DNA of 64,000 nt from Candidatus Heimdallarchaeota archaeon (lineage in GTDB: Archaea; Asgardarchaeota; Heimdallarchaeia; JABLTI01), in the NCBI GenBank assembly GCA_018238155.1, contig JABCTZ010000001.1:1-64000 (forward strand), written 5' to 3'. Of the stretch, positions 1-64,000 are shown in pieces (positions within the stretch are counted from its first letter, which is position 1; every line of letters starts with the position of its first letter). Made by a program: the position numbers and the translations under genes. The notes beneath the pieces are model-generated. The model was given only the letters and a program-made list of their open reading frames with translations. It had not been told where the DNA came from and made no database searches.

Positions 1-534
1 AGATTAATTCAAGCAATCAATAAAACTTCTCAAAAGGATGCGGAATTTTTCATTTCAGATATTAGTATTGATTATATGAAGAAAATGATTGAAACTACAT
101 ATGAAATAGGTTGGTTCTTAAAACTCGTTAGAGGAGTTTCGCTCGAGAAAGTTAAAGAGATTGTAATAGATAACGAAAGAGTTCAAGAGGCTTTTCTGTC
201 TGGAACTGTTGCAGAAGCTATAGCGACTTTTCAAGAAGTAGCTGAAATATATGAGGATAAAGGGTTAGAATTCATACAAGACATATCAAAGGATGATTTC
301 CATGCTTTTATCAAATGTGAAATTGAGGATGCCTTGACTTTCGAAAGGAATTTTGAAAAGGAAGAAGAAGTTGAGAGAATCATTGTTGAGCTCAAAGAAT
401 TAGCTGATTTGGCTAAACAAGTTTCGGAAGAAAAAGAGCTGGAAATAAAAGCTTTGATAGTGGAAGTAGTCAAGGAGAAACAAGAAGAAAAGAAACTCAG
501 TGCTGAACGTACTAAAGCTATAAAATGGCTTTAG
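1..534 (+). CDS. Hypothetical helical protein, 5'-partial (frame is open from base 1)
   Basis: Frame 1 has no stop from base 1 to TAG at 532-534; the ORF track starts at ATG 76; Glu/Lys-rich helical composition; no motif recognised. Confidence 0.6.
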   Translation, partial: RLIQAINKTSQKDAEFFISDISIDYMKKMIETTYEIGWFLKLVRGVSLEKVKEIVIDNERVQEAFLSGTVAEAIATFQEVAEIYEDKGLEFIQDISKDDFHAFIKCEIEDALTFERNFEKEEEVERIIVELKELADLAKQVSEEKELEIKALIVEVVKEKQEEKKLSAERTKAIKWL

Positions 535-768
535 GGTGTTTGTTAGTGTATTTGAGTAGTTATTACATATAGTGAAAGAAAGGCGATCAAAAGTCGAATC
601 TTTATTGGTATCAGCAATGCTATTGCCTATCAATTGAATAAAGAAAGAAGGTTTTTGTTGTGTATCATTATTTTTATGTAAGACTGTAAAATAGACTCCT
701 AAAAAGACTGATGTTAAAACAACTAGAATAACTCCAATTGTGATTAAAATGATAAAAGAGCTGCTCAA
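535..768 (-). pseudogene. Probable truncated N-terminal fragment of a membrane-anchored or secreted protein
   Basis: N-terminal TM (FIILITIGVILVVLTSVFLGVYF) then DTNKDSTFD; the frame then runs antisense into the upstream gene with non-protein-like sequence. Confidence 0.35.
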
Positions 769-825
769 AAGAAAAAAATTAATTAATTCCTTATCGAATG
801 AGCATATTAGTAAATATAATAGGAA

Positions 826-1833
826 GTGTGTAAAACGTCCAATGAAAAGCCTAAACCCTATTTAATGGTAATAATTATTTCAATTATAATCATATCAGTG
901 ATGTCAATATCTATTTTTTCATTAATTAGCACAACGGTGCAGACCCAATCAACTAGACATTCAACAACCGCTGATATGCTAAACAATTTTGGAAATTTAG
1001 CGGAGATTGATATTCAGGTAATTCTTGAAGAAGATTCTGCAAAATATGAGACAGCCTATTCCTTTTTGAATGATTTATACCTTCTAAACGATCAATATAT
1101 CGCAATGGTAGAGTACAATGAAACCCATGCTTTTAATTATACACAGATAGATTTTGATGAAGTTAAGATGGAATTCACATTAAAAATGAAACACATCATC
1201 AACATCATACATAGTACCTCTGTATACGAATATTGTACAACAATTATTGGATCGGATACTGAAAATAACTACACAGTTTCCGGATATGAATATCTTTTCA
1301 TAATTAATAGATGGAATACTTGGGAAATGCCTTATGAACCAGTTCATAGTGATATATTTGATTTTGTAAATACAACATTTACTCTTGCAAGTGTTCCCAT
1401 AGATCTCCCGGAAATTAAACTTGAAACTTGGTCTTACCATCTGTATAATAATTTATCAATTATAGAGTACGTTGGTCCTAATAGTGCTATGAAATACGCT
1501 AACAATAAATTGAGTTCTATCGACTTAACTTATGTTAATCTCTCCCTTGCTAAAGTATCTGAATATAGTGATAGCTATGTACTCCTCAGTGAAAAAGCGA
1601 ATTCTATTATACAGGATTTCAATAATACACTCATAACTTTAGCATTGGCAGGTGTTCTTATGGGATTTGCAACCTCTTTTGATAGCGTAAAGCTTCGAAA
1701 AATTAGCCTTGTTGTCGGATTATTAGTACTTATCATTGGAATTTTGTACTTTGTTACAGCAACTGCTAATCATATTAGCTTAGCTATTTACGAAGCTGGA
1801 ATTGTTGGTGCAAATGAATTTGTGTTTGCTTAG
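826..1833 (+). CDS. Hypothetical membrane protein (N-terminal TM, large external loop, two C-terminal TMs)
   Basis: 335-aa ORF; hydrophobic segments at about aa 13-33, 267-283 and 293-313; several N-x-S/T sequons in the loop. Confidence 0.7.
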   Translation: MCKTSNEKPKPYLMVIIISIIIISVMSISIFSLISTTVQTQSTRHSTTADMLNNFGNLAEIDIQVILEEDSAKYETAYSFLNDLYLLNDQYIAMVEYNETHAFNYTQIDFDEVKMEFTLKMKHIINIIHSTSVYEYCTTIIGSDTENNYTVSGYEYLFIINRWNTWEMPYEPVHSDIFDFVNTTFTLASVPIDLPEIKLETWSYHLYNNLSIIEYVGPNSAMKYANNKLSSIDLTYVNLSLAKVSEYSDSYVLLSEKANSIIQDFNNTLITLALAGVLMGFATSFDSVKLRKISLVVGLLVLIIGILYFVTATANHISLAIYEAGIVGANEFVFA

Positions 1834-2002
1834 TGTTAGCATAGCATTCTTGGTAACATTGAATAAAAAAATTTGAAGAGTATTAACAAATATGTTAATC
1901 TTTCTTTCTTTCTTCAAAATTTAAAATCCGAAATTAATTAAAAGCACCAAAACAATAACTCCCCACAACGCCCAAATAGCTTTTCTAGGAAATTCTTAGT
2001 AG

Positions 2003-3331
2003 ATGGATTTGTTTTCAATGGAAGAAAATACACAAATAACTCGAGATAAATTCCCTATGATCGGGAAAATAATTCAAAGAAATGATAACAGTTTATCCTG
2101 CGAGAGAACTTTATCATTGGAAAGTGATTGCTATTTGGATCATCATCGATTCAATAATACACCTTTTCTTCCTGGAGTAATCGGCTTGGAACTCTTTGCA
2201 GAATTGGGTAGAATTCTTTTTCCGAATAAAACAATTCAACGATATGAGGATATTCACTTTCTTTCAGGTATTAGATTAAAGAAAGATAATCCAATTACTA
2301 TTTACACAAATATAATTGCTAGTGATAACATTGCTGATGTCGTAATTACATCAATTAGTAAAGGATTCTCGGTAAACAAATCAAATTCCAAAGTTCATTT
2401 CACAGCAAAAATGGTTTTTGGTAGTAGAGTAAGAGAAAGACAAAAGATACCTGTGTTAAAGAAATTGCCAATGCTTACTGGGGAATATATTTATCAAATA
2501 TTACCTCACGGCTCCTCATTTCAAGTATTAGCTGAACTAAATAGTATTGAGAATGAGATGATTGCAGTCGGCAGTTTTCGAAAGAGACAACTTTTTGGCT
2601 GGAAGGTCAAAGAGTTATTAACTGAACCATTTATTCTCGAAGCGGGTTTTCAAGCCATCGGGTTAATGGATTTTATTATTAATGGTCGTGCAGGTCTTCC
2701 ATCAAAGATTAAACAGATAACTTACTTTGAAACTGATGATAAACCATACTTCATTGTTGGAAGAGAAAATAGTAAGAAAAGAGGATTTTTTGATTTCAGT
2801 GTTCTATCAAAAAAGGGTAATGTTCATGTGGAAGTCACTGATTTTCAAATGGTGGAAATAAATTTTGGTGACACTTCTAGTATACTTGAAAAATTACGTT
2901 CTCACAGAATCCGTCAAATGTTACATATACCGAAAAAAACTTGGTTGGAAGTAATTGATAAACATTTGTTTCTAGATAAATTATCTCGAGAGCCGGATTT
3001 TGTTAGAACCTTTTTACGAAATGATGAATTTGACGAATTAGAGGGATTGAATGAAAAGGATAAAACAGAACGATTATTAGAATTATTTGCACTAAAAAGA
3101 TCTCTTAGAGTTGTTCTTCGCTCTAGAAAGATGTTGAATTTTAAGTTAGAGAAAGATGAAATCGGAAATTATTACTGCTCTCATAAAGGTAAAAATGTTT
3201 ATCTTACAATGGTGGAAGAAATAGATTATCTTCTAGTATTAGCAAGTCGAAAAAGAAAAGACGGGCTCGATTTTTACGACGAAAGAGAGAAAATCAAGGA
3301 AAAGATAGAAGCTATTCGAGATAAAAAATAA
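2003..3331 (+). CDS. PKS-type dehydratase (double hot-dog) fused to a degenerate, truncated Sfp-type phosphopantetheinyl transferase half
   Basis: LDHHRFNNTPFLPG (DH catalytic His motif), HGSSFQ, EPFILEAGFQ; C-terminal LRNDE...FALKRSLR...DEIGNY...YLTMVE...GLDF resembles the PPTase N-half. Confidence 0.65.
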   Translation: MDLFSMEENTQITRDKFPMIGKIIQRNDNSLSCERTLSLESDCYLDHHRFNNTPFLPGVIGLELFAELGRILFPNKTIQRYEDIHFLSGIRLKKDNPITIYTNIIASDNIADVVITSISKGFSVNKSNSKVHFTAKMVFGSRVRERQKIPVLKKLPMLTGEYIYQILPHGSSFQVLAELNSIENEMIAVGSFRKRQLFGWKVKELLTEPFILEAGFQAIGLMDFIINGRAGLPSKIKQITYFETDDKPYFIVGRENSKKRGFFDFSVLSKKGNVHVEVTDFQMVEINFGDTSSILEKLRSHRIRQMLHIPKKTWLEVIDKHLFLDKLSREPDFVRTFLRNDEFDELEGLNEKDKTERLLELFALKRSLRVVLRSRKMLNFKLEKDEIGNYYCSHKGKNVYLTMVEEIDYLLVLASRKRKDGLDFYDEREKIKEKIEAIRDKK

Positions 3332-3353
3332 CAGCTTGTTTTCTTTGAGTTTT

Positions 3354-3899
3354 CTATTCTAATTTCACTTTATCACTCTCAAGATAGATCAATAAAATTG
3401 TCTTTAATTGTTTCATTTGGTCATCATCTAGAACCCTCTTAGGAATAAAACCTAGAAAGATGTCCATGAAGTGAAACCAAAGAGTATTTCTCATTTTGTC
3501 TCTAACAACTGAGACTTGATCCCAAGAATACTTTTGCTTTCTAAATATTTCATCAATAATTATACCTTCTTTGTTTAAAGACCACTTTCTTTCCTTAGGC
3601 ATTTTTATCTCAAATTTCCACCTAACTTTTTCAATTATTATCATACCAATCGGTAACATTAGGCTAACAAAAATATATATACTTGGCAGAGTAATCATTA
3701 ATAAAATACCAATGTAGGAAAATTCACTCGTAAATCCAATAATAATCATCACTACTTCAAATATCATTAAACAAACAAAAGGAATGACACCAAATAATAA
3801 TATTGTTATTTTATTATATAATTGATCAAAAGTGATTCTTCTTCGATCCTCATACGTTTCTTCATAGATAATTTCCATTTCATTTTCTTCAATTGCCAT
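3354..3899 (-). CDS. YcxB-like membrane protein
   Basis: Two TMs, then LNKEGIII...YSWDQV...FIPKRVL pattern; ATG 3899 follows a GGAG site (track start 3917). Confidence 0.65.
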   Translation of the reverse strand: MAIEENEMEIIYEETYEDRRRITFDQLYNKITILLFGVIPFVCLMIFEVVMIIIGFTSEFSYIGILLMITLPSIYIFVSLMLPIGMIIIEKVRWKFEIKMPKERKWSLNKEGIIIDEIFRKQKYSWDQVSVVRDKMRNTLWFHFMDIFLGFIPKRVLDDDQMKQLKTILLIYLESDKVKLE

Positions 3900-3931
3900 A
3901 ATGTTTCTCTCCTTCAAATAACTTATTGTTT

Positions 3932-4516
3932 TTACTTGTTTTCTTCTATGATCGAAATATCATTTGACAAAAATTCTACTTTAGTATTGTCTATATTATT
4001 TAGTAAAATCCTGTGCATTTTTCTTAATTGTTCTTCATCTAATACTATTTTTGGAATCCAAAAACAATTAAACTTTGCTAAGTAAAAAGTAACTAGTTGG
4101 TTTGTTTCCACTACTTTATTGATGAAATCCCATTTAAGAATCGAACTTGAAATTGTAGCATCAATATTTATTCCTTCATTGTTTAATATTACCTTACGAT
4201 TAATTGGGTGGTTGTTTAACCCTACTTTGATTTTCTTATTAATTTTTCTAATAAATAAGTGAGCTAAAAGAGATAATACAATGTATATACATAATGGTAT
4301 ACAATATGACCATATGATTGCATTTAAAATGGTCTCGCCAAGTATCCATACTTGAAAACTAAAATTCAACGTTAGAAATATTACTAAAAAGACTGGGAGT
4401 AAAAAAATAATTAAATTTAGTTTTTTGATATGAGAGAGTTCTTTAGTTACTTTCTGATTCTTATCAAAATCTTCTGAATATTCTATTTCCATTTCTTCTA
4501 TTTGATCCTTCATCAT
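3932..4516 (-). CDS. YcxB-like membrane protein (tandem paralog of 3354-3899)
   Basis: Two TMs, then LNNEGINI...LKWDFI...WIPKIVLDEEQL. Confidence 0.65.
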   Translation of the reverse strand: MMKDQIEEMEIEYSEDFDKNQKVTKELSHIKKLNLIIFLLPVFLVIFLTLNFSFQVWILGETILNAIIWSYCIPLCIYIVLSLLAHLFIRKINKKIKVGLNNHPINRKVILNNEGINIDATISSSILKWDFINKVVETNQLVTFYLAKFNCFWIPKIVLDEEQLRKMHRILLNNIDNTKVEFLSNDISIIEENK

Positions 4517-4745
4517 TCCTCTTTCTTCCTTAATAAATCCTAATCTCTTAAAATTGACTATACTTGAATAGTTTTGACTTTACTTAAAAATATTCTTAAT
4601 TCAAGAGTAAAAAGAGAGACTATTTAAAAATGCAACTGTGACAAACTAGTTCACTGAGAATAGAAAATCTACTTTATTCAAATTTTTAATTTACTAAGAA
4701 AAGTTAATTTTCAATGAATAATACTTTCTTTAAAATAAAATGAGA

Positions 4746-4765
4746 GAAATCCCTGAAGGGATTTC
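4746..4765 (-). terminator. Stem-loop terminator candidate after the ABC operon
   Basis: gaaatccc-tgaa-gggatttc perfect 8-bp stem 11 nt downstream of the stop at 4777, followed by a T-rich tract on the minus strand. Confidence 0.55.
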
Positions 4766-4776
4766 AATTGAGTATT

Positions 4777-6063
4777 TTATTCATCGGTAATTTTGGTTAG
4801 GAATATGCCAAGGATAAAAATTGCTAAACAGAATGCAAATCCATACCCAAGATTAGTTAATGAAACAATATGTTGTTTTGTTATCATTGCCGCTCGTAAA
4901 GCATCATTTAGATATGTCAGGGGGAAGAACTTGGATATAACGTTCAATACAGGATTTCCTGAAATATCAAAGAATGCTCCACTAAGGAACATCATTGGGA
5001 AGGTAAGTAAATTAGCTGCTCCTGCCGCTGCATCAGGGTTCTTAACAAAACGGGAAACGGTCATACCCAAACCTGTGAAACCCATTGCAGCAGAAATCAT
5101 TATTGGTATTATTTTCCAATCTAAGACATCAATGATCCATGAATAATTGCCTTTTGCAATACTAAATATGAGATAACTGCATACCCACGTTGCGATGAAT
5201 GATATCCAACCAAGGAAGAATTGCCAAATAGTTTCGCCCGCAACTAAGTTAGCTTTAGTCATTGGTGTTGAAGCAAGTTTTCTGAATAATCCTTGTTTCT
5301 TGAAATAGCTATGTCTTTGTACTGTGCCTATTACAGCATTATTCATTACTGCAACACAAATCATTCCGGGAACCAAATAAGCAAAATAATCATAATCTTC
5401 TTCCAAGTAGATGTTTTGTACTTCCATACCAAAATGATCTCTTGCAGGATTCATTGGATCTAAGAGTGCATCTATGTACATATTGATGTTGTAAAAAACT
5501 TGATCTACAATATGCAAGACAACACTTGAAGATTGGTCATTTTCAATGGCTATGATTCGTAGAGTAGCATCTGATGCGTTTGTAAACAATTTATAGCTAT
5601 AATTCGCAGGAATTACTAAACCAATATACGCATTATCTTGTTGTTCTAAGTATAACCCAGGGTCTACTGCTTCCCCTGCTTTTTGAAGTGGAATGTATTG
5701 AATATTTATCAAGGAAGTATTATCTTCTGTTTTTATCTCAGATACTGCTGCAATAATGCTGTCAGTAACATTCACGAAAACAGGAGTACCCATTACATCT
5801 TGAATATATCCTTGATCCTCACCAACTTGCATATATAATGTATAACTGACTGCACTTTCCGAGAAAATCATCCCAAATAGTGTTGTTATTATGATAGGAT
5901 AAGCGACTGCAAAGAAGATTGTCATTGGCGATCTTTTGAAATCTATGAAAGCAGCAATCGAATATCCACTAACTTTGCTGAAAGAATGTTTTAGCTTCCT
6001 CTTTAGGTTCATAGAGTTTTTCTGAGTTTCGTCTGATTTTTTATTGTTATTTTTTGTTGCCAT
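4777..6063 (-). CDS. ABC-2 type transporter permease
   Basis: YLVPGMI, LASTPM, FPMMFLSGAFF, PLTYLNDALR motifs; TM pattern with a large external loop. Confidence 0.9.
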   Translation of the reverse strand: MATKNNNKKSDETQKNSMNLKRKLKHSFSKVSGYSIAAFIDFKRSPMTIFFAVAYPIIITTLFGMIFSESAVSYTLYMQVGEDQGYIQDVMGTPVFVNVTDSIIAAVSEIKTEDNTSLINIQYIPLQKAGEAVDPGLYLEQQDNAYIGLVIPANYSYKLFTNASDATLRIIAIENDQSSSVVLHIVDQVFYNINMYIDALLDPMNPARDHFGMEVQNIYLEEDYDYFAYLVPGMICVAVMNNAVIGTVQRHSYFKKQGLFRKLASTPMTKANLVAGETIWQFFLGWISFIATWVCSYLIFSIAKGNYSWIIDVLDWKIIPIMISAAMGFTGLGMTVSRFVKNPDAAAGAANLLTFPMMFLSGAFFDISGNPVLNVISKFFPLTYLNDALRAAMITKQHIVSLTNLGYGFAFCLAIFILGIFLTKITDE

Positions 6064-6080
6064 TAAATCATCTCCTCCAA

Positions 6081-7313
6081 TTATTCCTTTTTCCAGTCCA
6101 TAATTAGTGTACCTATCACAAAGAACCCTATGCCTATGACAACAAGTATACCAAAATAATAGCCAAAGTTACTCATGGTTGATTCAAGCATGAGAGATTT
6201 CATTGCCTCATTTGCATAATATAATGGTATGAACTGAGCTACTTTTGCCAAAAAATTTGGCATCATACTGACGGGCATTATTGAATTTGATAGAAACATC
6301 ATTGGAAAAACAATCATCATTGCTGCTGCTGCAGCAGCTTCTGGTCTTTTAACGAACCGAGAAATGATTAAAGCCATTCCCGCGAAGGCCATTGAACCAA
6401 AAATTACTGGTAAGATCATTAGTGGATGTAGCATAGATAAATTGAACCCGTAAACCAGCCACCCTGTTAAGATTGACACTAGACTAATACCAAAACCAAT
6501 AGTTATCTGCCATAATTCAATCGCAAACGCCCATTCCCATTTTTTAACTGGTGTTGCAGATAATTTGTAAAGAAAGCCTGTACTTCTTTGTGAAGTAACA
6601 TTGGAAACAACACCAAGTATCCCTGAAGTACAGAGAGTGACCATAATCATTCCAGGAACATAGAAGTCAATACCATCTAATCCTTCCCTGTTAGGAGTTG
6701 TTTCAACTTCAACATCGATATGTGAAACAAGCCCAAATTTCTCAGCATTCATGTCATGTAAGATATCTGTAAGTATTTGCATGATTGTTAGAGCAGAAGA
6801 ATAGGATGGATCATAATAGAATGAAATGTTGGCTTTGGGAGCATTTGGGTCTGTCTCAGTGAGATTAGCGGCTTCTGACCAACCTTTAGGAATAACCATT
6901 AAGTTTGAATAATCATTTGCCCCTGTCCAATCTGAAGCATCATGTAGTGTTGAGTTATAGGCTACTTTTACTAAACGAATATTCAGTTCACTTGCAAGAG
7001 AATCATTATTTAACCCCATGCTTTCTAGCAGCTCATTTGTTGGATTGTAGCTAACCATAGAACCATCTGCTGCTTGATATATGTCTTCATTAACATAATA
7101 AACATCGAATTGTGTAGTAGTTGATCCTCCACCAAAGATAGAACCCATCAATATTATCATAATAACCGGAAAAATGAAGGTAAAAAACAATGCTTCTTTG
7201 GAACGCATCCAATCCGCTGCTGTACCAATATAGATAGAACCAATTCGTCTTAGACTATAGAAAATTTTTTTTGAGAAGGGTAGTTTTTCGCCTATTTGAG
7301 ATTTATCATTCAT
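6081..7313 (-). CDS. ABC-2 type transporter permease
   Basis: FTFIFP, FYVPGMI, LSATPV, FPMMFLS, IPLYYANEAMK motifs. Confidence 0.9.
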   Translation of the reverse strand: MNDKSQIGEKLPFSKKIFYSLRRIGSIYIGTAADWMRSKEALFFTFIFPVIMIILMGSIFGGGSTTTQFDVYYVNEDIYQAADGSMVSYNPTNELLESMGLNNDSLASELNIRLVKVAYNSTLHDASDWTGANDYSNLMVIPKGWSEAANLTETDPNAPKANISFYYDPSYSSALTIMQILTDILHDMNAEKFGLVSHIDVEVETTPNREGLDGIDFYVPGMIMVTLCTSGILGVVSNVTSQRSTGFLYKLSATPVKKWEWAFAIELWQITIGFGISLVSILTGWLVYGFNLSMLHPLMILPVIFGSMAFAGMALIISRFVKRPEAAAAAAMMIVFPMMFLSNSIMPVSMMPNFLAKVAQFIPLYYANEAMKSLMLESTMSNFGYYFGILVVIGIGFFVIGTLIMDWKKE

Positions 7314-7326
7314 TCACAACCCTCCA

Positions 7327-8334
7327 CTATGAACTCTTTGTTGAAACAACATCACCTTGACCTGTAGAAAGCAAAGTTTCTCCAGTCAAAGATAAGAAAA
7401 CATCTTCAAGAGTAGGTCTTTGAGAGATGATGTCTGTATAGGAAATCTTCTTTTCATTAAGGACATCCACAACAGATGAAATCGCACCTTTCTTTGCAGA
7501 AATGACAATATCTCCATCTTCATTTTCCATCGGACCATGTTCAAACAAAATAGCATGAACTTGATCTCGAGAATCTTGGTTACTACAGCGAACAATAATT
7601 TTATTTTCGCCACCGTATTTATCAATCAGTTCAGTTGGTGTTCCAATATCTCTAATCTTTCCCTTATGAATAATTGCTACTCTATCCGCAAGCACTTGAG
7701 CTTCCATCATGTAGTGTGTAGTCAAGAAAATCGTTTTACCTTTTGCTTTCAAATCTTTTATTACTGCCCAAGATTCTCTTCGAGCTCGAGGGTCCAATCC
7801 TGTGGTTGGTTCATCTAAAACAACCAAATCTGGGTCGTTAATTAAGGCTATTGCGATTCCTACCCTTCGTTTTAATCCACCAGATAAATTCTTGAATTTT
7901 TCTTTTGTTTTATCTTCAAGATTTAATAGTTTGATTAAATCCTCAGGAGGTAGATAACTGTGATACATTCTACCCCAAAATCGCAAGTTTTCAATAACCG
8001 TTAGGTTTTCATGAGTACTAAACTCTTGAGGTAAAGTTCCAATAAGTAGTTGTATTTTTTTTAAATCACTTCTTTTTGAAACATCAAGACTAAAAACTTT
8101 CAATTGCCCACTCGTAGCTTTTCGAATTCCTTCGAAAATTTCTACTGTGGTCGTTTTTCCTGCACCATTGGGACCAAGCAAAGCAAAAATTTCTCCTTTC
8201 TTTACTTTGAAGGAGATATCATTTACTGCAGCTAATTCCCCGTACATTTTTATGAGATTCGTAATCTCAATTGCATATTCTTCACTACTCAATGACTTTT
8301 TCCTGCTTAATTTATAAAAGCTATATTCTCTCAA
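7327..8334 (-). CDS. ABC transporter ATP-binding protein (DrrA-like exporter)
   Basis: Walker A GPNGAGKTT, signature LSGG, Walker B VVLDEPT, H-loop TTHYM; true start may be TTG at 8292. Confidence 0.95.
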   Translation of the reverse strand: MREYSFYKLSRKKSLSSEEYAIEITNLIKMYGELAAVNDISFKVKKGEIFALLGPNGAGKTTTVEIFEGIRKATSGQLKVFSLDVSKRSDLKKIQLLIGTLPQEFSTHENLTVIENLRFWGRMYHSYLPPEDLIKLLNLEDKTKEKFKNLSGGLKRRVGIAIALINDPDLVVLDEPTTGLDPRARRESWAVIKDLKAKGKTIFLTTHYMMEAQVLADRVAIIHKGKIRDIGTPTELIDKYGGENKIIVRCSNQDSRDQVHAILFEHGPMENEDGDIVISAKKGAISSVVDVLNEKKISYTDIISQRPTLEDVFLSLTGETLLSTGQGDVVSTKSS

Positions 8335-8560
8335 TATGTCAATTTACAATCTATCTTATAAATATAACCAATTTTATTTTTTCCACAACAAACTTTGATT
8401 TCACTGGCATTGATTGATGAATTTAGAAAAATAGAGTAATGTTTTCTGGGTTCTTTGTTTATCCATTTGTTTTCCTAAAATTTGTGCTCTTTAACTCAAA
8501 TATACGACTAATCAACCGTTATTATGATTTTTTTACTTAAAAAAAAAGATAGCTTTAGAA

Positions 8561-9655
8561 TTAAAGCTTCATATTTTTTCCGAAATACATTAGCTCATAG
8601 ATCACTGTAGATTCGTAATGTTCTTTCTTACTGTCTTTTTCTAAGGAAAATTCAGCTCTTCCCAAAAATCGGTGATACTGAGGATTTTTACCGATCTGTT
8701 TTAAAAACAAATGAGGACTATTTCCAAATAGCAAATTTTGATGCATCAAATCTTCTTTTCGTTGGAGATTTAATTTGAATTTGATTTTATCATCCTCATA
8801 ATTGAACTTGAGTAAATTTGAGACCATTTTTTTGGTCTTTGGATGTTTTTTGATTTGGTCATAGGAAACAGTGATTTTTTCAGAATCATCTGCTAAAATA
8901 CCTGTCTTATCAAGTAACAATGCAAATGGCTTTTGTATAAAGTTGTATTCTTTTCTTGCGATCAAATTACCTGCAAGTAGAATGTAATCACCAATGTGTG
9001 CTCTTGCCCAGTACCAATGATTAAACAAGCTGCTAGGATCGGCATTTCCCCAGTTATGATCATGATAACCATGCCCATTGATTTGTCTTTTCTTACCGTT
9101 AATAGTTAGAGTACCGGAGACTTTTCCATAAGGGATTGAGGGAAACCAAGCAAAGTATTTCTCTTTCTCCATAGCATTTTTTTGAAAATAAAGGAATCCA
9201 TTATCCATTCTCTTTCCTAGTTGAGTTAATCTTTCAAGTTTAATTTCAGCCGTAATGGATTTTGTGGATGCTTTTATTTTATATGTTTTTAAATCTCCAA
9301 TGAAATAATTATCTTTTATCCGAACGTCACATTGTTCTTGTGAGCTAGAGTAATTTTTCTTCCATTGTTTTTCAAGGTAAAATTCACGGGTTGTTTCCCC
9401 CTTTGGGTCTGTATAATCAATTGCTATAAGAGGTGTTATTAGAGAATGAGTGTCAAAATATGGTTTTGGTCCAAAAATGATGACTATTACTGACCCATCA
9501 TCTAATTCTGCATCAAAATACCACCACTCAAAATGCTTCCGGTCAACAGGAACTCTTTGTCCATCTTCCCATATTTCAGGGGTTGGTTTCATTCCCTCTT
9601 TCTCAAAATATTGCTCTTTATTACCAGGGTATACTTTAGGTTCATTTGAATTCAT
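8561..9655 (-). CDS. CrtC/hydroxyneurosporene synthase-like (AttH/lipocalin-fold) protein
   Basis: WEDGQR...FEWWYFD and GHGYHDHNWG motifs typical of this family. Confidence 0.75.
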   Translation of the reverse strand: MNSNEPKVYPGNKEQYFEKEGMKPTPEIWEDGQRVPVDRKHFEWWYFDAELDDGSVIVIIFGPKPYFDTHSLITPLIAIDYTDPKGETTREFYLEKQWKKNYSSSQEQCDVRIKDNYFIGDLKTYKIKASTKSITAEIKLERLTQLGKRMDNGFLYFQKNAMEKEKYFAWFPSIPYGKVSGTLTINGKKRQINGHGYHDHNWGNADPSSLFNHWYWARAHIGDYILLAGNLIARKEYNFIQKPFALLLDKTGILADDSEKITVSYDQIKKHPKTKKMVSNLLKFNYEDDKIKFKLNLQRKEDLMHQNLLFGNSPHLFLKQIGKNPQYHRFLGRAEFSLEKDSKKEHYESTVIYELMYFGKNMKL

Positions 9656-9841
9656 AAGATAATAAACTATCTTTCAAATATTTAAGATTCTCTTTTACTG
9701 ATGAAGAAAAGATTATCCATGGAAAATGCTTTTCTACATTGCTTTTAATTACTTTCAAGTTGTAGCAAATATCAAAACTATTTACAATAAGACCTTTTCA
9801 AATTATACTTTCGAAAATAGAACATTTATATTTAACCAAGA

Positions 9842-20850: not shown

Positions 20851-21258
20851 TCACTCTTCTTTATTGTTATTGACTTTTCGTAGAATCAATGCAATAGTAT
20901 AAGCAATCATGAATGAAGCTCCAACAATTAGAGAGAGAATTATTTGAACATAACTAACATCTGTGTAGATGATTGGACACAAAATCGAGAAGAGTGTCAA
21001 AATACTCCCTTCTAGTATTCCAAGGTATACATTGTACCACACATAAGCATCAACAAATGAAGCCCAAATACGAGCTACACCAAAGGAAATTGCTGCAATT
21101 CCCCACCCACTAGCAAAATAGAATGCATGATTAGGCATATCTGGGTAACTTAGTAATTTAGTCATTACATTGGGAAGAAAAATTAGCGTTAATCCAATTA
21201 CGACATCAACAATTCCGTTAATAAGTAAAACAATTTTAGCAAATTTCATTATAATCAT
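20851..21258 (-). CDS. Small 4-TM hypothetical membrane protein
   Basis: 135-aa ORF with four hydrophobic segments. Confidence 0.7.
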   Translation of the reverse strand: MIIMKFAKIVLLINGIVDVVIGLTLIFLPNVMTKLLSYPDMPNHAFYFASGWGIAAISFGVARIWASFVDAYVWYNVYLGILEGSILTLFSILCPIIYTDVSYVQIILSLIVGASFMIAYTIALILRKVNNNKEE

Positions 21259-21344
21259 TCAAGACAAGTTATTAATCTCTATAAATATTACGAATATCCT
21301 ATTATCAATCAAATGTGTAAGGAAGAAAGAAGGAGCAACCATTT

Positions 21345-22103
21345 TTGACAAAAAGACGAAAGAAATCTCGCAAAAAACGAGGATATCCAGTAGCAATTCT
21401 GATTGGATTTGAATCGAAAGAAGCAGTTCTTTGGCAGATTTTCAGTGAAATGGTGAAGCCTCTCGAGACAATTGCTCTGAGTAAGCAAATAGAACAATTA
21501 GCTGATAATGAGCTCTATAACTTCCATGAAGCAATAATTGATAAAATACGGTTCCACATCAAAGAAGGTCTTAGGAGTGTCATAATTGCTCAACCGAGAA
21601 ATAGTCTATATTCTGTGAAATTCAAAAAGCATATTCAGAAGCATCACAAATGGTTATCCCAAGAGACAAGTTCATCTTTTCTAATGATTGGAACAATAGA
21701 TGGTTGTGCTAAAAATGTGGAAGATGTTTCAGAATTATTTCAAACAGAAACATTTCAAGAGATTGTTAGTGAAACCACAACAAAAGAAGCGAGTAATATT
21801 ATTGAGGAATTAGAAGAACGTCTTGGCAAAGTAACTCAAGGAGAAGTAGTGCTATACTCTCTTCAAGAAATTGAGGAATTATCTTATGGACAATGGAAAT
21901 ATGGGAAACGACAACCTGATTATATCATGCTTACTACTAATTTTCTAAAAAAGAATAAACAAAAACAACGTTTACATCGCCTCTTACAAATACTCGAAAA
22001 TAAAAAAGTGAAGACAAAAATTATTGATGCTGAAACTGCTGCTGGTGAACGGATAAATCAATTTGGTGGGTTGATCTGCTTTACAAAAACCAGTGATATT
22101 TAG
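21345..22103 (+). CDS. Pelota/eRF1-like protein comprising only domains 2 and 3
   Basis: VAILIGFE...LRSVIIAQP (domain-2-like), VVLYSLQEIE...IMLT...KIIDAETAAGERINQFGGLICF (domain-3-like); AGGAG site before TTG. Confidence 0.65.
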   Translation: MTKRRKKSRKKRGYPVAILIGFESKEAVLWQIFSEMVKPLETIALSKQIEQLADNELYNFHEAIIDKIRFHIKEGLRSVIIAQPRNSLYSVKFKKHIQKHHKWLSQETSSSFLMIGTIDGCAKNVEDVSELFQTETFQEIVSETTTKEASNIIEELEERLGKVTQGEVVLYSLQEIEELSYGQWKYGKRQPDYIMLTTNFLKKNKQKQRLHRLLQILENKKVKTKIIDAETAAGERINQFGGLICFTKTSDI

Positions 22104-22170
22104 TAGTATAAAACTAAGAGATATTGTATAGATTGAACGTAAAGCAATTGAAACAAAAAATCAGAATAAA

Positions 22171-22374
22171 TTATTTTTTGGTAGCAATAATTTTAGCGAC
22201 CCGCCCAATCTTCCCAGAAGTGAGTCTTACTTTAATCCCTCGAGGGTGTTGGGGTGAATTTGTCAATATGTCCTTGACTATTCCTTTGGTTAATTTTCCA
22301 GAGCGCTGATTGTATTTTTCAATTACTCGCACTTCTGATCCTATTTTGATGTCCTTGCGAATTGTACCTTTCAT
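22171..22374 (-). CDS. YwbE family (DUF2196) protein
   Basis: R.DIKIG..V...K..QRSGKLT.GIVKDILTNS..HPRGIKVRL..G.IGRV signature. Confidence 0.85.
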   Translation of the reverse strand: MKGTIRKDIKIGSEVRVIEKYNQRSGKLTKGIVKDILTNSPQHPRGIKVRLTSGKIGRVAKIIATKK

Positions 22375-22675
22375 AAAACACTAAACCCATTGGATCTGTT
22401 GATAAATATTGTTATTGTGAAATTTCGGTCCATTATGATATTTTGTAATTCAGACAAGAAGTATCACTAAATCAGTTCTGGATCTAAAAGAAGAGTGTTT
22501 TTGAACATTAGGAATTCATATATAGACATTCAAGGAAACGTGAGGAATAACTAGCTCTGGTAGTCAAGTGATATTGCCAAGAAATGCATTTAACTTTGAA
22601 ATTAAATACGAAAATACCTCAATAGTAAACTATTACTATTAATTATCAAATGAAGATAATTCTGATGGGAATTGA

Positions 22676-22963
22676 ATGAATAATAATGCTGAAGAAATCG
22701 AAAAGCAAGTTCTTTCTCTTGTTCAACAACAGAATAAGGTTAAAATAAATTGGATAGCAAGCATCGTCCTTCTTACAGAGGACGAAATTGTTGATTTAGC
22801 CTCACGTCTCCATATTGAAATTGAAGGAGAGTATCTAATTACTCCTAAGAACAAGAAAGGCGAAGCTAAAAAGAAGACTTTGACTAAAGAAGAGTATGAT
22901 CAATTGTATCCGAAACCTGCACCAACTTTTTGTGATGCAAAAGTATCTAGGTATAAGAAATAA
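22676..22963 (+). CDS. Small hypothetical protein with PCI-like winged-helix segment
   Basis: VKINWIASIVLLTEDEI...IEIEGEYLI parallels VEISDVAKSLAISESQL...FKIDGDFIE in the 13217 protein. Confidence 0.5.
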   Translation: MNNNAEEIEKQVLSLVQQQNKVKINWIASIVLLTEDEIVDLASRLHIEIEGEYLITPKNKKGEAKKKTLTKEEYDQLYPKPAPTFCDAKVSRYKK

Positions 22964-23143
22964 AAAACACAGTAGATTATTCCATCTTAAATACTAACTA
23001 TAATTTTGAGCTACGATCTGTTGTTGCATACTGCAATTACATGTTAGAGGAAGATAATTAATGCTAATATTAAATGTTGATACCAAGAGATATATTAAAA
23101 GATAATAAATCCTTAAAGTGGATATTGCCGGAGAAAAAAAAGG

Positions 23144-25222
23144 ATGTCTATTCCCGAGATTTGGCCAAAGGAGTTATTATTTCATTATTCACGTCTAAGT
23201 GAGAGCCTTCGAGAAGAGTTTCTTGAGAAGGTAAAGAATACAACACCAGAGCGAGAAGATAATCTAAGACGATTTTTATTAGCAATGCACTCTATTGAGG
23301 ATCAACTCGATAATTACCGAGAAAATCCTGAATTCATTTATTTTGTTCTTCATGGATTATTTTATGAGGGGAAGAATGAAAAGATAATCTCAATTTGTTC
23401 AAATTATCCTCAACACCCTGGACTTTTAAATTTGAAAGTTAATGCTCTTATTCAGAGTAGGAAATTTGATGAGATTCCAGAATTATTAATACGAAATGAG
23501 GAGCTATCTCGAGATACTGACCCTGTTCTTCTTATCTCTACTTTAGCAAATGATGTTCTTTTCAGTTATTATAGCCAATCTTTTGATGATGTTCCATTAA
23601 AAATTTTGAAATTGAAGGAGGAATATATCAAACAAAAAGAAATTGCTTCTGCAGATACATTTCTCCAAATTTTTTTACTTCAAGAATATATTCATGGAAT
23701 TTCAGTTAATATCGCAATAAACCGTAGAAAAGGAGACTTGTTAAAAGGATCTGAAATAGGAAAAGATCTAATAGATCAAGCAAAAGAATTCAATAATAGG
23801 TTTTTGTTAAACAGGCTTCTGAATAATACTGCTCTTTGTTTAATTGAAATTGGACGCTTAAAGGAAGGTTTAGCTTACCTTGAAGAAGCGTTTGAGTTTT
23901 CAAGAATACTTGCTAATGAAATTCGGATTGCTTCTTTTGCAAATAATATTGGTTTTATCTACAGGCAATTGGGTTATTTGGATTTTGCTTTAAGATATTT
24001 CGAAATTGCTTCAGATTATGCGAAGCGTTCAAACAATTCCTCACACATTATTGTGGCAACAGATACCAATATAGCACATATTTTACTCGCTTCCGGTCAA
24101 ACAGAACTTGCTCTTACTATGTCTGAAGAAGCACTTCAAGTTATTAAAGAAAGTCAAACATCTATTCCTCCTCGTATCTGTATTGATCTCAAACTTTGCC
24201 GTGCAGATATCTTTGAAACATTGGATAAATATACCGAAGCAACAGATGAACTAGATTTTGCTCTCGCAGAAATAGCTGAAGCAAAACTAACAGCAGAAGT
24301 AGCTAAAGTAAATCTAAGAAAAGCTCATATTGCAGCTCGTCAATCAAATCTAGGTGATGCAAGTAAACTTCTAGAACAAACCCTAGAAATAGCTCTCGAG
24401 AAGAATCTTTTTGAAATCATCATTAATACCAAGTTACAACTTGCTGAGATTGACCTTATCAAGCATAGAATTACAGGACAAGAGCTCCTCCTAAGTTTTG
24501 CTCTAGAAAAAATAGAAGATACAAAACAATTGTGTTTAGAACAAGAATACAAGCTAGTTTTGATTGATGTTTACATTCTTCAAGGACTATTATTATCTTT
24601 AGCGAAAAAACGAAAACAAGGGGTGAAAATTCTAGAACAAGCTATCGAACTCTCTAAAGAGATTAACCTCCCTGAAAAAGAAGAAGAGGCTAAAAAACAA
24701 CTGAAAGAGATAAAAAGTGAAGACAAGCATTTACTTGTTAAAATTTTCACTCGCATGACAAAATCTATTCGTTCTACATTCACTCTCGAGAGTCTTTCTA
24801 AACCAAAAGTAATTGAAACAAAGTTGAAAGCACTTTATATCATTTCTAAACAGATCGGTCTTCCCATTTATGAGAAATATTTTGATGAAGATTTGAAAAT
24901 TGATGCAAACTTGCTCTCAGGTTTGCTAACTGCAATACGAACGATGGGCGAAACACTTCTGGATTCAAAAGAAGGTGGTTTGAAACTTATTGACCATGGA
25001 GATGTAGCTATAATGCTTGAAACTCTAGAAGAATTGGTTTTTGCACTTGTCTTATCTCAAGAGAGTTACTTAATACGAGAAAAACTACGTAATTTTGCTG
25101 AAAACTATTTAGAGAGTGAATTTGCATTCAAAGAAGTAGATGGTTTTGTCATAAAAGATGACAAAGAAATAGCCTCAATTGATGAAATTGTTTCAAAGAA
25201 TTTTCAAGAATTACTTAGCTAA
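23144..25222 (+). CDS. TPR-repeat protein with C-terminal longin-like domain
   Basis: TPR motifs (NNIGFIYRQLGYLDFALRYFEIA); C-terminal ALYIISKQIGLPIYE...DANLLSGLLTAI pattern of Asgard longin-like domains. Confidence 0.7.
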   Translation: MSIPEIWPKELLFHYSRLSESLREEFLEKVKNTTPEREDNLRRFLLAMHSIEDQLDNYRENPEFIYFVLHGLFYEGKNEKIISICSNYPQHPGLLNLKVNALIQSRKFDEIPELLIRNEELSRDTDPVLLISTLANDVLFSYYSQSFDDVPLKILKLKEEYIKQKEIASADTFLQIFLLQEYIHGISVNIAINRRKGDLLKGSEIGKDLIDQAKEFNNRFLLNRLLNNTALCLIEIGRLKEGLAYLEEAFEFSRILANEIRIASFANNIGFIYRQLGYLDFALRYFEIASDYAKRSNNSSHIIVATDTNIAHILLASGQTELALTMSEEALQVIKESQTSIPPRICIDLKLCRADIFETLDKYTEATDELDFALAEIAEAKLTAEVAKVNLRKAHIAARQSNLGDASKLLEQTLEIALEKNLFEIIINTKLQLAEIDLIKHRITGQELLLSFALEKIEDTKQLCLEQEYKLVLIDVYILQGLLLSLAKKRKQGVKILEQAIELSKEINLPEKEEEAKKQLKEIKSEDKHLLVKIFTRMTKSIRSTFTLESLSKPKVIETKLKALYIISKQIGLPIYEKYFDEDLKIDANLLSGLLTAIRTMGETLLDSKEGGLKLIDHGDVAIMLETLEELVFALVLSQESYLIREKLRNFAENYLESEFAFKEVDGFVIKDDKEIASIDEIVSKNFQELLS

Positions 25223-25278
25223 TATAAAAACACCCTTATTGAAAGAATTTATTAAAAACAAGCATCTTATCCTTTCCA

Positions 25279-25485
25279 ATGAAACTATATGATGAATTTG
25301 AAGAAAGAGGATATAAAGTTCAAGCATTTTTACCTACAAATTCTTCAGAAAAAGATTGGATTGTTAAAGTTTTTATCAAAGAAATTAAAATACCTATGAA
25401 TATAGAACCAAGATTTGGAGTGGATTCTAATGATTTACGAGCTCTTGAAGAGGAAACTGCGAAACTCATGGAATCACTGCCTTGA
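25279..25485 (+). CDS. Small hypothetical protein
   Basis: 68-aa ORF with typical codon composition in an intergenic gap. Confidence 0.5.
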   Translation: MKLYDEFEERGYKVQAFLPTNSSEKDWIVKVFIKEIKIPMNIEPRFGVDSNDLRALEEETAKLMESLP

Positions 25486-25501
25486 TTGAAAAATCAAAAA
25501 A

Positions 25502-25828
25502 TCAAGTATGATTAGTTTCTTTCGATTCAGTTTTGTAAGGTTTTGCAACAGTAGCAATGCCAGTTTCTGTTTCCTCCAGAACCCAGTTGAGTATTTTTCC
25601 TAATTTATCAATAGTAATCTTTCCATCAAGTCGATGGTTTTTGTCATACATTGAGAAACCATCCTCATCAAAATGATAACTAAAAATTATGTTCAAATTA
25701 TCCTCTATTTGTTCTTGAGAAATTATCTTTATATCTTCAAATTCACAGCGAGGTCTTAGAGGATTGCCCCAGCCTGTTTCTTTATGAATGAGATCAAGAA
25801 TTATTTTTTCTATTTCTTCGAGTGTAAT
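25502..25828 (-). CDS. Hypothetical protein of about 108 aa, probable ATT start or 1-nt frameshift after ATG 25835
   Basis: Frame open from 25831 to TGA 25502 (ITLEEIEKIILDLIHKETGWGNPLRPRCEF...); GAGG site upstream; track shows only 25502-25696. Confidence 0.5.
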   Translation of the reverse strand: MTLEEIEKIILDLIHKETGWGNPLRPRCEFEDIKIISQEQIEDNLNIIFSYHFDEDGFSMYDKNHRLDGKITIDKLGKILNWVLEETETGIATVAKPYKTESKETNHT

Positions 25829-25990
25829 GTTTCATTCCTCATATTCTCTTATTGCTCCTCTCTTATAAAATTCTAATTGAAAGAAGTTTCAAAAGACGTT
25901 TTTTTTATTACAAAAACTTCTATTCATCTCAGAAAGTAAAGAGAGTGTTTAGAATTTTAAGTTAAATAAATTTACATCGAGGTTTAAAAG

Positions 25991-26375
25991 ATGAAAACTC
26001 TTCAGAGTACAGTTTAATCTTGATATCATAGGGGCTTTTTATCTACAAATCAATCGGCTTGGAGAATCCTTTGGATTCGCAGCTGATACAGGTATTTGGT
26101 TTTTAGGTGATGCAAGTGTAGAAAAGATACTAAACTTTACTGCAGTAGCTGACACAACAGGAGAATATTTTTTATTGGTGGGAAATGGTGGAACCGGCAT
26201 AGCTGCAACTTACGTACTTAACTTTAGCTCGTTAGAAGAAGACTTGGATTGGTGGTGGTATGTTGTAATAGGTTGTGGAGATTTGGTTGCCTTAATTATA
26301 AATATGGTAATTATTTCGCCACTTGTGAAAGGTAAGAAAAAGAAATCCAAAAAGAAATCGAAGAAAAAGAAGTAA
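25991..26375 (+). pseudogene. Fragment of a C-terminally anchored surface protein
   Basis: Frame open from 25995 without an in-frame ATG in its 5' part (out-of-frame ATG at 25991); beta-rich TTGEYFLLVG segment, TM and Lys-rich tail; no signal peptide. Confidence 0.45.
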
Positions 26376-26392
26376 AAATAACTTCCAACTAT

Positions 26393-26956
26393 TTATTCCT
26401 TAGTAGCTATAAGAATAAACGTTGCTTTATTTGGTCTCATCCAACGAGTGGAAAAACCAACTTTTTCACACATAGCAGATAGTTGTTTGGGGGAAAGAAA
26501 TTTGCTTTTGAATCTTAGAAACGCTTCTCCAATTATGAGAAAGATGTTCCAGAAATATTTCTTGTCAAATTCTCTGATAATGAGTTCGCCTTTTGGTGCT
26601 AACATTCTGTAGCATTCCTCTAAAGTCTGTTGCTGTTTTTGGATATGATGCAATGAATCGTTTAGGAAAATCTGATTTATAGCATTTGATTTGAATGGTG
26701 AATTTTCACTTACAGCTTGGATTAGTGGAAGTATCTTTGTATTCTTTTGTGCTTGTTGTAGCATTTCATACGAGTAATCTAAAACAAAGCAATCTTTAAC
26801 ATACTCTGACAATTGGAATGCAACTCTACCCGTTCCACCACCCAAATCGATGAGTAATCCATCTGATTTTAATGGTAAATATTCGTTAATTTCATCCAAA
26901 TCAAAAGGACCCACCAATTTATCATAACTATTTGCAACTCGGTTAAAAATATTCAA
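26393..26956 (-). CDS. Class I SAM-dependent methyltransferase (UbiE-like)
   Basis: LIDLGGGTG motif I, LDYSYEML, SLHH, RMLAPKG. Confidence 0.9.
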   Translation of the reverse strand: MNIFNRVANSYDKLVGPFDLDEINEYLPLKSDGLLIDLGGGTGRVAFQLSEYVKDCFVLDYSYEMLQQAQKNTKILPLIQAVSENSPFKSNAINQIFLNDSLHHIQKQQQTLEECYRMLAPKGELIIREFDKKYFWNIFLIIGEAFLRFKSKFLSPKQLSAMCEKVGFSTRWMRPNKATFILIATKE

Positions 26957-27217
26957 ATATTCACGACCTTAATCAGTTATTTACTATTCTTTCTTACTAT
27001 TTGATAGAGAGATATCATTCGAATGGTTGAAATAAAACCTTTCTTCTTTAATTCTAAAGAATCTTTATTCAAAATCTGAATATTCTAACGTTGAGTTTTC
27101 AGTTAAAATATTTGGTTAATTTGAGTGTATAACCAAAACATGTCATTTATATTCCTCTCTTTTCTGAATAAATGTTTTTAACATTAGACATCCTTTTCTA
27201 TCCTACTGAAAAGTATT

Positions 27218-27994
27218 TTGTGGATGTTTTCATTAATGCGAGCAGCTTTAGTAGTAACTCGACCTGGGAAGTATCCTGAGAAAAACCTAACTGAAATTTT
27301 AGATTACATTCATGAAGCTTCTAGGATGAATGCTGATTTAGTTTTATTCGCTGAAGCAGTTTACACTGGTTTGATAAATACAGGTGACATTCAAAATGAT
27401 TTATCTTTGTTTGTTCCAATTCCTGGAGATGTATCTCAACAAATTTCTTCCACTGCTAGACAAAATAAGATATATGTAGGATTAGGACTTTTTGAACGGG
27501 AAAATGAAAAATATTATGATAGTGCTATTCTTGTTGATAAAACAGGTAAAATTATTCTAAAATATCGCCGGAACTCTGTAGGATGGCATTCCCCTCAAGC
27601 AAATCCTTCTGTTTATTGCCAATCTAATATTATTCCATCTGTTGAAACAGCTTTTGGGAGAATGGCTTTTATAATTTGTGGTGACCTCTTTGAGAATAGA
27701 ATGCTAGAGCAAGTAAAGCGATTAGAACTAGACTATTTACTTTTCCCTCTTGCAAGGTCATTTGATACATCCCAAAAGTTCACTCAAGAGCAATGGGATG
27801 AAGAAATAGAAGATGGATATTTACCTCGTTTTAGAGATCTTCAAGTGCCTACATTAATGGTAAACTACTATTCACCTGAACTTTCAGATAGCAACTGGGT
27901 AACAATTGGTGGTGCATGCGCTATCTCATCAACAGGTGAAATAATAGCAAGTTATCCTATCGCTAAAGAAGGGTTGTTTCTAATTGACATCTAA
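27218..27994 (+). CDS. Carbon-nitrogen hydrolase (nitrilase superfamily)
   Basis: DLVLFAE, YDSAILVD..G....YRR, FIICGD nucleophile motif; likely start ATG 27236. Confidence 0.85.
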   Translation: MWMFSLMRAALVVTRPGKYPEKNLTEILDYIHEASRMNADLVLFAEAVYTGLINTGDIQNDLSLFVPIPGDVSQQISSTARQNKIYVGLGLFERENEKYYDSAILVDKTGKIILKYRRNSVGWHSPQANPSVYCQSNIIPSVETAFGRMAFIICGDLFENRMLEQVKRLELDYLLFPLARSFDTSQKFTQEQWDEEIEDGYLPRFRDLQVPTLMVNYYSPELSDSNWVTIGGACAISSTGEIIASYPIAKEGLFLIDI

Positions 27995-28051
27995 TAATAA
28001 ACTTTGACTGTTATGTCTTCATCTCCTAAGAAAGATTGCGATTTGAAAGCA

Positions 28052-28471
28052 CTATGATTTGTATAACTGAATAGTTCTTAAACAGAACAATTCCCAGATA
28101 ATGTCTTCATTAGGAATGATATATTTTTCATTCTTAATCTCTTCCCAAATTATCTCAGTATATCTCATCACTTCAAAAACATCCTCTAGCATTTTCCATA
28201 TAATACCAAAACTCCTTTTTTTAAGTTCCCAGATTTCATCAATGATAAAATAGAATAATTCCTTACGAGATTTAAATTGAAATCCTACGAATTCTTCTAC
28301 ATCAAAAATTAGTGGATATACTTTTCTAATTTTACTAATATATTCTTGCACTTTATTTCTATCAATTTTTAACTTTGTTAAAAACATGAGCTCAACACCA
28401 GCTACTAGAAGATTAACTGTCTTAAAGATTTTTCTAGAAAAACTATTGCTGTGAGGAAAGTAAATAAACAT
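28052..28471 (-). CDS. Hypothetical protein
   Basis: 139-aa ORF, no motif recognised. Confidence 0.45.
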   Translation of the reverse strand: MFIYFPHSNSFSRKIFKTVNLLVAGVELMFLTKLKIDRNKVQEYISKIRKVYPLIFDVEEFVGFQFKSRKELFYFIIDEIWELKKRSFGIIWKMLEDVFEVMRYTEIIWEEIKNEKYIIPNEDIIWELFCLRTIQLYKS

Positions 28472-28501
28472 ATAATCTAAATAATATATTTGTGAATAGT
28501 T

Positions 28502-29185
28502 ATGAGTGAGATAAACCTACCCTTTGAGTTAAGAGTAACAGCTAATAAGCGTTCGTTTGTTAAATCACTAAAGAATTCATCATGGAATTATAGACTTTCT
28601 ATTCTACTGCTTTTCTTTGCAGTGATAATTAATATTATGCTTATATTATCGATTCCTGTACAAGTAAAAAATTATGAGTTTTATTACCTCATCAAAGAGA
28701 CTATTGTAGGATATGATTTTTATGGTTGTTCTCTTTCTGATATGCCTTTTCCAATTCTAGAATTTGGTTTAACCTACACAACTAATTTTCACATCAATTA
28801 TTGGTTAATGATAGGATTATATTCTTTAATTGGTTCTGGAGTTTTATTACGTTCTCGTTCAGAATTGAGAATGTTAATTCGAAGTTATTATCTAATCCTT
28901 TCTGTGGTTGTATTAGTTGGATCGGTCAAAATTTTTATCATGATTGGTTGTATACGATATTACGTTTTGGCTAATATTTTAGAGTTATCTCTCTTTTTAA
29001 CATTCTTCCCTATTGTTTTTCTAATTCCCATGCATTACATTAATCTAACCAATATCTATCCATCATTCCAAATAAATCAAGAAATTTTATCCAAAAAGAA
29101 ATCACTGATTAGAATGTCAATAATGATTACCTATACAATTGCTGTAGGTGTGATCTATATTGGAATACAAGAAATAATTGCTTAA
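28502..29185 (+). CDS. Hypothetical multi-pass membrane protein
   Basis: 227-aa ORF with about five hydrophobic segments. Confidence 0.65.
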   Translation: MSEINLPFELRVTANKRSFVKSLKNSSWNYRLSILLLFFAVIINIMLILSIPVQVKNYEFYYLIKETIVGYDFYGCSLSDMPFPILEFGLTYTTNFHINYWLMIGLYSLIGSGVLLRSRSELRMLIRSYYLILSVVVLVGSVKIFIMIGCIRYYVLANILELSLFLTFFPIVFLIPMHYINLTNIYPSFQINQEILSKKKSLIRMSIMITYTIAVGVIYIGIQEIIA

Positions 29186-29276
29186 ATCTCTCTCTTTTTT
29201 TTAATCGATAAGGAGTGTTGCACTTATTTTTGTATTTCATGTTATTAAACCTAATTCTTTTAATCAGAATATGGTT

Positions 29277-29718
29277 TCAGATAAACAAGAACAAAAGAGA
29301 TATAATGGAAATATCTATTCGCGAAGCTAATAAAGTAGTAAGTGCTAAGGTGTAAAGAATCCAAAGAATTCTCACTATTGGTTTTGTTTTTAATTTTGAA
29401 AGTGAATAGAGTTTGCCAAGAGCATCATTGAAAATTGCTTCAATTTTCTTTTCTTCTTCTAAATCTATCTGTTTTTTTTGTTACTTCTAAAGCTCGAATA
29501 AATAATATTAGTGTAGTTATTGATAGAGGTCTTGGAATAAATATCATTATACTATGAATAGAATATTTCAAAGAAAATGAATATATTTCATGTAAAATAC
29601 TATGAAATGCTCCATTCCATAAAAACCTAAATGAAAAAATTACTAGGATATTTAATGCAATTGCTAATATTATTAAAAATAATTTTACTCTTTTCTCTGA
29701 ATCAATCTCTTCATTCAA
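29277..29718 (-). pseudogene. Membrane protein gene frameshifted in an A8 homopolymer
   Basis: Removing one A from the run at 29472-29479 extends the ORF with KQIDLEEEKKIEAIFNDALGKLY...ILWILYTLAL to TGA at 29277. Confidence 0.5.
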
Positions 29719-29746
29719 GTTTAATGAAACTATTATTCAAGATTAT

Positions 29747-30730
29747 TTATTTCATATAGCTCTTGATTTTTGCTATTTGTTTCCTGAAACCTTGAGGAAG
29801 TTCTCTAGGATTGAATTTTCCATGTTTCCAAAAGATTTTTTCCAGAGAATTCTCAGGTAAGGATATTTCTTCCAATTTCATACAATTTCTTAATGGTGAA
29901 ATATCCAGAGTTTGAATTGGATTACCAATTAACCAGATTTCTTCAAGTTCAGAACAAACTTCAAGTGGTGAAAAATCGATAGAGCGAAGGTTGTTATATT
30001 CAAGATAGAGCATTTTGAGATTCGAACAATTACTCAGAGGTGAAAGGTCAATTGTTTGCAATTTGTTTCCTCGAAAAGATATCCATTCCAAGCTCTGACA
30101 ATTTTTCAAGGGGAAAAGATCAATCTCTAATAATTCATTGTAAGTAAGCCATAGTTCTTGTAAAACTGGGCAACTGCTGAGTGGAGTTAAATCAATAAAT
30201 GGAAGTTTATTCTCACCGAGATACAGTTGTCGTAATTTAGACCAATCGGATACAGGTAATAAATCAATAGTCTGAAGTTTATTGCCCAACAATGAGAATA
30301 TCTTCATTTCTTTACAATGTTTTAGTGGAGAGAGATCAATTGCAGTTAACTGATTATATTCGAGGTTAATTTCAACTAACTTTGAGCAATTTCTTAGGGA
30401 GAAAAAATCGATTGTTGTTAGTTTGTTATACCCTAGGTTTATTTCTTTAAGATTTTTACAATTGTTTAGCGGTGAAAGATTTATGTCTGTGAGCTGGTTG
30501 GTTAAAAGATACAAGAATTCAAGCTCTGAACAATTACTTAGTGGTATTAGATCAATGGTCTGAATGTTGTTTGTACTTAAGTTTAGTGTTTTAAGATTTA
30601 TGCAATCAATAAGAGGAGAAATATCAATTGATGCAATGCCATGATATGCTAAACTAATTTCTTCAGCTTTTTTACTAAATTCTTTCTCAAAATTTGAACC
30701 ATCAGTTTTAGTTCCACGTAAAACAACCAT
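29747..30730 (-). CDS. Leucine-rich repeat protein (22-aa repeats)
   Basis: About 12 repeats of NxLxxIDLxPLxxCxxLxxLxL; no signal peptide. Confidence 0.9.
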   Translation of the reverse strand: MVVLRGTKTDGSNFEKEFSKKAEEISLAYHGIASIDISPLIDCINLKTLNLSTNNIQTIDLIPLSNCSELEFLYLLTNQLTDINLSPLNNCKNLKEINLGYNKLTTIDFFSLRNCSKLVEINLEYNQLTAIDLSPLKHCKEMKIFSLLGNKLQTIDLLPVSDWSKLRQLYLGENKLPFIDLTPLSSCPVLQELWLTYNELLEIDLFPLKNCQSLEWISFRGNKLQTIDLSPLSNCSNLKMLYLEYNNLRSIDFSPLEVCSELEEIWLIGNPIQTLDISPLRNCMKLEEISLPENSLEKIFWKHGKFNPRELPQGFRKQIAKIKSYMK

Positions 30731-31094
30731 CTTCTTTCAACTCATCCTCACAATAGATTCCTTCTATTATCTAAAAATAGTTTGTTCTAAATATATCTTA
30801 CTTTCCAATGACATTAATTATTGATGGTAGTGGTTGGTAAAACATCAAAGGATGAGCAAAGAAATGAGTTATTCCGATCGTTGTAACTCAAAAGTATGAG
30901 TGATACCCGCTACGAAATTCGAAATACTATCAATGACCAATTGAAAGCAATTGTAAAAGCGCCACATAGAAATCCAAAGTATTTAGAATTAGTTACAATC
31001 GATATATCATCAAATACTCAGTTATCACTTTGGTTGATGTTTTTAACAGTTGTTCTTCAATTCTTAAGAATCAAAATTAGTAGTATAAATTATC

Positions 31095-32054
31095 TTAATC
31101 TAATAATTTTCTGCGATTAATAAAATTTAGTGTTTCTGTTATTTCTTTACATTTAACTATTAATTCTGGCTTCTTTTCAAAGAGCTCAATTACAGAATAT
31201 TTCCCAAGTAATAAATCCTTCAAGATATTTTTTGAGACTGAATGTCTTTTTGATATCTTAGGAATTATTTCCATAATTCTTTCGGGATATTTTGTCTTTA
31301 TTTTGGAATAATATAGATCATCACTTAGTAATCTAAGAATTAAATCAGGATTTTTATCTACTAAAGCAGATTCTTGTAGGCTTGTATTTAAAATCATGAA
31401 AAGTCTTTTTTTAGGGATTATTCCATTGTTTTCAATATTTTTCGTTATTTGTTCAAATAGTTTATTATGCTCTATTCTGTTTTTCTTCTTTTGAAAAGTC
31501 AATATTAGATGAGTTTTCCCTTCAATCCAGATGAAGAATTCTAAATTGGCTACATTGATACTAAGTGGTTGTGGAATGTTTTCATAGATACTTTTTGATT
31601 CCTCAATTTTATCAAAGATATTCTTAAGAACTGCTTCTGTTTTAATACTCGCTAATTTAACTACTTCAAGAATCCAACCATTTAAATTCACAATGAAGAA
31701 ATTTGTAAAAATGTCACTTGAAACTAATGGTTTTATTTCCTCTTCCAATACCATGAAATTATTATAATCAATCATGTTTACCTCTTTTTCCTCTTGTTTT
31801 ACTGGAATTTTGTAGGCATCAATATATCCTCTGAAAAGGTTCTGCTGATCTATTAAAACTGCATTGAGATGTTTTTCTCCGTTAACTATATGCTGAATTC
31901 TATATGTAATTAACATCATACCAAAAAAGTCTAGATGTTTTGTTTTCGATAAATATGATGCGTTATTATCTACATCGAAAGTGATATTAGCATTACATAG
32001 TTTACATTTGACTTTAACTTCAGTTGTTATTGGTTGAGTGATTTTAGCTGTCAA
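31095..32054 (-). CDS. Hypothetical protein with N-terminal Cys/His metal-binding domain; putative GTPase partner
   Basis: CKLC...QH.....H.N.V.ID....R N-terminal domain; TTG start 3 nt after the GTPase stop. Confidence 0.65.
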   Translation of the reverse strand: MTAKITQPITTEVKVKCKLCNANITFDVDNNASYLSKTKHLDFFGMMLITYRIQHIVNGEKHLNAVLIDQQNLFRGYIDAYKIPVKQEEKEVNMIDYNNFMVLEEEIKPLVSSDIFTNFFIVNLNGWILEVVKLASIKTEAVLKNIFDKIEESKSIYENIPQPLSINVANLEFFIWIEGKTHLILTFQKKKNRIEHNKLFEQITKNIENNGIIPKKRLFMILNTSLQESALVDKNPDLILRLLSDDLYYSKIKTKYPERIMEIIPKISKRHSVSKNILKDLLLGKYSVIELFEKKPELIVKCKEITETLNFINRRKLLD

Positions 32055-32057
32055 GTA

Positions 32058-32642
32058 TTATCTCTCCATGTATTTATTATTGCACTCATTGAAGAACTCA
32101 CTGAACCATTTCTTTAGCTCATTCACTCCCTTACCATCAAAGCAAGATATTTCAAAATATCCTTTTAATCTTGGCTTTAAAATATCCAACAAAGAATCAT
32201 CTATGTTGCTTTCCTGATCCATTTTATTCTTGATTACTATAAAAGGAGGAATTTTCAAGTTTGTTTCATTATAGTAATTATTTGCAATATTGACCCACTG
32301 ATTAAGGTCGAGTAAACTTTGTGCATTATCTTTTGCAAATACAAAACAGATCAAATCAACAGCACTAAACGCAAGTTTTGGCGTGTCTCGAGTAGCATGA
32401 ATTGGTAATTCCAATTGACCTGCTAAATCAACCACTTGAAAAGTACCATTTTTATCTTCAGTTTTGAATTGATCGATTTCAACAAATAATGTTCGATTAT
32501 AATTACAATCACCATTCATATCTTTAAGCGGCAGTTTAGATTTAAGTACCTTAGTCAAGCTAGTCTTTCCAACTGCACCTGAACCAAGGATCAGAATTTT
32601 CCTTATTTTCTTGAATGATTTCACATATTCAAGATAATCCAT
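32058..32642 (-). CDS. Ras/Rab-like small GTPase
   Basis: G1 GSGAVGKTS, G2 RT, G3 DLAGQ, G4 NKMD, G5 EISCF; ATG 32642 after GGAG (track start 32660). Confidence 0.9.
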   Translation of the reverse strand: MDYLEYVKSFKKIRKILILGSGAVGKTSLTKVLKSKLPLKDMNGDCNYNRTLFVEIDQFKTEDKNGTFQVVDLAGQLELPIHATRDTPKLAFSAVDLICFVFAKDNAQSLLDLNQWVNIANNYYNETNLKIPPFIVIKNKMDQESNIDDSLLDILKPRLKGYFEISCFDGKGVNELKKWFSEFFNECNNKYMER

Positions 32643-32720
32643 ATTTTTAATTCTCCACAAAGTGTATTATTAAGATATCTTTTCTGTGTTTATTTCGCTC
32701 TTTAAATCATTACCTTTCTT

Positions 32721-33755
32721 TTACTTGATAGGTTTTTTTGCTTTAAAGGTATTAACCATTGTTGCTGATTTAATTTCTGTGAACCCAGCTTCTATGAACC
32801 ATTTATTAAATTGTTTTTTTGAAAAATAACCAGTTATCCCTTCTACTACCCTAGCAGTGATATCAAGATATGGGTTAGTTACTTCTGTTGTACCTTGGCT
32901 CCCGAAAATGAACCCGCCTGGTTTTAAAACTCTGAACATTTCTTTTACGCCTTTAATGGGTTTATCCAACCAGTGAAGGAAATTTGAGAAGTAGATCATA
33001 TCAAACTTATTATCTTCAAGCATTGTCATGTTATCAGCTGATCCATGAATAAAGACAGGAGGATTGTCTAGTTGGTCCCAAGTGGTTTCTTTGTATCCAA
33101 ATCTAGAGATATTTTGACAAAACTCTTCTTTAGCGATTGTTAAGAGATTTTCATCATAATCAAGTGCAGTAATTTTAGTGTTTCTTCCTTGGAACCGGAC
33201 CCAAAAATCTGCTGTTTCATATCCGGGACCACAGCCGATATCAAGTAAATGGACATTATTTATCTTTTTCGTGTCAATGAAATTCCAAGCAGAGTCCCTA
33301 AGAGCTTGATATATTTGTCCAGCTAATACAGAGTCCCAATTAAATAATGCTAATCGACCTGTATAATCAAAGAATTTACCTTTCAATCTATTAGGTATTC
33401 CCGTTGAATAAACTTCAAAAACGTCATTAAAATCTTCAATAAATTTAACATTTGGTTTTTCGATTACAACACCTTTATTTAACGAATATCTGCCATATTT
33501 TAGATTGAGAACTTTATCATTTACGAGTAATTTTAGAAAATCATCTACGTACTTTGATGGATATTCCCAATTAAATTGATTAATAAGATCATAAAGAGCT
33601 CTAGGTTTGGTTAAATAATCAATAATATTTGCTTTCTTTAAATTATTTAGCACAAGAAAACGGCTATATTCTTCAAGTTCATTTTTTCTAGAAACAGTAT
33701 TGCCAAGCTTTAATAACGGCATCCAAGCTTTAATATTCTTAATTATATTTGCCAT
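32721..33755 (-). CDS. Class I SAM-dependent methyltransferase with N-terminal winged-helix/dimerisation domain
   Basis: LLDIGCGPG, ALDYD, FLHW, RVLKPGG; ATG 33755 after GGGG preferred over track start 33884. Confidence 0.9.
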   Translation of the reverse strand: MANIIKNIKAWMPLLKLGNTVSRKNELEEYSRFLVLNNLKKANIIDYLTKPRALYDLINQFNWEYPSKYVDDFLKLLVNDKVLNLKYGRYSLNKGVVIEKPNVKFIEDFNDVFEVYSTGIPNRLKGKFFDYTGRLALFNWDSVLAGQIYQALRDSAWNFIDTKKINNVHLLDIGCGPGYETADFWVRFQGRNTKITALDYDENLLTIAKEEFCQNISRFGYKETTWDQLDNPPVFIHGSADNMTMLEDNKFDMIYFSNFLHWLDKPIKGVKEMFRVLKPGGFIFGSQGTTEVTNPYLDITARVVEGITGYFSKKQFNKWFIEAGFTEIKSATMVNTFKAKKPIK

Positions 33756-34074
33756 TGTATGAAATCCCCATTTTTTGCAGTGGATAAAACATTTATGTTT
33801 GAAAGTTATATTTCTTTCGTTTTTATTAACTTTCCTCATAATAGTAGCAAAAACTGGCGGCAAAAAATTTAAACACAGACCCAATTTATAAAAGACAGAA
33901 TCTTCTGATGGGCATCTTTTTCAGTAATTGTATTCCATTTACAGCATTGTTCGTGTTGCTTTTTTACATCAAAAAAAAATACCTAGTTTTTTCTTATTTA
34001 GAAACAAATACAAAAAAAATCCTTATCTCAAATTATTACTGAGTATACTAAAGCATTTTTTATTTCTACAGATA

Positions 34075-35175
34075 TCATTTACTTGCAAGAACACTCCAAG
34101 AAATTAGCTTGTTCTCTGATATCCCAATAAGCCGAATTTCAGAAGGGATCGTAAAGAAGCAACCAATCTTTAGCCAGTTATGATACTTGAAGATCAATGT
34201 GTTTTGTTCTTTCCACACACCAGCAATTTTTTTGAGAAATTTAACTGATATCTCATTATAAGAAATCCTAAATGCTACTAGAATCTCACACTCACTAAGA
34301 ACATAAAGCACTAAGTCCTTTACAGGCAAATCATATCGATTCAAAATTGTTGCCTTCTCATTAGATACTGAGCCTGCAGCATCAAAGTTCCAAACTACAA
34401 TATAACCTGCATCTCCAGTCCAATATTCATCTGCATCAGAACCAATTCCTGCAATTAGTACTGCACTTTTACTGTTAATGCTGTTCATTGAAAAAGATCG
34501 TAGATAATTCGATTCATAATCGGGGCTTGGAGGTAAGCTCAACTTTTGTGGTGAATTGCCATCCCAATTGCCTTTAGTATCAAAAGTCCAAAGTTTGAGG
34601 AAAGTTTCCATCCAACCGCCAGATACTGTAAGAATGACTTTGTCTTTGTTGAAGGAACATAGAGAAACAGGATAAGCCCAATATGTAAATTCCTTTAGTA
34701 CTAGTGGTTCTTTCTTGTCCCATTGATACTCTGGAGTTAGTTTGTAAACAGAAAGGTTATTGCCATATTCCCCTCCTCCTACAGCCAAAAGCACTCCCCC
34801 ATCTTCAAGAAACTCCATAGCTATTGATTTAATGGACCAAGTCTTTATTTTAAGCGACTCAGGTTTACTCCCATTCCAAATACCTTTGTTATCTATGAAC
34901 CAAAGTTTTACACAAGAACCTTCAAAAGCACTTCCTGAAGCTAGAAGAGCTCCTTTCTTCCCGAGATAGAAGCAGCTCATACAATTAATAGGAAACTTGT
35001 GCCCCTTGATTACTTGGGGTGGTTTTCCATCCCACTTGCCACGTTTAGTAAGTTTCCAGATTTTCATTTGATTACCTGAAGCAGTTATTAACAAATTTAG
35101 CTCAGGGCATGGAATAAGGGAATGAATAGTTTGTGTTTCTTCATTTCCTTCCAAGTTTTCAATCAAAATGGCCAT
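34075..35175 (-). CDS. WD40-like beta-propeller protein
   Basis: GHKFPINC...LLASGS...VKLW and repeated G.W(D/N)G..P blades. Confidence 0.7.
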   Translation of the reverse strand: MAILIENLEGNEETQTIHSLIPCPELNLLITASGNQMKIWKLTKRGKWDGKPPQVIKGHKFPINCMSCFYLGKKGALLASGSAFEGSCVKLWFIDNKGIWNGSKPESLKIKTWSIKSIAMEFLEDGGVLLAVGGGEYGNNLSVYKLTPEYQWDKKEPLVLKEFTYWAYPVSLCSFNKDKVILTVSGGWMETFLKLWTFDTKGNWDGNSPQKLSLPPSPDYESNYLRSFSMNSINSKSAVLIAGIGSDADEYWTGDAGYIVVWNFDAAGSVSNEKATILNRYDLPVKDLVLYVLSECEILVAFRISYNEISVKFLKKIAGVWKEQNTLIFKYHNWLKIGCFFTIPSEIRLIGISENKLISWSVLASK

Positions 35176-35319
35176 ATAGAGAAATACTGCTCTTTAATTA
35201 TAAAACTTGGTCAAAAAAAGCACAGAAATTCAACAAATCTATTTCTAAATAATCAAGAAAAAATATTCTTCTTTTCTATTGAAGAACTTTTAATAAACGT
35301 TGAATGAATAGATACGATT

Positions 35320-37368
35320 ATGCCGGAACAAAATAATCCCCCCATTGCAAAGAAAGAACCAAAGGTCACTAAGATTTTTGGGCATGAGTTAGTTGATGAT
35401 TACTTTTGGTTGCGAGGAAAAGAAAAACAAGAAGTAATCGATTATTTAACAGCTGAAAATGATTATACTAAAACAAAAACTAACCATCTTGAACCTTTCA
35501 TTGATGAATTATTTTCAGAAATGAAAAATAGAATCAAGGAAGATGATGAGAGTGTTCCCTACAAATTCAAGGACTATTACTATTATAATAAAAATGAGAA
35601 GGGTAAAGAGTACAAGATTTACTTTAGAAAACACTTGAATTTAGAGAGCAAAGAAGAATTGATTATAGATGTAAATGAATTAGCTAAGGATTTTGAATAT
35701 TATAAAATTCAAACAATGAAGATTAGCCCAGATCAGAAATTATTGGCTTATTCAATTGACAACACTGGTTATGAGAAATTTAGCATCCAGATTAAGAATC
35801 TAGAAACAGGTGAAATGAGCTCTACTGGAGTTGAAAACATTGGCTGGAGCTTTGAATGGATAGATGATAAAACAATCTACTATATTCTAAGGGATGACGC
35901 TCAAAGACCTTACGCTCTAAAAAGACATATTCTTGGTACTTCACCAGAAACAGATGTTCTTATTTTTGAAGAAAAGGATATTACAAGAAGTTTAACAGTC
36001 TGGAAAAGTAAAGATGGAAAATACCTCTTTATGGATTCTGAAACAACAACTAGTTCGGAAACACGATTCCTTGATTTGTCAAATCCACTAGAAGAGTTTG
36101 TCGTTTTTCACTCGAGAGAAAAAGACCACGAGTACAATATTAGTCATAAAGATGGTTATTTTTACATTATAACTAATGATGATAAGGCTACGAATTTCAA
36201 ATTAATGAGAACTACGATTGACAATCTAACTAAAGATAATTGGGAAGAATTAATTGCTCACAATGCTGATGTGAAGCTCACATGGTCTTATGCCTATGAA
36301 CCTTATTTGGTAATCATTAAACGCCATGAGGGCATAACAAAAATAGGTATTTTCTATGGGAAAGATGATGCAAGAAATCATGATGTAGCATTTCCTGAAC
36401 CGATATATAGTGTTAGTCCGGGAGATAATTTTGAATATTCATCGGATGTTTTGCGCCTTCGGTATACATCATTAATAACTCCTGCAACCATTTTCGATTA
36501 TCAGCTTAAAGATAAGAAATTAGTCCTTTTGAAAGAGGATGAAGTAAAGAATTACAATAAAGAAGACTATGTGACAACTCGAGTTAATGTAAAAGTACGT
36601 GATGGTGTACAAGTACCTATTTCAATTGTTCACAAGAAAGATCTGGTAACACCAGCACCAACCATGCTCTATGCTTATGGTTCTTACGGCTATTCTATGG
36701 ATACCAATTTCTCTCCAACTTTAATAAGTCTAATCGAACGAGATATGGTGTATATCATTGCTCATATACGTGGTGGTGGAGAGCTCGGAAGAAAATGGTA
36801 TGACGATGGTAAAATGCTCAAGAAAAAGAATACCTTCTATGATTTCATTGATTGCGCAAAATATTTACTAGAACAAAAAATAACTACAAAAGAACAATTA
36901 GTAGTTGCAGGAGGAAGTGCCGGTGGATTATTAATGGGTGCTATCATGAACATGGCTCCTGAATTATTCCAGTTAATTATTGCTCGAGTGCCATTTGTTG
37001 ATGTAATCAATACTATGCTAGATGAAACCATCCCGCTAACTGCTCAAGAATGGGAGGAATGGGGAAATCCAAACAATAAAGAATATTTTGATTATATGCT
37101 GTCGTATTCCCCTTATGACAATGTAGAAGCAAAGGATTATCCTAATATTTTAGTAACAACAGGATTAAATGATCCTCGAGTTGCTTATTGGGAACCGGCA
37201 AAAATGGTAGCCAAACTGAGAGCATCGAAAACTGATAAAAATGAGCTGTTATTGAAAATAAATATGGGTGCAGGGCATGGTGGTGCTTCTGGACGGTATG
37301 AACACATGAAAGAAACAGCTTTTATCTATGGATATATGCTTGATAAGCTTGGTTTGACTAAGAAATAA
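35320..37368 (+). CDS. ptrB: Oligopeptidase B (protease II, peptidase S9A)
   Basis: DDYFWLR, HIRGGGELG, GGSAGG nucleophile, DPRV, GAGHGGASGR. Confidence 0.92.
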   Translation: MPEQNNPPIAKKEPKVTKIFGHELVDDYFWLRGKEKQEVIDYLTAENDYTKTKTNHLEPFIDELFSEMKNRIKEDDESVPYKFKDYYYYNKNEKGKEYKIYFRKHLNLESKEELIIDVNELAKDFEYYKIQTMKISPDQKLLAYSIDNTGYEKFSIQIKNLETGEMSSTGVENIGWSFEWIDDKTIYYILRDDAQRPYALKRHILGTSPETDVLIFEEKDITRSLTVWKSKDGKYLFMDSETTTSSETRFLDLSNPLEEFVVFHSREKDHEYNISHKDGYFYIITNDDKATNFKLMRTTIDNLTKDNWEELIAHNADVKLTWSYAYEPYLVIIKRHEGITKIGIFYGKDDARNHDVAFPEPIYSVSPGDNFEYSSDVLRLRYTSLITPATIFDYQLKDKKLVLLKEDEVKNYNKEDYVTTRVNVKVRDGVQVPISIVHKKDLVTPAPTMLYAYGSYGYSMDTNFSPTLISLIERDMVYIIAHIRGGGELGRKWYDDGKMLKKKNTFYDFIDCAKYLLEQKITTKEQLVVAGGSAGGLLMGAIMNMAPELFQLIIARVPFVDVINTMLDETIPLTAQEWEEWGNPNNKEYFDYMLSYSPYDNVEAKDYPNILVTTGLNDPRVAYWEPAKMVAKLRASKTDKNELLLKINMGAGHGGASGRYEHMKETAFIYGYMLDKLGLTKK

Positions 37369-37369
37369 T

Positions 37370-37392
37370 GAGAATAATTATTCTCTTTTTTT
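37370..37392 (+). terminator. Palindrome plus T-tract terminator candidate
   Basis: gagaataattattctc perfect palindrome followed by T7 immediately after the stop. Confidence 0.55.
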
Positions 37393-37493
37393 CTTTTTAA
37401 ATTGTTTCTACATTAAATTAAGATTTTGTTTTCTTATAAAAGAATAATGAAAGAATAAAAGGGAAATTAATCCTCTAAAGTCAAATTAAAGAA

Positions 37494-38450
37494 TTACCGT
37501 GTGCCAAATAGTGGTATATTACAAAATGGGCATTTGTTCGTGCTACTTATCATTGAAAACCTCTTACCACATGAGTAACATGTATGAAGTTCAGAATAAG
37601 GTTTTTCGTTACGAGAACTAGTAACATTTACTTTAGTATCCGGGATTTGATTAACAATCTCAGTCAATAGACTATCCAAATCTTGATTCTTGGTATCCTG
37701 TCGTGGTATATATCCTGGTGGTGGAGGAGGAGTCGGATACTGTTGTTGATTTTCTGGAGGAGGTGGAATCGCATATACTTGTTGACTTTCATGAGGAGAT
37801 GGAATCGCATATACTTGTTGACTTTCATGAGGAGGAGGGGGTGGCGGTAAAGTTTCATTTACTGTTTTTACTGGTGGAGGTGTTGATTGAACATATTGTT
37901 GTAATGGTTGAGTATATTGCTCTGATGAAATGGTAAAAGTTGGGGATGAATCTTGAAAAGGATTGCCTGGGACAATAGAAACTTTATTTTTACAATTGGG
38001 GCACTTTTTAGTTCCTGCTGGAAGAGCAACAACACAATTCAAACAAAGAGTAGTTTCTATATCACTAAATTCAGAATGAATTGCTTTTCTCAAGATTGCT
38101 TCATGTTTTTTATTTGAATTTCTACTTACTGTTATGAGTAGCAGCAATGTCACTAGAAAAATACCTAAACTTACAAATCCCAATATCCTACCTTGCTGAC
38201 CAATAATTCCAAATGAAGCGATAAATGTGAAAAATAGTATTGGTATTGTAATTCTTCCAATCCAATGATGTATATGATCTTGTACAAGTAAAGCATCTGC
38301 GTGTTCTTTGCTCATGATATTGATATGTGCAGGACATAAACCATTTGTACGATGTTTTCTGCACACGTATCTTCCACAGTAAGTACATGTTCTTGCTCTA
38401 CCAATTCTTGTACCTTTGCCGCAAATAGAACATAAAGCGTAACGTGCCAT
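37494..38450 (-). CDS. Membrane protein with N-terminal Cys/His finger, 2 TMs, two Zn ribbons and a polyproline linker
   Basis: CSIC...CTYC...CRKH...CPAH; TMs at about aa 67-108; CLNC/CPNC; PPPPPP tracts; CYSC/CPFC. Confidence 0.75.
   Translation of the reverse strand: MARYALCSICGKGTRIGRARTCTYCGRYVCRKHRTNGLCPAHINIMSKEHADALLVQDHIHHWIGRITIPILFFTFIASFGIIGQQGRILGFVSLGIFLVTLLLLITVSRNSNKKHEAILRKAIHSEFSDIETTLCLNCVVALPAGTKKCPNCKNKVSIVPGNPFQDSSPTFTISSEQYTQPLQQYVQSTPPPVKTVNETLPPPPPPHESQQVYAIPSPHESQQVYAIPPPPENQQQYPTPPPPPGYIPRQDTKNQDLDSLLTEIVNQIPDTKVNVTSSRNEKPYSELHTCYSCGKRFSMISSTNKCPFCNIPLFGTR
37764..37834. repeat. 36-bp intragenic tandem duplication
   Basis: tggaatcgcatatacttgttgactttcatgaggag at 37764 and 37800 (35/35 identical), encoding PHESQQVYAIP twice; a third degenerate copy is adjacent. 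Confidence 0.9.
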
Positions 38451-38693
38451 AACTTTAGCTACTCCTAATTAGATAATTACTAAATAATCCCGAATCCCCT
38501 TTTTTTTGAGAATCCACTTTAAGGAAATTAAATTTTATCGTATATAATCCTTTATGTTCAATTTTAATTTCGAGTAATCAAATAATCATTCAAATTTATA
38601 AAAACTCGGAAAAAATAGATCAAAAAAATACAAACTATAAATCATCTTGTTTAAAAAACAAAAAGTCATAAAGAACAAATCGTTTTCTTAATA

Positions 38694-39088
38694 ATGTCTG
38701 AACAAAAACAACCAAGTCAACAACCAGACTTGCTTGTTTCAACAACTACAATTATACTAGATATCGAATAGTTGCATATCGTGTAATTTTATTAGGGATA
38801 GCATTAACAACCTATATTTTATTTCGCATTATTTATCGAAGAACAAAACGGAACAGAGATGAGTGTGAAGGATGTCAAGAACTCGACCAACTTGGTGTCT
38901 GCTCTGGGTTTAATACCCGAATGGACGCAGAAAGAGAATATTCACGAATCGCTACAAAACTCTTAGAACCCGATCTAGAAAAATATGTGAAAGGAAAATT
39001 TTCTTCATTAGGCGTTGATGAAGGTGGAATTGTTTCTAGCGAAAATAATTCTGATTATAATGTTGAATCCAAATCAGAGAAATCTTGA
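38694..39088 (+). pseudogene. Frameshifted or deleted membrane protein remnant with Cys cluster
   Basis: ATG 38694 frame stops after 25 codons; a second frame open 38702-39088 encodes a TM and DECEGCQELDQLGVCSGF...AEREYSR; absent from the ORF track. Confidence 0.5.
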
Positions 39089-39160
39089 ATTACTTCTTCT
39101 TAGAAAAATAGAGATAGAAACCACATTAATACTGGGTTTCTTTCTTAATTGTTGGAGATT

Positions 39161-40657
39161 CTATGTTCCGCCCATTAATGCTAAAGCTAAAAGACTAACA
39201 ATAGCAAGAATAGTAATGACCCCACCTTCTAAAATATCGAAGCTGTTATCATCCATTATCATCATTTTTTCAGCAGTAGACATAATATAAATGCAGCCCA
39301 GCACCATTGTAATATTAATAGTAATAGGGATACCAATACCAATTATACCACTAATCAAGAATGGCAAACCAAACAATAAAAAGAATGTTTGGTTAATTGC
39401 TGATACTTGGTTAATTAAACCTATTTTCTGTGTTTCTTCATCTGGATGTAATAATCCTCTGAAGGTAACAATTAATTCCGGAGAAGTTGAGATTAATCCT
39501 ACAACTACCGCATAAACCAATATTGGTACTTCTATAAGAAAATCATGCTCAAATACATGTAATCCATTTTCAATTCCTGATGCGAGAAATTCTCCGCCCC
39601 AAATGATTCCACCTGCACCTATGGCGAATAATGCAATAATGATAATCCACGGGAATCGTCTTAACGTTGCTAACTCATCATGTTTGCTGTGACTTGTACT
39701 CACTTTCCTTGGTGGTTCACATGGTATCTCTTCATCAAGTTTTGTTTCTATTTTAGTACCAAGTTTCAATTGCACTGTTTCTGATGCCTTTTCATTATGA
39801 TCTGTTTTATTATCATCTTCGTAAAATTCTGTTATTAATGTTTGAGGGGTAGACGTTTTTTTACCATATCGTTTTATTAGAACAAAGATAAATAATCCGT
39901 AAACGAGGAGTAATGCTGCTCCAAAAACGATTTCAACACCTCTGCTATATTGAGAAGGAATAGCTGATTCGAATCGAATGTCGTAGAATTCATAAAAAAG
40001 TCCATACAAAACCATCACAAAAGTGAAGACCTTTATTCCTAAAACCATGTTTGTTTCATACATTGTCAATTCTGGTGGAAGCTTGAATGGACCTTTTTTC
40101 GATACAAAAATCATTGATATTCCAAGAAAGAGTATGTTAATTATTACTGTAGTTAAAATTAGAATAATAGCTGTGGTTGCCAATTTACCACCTACTACTG
40201 GGTCAGGTTCTAAATGTGATCTAATTAAAAGCAATGTAACGATTACAAGCTCTGCAAGTGCAGCTCCGATAGCACTCATTATACCTGCAATATATGGGTT
40301 CATATTCAATTTATCTTTGACCCCTTTTACACCAAGAATAACCATTTCTGATGCTCCAAAAACAATCAATAATCCTGCTGCAAAACCAAGGAGAACTCGA
40401 GACCATCCTGGAAAAACTTCGGGAAATCCTTCTGCGATATAAAAGAATATTCCAACGATGATTCCAAGAATAAAAGTGATTATTGTTGACTTATGTATAT
40501 TCTTGATTATCGTTCCTAGTGCTTCTTCTGGCTCAATCATCTCAAGTATTTCAGGGCATTCTGCATCAGATAGAGGTAAATCAAAATCCTCTGACTCTTG
40601 CAGTGCAACCATTTCTTCATTTTTTTCTTTAGAAATTTTCGATTTTCTTGGCATCAT
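39161..40657 (-). CDS. CaCA-family cation/Ca2+ exchanger
   Basis: Alpha-1 repeat AIGAALAEL, alpha-2 repeat LISTSPEL; two TM bundles split by a hydrophilic loop. Confidence 0.8.
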   Translation of the reverse strand: MMPRKSKISKEKNEEMVALQESEDFDLPLSDAECPEILEMIEPEEALGTIIKNIHKSTIITFILGIIVGIFFYIAEGFPEVFPGWSRVLLGFAAGLLIVFGASEMVILGVKGVKDKLNMNPYIAGIMSAIGAALAELVIVTLLLIRSHLEPDPVVGGKLATTAIILILTTVIINILFLGISMIFVSKKGPFKLPPELTMYETNMVLGIKVFTFVMVLYGLFYEFYDIRFESAIPSQYSRGVEIVFGAALLLVYGLFIFVLIKRYGKKTSTPQTLITEFYEDDNKTDHNEKASETVQLKLGTKIETKLDEEIPCEPPRKVSTSHSKHDELATLRRFPWIIIIALFAIGAGGIIWGGEFLASGIENGLHVFEHDFLIEVPILVYAVVVGLISTSPELIVTFRGLLHPDEETQKIGLINQVSAINQTFFLLFGLPFLISGIIGIGIPITINITMVLGCIYIMSTAEKMMIMDDNSFDILEGGVITILAIVSLLALALMGGT

Positions 40658-40873
40658 TGTTAGCTCCTTACCAGGAATATTCTAGTTAGATTTTTCTATC
40701 TTCTATTTACATTAATCGTTCTCTTATATTACTTTCCAAACTGTTCAATTTGCAAATAGAATGAGTGTTTAAGAAAAACAAGGAATACTTAAAAAACATT
40801 ATTTTATACTTTGAGTGAGCAGTATCAATTTTTTCTTTAAAAATGGTTATTTAAAATCGAGGAGCAGATATAA

Positions 40874-42496
40874 ATGAAGACAATAAAGAATAAAAAGATA
40901 ATTTTAATCTCAATTTCATTAATTTCAGTTATTACAATATCAAGTTTTATTTTCATAGCTTTAAATTTTAGATGTAAAGATGAAATTTCACCTTTTGAAA
41001 CAGATTATATATTGCAAGGGAAAATTGTCTCGATGGAAAATGAAATGGGAATAATACCGTCAGGTAAAATATTGGTTAGAAATGGATTGATAGAAGCAAT
41101 ATGGGAAAGTAGCGCAAGCCCTCCAGCAAATATTGACATTACTGGTATTTCACTTATTGAGACAGATGGTATTATTTTTCCTGGTCTAATTGATACTCAT
41201 AACCACCCATACTATAATACAATTCCACTCTGGGATATTGATACATTATATTCTAATAGATATGAATGGCAAGCGGGAGATAATTACAGTCCAGATATTG
41301 ATAATCCCTGTGATATACTAATAAACTCGAAATATGCAGATTTAAGAACAGAAACTACCAAATATGCAGAAATTAAGGCATTAATTGGTGGAACTACTTC
41401 TATACAAGGGGCAGGCTATTGTGATGATGAATATAATTCTATACTGGTTCGAAATATTGATCATACAAATTTTGGCAAAGATAAAACAATGATGTTTAAT
41501 GCTCCTGTAGGTTCTTTGTCAGAAAGATCCATTCTTAATGCTCATAACAAAGGAAATCTCGATGCATTTTTCTTACATATTGGTGAAGGAACTGACGAAT
41601 TATCTCATAATGAATTTGATACCTTAAAGAATAAAGGACTTTTAATAGAACCATTAGTTGCTATCCATGCGTTAGCATTTAATAGAAGTAACTTTGAAGA
41701 AATGGCTTCCATTGGTGCCAAAATGGTTTGGTCCCCTACAAGTAATCTTATGTTGTATGGTAACACCACTGATGTGAAAGCAGCATGGGAAGAAGGTGTA
41801 ACGGTTGCTTTAGCACCTGATTGGTCTCCAAGCGGTGCAAAGAATATCTTAGGTGAATTAAAAATTGCTGATCAATGGAATATAAATAAACTTAGCAATT
41901 TCTTTAGCGATTACAATCTAACTCAAATGGTTACAACAAATGCAGCTGAGATTTGTGGGTGGGAGAATCTAGTTGGTAAAATTAAAGTAGGATTTCATGC
42001 AGATTTGTTAATTTTGGATGAATTTAATGATACACTTTCTCCTTACAGGACACTGATAGAAGCAATTGATTTCGATGTCAAACTAGTTATTGTTGAAGGA
42101 AATCCACTATACGGGTTAACAGAAATGTTTGATATTTTAAAACCTGACGATTATGAAACTATTGAATTTAATGGGTGGACTAGAGCTCTTGATATTACTA
42201 ATGAAGATGTTACAAATGGTTATCAGACATTTTCTTCAATAAATAATACATTAACTGATATTATGACTTTTGACCCAGAAATATTGTTTGGTTTTTTTGA
42301 TGGAGGAAAAAAAACACTTAGTGCATTTACTGATTGGTTAGCTGTTGAATTCTCAAGTAATCTTCACGCAATACCACTAGATCCGATTTATACTTACGGC
42401 GATTCAGTTTATTTTAATGCGATAAATTCTTCAGTCAACTTCAATAATAATTTTGATTGTAATTTAACGTCATATTATATACGTATACACACATAA
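40874..42496 (+). CDS. Membrane-anchored metal-dependent amidohydrolase
   Basis: PGLIDTHNH, LHIGEG, IHA, LAPDW, GKIKVGFHADL; N-terminal TM. Confidence 0.88.
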   Translation: MKTIKNKKIILISISLISVITISSFIFIALNFRCKDEISPFETDYILQGKIVSMENEMGIIPSGKILVRNGLIEAIWESSASPPANIDITGISLIETDGIIFPGLIDTHNHPYYNTIPLWDIDTLYSNRYEWQAGDNYSPDIDNPCDILINSKYADLRTETTKYAEIKALIGGTTSIQGAGYCDDEYNSILVRNIDHTNFGKDKTMMFNAPVGSLSERSILNAHNKGNLDAFFLHIGEGTDELSHNEFDTLKNKGLLIEPLVAIHALAFNRSNFEEMASIGAKMVWSPTSNLMLYGNTTDVKAAWEEGVTVALAPDWSPSGAKNILGELKIADQWNINKLSNFFSDYNLTQMVTTNAAEICGWENLVGKIKVGFHADLLILDEFNDTLSPYRTLIEAIDFDVKLVIVEGNPLYGLTEMFDILKPDDYETIEFNGWTRALDITNEDVTNGYQTFSSINNTLTDIMTFDPEILFGFFDGGKKTLSAFTDWLAVEFSSNLHAIPLDPIYTYGDSVYFNAINSSVNFNNNFDCNLTSYYIRIHT

Positions 42497-42783
42497 TTGT
42501 CAGTTATATTCTCAAGCATTACGCTTCTAATCGACAGAAAAAAATCTTCATTTATAGAGATGAAATCATTGGTCCTGTAATTTCGTCTCACTATTAATTC
42601 TTTAAACTCTAATCTACTAATAATTCTAGGGACAGTGGACTTGGATAAATCAGAAAGTCAATTAAAGATGTTTTGTAACTAGCCATTCAAATGATAATAA
42701 CAATCTACCAACATTGCTTTCTTACCATAAATTGTTTTGTTCCAACAGAACAAACCTATACAATCTTTCAGAAGTAGTGATCA

Positions 42784-43329
42784 TTACATGCTCGAATATT
42801 CCAATTTTGGTAGAATTATCTCTTTTAATTTCGAGATTTTTGGTTGAATCAGAATACGACAATACACTTGATTCGGATTTTTTTTGTAGTAATTTTGATG
42901 ATATTCTTCCGCTTTATAAAAAAGGTCAAGCTTCACTACTTCTGATACAATTGGTTTGCTCCATTTCTTCTGAGCGTTATTTATTGCTTGTTGGATTACT
43001 ATTTTATCTTCTTCAGCTGTGTAGAGAATAATAGAACGATATTGGCTTCCTATGTCATTTCCTTGTCTATTGATTGTTGTAGGATCATGCATTTGAAAGA
43101 AAATGTCAAGTATTGTTAGTAATGATATAATTGCGGGATTAAATGTTACTTTCACTACTTCTGCATGACCTGTGACCTCAGCACAAACTTCTTGATAAGA
43201 AGGATTATTCATTGTTCCACCTGCATATCCAGATATGACTTCCAATCCTTCAATTTGATGATATACAGCTTCAAAGCACCAGAAACATCCGCCACCGAGA
43301 ACAATAGATTTGCTATTTTTTTCTTTAAT
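42784..43329 (-). CDS. msrA: Peptide methionine sulfoxide reductase A (probable ATT start)
   Basis: In-frame GGGCFWC upstream of track start 43245; SGYAGG, GHAEVV, HDPT, RQGND.G.QYRS, AEEYHQNY; AGGTGA site 6 nt before ATT 43329. Confidence 0.92.
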   Translation of the reverse strand: MKEKNSKSIVLGGGCFWCFEAVYHQIEGLEVISGYAGGTMNNPSYQEVCAEVTGHAEVVKVTFNPAIISLLTILDIFFQMHDPTTINRQGNDIGSQYRSIILYTAEEDKIVIQQAINNAQKKWSKPIVSEVVKLDLFYKAEEYHQNYYKKNPNQVYCRILIQPKISKLKEIILPKLEYSSM

Positions 43330-43335
43330 ATTATT

Positions 43336-43341
43336 TCACCT
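43336..43341 (-). promoter_or_regulatory. Shine-Dalgarno-like AGGTGA upstream of msrA
   Basis: AGGTGA, 6 nt, then ATT; GGTGA also precedes the likely starts of the 48281 and 50758 ORFs. Confidence 0.55.
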
Positions 43342-43567
43342 AAGTAAAGAGTCTCTCTAATTTTCTTAAAGATACTTAATAACAAACTTTAGTCAAAACA
43401 GCTCTAGACTATTGAAAGCTATCTTTTTCATTATTTATATTTACTAATGTTATGAAATCATGCAAAAAAAGTCCCTAAAATAGCTCACTAGCTTAGATTT
43501 GACTGAACAAAAAATAGAAAGAAATTGAAAAACAAGAAAAGATAAAAACAATGAAAAAAGATTGCTT

Positions 43568-44083
43568 TTATCCATCATAATTCATTAGCAACATTTGGTC
43601 ATAATTTAGTAATGCAAAGTACCCACCGATTATCTTTGCCGCAGTATTATAGTCCTTTTTAGTGATTTTATTTATTTTGGGTATCTGGAGAACTTCCCCA
43701 AAAGAAAAGAGAGCACCAGCAAGATCTGCCTCAGCAAAAAGTCCTGGTTTCAACATTAAATGGAAAAACAATCTGTCGGTATGATTCTTCCTAAAATCCT
43801 CTGATTCTGGACCAGTAAAATTAGTAAGCAGAATTGAAATTGCTCGTAACAATCGTGCCATATCAACAAGATGAGTAATTTGGAAGTGTTTAATGAATTC
43901 CTCTGATAAACTCAAGTTACCATATTCTTTAGTGAAGAATTCCTTCGGTAATTTTTCTTTTTTAGTATTATTATAAGCAGAACCTGGCTTGAAAATCTTT
44001 TTCTTTCGTCTTTTAATAATAAACTCATTTGTTCCTGCTTTTTTGAGATATTCTTTTCCCTTATCATGATTAACAGTAAACAT
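43568..44083 (-). CDS. Hypothetical protein
   Basis: 171-aa ORF, no motif recognised. Confidence 0.55.
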   Translation of the reverse strand: MFTVNHDKGKEYLKKAGTNEFIIKRRKKKIFKPGSAYNNTKKEKLPKEFFTKEYGNLSLSEEFIKHFQITHLVDMARLLRAISILLTNFTGPESEDFRKNHTDRLFFHLMLKPGLFAEADLAGALFSFGEVLQIPKINKITKKDYNTAAKIIGGYFALLNYDQMLLMNYDG

Positions 44084-44239
44084 AAATAGGATTTAGTTAT
44101 TCAAATTTTTAAAGGTTATTTATTTCAAAAAGTCAAAAAATCGATTCATTTTTTTCATCAATTGATTTATTTTTGCCTTTTTTACTATAAATTATATCCG
44201 AGATAGTTTAATTAAGAGATATTTCTATTTCATTCTACG

Positions 44240-44711
44240 TTAAAAAAGAAATTAATTTTAAAATCCCTATTTATTATTTTTCTCTTCTCGTTTTTCATGC
44301 CTAATTTCACACAAAATGTTCGAGCAACTTTGGTTTTGGAAGAACCCGTCTTACAAGATGTTACAAGAACTTGGTCCGACATTTCTTTACTTTACGATAA
44401 TCATTATCATAACACAAGTGCTCTTGGAGAGAGGTCTCTGCGTTCAATAATATTGCCCCTCAATTAATGGATGTAGATATTATCGGTGAAAGCTTTTACA
44501 ATAAAGACATAAAAGCAATTAGAATAACCAATGAATTAAGAACACAGCAAAAACATTGGCTGTATCCCACCATCATGGTAGAGAGCAAATTTCGGTTGAA
44601 ATCGCTCTTCGTTTTATCATTTTATTATTGAACAGTTATGGAGATGATAGTCAAATAACTGAATATATTGATACTCAAGAGATATGTAACAACAGAAAAC
44701 AATGGAATTAG
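44240..44711 (+). pseudogene. Decayed secreted M14 zinc carboxypeptidase
   Basis: Stitched frames give a signal peptide, then YHN...IIGESFYNKDIKAIRIT...HHHGREQISVEIALRFI..LLNSYG.D..IT.YID..EI; at least three frameshifts and a 3' truncation. Confidence 0.75.
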
Positions 44712-44739
44712 TATCTTTGTAAGAAAATAGTGATACTAT

Positions 44740-45684
44740 TTATTTGCACTCAACTATTTCTGTTATTTTCTTTCTTTCTTCCGTAGGTAGAGGGTGCATT
44801 TGTTTGATAATGTTTGAACCCAGAGGAACACCTAGATTATCAGTAATCACTTGGCATTTTGTTCGAAGAATACAGAATGTTGGAGGGAAATCTAAATCAG
44901 GATATCTTACTAAATTGTTCAAAGTAGTCTCATAATTAGATTGTCCCTTAACAATCAATAAATCGGCATCTTTTAACAATTCTTTGAACCTATCTGATAC
45001 TTGATGGACGTTATAACCAAAAGATGAGCTTACAATAAAGGTTTCAGTCGCAGTAAAAGGAATCTTATCTCTTTTAAAATCATCTAGGGAACAATCATTT
45101 GCAACTGGTCCACCTTTTAATCCCAAATAGGTTTCTTTTTTCAAAGTTTTTACTAGTAATTCAACCATCATATTATCGATTACTACCTCACCACAATTAT
45201 CTGAAAGGTAAACAATTTTTTTTGCTTCTGTGATATAATCGTATAATTTCTGAAAATCGTTAATAGCCAAACCTTCATCTGGAAACTGGATAATTGTTCT
45301 TGCTATTTCATCTAAATCTACAGTATGTCCCCCTGTGCTGAAATCAACCATATTTGCAGCAATAGTGAAAAGGAATAATTCCCGGACAATGTTTTTCACC
45401 ATCTTTCCCTCAAAAGAATCAATAATTTTGGGAACAAGGTCTTGGAAGTATTTATTACTCTCTTTTTTTATTGCTAGAAATGGGTCACTGGTGCCTGTTT
45501 CTCGTGCAATTATAGAAAAAACCTCTGTAGAATAGTCAGGAAGTTTTATTTGATCAAATTCTTTTTCTGTTCTTTCAGTTATTTTTTTGAAAAGTTTTTC
45601 TCGTGATTCTATGTTCTCAGTTGAGAGGTCAATTGCACGTTGTGTGATTTCATTTAAACAAGCAAGGCATTTCTGATTTGGCAT
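44740..45684 (-). CDS. ARMT1-like / DUF89 damage-control phosphatase
   Basis: CLAC, DPF...K, ANMVDF, DNCGE, GPVAND, KGQSNYE, RTKC motifs. Confidence 0.88.
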   Translation of the reverse strand: MPNQKCLACLNEITQRAIDLSTENIESREKLFKKITERTEKEFDQIKLPDYSTEVFSIIARETGTSDPFLAIKKESNKYFQDLVPKIIDSFEGKMVKNIVRELFLFTIAANMVDFSTGGHTVDLDEIARTIIQFPDEGLAINDFQKLYDYITEAKKIVYLSDNCGEVVIDNMMVELLVKTLKKETYLGLKGGPVANDCSLDDFKRDKIPFTATETFIVSSSFGYNVHQVSDRFKELLKDADLLIVKGQSNYETTLNNLVRYPDLDFPPTFCILRTKCQVITDNLGVPLGSNIIKQMHPLPTEERKKITEIVECK

Positions 45685-45933
45685 TTGTACTATTTCTCAT
45701 TAAACCTTTTAAAGTTGGTTTTGAGATTCTGAAATAAAATAAAATAGCGTTTCAAAAGCATTATTAGTTATTTTAACATAAAAAAATTATACTAGTATTG
45801 AATAAGTCAGTTCCAAAGTTCAAATAGAATCCTTTGGAGAAAGGCAGAAATGAGCTAACTAATCAATCATATTGTTTTTGTCTTCTCAGATGTTTCCAAT
45901 AGTTTGATAATATATTTATAACAGCTTTCTCTT

Positions 45934-46851
45934 TTGTATTTTATGATAAATGAAACCAACCTCAAGAAACCGATTCTTTTCATTCTATCTACTTTTCTTA
46001 TAACCTATACTTGTTGGTGGATTCTTGTTGCGATTAGTACAAAAGGCATTTCCGAAAATGGTGAACCGTTGTTTATGGTACTCTATCTTTTGGGAGGATT
46101 AGGACCAACTGTGGGACCTTTTATAGCCATAGCATTAACAGACAGAAATTTCAAAGAATATGGAAAACGCTTGCTCAAATGGAAAGTTAACATTGGTTGG
46201 TATTTTTTTGCAATGTTTTTTATTTTAGTTCTCGAACTTGTCTCAATAGGTTTGTCTGCAATTGCTACTAAAGAATTTACATTGAACCTTGAAGAAAGAT
46301 GGTATATGTGGTTTGGCTATTTGGGCTTAATGCTAATTGGTGGAGGGCTTGAAGAGTTCGGATGGAGAGGTGTTGGGAATCATGAAATTGGTAAAAAGTA
46401 TAATTCAATCATTACTTCACTAGTAATTGGCATTATTTGGTTTGCATGGCATTTGCCATTGTTTTTTATTCCTGGCGTTTATCAATATCAAACAAGCATT
46501 TTGCTATTTGCTTGTTCAACAGTAGTATTTGCCTTTTTTCTAACCTTTCTTTACAACAATACTGGAAGTATTTTACTTTGTATAATAATGCATGTGTTTT
46601 CTAATGCTACCCATGCATGGGGCTTTAGTGTTGGAAATACGATTATGCTCACAGATCGAATAAGCCTTGAAGGGGTTATCGAAATAGGTGTTTTCTTTGT
46701 CGCAGGTATAATTCTGATAGTAATATTTGGACATCAATTCATGAGTAAAAAAGAGATACCCCCTTTTTTGACGAAAATAGTTACTGAAATAAAAAAAATT
46801 ACCACACATGATGAACAAATTGCAGCTGAAGAGAAAAATATTGAAGATTAA
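45934..46851 (+). CDS. CPBP family intramembrane glutamic endopeptidase (CAAX protease/Abi)
   Basis: EEFGWRG, WFAWHLP, MHVFSN motifs; multi-TM. Confidence 0.9.
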   Translation: MYFMINETNLKKPILFILSTFLITYTCWWILVAISTKGISENGEPLFMVLYLLGGLGPTVGPFIAIALTDRNFKEYGKRLLKWKVNIGWYFFAMFFILVLELVSIGLSAIATKEFTLNLEERWYMWFGYLGLMLIGGGLEEFGWRGVGNHEIGKKYNSIITSLVIGIIWFAWHLPLFFIPGVYQYQTSILLFACSTVVFAFFLTFLYNNTGSILLCIIMHVFSNATHAWGFSVGNTIMLTDRISLEGVIEIGVFFVAGIILIVIFGHQFMSKKEIPPFLTKIVTEIKKITTHDEQIAAEEKNIED

Positions 46852-46854
46852 CTC

Positions 46855-48204
46855 TCAAGCTTTCACACAATCATAGATAATGAAGAAAGGAATTCTATCT
46901 GCATCAAAGGCTATCGCTCGTGGATGTTTTCTAATATCTTCTATTGATGGTTTTGGTTCGATTATTTCTCTTATTAGAAAACCTGCTTTATTTAATGCTT
47001 GAGTATATTCTTGGAGCGTTCGATGAAATTGCCAAATAGGTTTTATGTTACCCCATGACACTAATATCGCTCCGGAATCGAAGTATCTGTCTATCATTGA
47101 AAATAATCGTTCCTCATTTCTAGGTGTATCAAATGGCAATCGGTAAAAGTATTGATTAAAGCTTCCAAATATTGGGTGGAGATTTGACCAAACGAATCTT
47201 CCTTTAGATTTCAAAACTCTATTTATTTCATCAAATGCCCTTTGATAATCTTGCACATCAACCATAACTACATTTGAAACAACAATATCAAAAGTTTCGG
47301 ATTCTATAAACGACATATCCGTTAAAGATCCTTTGTAATAATTACATCCTAATGGTTTCTCTTTCTCTTTTTTCTTACAGAACCCAATGAAATGTCTAGA
47401 GAAATCAATACCAACAACATTAGCTCCTTTCTTCGCTAATAAGCGTGAAAGATAACCATTTCCACACCCTGCATCTAATATTGCTAGTCCCTTTATGTCA
47501 CCTAATTGTTTCCATAAAGCAGGGTCAATAATGAATTCCCTACTTGCATCTCCCTTATCTTCTTCAATATTATCTAGATTTTTCAGCCAGTTCTGACTTG
47601 TTTTTTCCCATCTTGTCTTTGTTTCAGATAGATCAACCTGATCATCTTGCAGAATTTCTGAATGTAAATTCACGTTTCCCATCTCTTTCCAAACTGAATG
47701 CACTAAATTTTCTATTTTCAGTGCTTCTTCAATTGTTATTTCAATTCCTTTTCTTTCCTTAGCTGGCTTCCAAATTGGATCCCAAGGAAAACGAGTGTTG
47801 ATAATCGAATTTAGTGAATTTTCCTCATTGAATAATTTCCCTTTGTTGACTTGCCAAGGATGATTGCCCATGTACTCGGTATACAGAAGATCGTAGTGTG
47901 TTTGGTTACAATCATCACATTCGAAAGCATAAGCGTAAGTTTTATTCCAAAATTTTACCGGGTAGAAAGTTGGTTTGTTGCATTTACCACATACGACTTT
48001 GTTTGTTGTTGGGCACCAATAAAGAAAACTGAAATGAAAGAAATTGTTACACTCAGAACATTGAAATTTAGCATGCCAAATACAACGATGGACTAATCCT
48101 TCTGCACTATATTTTCCTTTTCTTAGAGGATAATCTTTTTCTTCCTTTTGAAAATCTTGACAATAGAAACATATGCTTCTATTCTTTGAGGATGGGATAT
48201 ACAT
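46855..48204 (-). CDS. Class I SAM-dependent methyltransferase with N-terminal Cys-rich Zn-binding domain
   Basis: ILDAGCGNG, GIDFS, RVLKSKG, HP, FHRTL; N-terminal CFYC, CIWH, CSEC, CGKC, CDDC. Confidence 0.85.
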   Translation of the reverse strand: MYIPSSKNRSICFYCQDFQKEEKDYPLRKGKYSAEGLVHRCIWHAKFQCSECNNFFHFSFLYWCPTTNKVVCGKCNKPTFYPVKFWNKTYAYAFECDDCNQTHYDLLYTEYMGNHPWQVNKGKLFNEENSLNSIINTRFPWDPIWKPAKERKGIEITIEEALKIENLVHSVWKEMGNVNLHSEILQDDQVDLSETKTRWEKTSQNWLKNLDNIEEDKGDASREFIIDPALWKQLGDIKGLAILDAGCGNGYLSRLLAKKGANVVGIDFSRHFIGFCKKKEKEKPLGCNYYKGSLTDMSFIESETFDIVVSNVVMVDVQDYQRAFDEINRVLKSKGRFVWSNLHPIFGSFNQYFYRLPFDTPRNEERLFSMIDRYFDSGAILVSWGNIKPIWQFHRTLQEYTQALNKAGFLIREIIEPKPSIEDIRKHPRAIAFDADRIPFFIIYDCVKA

Positions 48205-48280
48205 AAATGAACAGAATGCATTAAAGTATTAAATCTATTATTGATTCCGTTAGATATAGTTCCATTTACTAATTGCTCTG

Positions 48281-49330
48281 GTGAATATATTGATTGAAAT
48301 AACATTACTAGGCTTTCTTAAGGAGAGTATACCAGCTCAAAATAGAGATGCATTAGTTGGATTATTGCACGAATACGAGAAAGAGACTAATATTTATTCA
48401 ATTGAACGAACTTTTGTAGAGAACACATTCAATGCAACTATACCTTCTGAATTCAAAGAATATTGGGTACTAGTTTTTCATAATACTGAGATGATTGCTT
48501 TTGGGTATTGTTATTGGCAAATAAAATTTGAAAATTTGAATAAAGGATCAATAAGAATTTTTGTTAAAAAACAGTTTAGAAGAAAAAAAATCGGCTCTAA
48601 GGTACTAAATTTCCTTCTCAAAGAGATTGATGCTCAAGTAACTACTCAAACAATAATGGCTTTCGAAGGAACTGATGGAGAAGAATTTCTTAAGCAGCTT
48701 GATGGTAATTTAGTTTTTACTGAGCTAACTATTGCATCCAAACTCTCAGATTTTACTGATGAAGAAGTAAAGCAGAAAGTTAGGAAATCTGTTGAAGAAG
48801 CTCACAAAAAAGGATTCAGTTCTAAGTTTGTAGATACAGGAGAATTATTGATTCTTTCTGCCAATCAGGATTTTGTTAAAATGATCGAACGAAATTGGAA
48901 TGCTACTCCTATAGAAGATCAATCATCAGATGAAATAACAATGACATCAGAACGACTAATAGAGTCATTCAATTATAGAATTAAAAGAGGAGATCAATTT
49001 TTAACTGTTTTAGCAATTCATAATGAATCTGCTAAATTTGCAGGATATACAATGACTCGAGTAAATGAATATCAACCAAATGTTGGTTTTCAACATGATA
49101 CTGGAGTATTGGAAGAATATCGTGGAAATAACTTAGGCTTAACTATGAAGTACAAATTACTGCAACATTTGAAAAAAAATTCAAAAGTAGAATTTTGGGA
49201 AACAGGGAGTGCAGCAAGTAATATCTATATGCAAAGGATAAATGCTATTCTAAAACACAAACCTCTCAAAACGAAATTAGTTTTCGAATTTAAAAAGTCA
49301 AGTCTTCAAGAAAAAGTAGAGAATCATTAA
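48281..49330 (+). CDS. Tandem GNAT family N-acetyltransferase
   Basis: VKKQFRRKKIGS and TGVLEEYRGNNLG acetyl-CoA motifs; SNIYMQRIN. Confidence 0.85.
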   Translation: MNILIEITLLGFLKESIPAQNRDALVGLLHEYEKETNIYSIERTFVENTFNATIPSEFKEYWVLVFHNTEMIAFGYCYWQIKFENLNKGSIRIFVKKQFRRKKIGSKVLNFLLKEIDAQVTTQTIMAFEGTDGEEFLKQLDGNLVFTELTIASKLSDFTDEEVKQKVRKSVEEAHKKGFSSKFVDTGELLILSANQDFVKMIERNWNATPIEDQSSDEITMTSERLIESFNYRIKRGDQFLTVLAIHNESAKFAGYTMTRVNEYQPNVGFQHDTGVLEEYRGNNLGLTMKYKLLQHLKKNSKVEFWETGSAASNIYMQRINAILKHKPLKTKLVFEFKKSSLQEKVENH

Positions 49331-49376
49331 CACAATTTAGTATAAATTGAAGTTCTTCCAGTAAAAAAGAAATTCA

Positions 49377-49396
49377 TCATCGATTTAAATCGATGA
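49377..49396. terminator. Perfect 20-bp palindrome between convergent genes (bidirectional terminator candidate)
   Basis: tcatcgatttaaatcgatga equals its own reverse complement; A-rich on the left and T-rich on the right. Confidence 0.5.
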
Positions 49397-49435
49397 GTAG
49401 TCATTTGTTTGTTTTATTTCAACATTCAAGAAGAA

Positions 49436-50758
49436 CTACGATGTTGTGGGAAGTTTAAGGTCTTTTAATCGGAAATCGGCGAGTCTATATTGAACTCTGG
49501 TAGATTTTGGTTTCAATCTCTTGCTAACTAAAACACTGGCAAATATGATAGGTATAATTCCACCAATTGCAATTAAACTAGCAATATTCATACCACCTAT
49601 TACTGCTACTGTAGAAGACGCAAGTACATCTATTGATGTGTCTAAACCTAGATTCATTCCAAGTAGGCTAAGTATTTTCGGTACAAAGCTAGCAAGAATA
49701 CCAAAGAATGCCACAACTCGAGCATAATTAGGATCTACAACTTTTGCATCAAATTTCGTGGTGTGAAAGACCTTGCCTTCACTGATGAAGGAAATTTGTC
49801 CAATTATTTCTCCTTTTACAAATGGGGTTACATAGAACGTTACTTTGTCAGTTGTTTTGTTGAAATCAGTTTCAATTTCTTGAGGAACAACAATGCATCC
49901 CGGTAAAATAGGTCGAATTTTGACAATAGGGTTTTTTAATTTCACATCTAATTGTGATTGTGTTTGAATTTTCCGCTCACCAGTTAAAGGGTTAATAATA
50001 GGTGCTTTATCATCTTGCAATATATCTGAGATATCAAGTATGAGTGGATAGTAATTCTGAGGGTTCATTCGATCGAAATATTCCATAGAAATATGCTTCA
50101 AGTAATCCTTTTCATCAACAAAGGAAATTCTTTTTGATTCTTCCAGCATTTCTTTTGCTTGACTAGCTACTTTTTTCCTATAGCTTCGTTCTGGAATAGG
50201 TTGAGGTAATGCGCCACTCGTTTCTGGTATAGAAGGTTTAATTGGAATTTTATTTTCTGCTTTACTTCTGAGAAAGGCTGTTGTTGGAGTAGGAATCTTT
50301 TGCTTTTCTTTTGACTGATGTCTAAGTCCATCTTTGATGCCTGTAGATGTTTTTGAAATAACTTTTTCTTCTTCTTCAAATTCAAACTCATCATCTTCTG
50401 CTGTTTCCACTAATTGCTCTGACCCCTCCTCTATATAATTGAGAATAATGAAGAATAGTTTTTCCTCGGAAATCACTAATGATCCCGATTCGATATATTG
50501 TATTGGCAAATCAGTAATTCCAGCTTTCGATTGTAAAATACCAATTTCCTTTTTCCATGCTATTTCAGCTTCTGCAATAGATGAGTATTTCTTATTGATA
50601 TAAATCTTAATCATTACAGTCATTTGAGTTGGAATCTGAGTTCCTTCAAGCAACCAATATTTCTGAGTTTCTTCTAATAGAGATACAATGACATATTGTT
50701 GTTTTAAGGTAATTGTATCACCTTTATTGAATGGACAGCTAACCATTTTTATCACCAA
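49436..50758 (-). CDS. Membrane protein with kinase-N-lobe-like domain, disordered linker, beta-rich domain and 2 C-terminal TMs
   Basis: YVIVSLL...VMIKI...WKKEIGIL...FIILNYIEE; no HRD/DFG region; likely start ATG 50746. Confidence 0.6.
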   Translation of the reverse strand: MVIKMVSCPFNKGDTITLKQQYVIVSLLEETQKYWLLEGTQIPTQMTVMIKIYINKKYSSIAEAEIAWKKEIGILQSKAGITDLPIQYIESGSLVISEEKLFFIILNYIEEGSEQLVETAEDDEFEFEEEEKVISKTSTGIKDGLRHQSKEKQKIPTPTTAFLRSKAENKIPIKPSIPETSGALPQPIPERSYRKKVASQAKEMLEESKRISFVDEKDYLKHISMEYFDRMNPQNYYPLILDISDILQDDKAPIINPLTGERKIQTQSQLDVKLKNPIVKIRPILPGCIVVPQEIETDFNKTTDKVTFYVTPFVKGEIIGQISFISEGKVFHTTKFDAKVVDPNYARVVAFFGILASFVPKILSLLGMNLGLDTSIDVLASSTVAVIGGMNIASLIAIGGIIPIIFASVLVSKRLKPKSTRVQYRLADFRLKDLKLPTTS

Positions 50759-50906
50759 AAAATTTAGTATCTAAGCTAAGTTTACTTTCTATTTATCAAA
50801 AGAATTTGTATAATCATAAAGTTATTGCCCGTCAACAGCTAAAAATACTATGAATCTTGCAAGAGTGCCTTTTAAGAAAGAAAAGTAGTTTCTTAAGATT
50901 AAAGAT

Positions 50907-51263
50907 CTACCAACTACTCACATCTACTCGCCATTCACCATCTTCATCAACTATAAGATGAATGGGTACTTGTCCTTGTTGTTTTCCTTCCCTGTTTATG
51001 CGATGGAAAAACAATTTGATGTGTTTCTCGGAACTTTGTCTCTCATCTTTATGTTTGAAAGTATAAGAGTAACCATATTGCTCTTTGTATCTTTGACCTG
51101 TTTTCCACCAATAAAATGGTCCATGACCACGTGAATTAACGGTTGATTGTTTCGCTTGTTTGATTGTTTTAATCCATTCTTCTTTTTTGCCTTCCAAAAG
51201 TAATTCATAATGGAGGGTAGCAATTTCCAGCGCACTCATTCCGAGTTTAACTTTTTTCGTCAT
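50907..51263 (-). CDS. Hypothetical protein (possibly NTF2-like fold), translationally coupled to the TPR gene
   Basis: ATGA overlap with the 51260 stop; ends PIHLIVDEDGEWRV. Confidence 0.6.
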   Translation of the reverse strand: MTKKVKLGMSALEIATLHYELLLEGKKEEWIKTIKQAKQSTVNSRGHGPFYWWKTGQRYKEQYGYSYTFKHKDERQSSEKHIKLFFHRINREGKQQGQVPIHLIVDEDGEWRVDVSSW

Positions 51264-52096
51264 TTCTTATCGCCAACTGACTTTTCTTTCAATTCTTCTT
51301 GAGCATTATTTAGATTTATTTGAGCTAATCCAAATTCTGATTCAATCTGTAGGGCTTGTTCATAATATTCAATTGCTTTCTCCAAATTGCCTTTTTGATG
51401 ATATGCCCATCCCAGATTATTATAAGCAAAGAAATAAGTTGGATCTATGGAAATAGCTTTTTCATGTAGTTCAATAGCTTTATCAAAGTTGCCTTTTTCA
51501 TGATAAGCAAGACCCAAATTAGATAAAACTACTATATCCCGTGGTTTTAATTCTAATATCTCTTCAGATATTGTAATTGCTTTGTCGTATTCCTTTTTCA
51601 CCAAATGAATTAAAGCAATGGTGTTTTTTGGTTCAGTCATAGACGGTGAAAATTCGAGTGCTTTATTACAGTATTCAAGGGCTAAATCGAATTCTACCAT
51701 GCCATAATAAATTGTTGCTATATCATTATATACTCCCGGATCATCTGGAGTTATTTTCAACATGTTTTTCCATGCATCAATTGCTTTTTCATATTCACCT
51801 CTTCTTTCATAAACTATAGCTAAATTTCTTCGTACAACTATGAGTTTATCATTTAGCTCTATAGCCTTCAGGTAGCATTCGATTGCTTCTTCAGTTTTAT
51901 CCAAATAATTGTTGGCTAAACCGATGTTACTCCAAGCTTCTGCATAGTTGGGATCAATTTCTAATGATCGTTCAAAAATCTCTATTGCTTTATCAAATTG
52001 ACCTATTTCTCCATAGTTTATCCCCAATTCATTTAATTCCTTAACATCATCTATTTCAGCAAAATCTTTTGGTTTGTCTGTATTTTCATTCGTCAT
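51260..52096 (-). CDS. Tetratricopeptide repeat protein
   Basis: About seven canonical 34-aa TPRs (e.g. AYNNLGWAYHQKGNLEKAIEYYEQAL). Confidence 0.92.
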   Translation of the reverse strand: MTNENTDKPKDFAEIDDVKELNELGINYGEIGQFDKAIEIFERSLEIDPNYAEAWSNIGLANNYLDKTEEAIECYLKAIELNDKLIVVRRNLAIVYERRGEYEKAIDAWKNMLKITPDDPGVYNDIATIYYGMVEFDLALEYCNKALEFSPSMTEPKNTIALIHLVKKEYDKAITISEEILELKPRDIVVLSNLGLAYHEKGNFDKAIELHEKAISIDPTYFFAYNNLGWAYHQKGNLEKAIEYYEQALQIESEFGLAQINLNNAQEELKEKSVGDKK

Positions 52097-52315
52097 TATA
52101 TTCTCTCCAAATTTACTCGAGAAGAAATTGATTTCCTTGATTTACAAGCAATAATTATTATTAATGTTCATAAATATTATTCAGCAACTAAAACACCATT
52201 AATTATGCAAGAAATTTTTCAAAGTAAAATAAATAATGTTTTCCTTCTATTTCATTGACATATAAATTGGCACCTTGTGATTTCATTATCTTAGAAATAG
52301 TTTTTATTTATCCTA

Positions 52316-55126
52316 TTGTTTTTCTATAGTATGGTATCTGGTTTTGATAAGACTGTAGAAGAAATCTATGATTTGTTAGATTCACAATTTGAAGGATTAT
52401 CTACAGAGGAAGCAAAAAAAAGAATTGAAAAACATGGTCAGAATATTGTTTCTTCCGAAAAAAAGACAAGTTCAATCAAACTTTTTCTAAGTCAATTCAA
52501 GGATCTCCTTGTAATTATTCTTTTAATTGCTGGTCTCATTACTGGAGTAATTGGTATTATTGAGTCGAATTTGGAAGCAATAATTGATGTCAGTGCAATA
52601 GCAATAGTTGTTCTATTAAATGCCTGTTTAGGTTTTTATCAAGAATATTCTGCCGAAAAAGCTATTAGCGCTTTGAGAAAGCTCTCTGAAAGTCAAGTTA
52701 TTGTTGTTAGAGACCACAAAAAAATATACATCGATTCTGAATATGTCGTTCCTGGAGATATTATTTTTCTGGAAGCAGGTAATTCAGTTGTTGCCGATAT
52801 TCGATTAATTCAATCCTATGAAATCAGAGTGAGCGAAGGCATTCTAACTGGCGAATCGACCACAATTGCCAAGCATACGGATTCTCTTCCAACAGATACA
52901 CAATTAGCTGATAGAAAAAATACTCTTTTCAAAGGAACTACGATTGTTAATGGTTCTGGTTTGGGTATTGTTGTAAGCACAGGGTTCCTTACAGAATTGG
53001 GCAAGATTGCTTCTTCATTGCTTTCAATTGAGCAAGAAGATACTCCTATCCAAAAGAAACTCGATCAACTTGCAAAACAAATAACAATTGGTATAGGCAT
53101 TCTTTCGGTAATTATCTTTCTTATTGGTATCCTTTCAATTGGTGTGAGTAGTTGGGCTGTTTTATTGATCTTTTCTATTGGATTAGCTGTTGCAGCAGTC
53201 CCAGAAGGGTTACCAGCTGTTCTAACGCTTTCACTGGCTTTAGGGATTAATCGTTTAGCAAAGAAAAATGCTCTTGTGAGAAAATTGCCTGCGGTTGAAG
53301 TTCTAGGCTCATCTACTATTATTTGTACAGATAAAACAGGTACACTTACTCGAAATGAACAAACGGTTAGATTAATTTGGACTTTGGATACAAAGTATAG
53401 TGTTACAGGTGATGGATATTTCAGCTCTGGAAATATCGTTGCTAAAGAAACTGGGAAAAAAGAAGAATCATTAACAAATTCTACTCTTCTTAAAAATATT
53501 GAAATCGGTGCTTTAGCTAATGAAGCTGCAATTGAAAAACAAGGTGAAAATGATCCCTACAAAATATTTGGTGATCCTACAGAAGTTGCACTACTAATTC
53601 TTGCTGAGAAAGGACAAACGATGGAAACAATTCAATCTGAATGGTCTTTAGAATATCTCTTTCCTTTTGATAGCGATAGAAAACGTATGAGTGTTATTGT
53701 TAAAAATCGCAAAACTGAAAAATATGCTATTATGGTTAAAGGTGCGCTTGATATTTTACTTGATTTCTGCACAAATCAATTTTCGAATAACGTTGTAAGT
53801 CCACTTGAGAAAGCAAGTAAGCAAATCATTATTCAAAATAGTGAAAATTATTCTGCGAGTTACGCTTACAGGATTCTTGGAATGGCTTTTAGAGAAATAA
53901 CTGATGAAGAAGCAGAAAAATTACTGCTTTCTAAAAAGTCAGAATTAGTTGAACGGAATCTCACATTTGCTGGGTTTGTAGGGATGATAGACCCACCACG
54001 AACTCAATCCCGTCCTGCTATTCTCAAAGCAAAAGCTGCTGGTATTAGAGTCATCATGATTACTGGCGATCACGTTGAAACTGCAAAAGCAATTGGACGT
54101 TCAATAAGTCTTACAACAAGCACAACCCCAATTACCGGAAAAGTGCTGGATAAAATGACCGATGATGAACTTGAGTTAATCGTTCAAACAACAGATATTT
54201 TCGCTCGAGTTAATCCTCATCATAAACTGCGTATTATCAATGCCCTAAAAAAACTGGGTGAAATTGTTACCATGACTGGTGATGGTGTTAATGATTCGCC
54301 TGCCCTAAAAAGAGCAGATATTGGTGTAGCAATGGGTATAACTGGAACAGATGTATCCAAAGAAGCAAGTGATATGATTTTAGTAGATGATAACTTCGCA
54401 AATATAATTGAAGCTGTTTCAGAAGGACGAACAATCTATTCGAATATTAAAAAATTCATTGGTTACCTTCTCTCAGCAAATGCAGGAGAACTAATCACTG
54501 TTCTTTTTGGAATTATTTTTGGTCTAATTTTCTTCAAAACAACAATTATCCCTATTTTGACCATCCAATTACTCTACATTAATTTGCTAACAGATACTTT
54601 TCCAGCACTTGCTTTAGGTGTGAGCCCCGCAGAGGAAGATATTATGCTTCGCAAACCTCGAAATCCAAAAGAACCTCTAATTGATAAGGAGATGCTAGTT
54701 TCAATAATCACATCGGGACTGATGTATGGCATCGGCACACTCTTTGGTTATTTCTGGGCGATGGGTTTTACATTATCAACTGATGTTGAGACGGTGAAAG
54801 CTGCTCAAACAATGGTTTTTGTTTCACTTGTTGTTTACCAACTTCTTCATTCATTGTCCTTGTGTCAAGATGATTTGATTTTTACTAAAAAATTTTTCAA
54901 AAATCATAAACTCTTTCTAGCAGTACTATTTAGCATTATTATGCTTGTTATCGCATTGTATGTACCATTTATGTCAAGATTTGCTCATACAACTCCTTTG
55001 AATGGGATGCAGTGGTTGATTGTATTACTAACTGCGCTTCCAATCATGATTGCTGATGAAGTAAGAAAATTCATTTTTAATAGGATAAGGAAGAACAAGA
55101 TAGCAGAATTAAATGATACTTACTGA
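52316..55126 (+). CDS. Cation-transporting P-type ATPase (type IIA, Ca2+-like)
   Basis: LTGES, VPEGL, DKTGTLT, KGA, MITGD, TGDGVND, LLTD; likely start ATG 52331. Confidence 0.95.
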   Translation: MFFYSMVSGFDKTVEEIYDLLDSQFEGLSTEEAKKRIEKHGQNIVSSEKKTSSIKLFLSQFKDLLVIILLIAGLITGVIGIIESNLEAIIDVSAIAIVVLLNACLGFYQEYSAEKAISALRKLSESQVIVVRDHKKIYIDSEYVVPGDIIFLEAGNSVVADIRLIQSYEIRVSEGILTGESTTIAKHTDSLPTDTQLADRKNTLFKGTTIVNGSGLGIVVSTGFLTELGKIASSLLSIEQEDTPIQKKLDQLAKQITIGIGILSVIIFLIGILSIGVSSWAVLLIFSIGLAVAAVPEGLPAVLTLSLALGINRLAKKNALVRKLPAVEVLGSSTIICTDKTGTLTRNEQTVRLIWTLDTKYSVTGDGYFSSGNIVAKETGKKEESLTNSTLLKNIEIGALANEAAIEKQGENDPYKIFGDPTEVALLILAEKGQTMETIQSEWSLEYLFPFDSDRKRMSVIVKNRKTEKYAIMVKGALDILLDFCTNQFSNNVVSPLEKASKQIIIQNSENYSASYAYRILGMAFREITDEEAEKLLLSKKSELVERNLTFAGFVGMIDPPRTQSRPAILKAKAAGIRVIMITGDHVETAKAIGRSISLTTSTTPITGKVLDKMTDDELELIVQTTDIFARVNPHHKLRIINALKKLGEIVTMTGDGVNDSPALKRADIGVAMGITGTDVSKEASDMILVDDNFANIIEAVSEGRTIYSNIKKFIGYLLSANAGELITVLFGIIFGLIFFKTTIIPILTIQLLYINLLTDTFPALALGVSPAEEDIMLRKPRNPKEPLIDKEMLVSIITSGLMYGIGTLFGYFWAMGFTLSTDVETVKAAQTMVFVSLVVYQLLHSLSLCQDDLIFTKKFFKNHKLFLAVLFSIIMLVIALYVPFMSRFAHTTPLNGMQWLIVLLTALPIMIADEVRKFIFNRIRKNKIAELNDTY

Positions 55127-55371
55127 AGGATTTTGGGAAAGTTTACTCTAAATAACTTCCAAATAAAGTAAATTAGATAATTGAAATCTTACTAATAGTT
55201 GGTTGGAATTGCTTCATATTGAATCAATGAAACTCTTTGAGACTACAATTTGTTGATTTTATGCCCAATTTTATTTTTTGGGAAAACTATAATAATCTCA
55301 AATTTAACGTAAATGTTAGTTATTTATCTATTTGAAAAGTTTTTTTCAAATAAAAACAGGAGAGTAGTATT

Positions 55372-57774
55372 TTGTCTAAAAAAAGTGGAATGATTTGTTC
55401 TAATTGTGGCGTTAATGTAGCTGTTGGTAAATTCTGTCCAAAGTGTGGCGTGGCTTTATCAATATCACTTGAACAAGAATTTGATATCCAAAAAAATAGG
55501 TTGGATGAAATAAGCAAAAAACTTGTTAATTTTGAAAGTTCTGTTTTAAAAGCTCTAGCACTTGACTATCATCAAAAATTCGATGAAATTAAATTTAGTA
55601 TCGATACTTTGATCAATAAAATAGTTCATGATTCTGAAAGAATGAATCTTGAAGGTAAAGAGCTTGAGAGTTCTTTAATAATTTGTTTTAGTTGTGGACA
55701 AGAAGTTGCGCTTACAAAATTCTGTCAAAATTGTGGTAAATCCTTGGTTGAATTTGAAGGCGATTATAAGCAAGGATATGTGCAATATTTGGCTCAAACC
55801 CAGAGAAAGGTTAATCTTTTTAGAGACATGGTTGCAAAAATACTTGCAATTGAAGCTCTCACTGATTTAGAGATTATTATTAAAAACATAAGACAATTGA
55901 TTCTCTATTTTAATAGAGAAGAAGTAGAAAAAGTAACAATCGAAAAAGGTCGAGAGGACGTCGATAGCTCCACTGTTGTTTCGGAGAAAAAACAACCGAG
56001 GACTGCTATTCCAAAGAAACAATTTGAAAAAATGCCTGTTGTTACACCGAAAAAAGCATCCTCGCAAACACAACCAAGTGTTAAGAAAGCAGAAATTAAA
56101 CCTGAACGCAAGAAAAGTGCTGCATATAGCAAGCTCGAAAAAAATCTGCTCGATTATTGGTTCTTTTATCTTGCAACAATTATCTTTAGTGTTGGAATCT
56201 CCATTACTCTTTATTTCGTTTCTGTTGAATTGGAATCAGAGGTTTGGCAATTAGTAATTATTTATTCTATTGGTGCAATAATAATTGGTTTTGGTCAGGG
56301 TCTTAATTTATTAGCAAAACATAACAAGAAGAAAAAATTAGCGAAAGAAGAATCTAAACAAACTTCTGATAAAAAGAAGCAACCTTCGCAAGATGAAATT
56401 ATTAAATATACCCCACAAATGACTTCTGTTATTTCATTTATCGGATTTATTGTCCTCTTTATTGGTGGAATCATTGGTATATTATCTTATGAATCTCTGG
56501 GTGTTTCAAAAGGAGTTTTTATTGGTCTTAGTTTAGGTTTAAGTGCTGTTTGTATGGCAATAAGTATCTTGAATAAATCAGAACTCTTAGCTTTGACTAG
56601 TATTCTTCAAGCAATTATTTTTGTTGCAGTTGATCTTTTATGGGCTCAATATCCTCCTATTCTAAGTAACATCTCAAGTTTAATTGTGTATTCTTTGATA
56701 ATTATTGGTGCTACTTGCGTTTCTGTATTCTTCAAAAAATGGACTGTTTCAGCTGTGTCAATGGCTGTTATTCCTATTCTAATTTGTATACCAAGAGTAT
56801 ATTCGCAGATAGGTCTTGAATTTTTAATTCTGATATTTGTACCAATTATGATTATTTTGACTATTCAATTTGGTTCCGAAAAAATACCTATGCCTATCAA
56901 AAGAAGCTTAGTTGTTTTATCATTTATTCTTCCAACAATATCTGTATTTGTTATTTCACTCACAAGTTATTATAATCCAATTACTGAACCTGTTTGGGCT
57001 GCCTATCAATCATATCAATCGTTGCTTATCGGAGTAGTGATTATTGGTATATCTTATTATTATCAATTCATCCAAGAGAAGCATTTAGATATCAAATCTT
57101 CAAATGAGATCATTTGGTTTGCAGGACAAATTCTTACAGGGATAATAGCTTTTCTAACTGTTGGGCTTTACAAAGATATATTGATAACATCATTATTCTT
57201 TACAATCTTCTTTATCTTTGGAATTTTAAGCACGATTAAATTCTTTAGAGAAAAATTGGCTGTTCAAAATATTATCGCTTCTTTTGTTATAGCTGAAATA
57301 CTTGCTATTCTTATTATTGTCTTAGTGGATGTAAATACAACAGCACAAGCTATACTTGTTTTTATTCTCGGAATTTCGTTTGTGCTTATAACAATAGTTA
57401 GCCTATTTATTCCACATTTGCTTCACCAACAACCAGTACTCTTTTTTATTTGGTTTACTCTTTCAACAATCAATCTAATTTTGCTAGGTTTGATGGAAAT
57501 AATTAGTCCATGGTTAACTTTTGTGATCATTGTTCTTCATTTGAGTTGTTCAATAATAGCTGCTCTTCCAATAATCATACCAAAAGCAACTCGTTGGCGA
57601 GAGTTTTCGGTGACATCCTTAATCCTTAATGGTATAGCAGTTCTAGTATTCTTATTAAGTGGGAGATTTGCTTACTTTGATTATGTTCCACTTATTATTT
57701 TCATATTCTTCTTCTTAGCTTCAATATCGGGCTTTATTAATTGGAAGGAACAGGAGGCAATTATCAATGAATAA
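55372..57774 (+). CDS. Large multi-pass membrane protein with two N-terminal Zn-ribbon modules (DUF2339-like N-half)
   Basis: CSNC/FCPKCG and CFSC/FCQNCG; LEKNLLDYW before many TMs; AGGAG site before TTG. Confidence 0.7.
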   Translation: MSKKSGMICSNCGVNVAVGKFCPKCGVALSISLEQEFDIQKNRLDEISKKLVNFESSVLKALALDYHQKFDEIKFSIDTLINKIVHDSERMNLEGKELESSLIICFSCGQEVALTKFCQNCGKSLVEFEGDYKQGYVQYLAQTQRKVNLFRDMVAKILAIEALTDLEIIIKNIRQLILYFNREEVEKVTIEKGREDVDSSTVVSEKKQPRTAIPKKQFEKMPVVTPKKASSQTQPSVKKAEIKPERKKSAAYSKLEKNLLDYWFFYLATIIFSVGISITLYFVSVELESEVWQLVIIYSIGAIIIGFGQGLNLLAKHNKKKKLAKEESKQTSDKKKQPSQDEIIKYTPQMTSVISFIGFIVLFIGGIIGILSYESLGVSKGVFIGLSLGLSAVCMAISILNKSELLALTSILQAIIFVAVDLLWAQYPPILSNISSLIVYSLIIIGATCVSVFFKKWTVSAVSMAVIPILICIPRVYSQIGLEFLILIFVPIMIILTIQFGSEKIPMPIKRSLVVLSFILPTISVFVISLTSYYNPITEPVWAAYQSYQSLLIGVVIIGISYYYQFIQEKHLDIKSSNEIIWFAGQILTGIIAFLTVGLYKDILITSLFFTIFFIFGILSTIKFFREKLAVQNIIASFVIAEILAILIIVLVDVNTTAQAILVFILGISFVLITIVSLFIPHLLHQQPVLFFIWFTLSTINLILLGLMEIISPWLTFVIIVLHLSCSIIAALPIIIPKATRWREFSVTSLILNGIAVLVFLLSGRFAYFDYVPLIIFIFFFLASISGFINWKEQEAIINE

Positions 57775-59419
57775 TAAACAAGCGCAATCAGTTTCGAAAA
57801 CAAAATCAAAGGAAAATAAAGGCGAATTAGAAGAAGCAACTGGCTCTTTGGTTCAAAAAACCTTTATCTCTAAGTACGTTCACCAAATATTTCTTCTGGT
57901 TTTTATCAATATACTCTTTATCGTTTTTGAGCTTGTGGAAGCTTTCAAAATCAATTGGATCTCTGCAATAGTTTATGGAGTAATATCTATTAGCTCAATT
58001 GGTTATATTTGGACTCAAAAGGAATCGGCTAAATTTCTTATTCCAATACCCTTTATTTCATTGTTAGTAGCAAGTCTATTGATTGACTTTCCATTGTTAA
58101 TAACAATCATTTATGGTATTAATTGTCTATTCTTTTTCATTATTGCAATTATTAAGAAAGATGCTCAAGATTCAATTATCACTACAATAACCACAGGATT
58201 AATGCTAGTAATTTTAACATCATTGTCATTAGTTAATCGAGGTTTTATAAAAGTCGACTATGAGCTAAATGCTATTAGTGGGATGTTATTTTTATGGATT
58301 GTTTGTGCAACAGTATCCACAATAATGTTGAGAGATAATCCTGGGCAGATATTTACCTATATACTTTCAGCTCAAATAATTACCGTAGTTATGCCTTTCA
58401 TTCGACCAGAAGGAGTCAATTCTAACGTTTATACCATAATTTGTGCTTTAGGATTCATAGTCACCGCAGTAACAACTTTGGTTCTGGTAACAAGACATAA
58501 AGAATTAGATGATTTTCATCTTCTTCTCTCAGTTATTGTCCTACAAATAGGCATTGTTATTCTCTCATATTCATTCAATATAGGATTTAATTGGACAAGT
58601 CCTAATAATAATGCTCTTATCATAGATTATGCTCTGCATATTCCATTAGCAATCTTTACAATAGCTAATTATCTTTTTAGTTATTTAAAAAGCAGGGAGA
58701 ATCTATTAGAAGATGAGATAGCTGCTAACGATAAAAGATATTCTCAATTCAAACCTTTCATTCTCTATTTGTCATTTGCAATATCATCATTAGCAATGTT
58801 AGGTTGGGTATTTGGCAATCTAAATCTAATCAATGTTTTAATAATTTCAATACTCTTTTTTGTTGTTGGAATTGTGATAAATAACAAGTATCTGACAATA
58901 ATTACAATGATTACATCCTATTTGTTTATAGGTTTAACAATGTCCTTTGTTGGAAGCGTTGTACTCGATATTATTCTCATTGTTTTGATAAGCATTTCAG
59001 GAGCATTGCTAATTTTCTCAATAATAAATGAAAAATGGATTAAAGGTGAGCCATTAACTACAATATTATCTCTAACTAGTTCAATGATGATAATGATCAG
59101 TTTACTTATTTTGCTGGACTTTAATAGTATCTGGATAGGCGTTAGTTGGGTGCTAATAGGTTTCTATCTCTTTGCTGGAGGAATATTTATGGAAAAAATC
59201 CTTTGGAGAAGAGTTGGGTTAGGCATTATCCTTGGAGATATCGTTTTTTCAATTGTTCTCATTGCTATTAGTGGTGGGTCGGGAATCTTCCTTGGAATAG
59301 GATTTATGGTCATTGCTGTAGTACTCTTTGGATGCATCTTCATGTTTAGATGGTCTGAGCAGAAGCAAGAGGCATACCTTCTTGCTGAAAGTGGTGATGA
59401 AAAAACACTTGAAGAATAA
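57767..59419 (+). CDS. Multi-pass membrane protein (DUF2339-like C-half), overlapping the upstream gene
   Basis: 8-nt overlap (ATGAATAA); many TMs; C-terminal WVLIG...GG.......RRVGLGI. Confidence 0.7.
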   Translation: MNNKQAQSVSKTKSKENKGELEEATGSLVQKTFISKYVHQIFLLVFINILFIVFELVEAFKINWISAIVYGVISISSIGYIWTQKESAKFLIPIPFISLLVASLLIDFPLLITIIYGINCLFFFIIAIIKKDAQDSIITTITTGLMLVILTSLSLVNRGFIKVDYELNAISGMLFLWIVCATVSTIMLRDNPGQIFTYILSAQIITVVMPFIRPEGVNSNVYTIICALGFIVTAVTTLVLVTRHKELDDFHLLLSVIVLQIGIVILSYSFNIGFNWTSPNNNALIIDYALHIPLAIFTIANYLFSYLKSRENLLEDEIAANDKRYSQFKPFILYLSFAISSLAMLGWVFGNLNLINVLIISILFFVVGIVINNKYLTIITMITSYLFIGLTMSFVGSVVLDIILIVLISISGALLIFSIINEKWIKGEPLTTILSLTSSMMIMISLLILLDFNSIWIGVSWVLIGFYLFAGGIFMEKILWRRVGLGIILGDIVFSIVLIAISGGSGIFLGIGFMVIAVVLFGCIFMFRWSEQKQEAYLLAESGDEKTLEE

Positions 59420-59441
59420 AGGAATATTGAAAAGAAGAATA

Positions 59442-60845
59442 CTATCTTCTTTTCTTTCTAAAGAAAATTATTGGGATTGTTGTTAATAAACTGCTAATTA
59501 CAATGAAAGGATAATTGATTTTGGCTTCATTGGAAGTTGAAGGAGTTAATGTAATGATTGTTGTGCTCAATTCCACTCTAAAAAGCCAAATTCTACTAAC
59601 TGTTTCACCAACAAAATGGGTAGAACCTAAGACTGTAAATGTTTCACTACCATCATAGACAAATGACCCTGCACCGTTTCCAAAAACATCACCTATAGTA
59701 AAATTCCATAGATGTGTTCCATTTTCATCTGTTCTCACAATCCAAGCATCTCCTTGACCTGCTTGGTCAAAATTGTGTGTTGATCCGAGAAAAGTTAATT
59801 CGCCATTCGGCATTTCTATTATATGATTTCCAGTATCTTCTTCTATCCCACCGAATGTTTGATTCCAAATTTGGTTTCCAAATAGATCTGTGCGAATAAC
59901 CCAAAAATCACTGCCACCTTCACCAAAACTATGTGTATTTGCAATTATTGCGAATCCTCCACTAGAACATTTAACAAGTGCTTCTGGTCGTTGATATCCC
60001 GTTTCATCTCCATATGTCATGTTCCATAACGGAATTCCAAATGAGTCTGTCTTAATTAACCACACATCACTTGACTTTGTATCATTATACGTATAGCCAA
60101 GTACTGCAAATCCTCCATCGTCACATTGCACAATACTGTGAGGTGCAAAACATCTGTCAATAGCCCAGTTATCATATACTCTTTCCCATTTTTTGATTCC
60201 ATTTAGACCAATTCTGAATATCCATATATCGCACCCACCACTTGTTGTAATTGTTACTCCACTAAGAACAAAATCACCATTTGAGCATTGAACGACAGAA
60301 CGACCAACATCGCTAATATATGTTCCACCAGTTTGTTCAGATCCACTGAAGTATTTATTCCAGATAATTGTTCCATCATCAGCAATTCGTGTAACCATAA
60401 AATCAGAATTTGTTATTGCTGCGCTCACATTATAAAATGTTGAAGCAATTACATACCCTCCCGTATCACATGCTATTATTTGATACCCTTGATCTTCTCC
60501 GACATCACCAATTGTTTGATTCCACTCTTGGTTTCCATCTGAATCTAATCCAATCAATAAAACATCCAAATCCCCTGCACCTGAGCTGTTTGTCCAACCA
60601 GAAATGGCATATTTTCCTGTAGCACTTTTTACAAGAGACTTCCCAACATTTTCCATTTCTCCACCGAATGTTTTATTCCAAAGAATTACCATTTCAGTTT
60701 CTTCAATGGTTTCGCATCCTGTAATACTGCTTGCAATTTGATTCATTTTTTCTGATTTATTTACTGGAAAATATAACAAAGTAACAATCACTAAACTCAG
60801 AAGAAAAATAGGCAATAATTTGTGATACGAGGTTTGCGTTGTCAT
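59442..60845 (-). CDS. Secreted beta-propeller protein with C-terminal membrane anchor
   Basis: Repeats W(N/E).T(F/Y)G...D...GG(F/Y)...D.W...TD..G; signal peptide; TM followed by RKKRR. Confidence 0.8.
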   Translation of the reverse strand: MTTQTSYHKLLPIFLLSLVIVTLLYFPVNKSEKMNQIASSITGCETIEETEMVILWNKTFGGEMENVGKSLVKSATGKYAISGWTNSSGAGDLDVLLIGLDSDGNQEWNQTIGDVGEDQGYQIIACDTGGYVIASTFYNVSAAITNSDFMVTRIADDGTIIWNKYFSGSEQTGGTYISDVGRSVVQCSNGDFVLSGVTITTSGGCDIWIFRIGLNGIKKWERVYDNWAIDRCFAPHSIVQCDDGGFAVLGYTYNDTKSSDVWLIKTDSFGIPLWNMTYGDETGYQRPEALVKCSSGGFAIIANTHSFGEGGSDFWVIRTDLFGNQIWNQTFGGIEEDTGNHIIEMPNGELTFLGSTHNFDQAGQGDAWIVRTDENGTHLWNFTIGDVFGNGAGSFVYDGSETFTVLGSTHFVGETVSRIWLFRVELSTTIITLTPSTSNEAKINYPFIVISSLLTTIPIIFFRKKRR

Positions 60846-60985
60846 AGTAGATAATATTTCATCATTATTTATTAATAAACTCCAACTTTACATCTGCACT
60901 TTCAAAATCAATTATCAATAATAAAAAACAAACATCTACCCAAAAGAAACCTAAAAAAGTTTCTCTTTCCACATCATCTTTGAGA

Positions 60986-62602
60986 TTAAAATTTAATATA
61001 TTCAATCCTTGGCAAAGAGTTCTGTGGGAATCTTGAAAGAAGCACTCCTTGAGAGGAAATGGAAGATATATCTCTTACTTTTGAGATTCTTGGATTCATG
61101 CTATCAACTATTGATACTAATTGATTCATATTTGCTATTTGTCCGCTGTGGAGGCAATATCGAATCATACTCGATGGAGTTAATGCTTCATAAATTGGTA
61201 TTGACAACTTTTTGGATATTTCGTTTCGGAAATTGCTGAAATTCCCTTCAGAGAGATTTCTATTATGTGTATCGTGATATATTTTTCTAATTATTGCTGG
61301 TGGAACACCCTTGAAAGCAAAGGCATACAATTCCAGAGAAGATGGATCGAAATACAATTCATGTACAACACCTACCAATGATCTATCTGGTGATAGTACT
61401 CTCCGTCCTAATAACCCTGCATTTTCTGCTAGAGTTAAAACTTGAGAGTTTTGATTTAAAATTGGTTGATTATTTATATAATTAATCGCACTAACAGGAA
61501 CTGAAGCGAAATAGGAATTAATTAATTTCAACAAATCAATTCCAAGTTTGTTCTGAATAGAATATTTTACTACATTTTCAGGATATAGTGCCTGTTCTTT
61601 ATCCACTCCAAATGAATCCACTATTAGTTGTTGTAATCTGTCTTCAATTACTTTTGGATTTGAGGATGATCGCAATCTTGAAGGTCCTACTACAGCTATA
61701 TCACGAATTACTGCTAGAGAAGGTCTATCTGTTGCAATTATCGCGAAACTACTCCCAATGATGTTTATATCACCGATTAATTTCCCAATAGTGATTCCTT
61801 TCCATTTGATCCAAATGTCCTCTCCTGGTGGTGGTCTAGTTGGCTCATGAGTTACCCTTTGAGCGTTAGTTTGTATTGGTTCTGCTTTTGGTTGAGGTGT
61901 AGCAATAGCTCTTTGTTTTGTTGATTTTCTTTGTTTCTCTGATTTGGTCCAATCTTCTTTTTTAAACTCTACATCTGCAATTTTTGATAATTTTTTAGCT
62001 ACAGAATGAGTGTTCTTTTGAATCTTTAATAAGCGCTTTCTCTCTAAATCCAATTCCTTCTTTTTTGCTGTATCCATTGCAGCATCGATTGCAAGCTCAT
62101 CTATGTTTTGATTAATAACAGTGCTCAGTTGTTCAATTAATTCTAATGATTTTGGTATTCCTTGGATTAGCGTTTCTCTTTTGGCTTTAATTGTTAACAA
62201 TAACGTTTCGTATTCTCTTTTTTTACTTTTTATTGCTGATTCTGTAACACTACCTTTTGCTGCCAGCTCATCTAGTTTTTTGATTCGAACTTGAACACTT
62301 TTCTTTTCTTCTTCAATATACTCCAATCTTCTAATAAAACTTTGAACATTTACATGGATAGTTTCAAGGTCAGGTATAATTGCTTCGTAAGTTGCAAAAC
62401 CATCTCGAATATATGATTTCTCTTCGGCTGATTCTAAAACGTGATAGTAATTTTTCTTTAACGTTTCATATAATTCATCACTGATATCTCGCTTCCTTTT
62501 TCTTATATCTAGTTCCTCAATTAAAGTTAAAATATAGTTTTTGCCGAAATTTTCCAATTGAATTTCATTTTTAGCCAAATGGTTTGAACCCCTTGCTGTC
62601 AT
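60986..62602 (-). CDS. CdvA-like coiled-coil protein with C-terminal PRC-barrel-like repeats
   Basis: N-terminal coiled coil with LEELxxxGxIxxxxY-like motifs; C-terminal LLGRRVLSPDRSLVGVVHELYFD PRC-barrel pattern and an internal duplication. Confidence 0.6.
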   Translation of the reverse strand: MTARGSNHLAKNEIQLENFGKNYILTLIEELDIRKRKRDISDELYETLKKNYYHVLESAEEKSYIRDGFATYEAIIPDLETIHVNVQSFIRRLEYIEEEKKSVQVRIKKLDELAAKGSVTESAIKSKKREYETLLLTIKAKRETLIQGIPKSLELIEQLSTVINQNIDELAIDAAMDTAKKKELDLERKRLLKIQKNTHSVAKKLSKIADVEFKKEDWTKSEKQRKSTKQRAIATPQPKAEPIQTNAQRVTHEPTRPPPGEDIWIKWKGITIGKLIGDINIIGSSFAIIATDRPSLAVIRDIAVVGPSRLRSSSNPKVIEDRLQQLIVDSFGVDKEQALYPENVVKYSIQNKLGIDLLKLINSYFASVPVSAINYINNQPILNQNSQVLTLAENAGLLGRRVLSPDRSLVGVVHELYFDPSSLELYAFAFKGVPPAIIRKIYHDTHNRNLSEGNFSNFRNEISKKLSIPIYEALTPSSMIRYCLHSGQIANMNQLVSIVDSMNPRISKVRDISSISSQGVLLSRFPQNSLPRIEYIKF

Positions 62603-62756
62603 TGTTGATAGAGAAGATATCTACGTTATAGTACTATTAGCTACATAATACCATTTTAATATTTAGTAATGGATTTAGTCCTAAAAGATAATATCTTTTT
62701 CGCTCAGAAATATCAAAAGCATATTATATTCATTTAATAATTTTTGTTTAATCGTT

Positions 62757-63401
62757 GTGATAATTATGAAAGAGATTATCTTAGCCTCTGCATCACCAAG
62801 GCGTCATGAATTGCTTACTCTAATTGGAATTCCTCATATTGTTATTCCTTGTAAAGAAGAAGAAGGTCAAGTAACAAATAATGCTTCAAAATCTTCTGCT
62901 TCAGAAAAAAAACAAGAAACAATAGAAGAAAGCATCTTACAAGTAGCATGTCAAAAAGCACTATGTGTTGCGAAAACATTATCTCCTGCAAAAAAGAAAT
63001 CTGCTTTAATTTTGGGTGCAGATACTATTGTAGTACTAAATGATGAGATTATTGGAAAACCTTCTTCCCTTGAAGATGCTTTTGAAATGCTCAAGAGATT
63101 AACTGGGAATGTTCATGAAGTTTATACTGGTTTATGTTTGTATGACCTTGAGGTTGATCGATTATATTCTGGAGTTGAGAAAACTTTAGTGAGTATGATT
63201 TCTTGTTCTGATAGTAGAATTCAAGCGTATATTGCATCTGAGCATATTTTGGACAAAGCAGGCGCATATGCTGTTCAAGGAATTGGTGCAGCGCTAATTG
63301 ATCATATAGATGGTTGTTTCTATAATGTAATGGGACTACCTCTTAGCAGATTAACCAATATTTTGGATGAGATTGGATATCCTTTTCTCAAAACTAAATA
63401 G
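62757..63401 (+). CDS. maf: Maf/YhdE-type nucleoside triphosphate pyrophosphatase
   Basis: IILASASPRR, LGADTIV, GKP, DKAGAYAVQG, NVMGLP; likely start ATG 62766. Confidence 0.93.
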   Translation: MIIMKEIILASASPRRHELLTLIGIPHIVIPCKEEEGQVTNNASKSSASEKKQETIEESILQVACQKALCVAKTLSPAKKKSALILGADTIVVLNDEIIGKPSSLEDAFEMLKRLTGNVHEVYTGLCLYDLEVDRLYSGVEKTLVSMISCSDSRIQAYIASEHILDKAGAYAVQGIGAALIDHIDGCFYNVMGLPLSRLTNILDEIGYPFLKTK

Positions 63402-63544
63402 TGATATCTCAAACCATTGTTTCGAATAGAAGGATTTTTTATTTGAAAAATTGAGATTGGAGAGAAACAAAGCTAAAAGAAAACTTTTTAATATCAAAGT
63501 AAAACCAAAATAAAGCAGAATAAGAAAACACTTGAGGTCTACTA

Positions 63545-64000
63545 TTGAATTCAAAGAAACTCTCAGCAGTATTCATAATACTTGCAATGGTATTTGTAAC
63601 GTCAGTTCAATTTATCTCACCAACTGAGACAAAAGCATCAGTTATTGAAGATTCTATTATTTTAACCCCTCGAAGCTCTGATGTGGTAATAACCAAAAAG
63701 ATTGTTGCATCTAATGGAAGCTTGCTTGAATTCTATAATACTTATTCAGAGGAGACTTTCTCCGTCATTGTTGAAGTTACAAACACAGCAAGTGAAGTTC
63801 TTCATAATGCTAGCATGACTTCACCTGAAATTAACGTCACAGATATGAGAGAAATCATCAGTCAATCTGTCTATGAAGAAGAATGGTTTAAAATTTTAGG
63901 TAATGGTTCACAATTCTTTGGTGATATTAATCCCGGTCAATCCAAGAGTGTTTCTTATACAATTGGATTCGAAGAGGAATATTACGATACGGTTATTCAA
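63545..64000 (+). CDS. Secreted Ig-like (CARDB/TRAP-beta-like) protein, 3'-partial
   Basis: GAGGT site, TTG 63545, open to the window end; signal peptide; VITKKI...VIVEVTN...GDINPGQSKSVSYTI; not in the ORF track. Confidence 0.7.
   Translation, partial: MNSKKLSAVFIILAMVFVTSVQFISPTETKASVIEDSIILTPRSSDVVITKKIVASNGSLLEFYNTYSEETFSVIVEVTNTASEVLHNASMTSPEINVTDMREIISQSVYEEEWFKILGNGSQFFGDINPGQSKSVSYTIGFEEEYYDTVIQ

What the first reader, a model, noticed from the sequence alone, without database searches (positions are those of the whole stretch)
60986..62602. Domain-permuted CdvA-like protein (coiled coil first, duplicated PRC-barrel-like modules last), head-to-head with maf
Seen in sequence: the N-terminal coiled coil carries two related motifs (IEELDIRKRKRDISDELYETLK and RIKKLDELAAKGSVTESAIKSKKREYE). 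A Pro-rich linker follows. Two C-terminal modules share a helical insert (IVDSFGVDKEQALYPENVVKYS vs ISKKLSIPIYEALTPSSMIRYC), and the second has a clear PRC-barrel start (LLGRRVLSPDRSLVGVVHELYFD). Established: crenarchaeal CdvA is a PRC barrel followed by a coiled coil and recruits ESCRT-III; PRC-barrel CdpB proteins act in FtsZ-based archaeal division. Inference: a rearranged CdvA relative that may scaffold membrane remodelling or division. The divergent maf neighbour (a septation-associated family in Bacillus) may be coincidental.
Basis: partly seen in the sequence, partly recalled or inferred. Interest (0 to 1): 0.7.

Follow-up and report, generated by a model that had tools for sequence, protein, structure and literature searches.

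The report
Coiled-coil protein with two split PRC barrels
This is a real, strongly conserved but unannotated gene from one family of Heimdall-type Asgard archaea; its protein combines the two building blocks of the archaeal division protein CdvA (a three-helix coiled coil and PRC beta-barrels) in reversed order, and what it does is still untested.

Summary
The ORF at 60986-62602 (-) is real. About 40 sequence clusters of 519-546 aa share it, all from Heimdall/Asgard MAGs, and it was found in only one GTDB family among 301 Asgard genomes. No Pfam or NCBIfam model matches it.

- a helical hairpin;
- a long coiled coil;
- a disordered Pro-rich linker;
- two beta-barrels, each split by a roughly 70-aa helical insert.

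The barrels match PRC barrels best (MTH1859, RimM, CdpB1/B2; Z 6.6-7.5). In an unbiased scan of 48,161 PDB chains, the coiled coil matches the CdvA filament subunit best (Z 11.0, 124 residues).

Sequence support is weak. The CdvA and PRC Pfam models do not match, and there is no tail for CdvA's ESCRT-III-binding (E3B) peptide and no ESCRT gene nearby. So the protein is CdvA-like in its parts but is not a CdvA family member.

The family is a two-repeat offshoot of a wider Asgard three-repeat family. This scan had already flagged that family on other DNA, often next to profilin.

The head-to-head maf neighbour is conserved, but only among close kin. Function is inferred: a self-assembling scaffold.

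The parts
60986..62602 (-). Whole ORF, 538 aa (P0001), including the stop codon. The likely true start is the TTG at 62578, giving 530 aa.
   Evidence: 37 full-length homologues aligned
62429..62557 (-). N-terminal helical hairpin, residues 16-58. It contains the first SHOCT-like motif (LIEELDIRKRKRDISDELYETLKKNY).
   Evidence: AF2 helices 16-36 and 42-58, pLDDT 84-90; no Pfam match
61976..62368 (-). Long coiled-coil domain, residues 79-209 (helices 79-116, 121-147, 149-176, 178-209). It resembles the CdvA three-helix coiled coil.
   Evidence: VIA-align: CdvA 9s9g Z 11.0-11.2, 124 residues, rmsd 3.7-3.8, model 87-210 against chain 68-191
61817..61975 (-). Disordered Pro-rich linker, residues 210-262. 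It ends in the conserved E-P-x-R-P-P-P-G motif just before barrel 1.
   Evidence: pLDDT 31-48; Pro runs tabulated
61418..61816 (-). Repeat 1, residues 263-395. A split PRC-like barrel (strands 263-290 and 365-382) with a helical insert at residues 296-362 (61517-61717).
   Evidence: CdvA PRC barrel Z 3.8 and CdpB 8qzo_A Z 5.2 spanning both barrels; no significant sequence match to PRC
60989..61417 (-). Repeat 2, residues 396-538. A split PRC barrel (strands 401-430 and 505-522) with a helical insert at residues 435-501 (61100-61300).
   Evidence: VIA: 1pm3 Z 6.8-7.3 (65 of 68 residues), RimM 2f1l Z 7.5, CdpB 8onw Z 6.6-6.9; hhalign against Asgard PRC barrels E 6e-4
60930..60985 (-). Oligo-T tracts (T6, T4, T6) within about 55 nt after the stop codon. 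They are a likely archaeal terminator, so the gene is probably transcribed alone.
   Evidence: read directly from the sequence
62603..62756 (.). 154-bp AT-rich intergenic region shared with the divergent maf gene.
62757..63401 (+). Divergent neighbour: Maf nucleotide pyrophosphatase. This is context only and has not been shown to be a functional part.
   Evidence: Pfam Maf 2.4e-53 and TIGR00172 1.1e-45; adjacency conserved

Best explanation
The gene encodes a soluble scaffold protein of about 530 aa, specific to one family of Heimdall-type Asgard archaea.

**Shown here**
- The gene is real and under strong purifying selection, especially in its C-terminal half.
- Its predicted anatomy is a helical hairpin, a CdvA-like long coiled coil, a disordered Pro-rich linker of about 45 residues, and a rigid C-terminal body.
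- That body consists of two PRC beta-barrels. In each, the loop after the third strand has grown into a helical subdomain of about 70 residues.
- The family is a two-repeat offshoot of a wider Asgard family with three such repeats.

**Inferred**
- The coiled coil drives self-association, as in CdvA filaments.
- The covalently linked pair of PRC barrels acts like a built-in CdpB1:CdpB2-type pseudo-heterodimer. It would dock a partner or chain into polymers.
- The linker carries short peptide motifs for a further partner.

The most likely cellular role is as an assembly platform for a division, membrane-remodelling or cytoskeletal machine. The partner is not known.
For: **Gene and family**
- 41 hits, all Heimdall/Asgard, none with a Pfam family apart from stray precomputed hits on one member and on a transposase chimera.
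- An exhaustive phmmer scan of 1.8 billion representatives found only this family.
- Mean column identity is 72% in the C-terminal half and 57% in the coil.

**Fold**
- AF2 pLDDT is 82.2 for the whole protein. The C-terminal half alone scores pLDDT 93.2 and pTM 0.89.
- PRC barrel: the nine best VIA matches are all PRC barrels (1pm3_B Z 6.8, 65 of 68 residues, rmsd 2.9; 7cq1 Z 6.7; 8onw_A Z 6.6). Foldseek's best is 8qzo_B at E 9.7e-4. 2f1l gives Z 7.5.
- The nearest ESM Atlas clusters include PRC-barrel families, but with weak scores (TM 0.29-0.31, feature score 0.86-0.88).
- By profile, repeat 2 without its insert matches Asgard PRC barrels at E 6e-4 in the correct register.
- Coiled coil: CdvA 9s9g is rank 1 of 48,161 chains (Z 11.0, 124 contiguous residues). 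The next match is Z 9.6 over 77 residues.
- The insignificant HMM alignment to CdvA uses the same offset (19) as the structural alignment.
- The AF2 weights predate the CdvA structure, which was released in 2026, and no templates were used.

**Precedent**
- CdvA is a PRC domain plus a three-helix coiled coil and forms filaments (PMC12818579).
- CdpB1:B2 pseudo-twofold heterodimers chain into filaments and bind SepF; MTH1859 packs in the same way (10.1101/2023.03.28.534543).

**Wider family**
- The three-repeat profile A4 matches this gene at E 2.8e-12 and is found in 49 of 301 Asgard genomes.
Against: - No sequence model of PRC, CdvA or SHOCT matches.
- CdvA is not significant by sequence.
- Z 11 for a helical domain and Z 6-7 for a small barrel both fall in the range the tool calls 'middling'.
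- Repeat 1 shows no sequence signal for PRC.
- No ESCRT, FtsZ, SepF or PRC gene lies next to this gene. They sit on other contigs.
- PRC barrels also serve unrelated roles (RimM, reaction-centre H subunit), so the fold does not fix the function.
- The family occurs in only one GTDB family.
Confidence: 0.45

Rival explanations
1. An actin- or profilin-linked scaffold. The superfamily would work with the Asgard actin system, and the Pro-rich linker of this protein would be a docking site for profilin.
For: - The three-repeat paralogue lies directly beside a profilin gene in three GTDB families. These are this genome (L011: 2541-5597 and 5649-6026; Pfam Profilin 6.7e-5), G025 (L012; 5.3e-7) and G014 (139 bp apart).
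- In this family, 31 of 37 members carry a run of three or more Pro in the linker, and 7 of 37 carry P4-P6 runs.
Against: - This gene is not next to profilin.
- P0001 itself has only PPP.
- The six most divergent members have no Pro run.
- In family f4 profilin lies elsewhere, and none was found in the f21 and f24 genomes searched.
- No binding test was run.
Confidence: 0.2
2. A lineage-specific adaptor built from common parts, with no relation to CdvA or CdpB in descent or role. It could be, for example, a ribosome, RNA or chaperone adaptor like other PRC-barrel proteins. The resemblance to the CdvA coil would then be the generic look of long helical bundles.
For: - Z 11 is under the tool's caution line for helical folds.
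- STAT, ESCRT-I stalk, cofactor A and designed bundles score Z 8-9.6.
- The sequence matches are generic coiled coils.
- The literature notes that PRC barrels are often found near translation or RNA genes (10.1101/2023.03.28.534520).
Against: - CdvA is rank 1 in an unbiased scan and is the only top match covering 124 contiguous residues.
- It occurs together with PRC barrels in the same chain, which is CdvA's own pair of domains.
Confidence: 0.2
3. Part of the conserved neighbouring block of ER-type membrane-biogenesis genes (VTT-domain protein, Get3, TRAP-beta-like protein) and Maf. It might act, for example, as a cytoplasmic tether for that machinery.
For: The order VTT_dom, ArsA/Get3, an 85-aa ORF, TRAP_beta, Maf, then this gene is identical in three relatives at 44-50% identity.
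Against: - The gene is divergent from that block and appears to have its own terminator.
- All the genomes checked belong to one GTDB family, so the shared order may simply be inherited.
- The three-repeat paralogues lie in other contexts.
Confidence: 0.08

Closest known systems
CdvA of Sulfolobales (PRC domain + three-helix coiled coil + ESCRT-III-binding (E3B) peptide; PDB 9s9g/9s9i; Pfam PF18822)
   Same: - It has the same two kinds of domain in one chain.
- Its coiled coil is the best structural match to residues 87-210 (Z 11.0-11.2, 124 residues, 17% identity).
- Its PRC barrel aligns to barrel 1 (Z 3.8).
   Different: - The domain order is reversed.
- There are two barrels instead of one, each split by a roughly 70-aa helical insert.
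- There is an extra N-terminal hairpin.
- There is no C-terminal tail for an E3B peptide.
- PF18822 does not match.
- It is not encoded with ESCRT-III or Vps4 genes.
- It occurs in Asgard archaea, not TACK.
CdpB1/CdpB2 PRC-barrel division proteins of FtsZ-using archaea (PDB 8qzo, 8onw) and MTH1859 (1pm3)
   Same: - They give the best Foldseek and VIA matches to the C-terminal body (E 9.7e-4; Z 6.6-7.3).
- Two different PRC barrels pair up, here within a single chain.
   Different: - CdpB proteins are small single-domain proteins without a coiled coil or a large insert.
- PF05239 does not match this protein.
- Binding to SepF is untested.
Asgard three-repeat coiled-coil / split-PRC-barrel proteins (unannotated; P0046 in this genome, P0047-P0049 in other families)
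   Same: - The C-terminal repeats are homologous. The A4 profile matches this gene at E 2.8e-12. By hhalign, A2 matches P0047 at 96% probability and P0049 at 91%.
- The overall plan is the same: coil, linker, repeats.
   Different: - They have three repeats and are 620-1070 aa long.
- They are found in at least nine GTDB families, as against one for this family.
- They often lie beside profilin.
- The N-terminal coils are not demonstrably homologous.

Membership tests
PRC barrel (Pfam PF05239) | Match to the PF05239 profile at or above its cut-off | tested here: not met
   No match at E<=10 for the whole protein or for fragments. The six-frame scan of this genome at E<=1 does not list this gene.
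PRC barrel (Pfam PF05239) | Small five/six-stranded PRC-type beta-barrel fold | tested here: met
   Repeat 2: 1pm3 Z 6.8-7.3 (65 of 68 residues), 2f1l Z 7.5, 7cq1 Z 6.7-7.2, 8onw Z 6.6-6.9. The nine best VIA matches are all PRC barrels. Repeat 1 is weaker (9s9g barrel Z 3.8; 8qzo_A spans both barrels at Z 5.2).
PRC barrel (Pfam PF05239) | Sequence signature of the first strands (h-h-G-+-x-V ... h-G-x-V-x-D-h-x-h-D) and the closing strands | tested here: inconclusive
   Repeat 2 without its insert, compared with 18 canonical Asgard PRC domains: hhalign E 6e-4, 61 columns, correct register, but only 29% probability. Repeat 1: E 0.24.
CdvA (Pfam PF18822; Cdv division system) | Match to the CdvA coiled-coil profile PF18822 | tested here: not met
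   Not listed at E<=10. The six-frame scan of this genome finds no match at this gene.
CdvA (Pfam PF18822; Cdv division system) | Three-helix coiled-coil fold like the CdvA filament subunit | tested here: inconclusive
   9s9g is rank 1 of 48,161 chains (Z 11.0, 124 residues, rmsd 3.7) and Z 11.2. The tool warns that Z under about 13 for helical bundles may be a common arrangement.
CdvA (Pfam PF18822; Cdv division system) | Domain order: N-terminal PRC barrel, then the coiled coil | tested here: not met
   Here the coiled coil (residues 79-209) comes before the two barrels (263-538).
CdvA (Pfam PF18822; Cdv division system) | Flexible C-terminal tail carrying the ESCRT-III-binding (E3B) peptide | tested here: not met
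   The chain ends inside the folded body (pLDDT 88-91 up to residue 538), so no tail exists. The E3B motif itself could not be searched.
CdvA (Pfam PF18822; Cdv division system) | Encoded with, or co-occurring with, CdvB (ESCRT-III with a winged helix) and CdvC | tested here: not met
   The neighbours are Maf, TRAP-beta-like, Get3, VTT and BpsA genes. This genome's two Snf7 genes lie on contigs C17 and C10.
CdvA (Pfam PF18822; Cdv division system) | Polymerises into double-stranded filaments | not testable with these tools
   This needs purified protein and EM.
CdpB (single-domain PRC proteins of FtsZ-based division) | Small stand-alone PRC domain that binds SepF or a CdpB partner | tested here: not met
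   This is a 538-aa multidomain protein. The genome has a separate canonical PRC protein (C39, 23.1 bits) and a SepF gene (C21). Binding was not tested.
SHOCT (Pfam PF09851) | Profile match of the two N-terminal L-D-x-L-...-I-S/T-x-x-x-Y motifs | tested here: not met
   No SHOCT match at E<=10 for residues 14-62 or 95-140. The two motifs align with each other at only E 0.07.

The most novel reading that the evidence does not exclude
This is a true, domain-permuted relative of CdvA in Heimdall-group Asgard archaea, where CdvA is thought to be absent. It would polymerise through its coiled coil. Through its twin PRC barrels and Pro-rich linker it would couple a filament system (ESCRT-III, SepF/FtsZ or actin/profilin) to a site of membrane remodelling. 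Together with its three-repeat, profilin-adjacent paralogues, it would define an Asgard-specific class of cytoskeletal organisers.
Probability: 0.2. Interest if true: 0.8.

Novelty: new variant of a known kind. Interest (0 to 1): 0.55.

Why it matters
CdvA is regarded as a signature of the TACK-archaeal Cdv division system, with no counterpart in Asgard archaea. How Asgard cells organise division, membranes and their actin cytoskeleton is still largely unknown.

This gene is an unannotated, highly conserved Heimdall-lineage protein that reuses CdvA's two modules in a new arrangement. It belongs to a wider Asgard family that often sits beside profilin. That makes it a concrete, expressible candidate for an organiser of these processes.

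It also documents a structural novelty: a PRC barrel whose internal loop has grown into a conserved helical subdomain, duplicated in tandem.

The limits are that this two-repeat family is confined to one GTDB family and that its function is inferred from folds alone.

Tried and rejected
- **Homodimer prediction.** Complex prediction on residues 1-220 (two copies, alignment A1) returned 'no answer' (score 0.00, controls not run). It says nothing for or against self-association.
- **Family libraries.** Pfam and NCBIfam scans of the whole protein, its halves and short fragments gave only generic coiled-coil noise (STAT_alpha at 0.0013, below its cut-off).
- **PDB by sequence.** Profiles A1 and A3 returned only coiled-coil noise; CdvA scored E 0.29 and 1.4.
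- **Stand-alone or split forms.** A search with profile A2 for proteins of 154-503 aa found only truncated or partial members of the same family.
- **ESM Atlas.** Fold and feature searches gave weak matches, some to PRC-barrel clusters (TM 0.29-0.31; feature score 0.86-0.90). I treat these as leads only.
- **N-terminal coils.** The coil of this family could not be shown to be homologous to the coils of the three-repeat relatives (best E 1.1e-3, over one motif).
- **'Not a gene'.** Rejected because of the conservation across about 40 clusters.
- **An enzyme.** I considered this because of the many invariant polar residues (TDRPS, HE, NSY, MNPR), but no catalytic fold or motif was found.
- **CdvA sequences.** I could not obtain CdvA sequences as references, so no direct profile-profile test against a CdvA alignment was run.

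Full report
**1. The observation**

The minus strand of 60986-62602 holds one open frame of 538 aa.
- Homologues start about nine residues later. Residue 9 is a TTG preceded by AAGGGG at a spacing of 9 nt, so 62578 is the likely true start.
- Oligo-T tracts follow the stop codon. The upstream neighbour is divergent, so the gene probably forms its own transcription unit.
- That neighbour (62757-63401, +) is Maf (Pfam 2.4e-53).

**2. A real and narrowly distributed family**

- The word-indexed search gave 41 hits. Nearly all are 519-546 aa and come from Heimdallarchaeota or 'Asgard group' MAGs, and none carries a Pfam family apart from stray precomputed hits on P0039 and the P0042 chimera.
- An exhaustive phmmer scan of 1.84 billion cluster representatives found only this family: three full-length representatives plus fragments.
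- Among 301 Asgard genomes, the C-terminal profile (A2) gave full-length matches only in one GTDB family (9 of 10 genomes besides this one).
- Conservation is high and uneven. Mean column identity is 72% in the C-terminal 284 residues and 57% in the coil. The linker is poorly conserved.

**3. Structure**

AlphaFold2 with the family alignment gave pLDDT 82 for the whole chain. The C-terminal half alone gave pLDDT 93 and pTM 0.89.

| Region | Residues | Prediction |
|---|---|---|
| Helical hairpin | 16-58 | two helices |
| Coiled coil | 79-209 | four long helical segments |
| Linker | 222-254 | disordered |
| Repeat 1 | 263-395 | 3 strands, helical insert of about 70 residues, 3 strands |
| Repeat 2 | 396-538 | the same plan |

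**4. The barrels are PRC-type**

- For the C-terminal model, VIA-align was run against 48,161 PDB representatives. The nine best matches are all PRC barrels:
  - MTH1859 (Z 6.8; 65 of 68 residues, rmsd 2.9);
  - the RimM C-terminal domains;
  - A. fulgidus CdpB;
  - 3htr;
  - AF2094;
  - a reaction-centre H subunit.
- Foldseek's best matches are the CdpB1/CdpB2 heterodimer chains (E 9.7e-4).
- The alignments run across the insert. The insert is therefore an expansion of the loop after strand 3, where some canonical Asgard PRC proteins already carry a short helix (alignment).
- At the sequence level, repeat 2 with the insert removed aligns to 18 canonical Asgard PRC domains in the right register. 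The signal is weak (E 6e-4, probability 29%). Repeat 1 gives nothing.
- The Pfam PRC model does not match.
- The insert on its own resembles generic small helical bundles (Z about 4.5).

**5. The coiled coil**

- Re-ranking Foldseek's candidates put the S. islandicus CdvA filament subunit first (9s9g, Z 11.2) and its non-polymerising mutant second (Z 10.4).
- An unbiased scan of 48,161 chains again ranked CdvA first: Z 11.0, 124 contiguous residues, model 87-210 against chain 68-191. The next match scored 9.6 over 77 residues.
- ESCRT-I stalk hairpins, STAT coils and designed bundles follow at Z 8-9.6.
- The tool warns that such values can reflect common helical arrangements.
- Sequence searches do not make CdvA significant (E 0.29 and 1.4). 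However, the HMM alignment uses the same offset of 19 as the structural one. PF18822 does not match.
- The AF2 weights predate the 2026 CdvA structure and no templates were used, so the resemblance is not memorised.

**6. CdvA membership**

CdvA is defined by four features: an N-terminal PRC domain, a three-helix coiled coil, a flexible tail with an ESCRT-III-binding (E3B) peptide that binds CdvB, and filament formation (PMC12818579).

Here the order is reversed, there are two modified barrels, and no tail exists. No ESCRT gene is adjacent; the genome's Snf7, SepF, FtsZ and canonical PRC genes lie on other contigs.

I therefore describe the protein as built from CdvA-like parts, not as a CdvA.

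**7. Wider family and context**

- The A2 profile also matched, weakly, larger ORFs in this genome and in other Asgard genomes.
- These proteins (P0046-P0049) have an N-terminal coil and three such repeats. The two repeats of P0001 correspond to their last two (hhalign probabilities 76-96%).
- A profile of them (A4) matches 49 of 301 Asgard genomes across about ten GTDB families, and matches this gene at E 2.8e-12.
- Earlier notes of this scan had flagged these three-repeat proteins on other DNA and reported profilin next to them.
- I checked that claim. Profilin is adjacent in this genome, in G025 and in G014. It is not adjacent in two genomes of family f4.
- In the present family, 31 of 37 linkers carry a run of three or more Pro, and seven carry P4-P6 runs. 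That is a lead towards profilin, but P0001 itself has only PPP.

**8. Synteny**

Three relatives at 44-50% identity share the same order of genes: VTT-domain protein, Get3/ArsA, an 85-aa ORF, TRAP-beta-like protein and Maf, followed by this gene head-to-head with Maf. After it come, convergently, BpsA_C and AdoMet decarboxylase.

In this window the downstream side instead holds a 467-aa exported protein.

All these genomes belong to one GTDB family, so the conserved maf pairing may be inherited order rather than functional coupling.

**9. Mechanism and verdict**

- Shown: the gene, its conservation and its predicted folds.
- Inferred from CdvA and from CdpB1:B2/MTH1859, which chain through PRC-PRC contacts: self-assembly through the coil, and docking or chaining through the fused pair of barrels.
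- The single complex prediction gave no answer and counts neither way.

I rate the scaffold reading at about 0.45. The rivals are a profilin/actin link, a generic adaptor, and a role with the neighbouring membrane-biogenesis genes.

The finding is a new variant of known kinds of module. It is of moderate to high interest for Asgard cell biology, limited by its narrow distribution and by the lack of any functional test.

Noticed in passing
G000 contig C7, locus L011:2541-5597 (+) and L011:5649-6026 (-): This genome also encodes a 1018-aa paralogue (P0046) with three split PRC-barrel repeats. It is convergent with a profilin gene (Pfam Profilin 6.7e-5). The same adjacency holds in G025 (L012) and G014, but not in two genomes of family f4.
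   Followed up: partly
protein P0042 (NCBI, 3.1-kb contig): A 337-aa database protein is identical to residues 1-101 of this protein and then continues as a DDE transposase (PF13613, PF01609, PF13359). This is either an insertion sequence inside the gene in a related population or a chimeric contig.
   Followed up: partly
window 62576-62602: The annotated ATG start probably adds eight residues. Homologues start at the position of the TTG at 62578, which has AAGGGG 9 nt upstream.
   Followed up: yes
linker columns of alignment A1 (P0001 residues about 225-245): Most family members carry a short conserved linker motif, [DE]-[IF]-K/T-P-L-[RK]-x-E-[VF] (for example ADIKPLRQEV). It looks like a short linear binding motif. 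The P0001 subgroup has diverged here.
   Followed up: no
window 63545-64000 (+) and beyond; loci L006, L008, L010: A block of ER-type genes (TRAP-beta-like, an 85-aa ORF, Get3/ArsA, VTT/VMP1-like domain protein) follows maf. It is kept in the same order in three relatives.
   Followed up: partly
window 59442-60845 (-): A 467-aa protein has an N-terminal hydrophobic segment, repeated G-x-D/W beta-propeller-like units and a C-terminal membrane anchor. It has a weak match to Mycoplasma adhesin P1_N (2.8e-6). It occupies the place where relatives have BpsA_C and AdoMet decarboxylase.
   Followed up: no
window 55372-59419 (+): Two large polytopic membrane proteins have overlapping stop and start codons. 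The first (800 aa) begins with two double-zinc-ribbon modules and a coiled coil. The second (550 aa) has no family match.
   Followed up: no
G277:C15, G289:C44, G259:C22: In three related genomes, a canonical PRC-barrel gene (ORFs of 69-259 aa) lies about 24-29 kb from the orthologue of this gene on the same contig. The scan of this genome did not report one on contig C24.
   Followed up: no
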